Source of the DNA: a virus
Taxonomy: Duplodnaviria > Heunggongvirae > Uroviricota > Caudoviricetes
Length of the DNA stretch: 12,828 bases
Strand: one strand, 5' to 3'
IMG/VR virus record: IMGVR_UViG_2623620502_000003
Location: 1 to 12,828 of that record
The position numbers and the translations under genes were made by a program. The notes under the pieces are model-generated. The model saw only the letters and a list, made by a program, of their open reading frames with translations, had not been told where the DNA came from and did not search any database. Below are positions 1 through 12,828 of this stretch, one piece after another; within the stretch, counting starts at the first letter, position 1; each line of letters starts with the position of its first letter.

Positions 1-1035
<1,035 letters not shown>

Positions 1036-1052
1036 ATTTTATAACCCAGAAC

Positions 1053-1080
1053 GGGCGTCAGAAATGACGCCTTTTTTATT
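1053..1080 (+). terminator. Rho-independent terminator after J
   Basis: Stem GGCGTCA (1054-1060), loop GAAA, stem TGACGCC (1065-1071), then TTTTTTATT. Confidence 0.7.
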
Positions 1081-1101
1081 GCAGAAAAGCGAGAGGTAAT
1101 T

Positions 1102-1701
1102 ATGCGTAAACTTTATGCCGCCATTTTGTCCGCAGCCATTTGTCTGGCCGTATCCGGTGCACCTGCATGGGCGTCTGAACATCAGTCCACGCTGAGCGCG
1201 GGGTATCTTCATGCCCGGACGAACGTTCCCGGCAGTGATGATCTGAACGGGATTAACGTGAAATACCGTTATGAGTTTACGGACACACTGGGGATGGTGA
1301 CGTCGTTCAGCTATGCAGGAGACAAGAATCGCCAGATTACCCGTTACAGCGATACCCGCTGGCATGAAGATTCCGTTCGTAACCGCTGGTTCAGCGTAAT
1401 GGCGGGGCCGTCTGTGCGCGTGAATGAATGGTTCAGCGCGTATGCGATGGCGGGTGTGGCTTACAGCCGTGTGTCGACTTTCTCCGGGGATTATCTCCGC
1501 GTAACTGACAACAAGGGGAAAAAGCACGATGTGCTGACCGGAAGTGATGACGGTCGCCACAGCAACACGTCTCTGGCGTGGGGAGCTGGCGTGCAGTTTA
1601 ACCCGACCGAATCCGTGGCCATTGATGTCGCTTATGAAGGCTCCGGCAGTGGTGACTGGCGCACTGACGGGTTCATCGTGGGTGTTGGTTATAAATTCTG
1701 A
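1102..1701 (+). CDS. lom: Outer-membrane protein Lom (Ail/Lom family beta-barrel)
   Basis: 199-aa ORF with a GAGAGG Shine-Dalgarno 6 nt upstream of the ATG. It has a signal peptide ([24 protein letters not shown]) and ends in the aromatic motif GVGYKF typical of outer-membrane barrels. It is near-identical to lambda Lom as I recall it and sits between J and stf. Confidence 0.9.
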
Positions 1702-1727
1702 TTAGCCAGGTAACACAGTGTTATGAC

Positions 1728-1755
1728 AGCCCGCCGATTCAGGCGGGCTTTTTTG
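1728..1755 (+). terminator. Rho-independent terminator after lom
   Basis: Stem AGCCCGCC (1728-1735), loop GATTCA, stem GGCGGGCT, then TTTTTTG. Confidence 0.75.
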
Positions 1756-1765
1756 TGGGGTGAAT

Positions 1766-4700
1766 ATGGCAGTAAAAATTTCAGGTGTACTGAAAGACGG
1801 CACAGGAAAACCGGTACAGAACTGCACAATCCAGCTGAAAGCAAAACGTAACAGCACCACGGTGGTGGTGAACACGCTGGCCTCAGAAAATCCGGATGAA
1901 GCCGGGCGTTACAGCATGGACGTTGAGTACGGTCAGTACAGCGTTATTCTGTTGGTGGAAGGATTCCCGCCGTCACATGCCGGGACCATCACAGTGTATG
2001 AAGATTCCCGACCCGGTACGCTGAATGATTTTCTCGGTGCCATGACGGAGGATGATGCCCGTCCGGAGGCACTGCGCCGTTTTGAGCTGATGGTGGAAGA
2101 GGTGGCGCGTAACGCGTCCGTGGTGGCACAGAACACGGCAGCCGCGAAGAAGTCAGCCAGTGATGCCAGCACATCAGCCCGTGAGGCGGCAACCCATGCG
2201 ACTGATGCTGCAGGCTCAGCACGCGCAGCCAGCACGTCAGCCGGACAGGCCGCGTCGTCGGCTCAGTCAGCGACTTCCAGCGCAGGAACGGCATCAACAA
2301 AGGCCACTGAAGCATCAAAAAGTGCTGCCGCTGCAGAGTCCTCAAAAAGCGCGGCAGCTACCAGTGCCAGTGCCGCGAAAACGTCAGAAACGAATGCTGC
2401 AGCGTCACAACAATCAGCAGCCACTTCTGCATCCACCGCGACTACGAAAGCGTCAGAAGCTGCCACCTCAGCCCGGGATGCGGCGGCTTCAAAAGAGGCG
2501 GCAAAATCATCAGAAACGAACGCATCCTCCAGCGCCAGTAATGCCGCTTCCTCGGCAACGGCGGCAGGAAATTCCGCGAAGGCGGCAAAGACGTCTGAGA
2601 CAAACGCTAAGTCCTCTGAAACGGCAGCAGCACAGAGTGCCTCCGCAGCAGCAGGCTCAAAAACAGCGGCTGCGTCGTCTGCCAGTGCCGCGTCAACAAG
2701 TGCCGGGCAGGCCTCAGCCAGTGCTAGCGCCGCCGGAAAATCGGCAGAAAGCGCCGCATCGTCCGCTTCAACAGCCACAACGAAGGCTGGCGAAGCCGCT
2801 GTACAGGCCAGTGCAGCAGCGAGGTCTGCTTCCGCAGCGAAGACATCCGAGACGAACGCGAAAGCGTCGGAGACCAGCGCAGAATCCTCAAAAACGGCTG
2901 CCGCATCGTCCGCCAGTTCGGCGGCGTCATCGGCATCATCGGCGTCTGCTTCAAAAGATGAGGCGACCAGACAAGCGTCCGCAGCGAAGGGCAGCGCCAC
3001 GACAGCATCCACGAAGGCGACAGAGGCAGCTGGCAGTGCGACGGCGGCAGCACAGAGCAAAAGTACGGCGGAATCTGCAGCAACGCGCGCTGAGACAGCG
3101 GCAAAACGGGCAGAGGATATTGCATCCGCCGTGGCGCTTGAGGATGCGAGCACGACGAAAAAGGGGATAGTACAGCTCAGCAGTGCGACCAACAGCACTT
3201 CCGAGTCACTGGCGGCAACGCCAAAAGCCGTTAAGGCCGCGTATGACCTGGCTAACGGGAAATACACCGCACAGGATGCAACGACAGCACAGAAAGGGAT
3301 AATCCAGCTAAGCAGCGCGACCAACAGCACGTCTGAAACGCTGGCGGCAACGCCAAAGGCAGTAAAAGCAGCCAATGACAATGCTGAGAAACGTCTGCAG
3401 AAAGATCAGAACGGTGCGGATATCCCTGGCAAAGACACCTTTACGAAAAATATTGGTGCCTGCCGTGCCTTCGGTGGGTCAGTAAGCACAACAACAGGAA
3501 ACTGGACGACTGCACAGTTTATCGAGTGGCTGGATTCTCAGGGAGCATTTAACCATCCATACTGGATGTGCAAGGGTTCCTGGTCTTATGGCAATAATAA
3601 AATCATTACTGATACTGGCTGCGGTAATATTCATCTCGCCGGAGCTGTCATTGAAGTAATGGGGATAAAGTCAGCGATGACGATCCGCATTACCACACCG
3701 ACCACCTCCACTGGTGGTGGAACAACTAACGCCCAGTTTACCTATATTAATCACGGAACAGATTATTCACCTGGCTGGCGAAGGGACTATAACTCCAGAA
3801 ATAAGCCAACGGCATCAGAGATCGGGGCGTTACCGTCAGGTGGAACAGCAGTATCATCAGTTAATCTGTCTTCAAAAGGTCGGGTAACCGCGCTGACAGA
3901 CAATACGCAGGGGGCAACAGGTCTTGAGTTATACGAGGTGTATAACAACGGATATCCAACAGCGTATGGAAATATCATTCACCTGAAAGGGATGACAGCC
4001 GTTGGCGAAGGTGAGTTACTCATCGGCTGGAGTGGTACAAGCGGTGCTCATGCTCCGGCATTTATTCGTTCACGACGGGATACGACCGACGCAAACTGGT
4101 CGCCGTGGGCGCAGCTTTACACCTCGGCTCATCCTCCTGCAGAGTTTTATCCAGTCGGTGCACCAATCCCGTGGCCATCAGATACCGTTCCGTCTGGTTA
4201 TGCCCTGATGCAGGGGCAGACTTTTGACAAATCTGCTTACCCGAAACTTGCAGCTGCTTATCCGTCAGGCGTGATCCCTGATATGCGTGGCTGGATGATT
4301 AAGGGCAAGCCCGCCAGTGGTCGTGCCGTATTGTCTCAGGAACAGGACGGCATTAAATCGCACACCCACAGCGCCAGCGCATCCAGTACGGATTTGGGGA
4401 CGAAAACCACATCGTCGTTTGATTACGGCACTAAATCCACGAATAACACCGGGGCGCATACCCATAGTGTTAGCGGTACGGCTGCTTCAGCCGGTGCACA
4501 TACCCATTCGATGACATTTGTTTCAGGTGGTTCCAGTGGTGCTCCGGGAAGTGGATCACCTGATTATTCTAAATACAGTGTTAACACTTCTTCTGCAGGC
4601 GCTCATACGCACTCTGTATCGGGTACTGCTGCAAGCGCAGGTGCACACGCACATACTGTCGGTATTGGTGCTCATACGCACTCGGTTGCGATTGGCTCAC

Positions 4701-4789
4701 ATGGACACACCATCACCGTTAACGCTGCTGGTAACGCGGAAAACACCGTCAAAAACATTGCATTTAACTATATTGTGAGGCTTGCATAA
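1766..4789 (+). CDS. stf: Side tail fibre protein Stf (long, intact form)
   Basis: The N-terminus [37 protein letters not shown] matches lambda Stf as I recall it. The ATG at 1766 is preferred over the in-frame GTG at 1760 used by the ORF track. It contains a long Ala/Ser-rich region, a duplicated GI(V/I)[11 protein letters not shown](S/T)[11 protein letters not shown] motif and C-terminal G-A-H-T/A-H-S repeats, and is followed by tfa with a TAATG overlap. Confidence 0.85.
2140..3120 (+). repeat. Low-complexity Ala/Ser/Thr-rich coding repeats inside stf
   Basis: The translation is dominated by short units such as [14 protein letters not shown] and TSAGQASA. The GC-rich repetitive DNA also produces long spurious ORFs in other frames and on the opposite strand. 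Confidence 0.8.
3166..3375 (+). repeat. Tandem duplication of a ~25-aa fibre motif inside stf
   Basis: Two copies, [28 protein letters not shown] and [28 protein letters not shown], about 130 nt apart; the nucleotide sequences are diverged but clearly related. Confidence 0.75.
4355..4735 (+). repeat. His-containing G-A-H-T-H-S repeats in the Stf C-terminal tip domain
   Basis: At least seven HxH units in the translation (SHTHS, GAHTHS several times, GAHAHT, GSHGHT). Comparable His repeats occur in lambda Stf and T4 distal fibre tips, where they are thought to bind metal. Confidence 0.75.
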
Positions 4790-5373
4790 TGGCATTCAGA
4801 ATGAGTGAACAAGCACGGACCATAAAAATTTATAATCTGCTGGCCGGAACTAATGAATTTATTGGTGAAGGTGACGCATATATTCCGCCTCATACAGGTC
4901 TGCCAGCAAACAGTACCGATATTGCACCGCCAGATATTCCAGCAGGCTTCGTGGCTGTTTTCAACAGTGATGAGGCATCGTGGCATCTTGTTGAAGACCA
5001 TCGGGGTAAAACAGTTTATGACGTGGCATCAGGGGACGCGTTATTTATTTCTGAACTCGGCTCATTACCGGAAAATGTTACCTGGTTATCCCCGGAAGGG
5101 GAGTTTCAGAAGTGGAACGGCACAGCCTGGGTGAAGGATACGGAAGCAGAAAAACTGTTCCGGATCCGGGAGGCGGAAGAAACAAAAAACAGCCTGATGC
5201 AGGTAGCCAGTGAGCATATAGCGCCACTTCAGGATGCTGCAGATCTGGAAATTGCAACGGAGGAAGAAACCTCGTTGCTGGAAGCCTGGAAGAAGTATCG
5301 GGTGTTGCTGAACCGTGTTGATACATCAACTGCACCTGATATTGAGTGGCCAGAAGAACCAGACACCGTGTAA
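4789..5373 (+). CDS. tfa: Tail fibre assembly protein Tfa
   Basis: 194 aa beginning MAFRMSEQ...[34 protein letters not shown], matching lambda Tfa as I recall it. Its ATG overlaps the stf stop (TAATG), consistent with translational coupling. Confidence 0.85.
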
Positions 5374-5375
5374 GC

Positions 5376-5423
5376 AAAAAAGAAAAACCGCAGACACGAC
5401 GTATGCATGACGTGCTGCGGTTT
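5376..5423. terminator. Bidirectional hairpin terminator between tfa and the GIY-YIG gene
   Basis: An A-run (5376-5387) precedes stem CCGCAG (5388-5393), an imperfectly self-complementary interior, stem CTGCGG (5415-5420) and TTT. Read on the minus strand the hairpin is followed by a long U-tract, so it should terminate the minus-strand gene strongly and tfa more weakly. Confidence 0.65.
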
Positions 5424-5442
5424 ATGCTTATCACTTAAAGAC

Positions 5443-6619
<1,177 letters not shown>

Positions 6620-8053
6620 ATGTCTGAATTTGAAGTGTTGGCACAGCATCTGCTGAAGGAAGCCGAGGCGGAAGAAAAGCTGCGACAGGAAAATGATAAA
6701 AAGCTTATCGAGAAAGTGCTGGAAATCTATGATCAGAAGTATGTAGCTGAATTACTGAGAAAAGTCGGAAAAAATGAGTGGAGCCGTGAAACCATTAACC
6801 GCTGGATTAATGGCAAGTGTTTACCAAAATCGTTGACTTCAGTAGAAGAGTCTCTTCTGCGTAAGATGCTACCAGAACCACCTGCAAACCATCCGGAATA
6901 TGCTTTCCGCTTCATTGACTTATTTGCTGGAATTGGAGGGATACGGAAAGGTTTTGAGGCCATTGGAGGCCAGTGTGTTTTTACCAGTGAATGGAATAAA
7001 GATGCTGTGCGTACATACAAGGCCAACTGGTTTAACGATGAACAGGTGCATAAATTCAATCTCGATATTCGGGAAGTCACGCTGAGTGATAAAACCGATG
7101 TATTGGAAACGGATGCTTATGCATATATTGATGAGCATGTGCCGGATCATGATGTGCTTCTTGCGGGGTTCCCGTGCCAGCCATTTAGCCTTGCTGGTGT
7201 TAGTAAGAAAAACTCACTTGGTCGTGCGCATGGTTTTGAATGTGAAGCACAAGGAACACTTTTTTTTGACGTGGCACGTATTATACGAGCAAAAAAACCG
7301 GCAATTTTTGTGCTGGAAAATGTCAAAAATCTGAAGAGCCATGATAAGGGTAAAACTTTCAAAGTCATTATGGAGACCCTTGACGAGCTGGGCTACGAAG
7401 TTGCCGATGCTGCAGAAATGGGAAAAAACGATCCAAAGATTATCGATGGGAAGCATTTTTTGCCTCAGCATCGTGAACGCATTGTTCTGGTCGGATTTAG
7501 ACGAGATCTGAATATTCACAAGGGGTTTACCTTGCGTGATATCAGTCGTTTTTATCCGGAACACCGCCCATCATTTGGTGAATTGCTGGAGCCTGTAGTC
7601 GACAGTAAATATATACTTACGCCAAAACTATGGGAGTACCTTTATAACTACGCCAAAAAGCATGCAGCCAAGGGGAATGGTTTTGGCTTTGGGTTGGTCA
7701 ATCCTGAGAATAAGGAAAGCATTGCACGCACACTTTCTGCCAGATATCACAAAGACGGATCAGAAATTCTTATTGATCGTGGTTGGGATATGGCAACGGG
7801 AGAGGCTGACTTTATGAATGAGAGTAACCAGGCTCGTCGACCACGCAGGCTGACTCCCCGAGAGTGCGCACGCCTTATGGGGTTTGAAAAACCTGGAGGG
7901 AAACCATTCCGTATTCCGGTTTCAGATACTCAGTCATATCGGCAGTTCGGTAACTCCGTTGTGGTGCCAGTATTTGAAGCCGTTGCCAGACTTCTGGAAC
8001 CCTATATCCTCAAAGCTGTTTCTGCTGATGCTGGTAAGACTGGGCAGCCTTGA
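6620..8053 (+). CDS. ecoRIIM: DNA cytosine-5 methyltransferase, Dcm/M.EcoRII family (expected CCWGG specificity)
   Basis: C5-methyltransferase motifs are present: [15 protein letters not shown] (AdoMet binding), [11 protein letters not shown] (catalytic Cys), ENVKNL and [10 protein letters not shown]. The GGAGG-preceded ATG at 6620 gives 477 aa, the length I recall for M.EcoRII; the ORF track's start at 6578 adds 14 aa with no good Shine-Dalgarno. Confidence 0.9.
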
Positions 8054-8059
8054 GAACAC

Positions 8060-8082
8060 CTCCCGGCCTTTTAAGCCGGGAG
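8060..8082. terminator. Hairpin in the convergent gap shared by the methyltransferase and endonuclease genes
   Basis: Perfect 8-bp stem CTCCCGGC (8060-8067) / GCCGGGAG (8075-8082) with loop CTTTTAA, lying between the methyltransferase stop (8053) and the endonuclease stop (8088). Confidence 0.6.
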
Positions 8083-8087
8083 TCAGC

Positions 8088-9302
8088 CTATGATAGTTCA
8101 GCGTAAAGTTCTATCAGCTCAGTAATGAATGCTCCGAGCGTTATTAATTCTTCTCTAACTGCTTCTGGGTATTTTTTATGTAAAGTTGATGGTACAACGA
8201 GTCTGACACCCGCATCTTTCATTTCTCGGTATTGTGCTGAAGAAACACCTTCTTGCAGCGTAAATAAATGTACCTGATGGATTTTATCTGCTTCATTCAG
8301 TATCTGACGCCAGCGATCTTTGCAGGTGGTCTTTACTGCCAGCATACGTAAGTTTTCTACAGGAAATTCAACGTCATGATATGCCTCTGCTGAAGGAAAC
8401 AGGAAATCTGGTTTTTTATTACCTTCAGTAACTGCCTGAGTGGAGAAATGTCGTAGTCCGTGCTCGATAAAAAGCTTCTCTAGGTGAAGTTCAAGTGATT
8501 TACCTGCCCTTGATTTACGTCGATTACTGACAGAGTTGGCTAATGCAATAAACTCATCTACAGAATTGAATCCTTTCTTAATAATATCAAGAACATGTAA
8601 TTCCTCGACGAGTAGAAAAATATCATACTCGACACGCCGACGGTCAATCAGTTGCTCATCTGGATCCTTGGAGTTTTTAGCATAATGGCCAGCAGCATAT
8701 TGAATAATTTCGTTTCCAGAAGGAAAACGCTTCTTCCAGTCTTCAGGAATAACATATTTATGATTTACTGGAGTTTGCTGAAGAGACAATCCGCCCAAAA
8801 TTTGTCCGGCAGGGCCGGAAATTAGGGTTCCAGGTATGATTTCGCCAATAGCAGACTCGATGATATCCTCTTCATCGGGATTGACGCAGACCCATATATC
8901 TACCTCGGAACAGTCAGTGTTCTGTTCGTTTAACCTGAAAGCAAGAATTGTGAGGGCTCCTGTATTTTCAGAGTTCTGTAATGGACTTCCTCTCCCCCAG
9001 CGCGTAATTCTTTTTTCGTTTCGGGTCTTACCAAAATAACGGTTGTTGTAATAAATTGCGCGTGCTTGGGTATCAGGGCAATCATGGGATGATACATGCG
9101 CAGTAAGGAAGACTGAAGGGTTCAGTTCGCGAGTATGATTGATAGAAGGAAAAAGCTTTTCAACGATATTTGAGGGGATATAAAGTCCGACCTGATGGCC
9201 ACCTGTTGCGCCTGTGTCGTTTGCAGAAAGGCGTTTGATGTAGATAAAGTAATTCCCGCTTGCGATATCAAGCAGCCAGTTATGAAAAACCGACATATAC
9301 AT
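8088..9302 (-). CDS. ecoRIIR: Type IIE restriction endonuclease, EcoRII-like
   Basis: 404 aa, the length I recall for R.EcoRII, convergent with a Dcm-family methyltransferase as in the EcoRII system. The N-terminus (MSVFHNWLL...YIKRLSANDTGATGGHQVGLYIPS) matches my recollection of the EcoRII effector-binding domain. The second ATG at 9296 has better Shine-Dalgarno spacing (AAGGG) and may be the true start. Confidence 0.8.
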   Translation of the reverse strand: MYMSVFHNWLLDIASGNYFIYIKRLSANDTGATGGHQVGLYIPSNIVEKLFPSINHTRELNPSVFLTAHVSSHDCPDTQARAIYYNNRYFGKTRNEKRITRWGRGSPLQNSENTGALTILAFRLNEQNTDCSEVDIWVCVNPDEEDIIESAIGEIIPGTLISGPAGQILGGLSLQQTPVNHKYVIPEDWKKRFPSGNEIIQYAAGHYAKNSKDPDEQLIDRRRVEYDIFLLVEELHVLDIIKKGFNSVDEFIALANSVSNRRKSRAGKSLELHLEKLFIEHGLRHFSTQAVTEGNKKPDFLFPSAEAYHDVEFPVENLRMLAVKTTCKDRWRQILNEADKIHQVHLFTLQEGVSSAQYREMKDAGVRLVVPSTLHKKYPEAVREELITLGAFITELIELYAELS

Positions 9303-9382
9303 CCCTTTGTTAACATACAGTCAGGGTTAACATTTTTCCATAGTTATAGATAAGCGGCTAGGAACTTAAGGGAAAAACAAAA

Positions 9383-9404
9383 AGCCCGCATAAGCGGGCT
9401 TTTG
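9383..9404. terminator. Hairpin terminator upstream of the endonuclease gene
   Basis: Stem AGCCCGC (9383-9389), loop ATAA, stem GCGGGCT (9394-9400), then TTTTG; on the minus strand it is followed by TTTTTGTTTTT. It would block read-through from the IS5 side into the endonuclease gene. Confidence 0.55.
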
Positions 9405-9512
9405 TGTCACTCGAGAGCCGCGGCTCCTTTGCGTATCTTTTTTGTCTCCTCACCGTCTGGTCGGTGTCCTGCTGAGACTGCTAATTTCCTGTTTTTGTTA
9501 GTACTGTCCTAG

Positions 9513-9528
9513 GGAAGGTGCGAATAAG
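9513..9528. repeat. IS5 terminal inverted repeat (IRR end)
   Basis: GGAAGGTGCGAATAAG, the inverted counterpart of 10693-10708. Confidence 0.9.
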
Positions 9529-9659
9529 CAGGTCATTTCTTCCCAAGCTGACTCGCTGATTAAAATTTCGCGGTTCTGGGCCGATTTTTTTCCCGCAAAC
9601 ACATCGAATCAGCCTATTTAGGCTATTTTTTCCACCATTTCTGGCGTTATTTCCGGTTT

Positions 9660-10685
<1,026 letters not shown>

Positions 10686-10692
10686 TCAGGAA

Positions 10693-10708
10693 CTTGTTCG
10701 CACCTTCC
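10693..10708. repeat. IS5 terminal inverted repeat (IRL end)
   Basis: CTTGTTCGCACCTTCC, the reverse complement of GGAAGGTGCGAACAAG. Confidence 0.9.
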
Positions 10709-10970
10709 CTAACTAGTTCTTTAATCCAATAGCCTAAGCTCATCATGCAGTTGGATCATAAGACAACGCCCTATAGTGCTCGTGATACTATAGGGCATCT
10801 GACCACACTGTTAACTGGAGTAACGACTATGGCAGGAATACAGCATAACTAAACTCACCCCAAACTTACATAGCGCTTTCTGGCCGTGAGCATAACAAGG
10901 TCCGCTCCTCGCTCATAACAGACATTCACTACAGTTATGGTAGAAGGTATGCATGCTGGGTGGGGAAAGT

Positions 10971-11081
10971 ATGAAGGAAAAGAAGACTGCTGCGCCGTTT
11001 GTCGTCACATTTATCTTCATTGGCTATGCAAGTCGTAATACAAGGTGGGACAAAACTGAGACACATAAGGCCTCGCAATGA
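10971..11081 (+). CDS. Candidate small ORF (36 aa) with a hydrophobic core; hypothetical
   Basis: ATG at 10971 preceded by GGGGAAAG 3 nt upstream; translation MKEKKTAAPFVVTFIFIGYASRNTRWDKTETHKASQ, stop TGA at 11079-11081. Below the ORF-track length cutoff; no homology assessed. Confidence 0.2.
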   Translation: MKEKKTAAPFVVTFIFIGYASRNTRWDKTETHKASQ

Positions 11082-11170
11082 CTTGCAAGGCTTTACATGT
11101 TTTGATGTGGTGGGACGTGTGAGCGCAGTGTTGATGGGGTAATGCTTTGAATTAGAAGCGGATTCTTATA

Positions 11171-11216
11171 ATTCGTAATGCGAAGGTCGTAGGTTCGACT
11201 CCTATTATCGGCACCA
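11171..11216 (+). other. Attachment-site core: 3'-terminal 46 nt of tRNA-Thr(CGU), a partial tRNA rather than a gene
   Basis: ATTCGTAATGCGAAGGTCGTAGGTTCGACTCCTATTATCGGCACCA matches the anticodon loop (anticodon CGT), T-arm (GGTTCGACTCC) and 3' acceptor strand with CCA of the E. coli thrW-type tRNA as I recall it. The upstream 30 nt do not encode a D-arm or 5' acceptor strand. A P4-type integrase gene starts ~165 bp downstream. Confidence 0.75.
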
Positions 11217-11380
11217 TCACCTAGTTTTCCCAAGTCAACCCACATCAACAAAATCATTTAAAAACATATATATTACGTTATTTTCATACGTTTGAGGTCA
11301 ACCCTTGTCTCTTGAAATCAACACGCGGTTGGGGGCACAATCAGGGGCATGTTCTGTTCGGTCTAGGAAATGTGCCCCCA

Positions 11381-12571
11381 ATGATGCTGAATGCCCGCAA
11401 GGTTGAAGCTGCGAAAGGAAAAGAGAAGAGCTACAAGCTGTTTGATGGAGGTGGCCTATACCTTCAGGTCGAACCTAATGGCTCGCGTTACTGGCGTATG
11501 AAATACCGTTTTGCTGGTAAAGAGAAACGATTGTCCTTTGGTGTTTATCCAACAGTCACACTTGCTGATGCCAGACAAAAACGAGAAGACGCGAAGAAAC
11601 TACTCGCAGCAGGTGAAGATCCCGGCGAAGTCAAAAAAGCCAAAAAGCAGGCTTTAAATGCAGCGATTGAGACACTTAACCCATTCAGAGAAGTGGCGTT
11701 AGAGTGGCACAAAATGAAATCACCCAAATGGTCTGAGGGCTATGCTTCCGACATCATTGAGGCATTCGAGAAAGACATTTTCCCGCATATTGGGCACAGA
11801 CCTATAGCTGATATTCAGCCCCTTGAACTGCTTGAAGTTCTGAGGTTGATAGAAGCTCGAGGCGCTATGGAGAAAGCGAAGAAAGTCCGTCAGCGATGCG
11901 GTGAAGTTTTTCGCTATGCCATCGTAACGGGTAGGGCAATCTACAATCCGGCACCGGATCTTGCCAGTGCGATGCAAGGACATGAAGCAGTCCACTATCC
12001 ATTCCTCAAAGCCAACGAACTACCGGAGTTCTTTAATGCCCTTAATTCTTATTCAGGAAGTCCAATTGTATTGTTGGGGGCGCATTTACTTATCCTGACA
12101 GGTCTACGAACTGGAGAACTACGAGCAGGTGAGTGGCGAGAGGTGGATTTTGATAATGCGGTGTGGGAGATCCCAAAAGAACGTATGAAAATGCGTAGGA
12201 GCCATATTGTCCCGTTGTCAAAACAAGCATTATCCCATCTCAAAAGTTTGAAAGAACTAACTGGGAACTACCCGCTGATGTTCCCTGGACGCAACGATCC
12301 TAGCAAATTTATGAGTGAAGCAAGCATTAATCAGGTGTTTAAACGTATTGGATATGCAGGGCGTGTTACGGGGCATGGTTTCAGGCATACGATGAGTACA
12401 ATCCTACATGAGAAAGGATTTAACAGCGCTTGGATTGAAACCCAGCTTGCTCATTCGGACAAAAACTCTATTCGTGGAATTTATAACCATGCCCAATATC
12501 TCGAAGGGAGAAGAGAAATGATGCAATGGTATGCTAATTATTTATCTGAGCTAATTGGTACTCATAAATGA
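11381..12571 (+). CDS. int: Site-specific tyrosine integrase, P4-type
   Basis: The N-terminus has the arm-binding-domain pattern (KLFDGGGLYLQVEPNGSRYWRMKYRFAGKEKRLSFGVYP); the C-terminus has catalytic Arg (LRTGELR), H-x-x-R (GHGFRHT) and Tyr (IRGIYNHAQY). The ATG at 11381 is preferred over the TTG at 11312. It is immediately downstream of a tRNA-derived att core. Confidence 0.9.
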   Translation: MMLNARKVEAAKGKEKSYKLFDGGGLYLQVEPNGSRYWRMKYRFAGKEKRLSFGVYPTVTLADARQKREDAKKLLAAGEDPGEVKKAKKQALNAAIETLNPFREVALEWHKMKSPKWSEGYASDIIEAFEKDIFPHIGHRPIADIQPLELLEVLRLIEARGAMEKAKKVRQRCGEVFRYAIVTGRAIYNPAPDLASAMQGHEAVHYPFLKANELPEFFNALNSYSGSPIVLLGAHLLILTGLRTGELRAGEWREVDFDNAVWEIPKERMKMRRSHIVPLSKQALSHLKSLKELTGNYPLMFPGRNDPSKFMSEASINQVFKRIGYAGRVTGHGFRHTMSTILHEKGFNSAWIETQLAHSDKNSIRGIYNHAQYLEGRREMMQWYANYLSELIGTHK

Positions 12572-12756
12572 ATATTTTAAAAATTAATAATACTGATTCT
12601 CTGCTCAGAGATTACTACCAGTTGGATGAAGCTTCAGAAAAAATTGGTTGTAGTGAAAAGGATATACTCTGGTTTGCCAGAGAACGAGATGTAGAGCTAT
12701 GCATGGAATTCCATGATGATGAGTATGATGTTTCATGTGGTTTGAAGATTGGGTGA
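12568..12756 (+). CDS. Small acidic hypothetical protein translationally coupled to int
   Basis: 62-aa ORF whose ATG overlaps the int stop (ATGA at 12568-12571). It is Asp/Glu-rich with no motif I recognise. Confidence 0.4.
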   Translation: MNILKINNTDSLLRDYYQLDEASEKIGCSEKDILWFARERDVELCMEFHDDEYDVSCGLKIG

Positions 12757-12828
12757 TGCTGCCAACTTACTGATTTAGTGTATGATGGTGTTTTTGAGGT
12801 GCTCCAGTGGCTTCTGTTTCTATCAGCA

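What the first reader, a model, noticed from the sequence alone, without database searches (positions are those of the whole stretch)
6620..9302. EcoRII-like type IIE R-M system carried as prophage cargo
A Dcm-family C5 methyltransferase (477 aa from the GGAGG-preceded ATG) and a 404-aa endonuclease are arranged tail-to-tail with a 34-bp gap holding a shared perfect 8-bp hairpin. Lengths, orientation and N-terminal sequences fit the plasmid-borne EcoRII system (CCWGG) as I recall it, but here the pair sits inside a lambdoid tail-fibre-to-att region. A phage-borne R-M of this specificity would be tolerated in dcm-positive hosts and would act as a superinfection-exclusion and addiction module after lysogeny. 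EcoRII-type enzymes need two recognition sites, which bears on which incoming phages are restricted.
Basis: partly seen in the sequence, partly recalled or inferred. Interest (0 to 1): 0.5.

Follow-up and report, generated by a model that had tools for sequence, protein, structure and literature searches.

The report
Prophage-borne EcoRII-type restriction-modification pair
This is an intact, diverged copy of the classic EcoRII (CCWGG) restriction-modification system carried at the far end of an E. coli prophage beside a second nuclease defence gene; it is a known kind of system, and its usefulness is unclear because almost every E. coli already methylates CCWGG.

Summary
Window 6620-8053 (+) encodes a 477-aa C5 methyltransferase. 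Window 8088-9302 (-) encodes a 404-aa endonuclease. The genes converge across a 34-bp gap that holds a perfect 8-bp hairpin.

The endonuclease is 87% identical, without gaps, to crystallised EcoRII. It keeps all 27 residues that the structural paper assigns to catalysis, CC:GG reading, base flipping and effector-site binding. The methylase is 91% identical to plasmid M.EcoRII and 69% to K-12 Dcm. DNA identity to the plasmid system is only about 80% (dS about 1.7, dN/dS 0.03-0.05), so this is an old allele under strong purifying selection.

The pair sits between the tail-fibre assembly gene and the attachment boundary. It forms a 4.1-kb cassette (5385-9510) with the neighbouring PD-T4-3/CMoRE nuclease. 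This cassette recurs at 98.5-99% identity in lambdoid and in myovirus-type prophages, in about 4.5% of complete E. coli genomes.

The "addiction and superinfection exclusion" reading is only partly supported. dcm-vsr is present in 98.8% of E. coli genomes, and published work shows Dcm blunts both effects.

Verdict: an ordinary new member of a known family, with a modestly interesting context.

The parts
5385..9510 (.). Mobile 4.1-kb defence cassette (CMoRE + methylase + endonuclease + 208-bp right flank), with the same boundaries in unrelated prophage backbones
   Evidence: blastn of the window against fetched loci: homology at 98.5-99% starts at 5385 and ends at 9510 in lambdoid and myovirus-type prophages and in IMG/VR proviruses
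5443..6216 (-). PD-T4-3 / CMoRE GIY-YIG type IV nuclease (257 aa from the RefSeq start; the mechanical ORF runs to 6267)
   Evidence: PADLOC PD-T4-3 E=9.6e-140. PDB 9U75 E=5e-171, near-identical alignment. Pfam LEM-3 GIY-YIG. Function from PMC12923530
6383..6427 (+). Left junction of the R-M sub-module: a degenerate copy of an ssrA-3'-end-like (att-like) sequence
   Evidence: CMoRE-only prophages lose homology at 6414-6427 and R-M-only loci gain it at 6397. Alignment with the right-hand junctions and with ssrA itself
6532..6560 (+). Promoter-like site upstream of the methylase gene (TAGTCA-17-TAAAAT). Similarity to the plasmid EcoRII locus begins here
   Evidence: Consensus scan. Plasmid matches begin at window ~6537. 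Upstream alignment shows a conserved CCAGA...TCTGG inverted repeat. Function is inferred
6611..6615 (+). GGAGG ribosome-binding site of the methylase gene
   Evidence: Sequence read directly
6620..8053 (+). C5 cytosine methyltransferase, 477 aa, M.EcoRII/Dcm subfamily, with an N-terminal regulatory domain
   Evidence: Pfam DNA_methylase 4.4e-78 plus DNA_meth_N 6.6e-27. NCBIfam NF007772 927 bits against a cut-off of 710. 91% identical to plasmid M.EcoRII and 69% to K-12 Dcm. Motifs FxGxG, PCQ, ENV, QxRxR and GNS present
8060..8082 (.). Intergenic hairpin shared by the convergent genes (8-bp perfect stem, 7-nt loop)
   Evidence: Sequence and ViennaRNA fold. Stem conserved in the plasmid locus while flanks diverge. 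Not called as an intrinsic terminator
8088..9302 (-). EcoRII-type restriction endonuclease, 404 aa (402 aa from the ATG at 9296)
   Evidence: PDB 1NA6 E=6e-243, gap-free over 403 residues. Pfam EcoRII-N and EcoRII-C. 87% identical to plasmid EcoRII. 27 of 27 functional residues kept (against PMC2770665)
9343..9348 (-). -10-like hexamer TATAAC upstream of the endonuclease gene (TATAAT at the matching place in the plasmid locus)
   Evidence: Upstream sequences compared side by side. Inferred only
9380..9403 (-). Strong terminator-like hairpin followed by a T-run, upstream of the endonuclease gene. In ssrA-integrated relatives it lies downstream of ssrA
   Evidence: Terminator scan, 10 pairs. Position relative to ssrA in L006. 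Role inferred
9513..10708 (-). IS5 insertion (326-aa transposase at 9660-10640) at the right edge of the cassette
   Evidence: Pfam DDE_Tnp_1/DUF772. Terminal repeats GGAAGGTGCGAA read directly. Flanks are CTAG and CTAA. It replaces 1955 bp that are present in L001
11171..11216 (+). Last 46 nt of tRNA-Thr thrW: the attachment-site repeat marking the boundary between the lambdoid prophage region and the next element
   Evidence: Identical to positions 31-76 of K-12 thrW. Matches the Sp1/Sp2 boundary of O157 Sakai. ARAGORN finds no complete tRNA
11312..12571 (+). P4-type tyrosine integrase of a separate neighbouring element (not part of the R-M-bearing prophage)
   Evidence: Pfam Arm-DNA-bind_3, Phage_int_M and Phage_integrase. 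63% identical to Sakai Sp2 IntS

Best explanation
The pair is a functional EcoRII-type type II (IIE) restriction-modification system specific for CCWGG, carried as accessory cargo at the attachment-site end of a temperate phage.

Inferred mechanism, from identity with the characterised enzymes:
- The methylase puts 5-methylcytosine on the inner C of CCWGG. It probably represses its own promoter through its N-terminal domain, as M.EcoRII does.
- The endonuclease is an autoinhibited dimer. Its N-terminal B3-like domains must bind one CCWGG copy as an effector before the C-terminal PD-(D/E)XK core flips the central base pair and cuts a second, unmethylated CCWGG.

Expected behaviour in a lysogen:
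- It should cut incoming DNA that lacks CCWGG methylation. Sources would be dcm-negative hosts or other taxa, or possibly fast-replicating, under-methylated phage.
- It should ignore m5C-marked self DNA.
- The adjacent CMoRE nuclease cuts 5hmC/5ghmC DNA and spares C and 5mC. The cassette as a whole should therefore cover unmodified and hypermodified cytosine genomes without self-conflict.

What is shown: gene integrity, family membership, residue conservation, purifying selection, prophage location and modular spread. What is inferred: specificity, the two-site requirement, regulation and the defence phenotype.
For: - The endonuclease matches PDB 1NA6 at E=6e-243 without gaps and has both Pfam EcoRII domains.
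- All residues named in PMC2770665 are identical (paper text). These are the active site (E271, D299, K324, E337), CC:GG reading (K328, D329, R330, N260), the flipping pocket (R222, E225, Y226, F229, R265, A266) and effector-domain contacts (N28, H36, Q37, Y41, R81, Y85, K92, T93, R94, E96, R98, T100, R101).
- The methylase is 91% identical to plasmid M.EcoRII and 69% to Dcm. It scores above the NF007772 cut-off and has the catalytic motifs and DNA_meth_N.
- Against the plasmid locus, dN/dS is 0.033 for M and 0.048 for R, with dS about 1.7.
- The endonuclease reads as a full-length open frame in 40 of 41 closely related loci and the methylase in 38 of 41.
- Prophage context.
- The three-gene cassette is present in 244 of 5426 complete genomes.
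- CMoRE identity and substrate range.
Against: - No biochemical or methylome data exist for this allele. With 13% amino-acid divergence, altered specificity or kinetics cannot be formally excluded.
- dcm-vsr is present in 98.8% of E. coli genomes. Phage grown on ordinary E. coli should therefore already be protected, which leaves the selective benefit unclear.
- CCWGG is not depleted in the window: 18 sites against 22 expected.
- No GenBank phage record carries a close copy. Transfer inside virions is therefore inferred from prophage and circular-record context only.
- No convincing sigma-70 promoter was called for the endonuclease gene.
Confidence: 0.85

Rival explanations
1. The pair works mainly as an addiction (post-segregational killing) module that stabilises the prophage. 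Loss of the prophage would dilute the methylase and let the residual endonuclease cut the chromosome.
For: EcoRII is one of the systems for which post-segregational killing has been described (PMC3874152). The pair sits on a mobile element next to its attachment site.
Against: The same review reports that solitary Dcm attenuates killing after EcoRII loss. dcm-vsr is present in 5359 of 5426 complete E. coli genomes. About 250 genomes carry this system and only 67 lack dcm-vsr, so nearly every carrier must be dcm+.
Confidence: 0.15
2. The module mainly benefits the phage. The methylase guarantees complete CCWGG methylation of progeny genomes, protecting them against EcoRII-type systems on plasmids and in other lysogens. 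The endonuclease would be secondary.
For: EcoRII-type systems are common on enterobacterial plasmids: 648 PLSDB records, mostly conjugative. The methylase is under even stronger constraint than the endonuclease, with dN/dS 0.033 against 0.048.
Against: Host Dcm already supplies this mark in 98.8% of genomes. The endonuclease is kept intact with all functional residues, which an anti-restriction methylase alone would not require.
Confidence: 0.2
3. The endonuclease is silent or decaying and the methylase acts as an orphan. The pair would then be a remnant without restriction activity.
For: Four of 41 related loci carry single-base homopolymer deletions in M or R. Host Dcm would make loss of either gene tolerable.
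Against: In this window both frames are intact. dN/dS is 0.03-0.05 at saturated synonymous divergence. 27 of 27 functional residues are kept. The lesions seen elsewhere are all -1 changes in homopolymers of draft assemblies, the pattern expected of sequencing error.
Confidence: 0.07
4. The allele has a shifted specificity (for example CCNGG or CCSGG) rather than CCWGG.
For: It shows 13% amino-acid divergence from EcoRII. Relatives such as Ecl18kI (CCNGG) share the fold and give a weak hit at E=2.6e-4.
Against: All base-contacting and pocket residues in both domains are identical to EcoRII. The methylase is 91% identical to M.EcoRII across the variable region as well.
Confidence: 0.04

Closest known systems
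EcoRII restriction-modification system of enterobacterial plasmids (R.EcoRII, PDB 1NA6/3HQF/3HQG; M.EcoRII)
   Same: Same gene lengths (477 and 404 aa), same convergent layout and a gap of about 34 bp with the same hairpin stem. Same two-domain endonuclease and same N-terminal regulatory domain on the methylase. Every catalytic, recognition and effector residue is identical.
   Different: Only about 80% DNA identity, and 87% (R) and 91% (M) protein identity, with synonymous sites saturated. It is chromosomal and prophage-borne instead of being on conjugative plasmids. The flanks beyond window ~6537 and ~9314 are unrelated. It is linked to CMoRE.
E. coli Dcm-Vsr (solitary chromosomal CCWGG methylase with repair endonuclease)
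   Same: Same methylase subfamily (NF007772) and 69% identity. Presumably the same target and the same methylated base.
   Different: Dcm has no partner restriction enzyme and is co-transcribed with vsr. The window pair has an endonuclease and no vsr, so it presumably relies on the host copy.
Burkholderia phage KL3 EcoRII-C endonuclease / Vsr / methylase module (PMC3091744)
   Same: A temperate-phage-encoded CCWGG-type restriction-modification module that has been discussed as phage cargo.
   Different: The KL3 endonuclease matches only the C-terminal half, residues 171-397 at 38% identity. It lacks the effector domain and so is not type IIE. The module includes its own vsr, and all its genes are co-oriented.
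Stx-phage-borne PstI-like system EcoGIII/M.EcoGIII of E. coli O104:H4 and O111
   Same: A type II R-M carried by a lambdoid prophage of E. coli (cited in PMC6602927).
   Different: It recognises CTGCAG with an m6A methylase. The enzyme families are unrelated, and no solitary host methylase gives the same mark.
PD-T4-3 / CMoRE (PDB 9U75, 9U7U)
   Same: The neighbouring gene at 5443-6216 is this protein.
   Different: It is a separate single-gene type IV system. It is relevant because it co-travels with the R-M pair, not because the pair belongs to it.

Membership tests
EcoRII-family (type IIE) restriction endonuclease | Two-domain architecture: N-terminal B3-like effector domain plus C-terminal PD-(D/E)XK catalytic domain | tested here: met
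   Pfam EcoRII-N (residues 18-165, 4.7e-60) and EcoRII-C (229-393, 1e-71). Gap-free alignment to 1NA6 over residues 1-403
EcoRII-family (type IIE) restriction endonuclease | Active-site residues Glu271, Asp299, Lys324, Glu337 | tested here: met
   All four are identical. Residue list from PMC2770665
EcoRII-family (type IIE) restriction endonuclease | CC:GG reading triad Lys328-Asp329-Arg330 plus Asn260, and the base-flipping pocket | tested here: met
   All ten residues are identical
EcoRII-family (type IIE) restriction endonuclease | Effector-domain residues that read CCWGG asymmetrically (N28, H36, Q37, Y85, R94, E96, R98) and the phosphate contacts | tested here: met
   All thirteen residues are identical
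EcoRII-family (type IIE) restriction endonuclease | Cleaves unmethylated CCWGG and needs a second site as allosteric effector | not testable with these tools
   Biochemical property, inferred from residue identity only
M.EcoRII / Dcm C5-cytosine methyltransferase subfamily | Conserved C5-MTase motifs, including the catalytic PCQ cysteine and ENV | tested here: met
   FAGIG at residue 102, PCQ at 185, ENV at 233, QHRER at 283, GNS at 444. Pfam PF00145 4.4e-78
M.EcoRII / Dcm C5-cytosine methyltransferase subfamily | Scores above the curated subfamily threshold | tested here: met
   NCBIfam NF007772, 927 bits against a cut-off of 710
M.EcoRII / Dcm C5-cytosine methyltransferase subfamily | N-terminal autoregulatory DNA-binding domain | tested here: met
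   Pfam PF18284 DNA_meth_N, residues 28-84, 6.6e-27. The repressor function itself is taken from the literature (PMC12707154) and was not tested
M.EcoRII / Dcm C5-cytosine methyltransferase subfamily | Methylates the inner cytosine of CCWGG | not testable with these tools
   Needs bisulfite or EM-seq in a dcm-negative background
Prophage accessory cargo (moron / b-region-type) | Lies inside prophage boundaries, between the late or tail-fibre genes and the attachment site, and is absent from otherwise similar prophages | tested here: met
   Downstream of tfa or pinE and within 0.2-2 kb of ssrA or the thrW repeat. CMoRE-only prophages lack it
Prophage accessory cargo (moron / b-region-type) | Present on the excised or circular phage genome | tested here: inconclusive
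   Three PLSDB 'plasmids' (30-44 kb) carry it at 99% identity. The one inspected is a circular 43.7-kb record with a full phage gene set. No virion-derived GenBank phage genome carries it
Post-segregational-killing (addiction) module | Loss of the genes kills or arrests the host | not testable with these tools
   The literature reports that Dcm attenuates this for EcoRII, and 98.8% of E. coli genomes have dcm-vsr. The prediction is that it is not operative in typical hosts

The most novel reading that the evidence does not exclude
The CMoRE nuclease and the EcoRII-type pair may be a co-selected defence cassette keyed to cytosine status. Unmodified CCWGG would be cut by the EcoRII-type enzyme. 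5hmC and glucosyl-5hmC DNA would be cut by CMoRE. 5mC would be the shared 'self' mark that neither enzyme touches. The cassette hops as one 4.1-kb unit between unrelated temperate phages next to their attachment sites. The R-M part appears to have been captured by recombination at an ssrA-type att sequence, since degenerate att-like repeats bracket it. A corollary is that the R-M persists in a Dcm-positive species because it polices DNA arriving from Dcm-negative lineages or under-methylated, fast-replicating phage.
Probability: 0.3. Interest if true: 0.45.

Novelty: new member of a known kind. Interest (0 to 1): 0.3.

Why it matters
- It shows that the textbook plasmid enzyme EcoRII has a long-diverged sister allele. 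That allele lives on temperate phages in roughly one in twenty sequenced E. coli, where it is annotated only generically.
- It poses a concrete puzzle. It is unclear what maintains an intact CCWGG endonuclease (dN/dS about 0.05) in a species where 98.8% of genomes already methylate CCWGG, which should blunt both restriction and addiction.
- Its fixed linkage to a 5hmC-specific nuclease gives a simple, testable example of complementary defences packaged together on phages.
- None of this changes how the enzyme family is understood.

Tried and rejected
- tRNA/tmRNA scan of the window found nothing. The attachment repeat was found only by reading the sequence and aligning it to K-12 thrW.
- CCWGG avoidance: 18 sites against 22 ± 4.8 expected, so no depletion.
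- The intergenic hairpin as a bidirectional intrinsic terminator: the scan did not call it and no T-run follows it. It is kept only as a conserved hairpin of unproven role.
- Near-identity search of GenBank phage genomes found no match. A protein-level search found only KL3 and two faecal contigs at 37-40% identity.
- The window's exact source genome is not in the complete-genome set. The best single place covers 86% of the window.
- The idea that the P4-type integrase at 11312-12571 belongs to the R-M-bearing prophage was rejected. It lies beyond the thrW repeat and corresponds to a separate Sp2-like element.
- The NILS69 'RM island' paper that co-mentions PD-T4-3 concerns an unrelated HNH system.
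- Frameshifted M or R copies in four related loci were considered as evidence of decay or phase variation. They were set aside as probable homopolymer sequencing errors, but this is not resolved.
- The first script calls missed loci because several loci share one file. This was fixed.
Full report
**1. Observation.**
- A + strand ORF runs from the ATG at 6620 to the stop at 8053 and gives 477 aa. GGAGG lies at 6611-6615.
- A - strand ORF at 8088-9302 gives 404 aa.
- The genes converge. The 34-bp gap (8054-8087) holds a perfect 8-bp inverted repeat, CTCCCGGC/GCCGGGAG at 8060-8067/8075-8082, with a 7-nt loop.
- The hairpin has no T-run and is not called as a terminator. Its stem is identical in the plasmid EcoRII locus although the rest of the gap differs, so it is conserved and not a chance match.
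- RefSeq annotators start the endonuclease two codons later, at 9296 (402 aa).

**2. Identity of the endonuclease.**
- It matches crystallised EcoRII (1NA6) at E=6e-243 over residues 1-403 without a gap.
- It carries both Pfam EcoRII-N and EcoRII-C.
- A plasmid copy (L004) is essentially the crystallised sequence. It served as the canonical reference, and the window endonuclease is 87% identical to it.
- The structural paper on EcoRII-N and EcoRII-C (PMC2770665) names 27 functional residues: 4 active-site, 4 for CC:GG reading, 6 lining the flipped-base pocket, and 13 effector-domain contacts. All 27 are identical in the window protein at the same numbering.

**3. Identity of the methylase.**
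- It is 91% identical to the plasmid M.EcoRII copy and 69% to K-12 Dcm.
- It scores 927 bits against the 710-bit cut-off of NCBIfam NF007772.
- It has the FxGxG, PCQ, ENV, QxRxR and GNS motifs.
- It has the N-terminal DNA_meth_N domain. A review links this domain to autorepression of the M.EcoRII gene (PMC12707154).

**4. An old allele, not a recent transfer from plasmids.**
- DNA identity to plasmid EcoRII is about 80%.
- By Nei-Gojobori, dS is about 1.7 for both genes. dN/dS is 0.033 for M and 0.048 for R, and is low in every domain.
- Homology to the plasmid locus is confined to window ~6537-9314. This covers the methylase promoter region, both genes and a few bases before the endonuclease start.
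- Across 41 closely related loci, the endonuclease frame is full length in 40 and the methylase frame in 38.
- The four lesions are all single-base losses in homopolymers of draft assemblies. These are probably sequencing errors.

**5. Genomic context.**
- Upstream genes are the end of J, Lom, a 1009-aa tail fibre and Tfa.
- In the strain with a 100% match (NT1F31) the same pair closes a complete lambdoid structural operon running from portal to tail fibre.
- The right end of the window is composite:
  - IS5 lies at 9513-10708. Its flanks do not match (CTAG against CTAA), and it replaces 1955 bp seen in NT1F31.
  - About 460 bp follow the IS5.
  - Next come the last 46 nt of tRNA-Thr thrW at 11171-11216.
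  - A P4-type integrase follows. It is 63% identical to IntS of the Sakai Sp2 element.
- The layout therefore mirrors the Sp1/Sp2 tandem at thrW in O157 Sakai.

**6. Modularity and spread.**
- Homology at 98.5-99% begins at exactly 5385 and ends at exactly 9510 in several unrelated settings:
  - lambdoid siphovirus-type prophages;
  - myovirus-type prophages with a baseplate, YmfQ, an invertible tail fibre and PinE;
  - a 43.7-kb circular PLSDB record with a full phage gene set;
  - more than 30 IMG/VR proviral contigs.
- Integration sites include ssrA, with the endonuclease start about 235 bp from the tmRNA gene, and the thrW/pao region.
- 244 of 5426 complete E. coli genomes carry the three genes contiguously. 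A few carry the R-M pair without the neighbouring gene.
- Many more genomes carry the neighbouring gene alone, with homology ending at window 6414-6427.
- Comparison of a CMoRE-only prophage with a cassette-bearing phage shows a degenerate repeat of about 45 bp bracketing the R-M sub-module. In ssrA-integrated relatives this repeat is the real 3' end of ssrA. This suggests capture at an att-type site. That step is inference.

**7. The neighbouring gene.**
- The gene at 5443-6216 (-) is PD-T4-3 (PADLOC E=9.6e-140).
- It is near-identical to the crystallised CMoRE protein 9U75.
- The CMoRE paper reports cleavage of 5hmC and 5ghmC DNA and no binding or cleavage of unmodified or 5mC DNA (PMC12923530).
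- It is therefore compatible with an m5C methylase next door. It covers T-even phages, whose modified cytosines make them resist type II enzymes.
- That paper does not discuss prophage context; the word 'prophage' does not occur in it.

**8. Function.**
- From identity to the characterised enzymes, the most likely mechanism is standard EcoRII behaviour: m5C protection of CCWGG, an autoinhibited dimer, and activation by a second CCWGG.
- The biological role is less clear. dcm-vsr is present in 5359 of 5426 genomes.
- Published work reports that Dcm attenuates EcoRII post-segregational killing (PMC3874152) and protects lambda from EcoRII (PMC4924334).
- Addiction, and exclusion of E. coli-grown phage, are therefore expected to be weak. 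The enzyme should act mainly on DNA from CCWGG-unmethylated sources.
- CCWGG is not depleted locally.
- Strong purifying selection on both genes nevertheless argues that the system is used.

**9. Novelty.**
- Phage-borne CCWGG-type modules have precedent in Burkholderia phage KL3. That module is an EcoRII-C-only enzyme with its own vsr.
- Lambdoid prophage-borne type II systems in E. coli also have precedent in the Stx-phage PstI-like system.
- I found no paper describing this allele or its linkage to CMoRE. REBASE could not be consulted.
- It is best filed as a new member of a known kind, of modest interest.

Noticed in passing
window 5443-6216 (-): The gene next to the methylase is the validated single-gene defence system PD-T4-3/CMoRE, a GIY-YIG type IV nuclease specific for 5hmC/5ghmC DNA. 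It travels with the R-M pair as one 4.1-kb cassette (5385-9510) in 244 of 5426 complete E. coli genomes. It also occurs alone at the same prophage position in many more, including Sp1 of O157 Sakai.
   Followed up: yes
window 6383-6427; L002 23208-23260; L006 15508-15570: The R-M sub-module is bracketed by a degenerate direct repeat of about 45 bp. In ssrA-integrated prophages this repeat is the genuine 3' end of ssrA. CMoRE-only prophages have a single copy. This suggests the pair was captured by recombination at an att-type site.
   Followed up: partly
window 9513-10708: An IS5 copy sits exactly at the right edge of the cassette. It has non-identical 4-bp flanks (CTAG and CTAA) and replaces 1955 bp that encode a 450-aa hypothetical protein in strain NT1F31. 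This points to an IS-associated deletion, not a simple insertion.
   Followed up: partly
window 11171-11216 and 11312-12571: The last 46 nt of tRNA-Thr thrW (an attachment-site repeat that ARAGORN does not detect) are followed by a P4-type integrase 63% identical to IntS of Sakai Sp2. Two mobile elements therefore sit in tandem at thrW.
   Followed up: yes
window 7260-7267 (T8) and 7291-7297 (A7) in the methylase gene; related loci L031, L038, L045, L046: Four of 41 related loci have single-base homopolymer deletions that break the methylase frame (three loci) or the endonuclease frame (one locus). Two of them would be M-minus/R-plus, viable only because host Dcm gives the same mark. All are in draft IMG assemblies, so sequencing error is the simpler explanation.
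   Followed up: partly
window 9380-9403 (-): A strong terminator-like hairpin (10 pairs plus a T-run) lies upstream of the endonuclease gene. In ssrA-integrated relatives it lies about 110 bp downstream of the ssrA 3' end on the same strand. It may terminate ssrA transcription and shield the endonuclease gene from read-through.
   Followed up: no
window 10764-10792: A perfect 10-bp inverted repeat (GCCCTATAGT ... ACTATAGGGC, 9-nt loop) lies in the non-coding stretch between IS5 and the thrW repeat. Its function is unknown.
   Followed up: no
window 1760-4789 (+): The tail-fibre gene contains a long Ala/Ser/Thr-rich low-complexity repeat region. This region generates several long spurious ORFs in other frames and on the opposite strand, for example 2263-3381 (-) and 2160-3170 (+).
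   Followed up: no
L043 and L047 (IMG/VR): Further proviral contigs carry endonucleases 82% and 52% identical to the window protein. Metagenomic viral contigs carry ones at about 39%. EcoRII-like enzymes on phage-like elements therefore form a wider, graded series.
   Followed up: no

Follow-up and report, generated by a model that had tools for sequence, protein, structure and literature searches.

A stretch of 12,828 nt (hereafter the window) carries at positions 11171-11216 a 46-nt piece of a threonine tRNA gene, followed 165 nt downstream by the start of an integrase gene. The question raised by this locus is which mobile element left the tRNA piece there and which recombinase uses it. Genome matches place the window in the E. 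coli chromosome, at the thrW locus. Its source genome lies outside the genome collection used, in which the best whole-window match has 86% coverage and 94% identity. Related genomes place the intact thrW, the prophage integrase gene and the far end of the satellite of the source genome probably outside the window. With high confidence, the 46-mer can be considered a composite att junction in the E. coli chromosome, where two unrelated integrative elements, a lambdoid prophage and a P4-like satellite, are located in tandem at thrW.

The threonine tRNA fragment

Positions 11171-11216 (ATTCGTAATGCGAAGGTCGTAGGTTCGACTCCTATTATCGGCACCA, plus strand) are identical at 46 of 46 positions to nt 31-76 of the E. 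coli K-12 thrW gene, encoding tRNA-Thr(CGU) (L005 1372-1447). The fragment starts at A31, the final base of the 5' strand of the anticodon stem and one base ahead of the loop. It continues through the anticodon loop (nt 32-38, window 11172-11178), the variable loop, the T arm and the 3' strand of the acceptor stem, and ends at the CCA. Directly upstream, window position 11170 is an A versus a C at tRNA position 30, and over the full 76 nt of thrW only 54 positions are identical to the window; therefore, the 5' half of the gene is absent.

A tRNA search of the whole window with ARAGORN returned 0 genes, and an Rfam scan of the window at E<=1 gave no tRNA match. The segment is not a functional tRNA gene, as a complete cloverleaf comprises acceptor, D, anticodon and T arms and just nt 31-76 are there. 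Allowing up to 3 mismatches, one copy of the 46-mer is found in the window, compared to 0 in 200 shuffled controls. The earlier note, made from the sequence alone, had described an att segment consisting of the 3' 46 nt of tRNA-Thr(CGU) without the 5' half, and this description is confirmed by the alignment to the K-12 gene and by the empty tRNA search. The second copy it had called for, and also a third, are located outside the window and are seen in related complete genomes.

The prophage side

To the left of the fragment, positions 1-11045 (plus strand) form the right-hand part of a lambdoid prophage, to which annotated E. coli prophages match at 97-98% and in which the gene calls are backed by Pfam. 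The C-terminus of J (10-1035), lom (1102-1701), the side tail fibre gene stf (1760-4789) and tfa (4789-5373) are followed by an accessory region. This region contains a LEM-3-like GIY-YIG nuclease gene (5443-6267, minus strand), an EcoRII-type C5-methylase (6578-8053, plus strand) and an EcoRII-type endonuclease with EcoRII-N and EcoRII-C domains (8088-9302, minus strand). A complete copy of IS5 (9513-10708, terminal repeats GGAAGGTGCGAA; transposase at 9660-10640, minus strand) is inserted in it, and many related prophages match the window only as far as 9510. The DNA between IS5 and the att arm (10709-11045) is again phage accessory-region DNA, with matches to phage mEp460 (10709-10923) and phage phi458 (10890-11217).

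Two side observations were made in this part of the window. Rfam family IS009 has a full-length match (224.8 bits, E=1e-55) at 5132-5330, wholly within tfa; what is listed as an 'sRNA' family thus appears to be the 3' portion of a coding sequence of prophages. A GC-rich hairpin between A/T runs is present at 9352-9429, in the interval from the endonuclease gene to IS5. Its matches to Rfam RNAs (Leu_leader, STnc350, RsmY) are weak and below the gathering scores, so that a meaningful Rfam RNA was rejected; the hairpin is most likely a bidirectional terminator.

Adjoining the fragment, positions 11046-11170 (plus strand) are the P arm of a P22/SfIV-type attP, i.e. the attR arm of the prophage, as identified by comparison with SfIV and P22. 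Window positions 11046-11217 share 97.7% identity with the SfIV attP, located in this Shigella phage between gtrA and int, and the 70 nt preceding the core contain a single difference from SfIV. Motifs of the arm type, TGGGAC, occur at 11046-11051 and 11111-11116, with TGGGAC at the homologous places in P22; they may be binding sites for Int. The 46-mer itself is 46/46 identical in SfIV, P22 and phi458, and in the P22 genome it is found at 21293-21338, adjoining int. According to the SfIV genome paper (PMC3851460), the attP of this phage is 46 bp, is the same in SfI and SfV, and flanks the prophage at thrW. Two marks of a P22/SfIV-type att site are thus present: a core identical to the phage-borne and published 46 bp, and a phage P arm adjoining its 5' side. 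A third mark, the cognate integrase gene beside an intact thrW at the other prophage end, is seen in the related genome NZ_CM136166.1. Based on this, 11171-11216 is annotated as the P22/SfIV-type common core, serving at once as attR core of the prophage and as the tRNA-derived part of the satellite attL.

The satellite side

From position 11217 on, the window continues with the arm of a P4-like satellite and not with the native thrW flank (TTAAAATCAAA...). The satellite P' arm and int promoter region (11217-11380, plus strand) is colinear with P4 from the core to int. A promoter-like element on the plus strand, with -35 TTGAAA at 11312-11317 and -10 CACAAT at 11336-11341, coincides with the annotated int promoter of P4, and TTGAAATC is conserved at the annotated P4 -35. 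Two tandem 12-mers on the plus strand, TTGGGGGCACAA (11329-11340) and TCAGGGGCATGT (11341-11352), lie on the features annotated in P4 as 'attP arm sequence repeat', and at 11370-11381 the start codon of int is overlapped, as in P4, by a copy in inverted orientation. The inverted repeat is perfect over 11 nt. These repeats and the promoter may be involved in binding and regulation. On the other arm of the satellite, as seen in relatives, two tandem GGGGGCA repeats are located at a P4-like distance from the core. Arm repeats TTGGGGGCA flanking the core (the P-arm copies in relatives), together with an inverted copy at the start of int, are what characterizes a P4-type site, and all of these copies align with the repeats annotated in P4.

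The integrase gene (11381-12571, plus strand) encodes a P4-type tyrosine integrase of 396 aa with the Pfam domains Arm-DNA-bind_3, Phage_int_M and Phage_integrase. Over its full length it shares 43% identity with P4 Int (E=3e-112), and the same start is annotated by RefSeq in relatives. An Arm-DNA-bind_3 N-terminal domain, a tyrosine-recombinase catalytic domain and homology to P4 Int place it among the P4-type integrases. The first satellite gene after int (12568-12828, plus strand) is 825 nt long in uninterrupted relatives; in the window it is reduced to an ORF at 12568-12756, being cut by an IS1 with its left end at 12752. The window ends 260 nt past int, and the P4 gene set is known from relatives carrying the same int. 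One of these relatives, strain PRO_A-1462-6M-A_ESBL, contains about 8 tandem 9-bp units (CCCATGCTT) at L004 ~41700-41775, roughly 100 nt left of the satellite P-arm repeats, and this array stands where P4 carries its crr replication repeats.

The short core of the satellite

Nested in the 46-mer is a P4-type core, consisting of thrW nt 57-76 plus one T (11197-11217, plus strand). It is homologous to the annotated 20-bp attP core of P4, which comprises leuX nt 66-85, the corresponding stretch from the T loop to the CCA. Within it lies the block CTCCTATTATCGGCACCA(T) (11199-11217), of which related genomes carry a second copy at the opposite satellite end. The attR of the VG12A2 satellite (L009 29458-29475) has 18 exact nt (CTCCTATTATCGGCACCA), or 19 with the shared T after the CCA. 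The same block with a 1-nt deletion is present in PRO_A-1462 (L004 41879-41895), and in QDFD216 (L020 4408-4425) the identity runs from T54 (TTCGACTCC...) with the same 1-nt deletion. In all three genomes, the right-end repeat starts within the T loop, and the native downstream sequence of thrW comes after it. The direct repeat of the satellite thus measures 18-23 nt, from T loop to CCA, and lies within the 46-mer. A short, ~20-bp core at the tRNA 3' end, as expected for a P4-type element, is therefore found at both element ends, and 46 nt is not the length of the satellite repeat.

Given the short satellite repeats, the P4-colinear layout of the arm and the position of the 20-bp core in P4, the P4-type site is placed by sequence comparison in the ~20 nt at 11197-11217, while the P22/SfIV-type module accounts for the length of 46 nt and for the DNA adjoining it 5'. 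As a separate observation, two of the three right-end repeats read TATCG-CACCA in place of TATCGGCACCA. If the satellite attP has that 1-nt deletion, strand exchange would take place 3' of the deletion, in the last 6-7 nt around the CCA.

The junction in related genomes

The complete array can be read in strain PRO_A-1462-6M-A_ESBL (NZ_CM136166.1). From the left, proA is followed by an intact thrW, int, a lambdoid prophage and the P arm with the 46-mer. To the right of these are located the P4-like int and genes for an Icd-like protein, DUF5375, a TOPRIM/DUF927 primase, Psu, Delta and Drt3. The array closes with CTCCTATTATCG-CACCA, after which come the native flank TTAAAATCAAAGAG and paoD. The prophage int lies 14 bp past the CCA of thrW, and its product shares 99.7% identity with SfIV Int and 89.5% with P22 Int. 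Two elements in tandem at one tRNA gene are expected to leave three nested thrW-derived repeats, which is what is found in this strain, ARAGORN calling a tRNA at the first alone. The proposal of the earlier note that thrW is the integration target holds for the element of the P4-type integrase and also for the left-hand element.

Next to this complete array, the two halves of the junction also occur apart. When proA-thrW and window 11217-11816 were joined into a synthetic query, 50 of the 5426 E. coli genomes matched it end to end, with up to 100% identity. Therefore, the satellite is an independent element whose normal place is immediately next to an intact thrW. The composite junction of SfIV-type P arm, 46-mer and satellite arm is present in 17 E. 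coli genomes. Across genomes, four right flanks occur after P arm and 46-mer: the satellite of the window, a second satellite, a different island or native DNA of the thrW flank. Likewise, various left flanks precede the 46-mer with the satellite arm, either the intact 5' half of thrW, in the 50 genomes, or arms of other elements. As judged from these combinations, 11216/11217 behaves as a recombination boundary, a swap point. The comparisons show the junction to be, at the level of sequence, the attR of the prophage (P arm-core) and the attL of the satellite (core-P' arm-int) together.

In strain VG12A2, a satellite 99.94% identical to that of the window and with the same IS1 insertion (12752; L009 17867-18564) is located directly at an intact thrW without a prophage. 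The occurrence of the same satellite and IS1 in this state weakly suggests that the gain or loss of the prophage may postdate the arrival of the satellite. The IS1 insertion at 12752 might be used to mark the lineage.

An exact-pattern scan of IMG/VR for the excised satellite attP gave two contigs, both carrying the composite junction instead. A blastn search of phage records for the satellite attP retrieved P4 alone, with 68.6% identity in the arm repeats and at the int start.

Other integrases at thrW and alternative explanations

Several other integrases are associated with thrW fragments of comparable extent. CP4-6 of K-12 (L019 3207-3266) has a 49-nt thrW fragment plus 11 nt of flank, and its IntF carries an Arm-DNA-bind_3 domain, being only marginally similar to the satellite Int. 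A 49-nt thrW block is found with a phage Int in PEC1003 (L014 2498-2546), and a 46-nt block with a different arm in an island of strain Y5 (L015 4003-4048). In CUPF06, an integrase with DUF6538 is accompanied by a thrW fragment of 19+11 nt (L002 42371-42389). The rule that a block from the anticodon loop is of P22 type only was considered and found too strong, since CP4-6 IntF goes with 49+11 nt and the Y5 island with 46 nt and a different arm. The converse rule of the earlier note, that a match from the anticodon loop is a P4-type signature, fails as well, as such blocks accompany several integrase families at thrW. An identity block starting at the anticodon stem-loop thus identifies no single integrase family as far as these alignments go. 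Block length alone assigns no integrase either, given the 46-49-nt blocks with other Arm-DNA-bind_3 integrases at thrW. It is the flanking arms, along with the repeats bounding the elements, that assign the 46-mer to a P22/SfIV-type module.

In PEC1003, RefSeq annotates a 112-nt 'tRNA-Ser' (L014 2435-2546, NZ_CP160643.1) over the 49-nt 3' fragment of thrW, at another phage-satellite junction. This 'tRNA-Ser' appears to be spurious, as ARAGORN finds no tRNA there.

The integrase 165 nt downstream is of P4 type, and distant Arm-DNA-bind_3 integrases at thrW (CP4-6 IntF, Y5 island) go with blocks of 46-49 nt; both points are in line with the 46-mer being the crossover core of the P4-type integrase, recombining 46 nt from the anticodon loop, as the earlier note had proposed. 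This explanation is nevertheless very unlikely. The element with this integrase is bounded in three genomes by a repeat of just 18-23 nt of thrW, and P4's own core is 20 bp, starting from the T loop of leuX. The DNA left of the 46-mer, 97.7% identical together with it to the SfIV attP, is an SfIV/P22 arm and not satellite DNA. Moreover, 50 genomes have the same int and arm after a complete thrW.

Another explanation would be that the window is a free replicon (phage, satellite or plasmid) and the segment its attP, which was implicit in the earlier note. A partial tRNA beside an integrase, in a window without a tRNA gene, does resemble an attP. A free attP would have both arms from one element, but here the left arm is of SfIV/P22 type and the right arm of P4 type. 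The whole arrangement is present in E. coli chromosomes between proA-thrW and paoD, and both IMG/VR matches carry the composite junction rather than a satellite attP. A free replicon is therefore extremely improbable, and a chromosomal junction of two tandem integrated elements replaces the attP reading. The chance that a thrW duplicate was simply truncated into a decayed pseudogene by deletion or IS activity, without site-specific recombination, is negligible despite the IS5 and IS1 in the window. The fragment stops exactly at the SfIV/P22 core boundary on one side and exactly at the CCA end on the other, and its sequence recurs with 100% conservation in 17 or more genomes as well as in phage genomes. 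The IS elements, moreover, are at least 460 nt away.

A model for the composite junction

Tyrosine integrases act on arm sites and on a core with a short overlap region. In the preferred explanation, a tandem array of prophage and satellite at thrW, the P22/SfIV-type module would recombine the 46-bp core (thrW nt 31-76), leaving the P arm and the 46-mer at the right end of the prophage. The satellite Int would recombine a shorter core of ~18-23 nt, from the T loop to the CCA of the same tRNA. An intact thrW would then be located at the left end of the prophage, and a third, short thrW repeat would close the satellite. Since the satellite core is nested in the 46-mer, the 46-mer with the P' arm and int would also be the attL of the satellite. 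The strand-exchange positions of both integrases assumed here are predicted from the identity blocks.

Following the tyrosine-integrase scheme, each Int, with its own directionality factor, would act on its own pair of sub-sites alone. Being confined in this way, each element could probably still excise alone. Excision of the prophage would give thrW-satellite, with thrW joined directly to TCACCTAGTTTT, and this state exists in 50 genomes. Excision of the satellite would leave the P arm, the 46-mer and the native flank in the chromosome, and this state exists in the phi458 record. The excised satellite circle would read GGGGGCA repeats ... CTCCTATTATCGGCACCA TCACCTAG.

That the composite site functionally couples the two elements, by read-through or cross-talk of Int/Xis setting off satellite excision on prophage induction, or by co-excision as one unit, is highly improbable. 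If it were true, a lambdoid phage, rather than a P2-like phage, would be the partner of a P4-like satellite.

For annotation, which is where the main value of this analysis lies, the boundary between prophage and P4-like, defence-carrying satellite can be set exactly at 11216/11217. As a practical rule for delimiting islands and prophages, a tRNA fragment owes its length to the element lying 5' of it (whose attR it is) and not necessarily to the integrase gene just 3' of it. Nested sub-sites for several integrase lineages can be present in the 3' half of a single tRNA.

Comparison with known systems

A tandem prophage-satellite junction at thrW is already known biology, and all components match described systems. 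Tandem elements at, and occupancy of, tRNA hotspots were reported for P4-like satellites (PMC10121019, PMC8628076), and P4-like satellites with defence hotspots have been described as well (PMC8628076, PMC9122126).

The att site of Salmonella phage P22 and of the serotype-converting Shigella phages SfI, SfII, SfIV and SfV, located at thrW with a 46-bp core, is the closest system on the prophage side. The 46-mer is identical, and the P arm is 97.7% identical to that of SfIV and homologous to that of P22. Unlike in these phages, the module in the window is carried by a siphovirus backbone of lambda type (J, lom, stf, tfa), and an EcoRII-type restriction-modification system instead of gtr genes is present beside the P arm. 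After the CCA, moreover, the window has a satellite arm and not the native thrW flank.

On the satellite side, the attP-int region of P4 (arm repeats TTGGGGGCAYAW) has the same layout: a core, about 110 nt, two tandem 12-mers and, across the int ATG, a copy in inverted orientation. The -35/-10 promoter is in the same place, the core occupies homologous tRNA positions from T loop to CCA, and the Int proteins are 43% identical. The elements of relatives share with P4 the Icd-like, DUF5375, TOPRIM/DUF927 primase, Psu/Sid-like and Delta genes and a defence hotspot. However, the satellite of the window targets thrW whereas P4 targets leuX, and its attL makes use of 46 nt of tRNA sequence that a different element left behind, in place of a complete tRNA gene.

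Arrays of islands and prophages at one tRNA gene, such as CP4-6 at thrW in K-12, resemble the window in that several integrase lineages are found there, each with a characteristic length of the 3' fragment. Nothing essential distinguishes the window from such tandem arrays, and it can be considered one instance of this known pattern.
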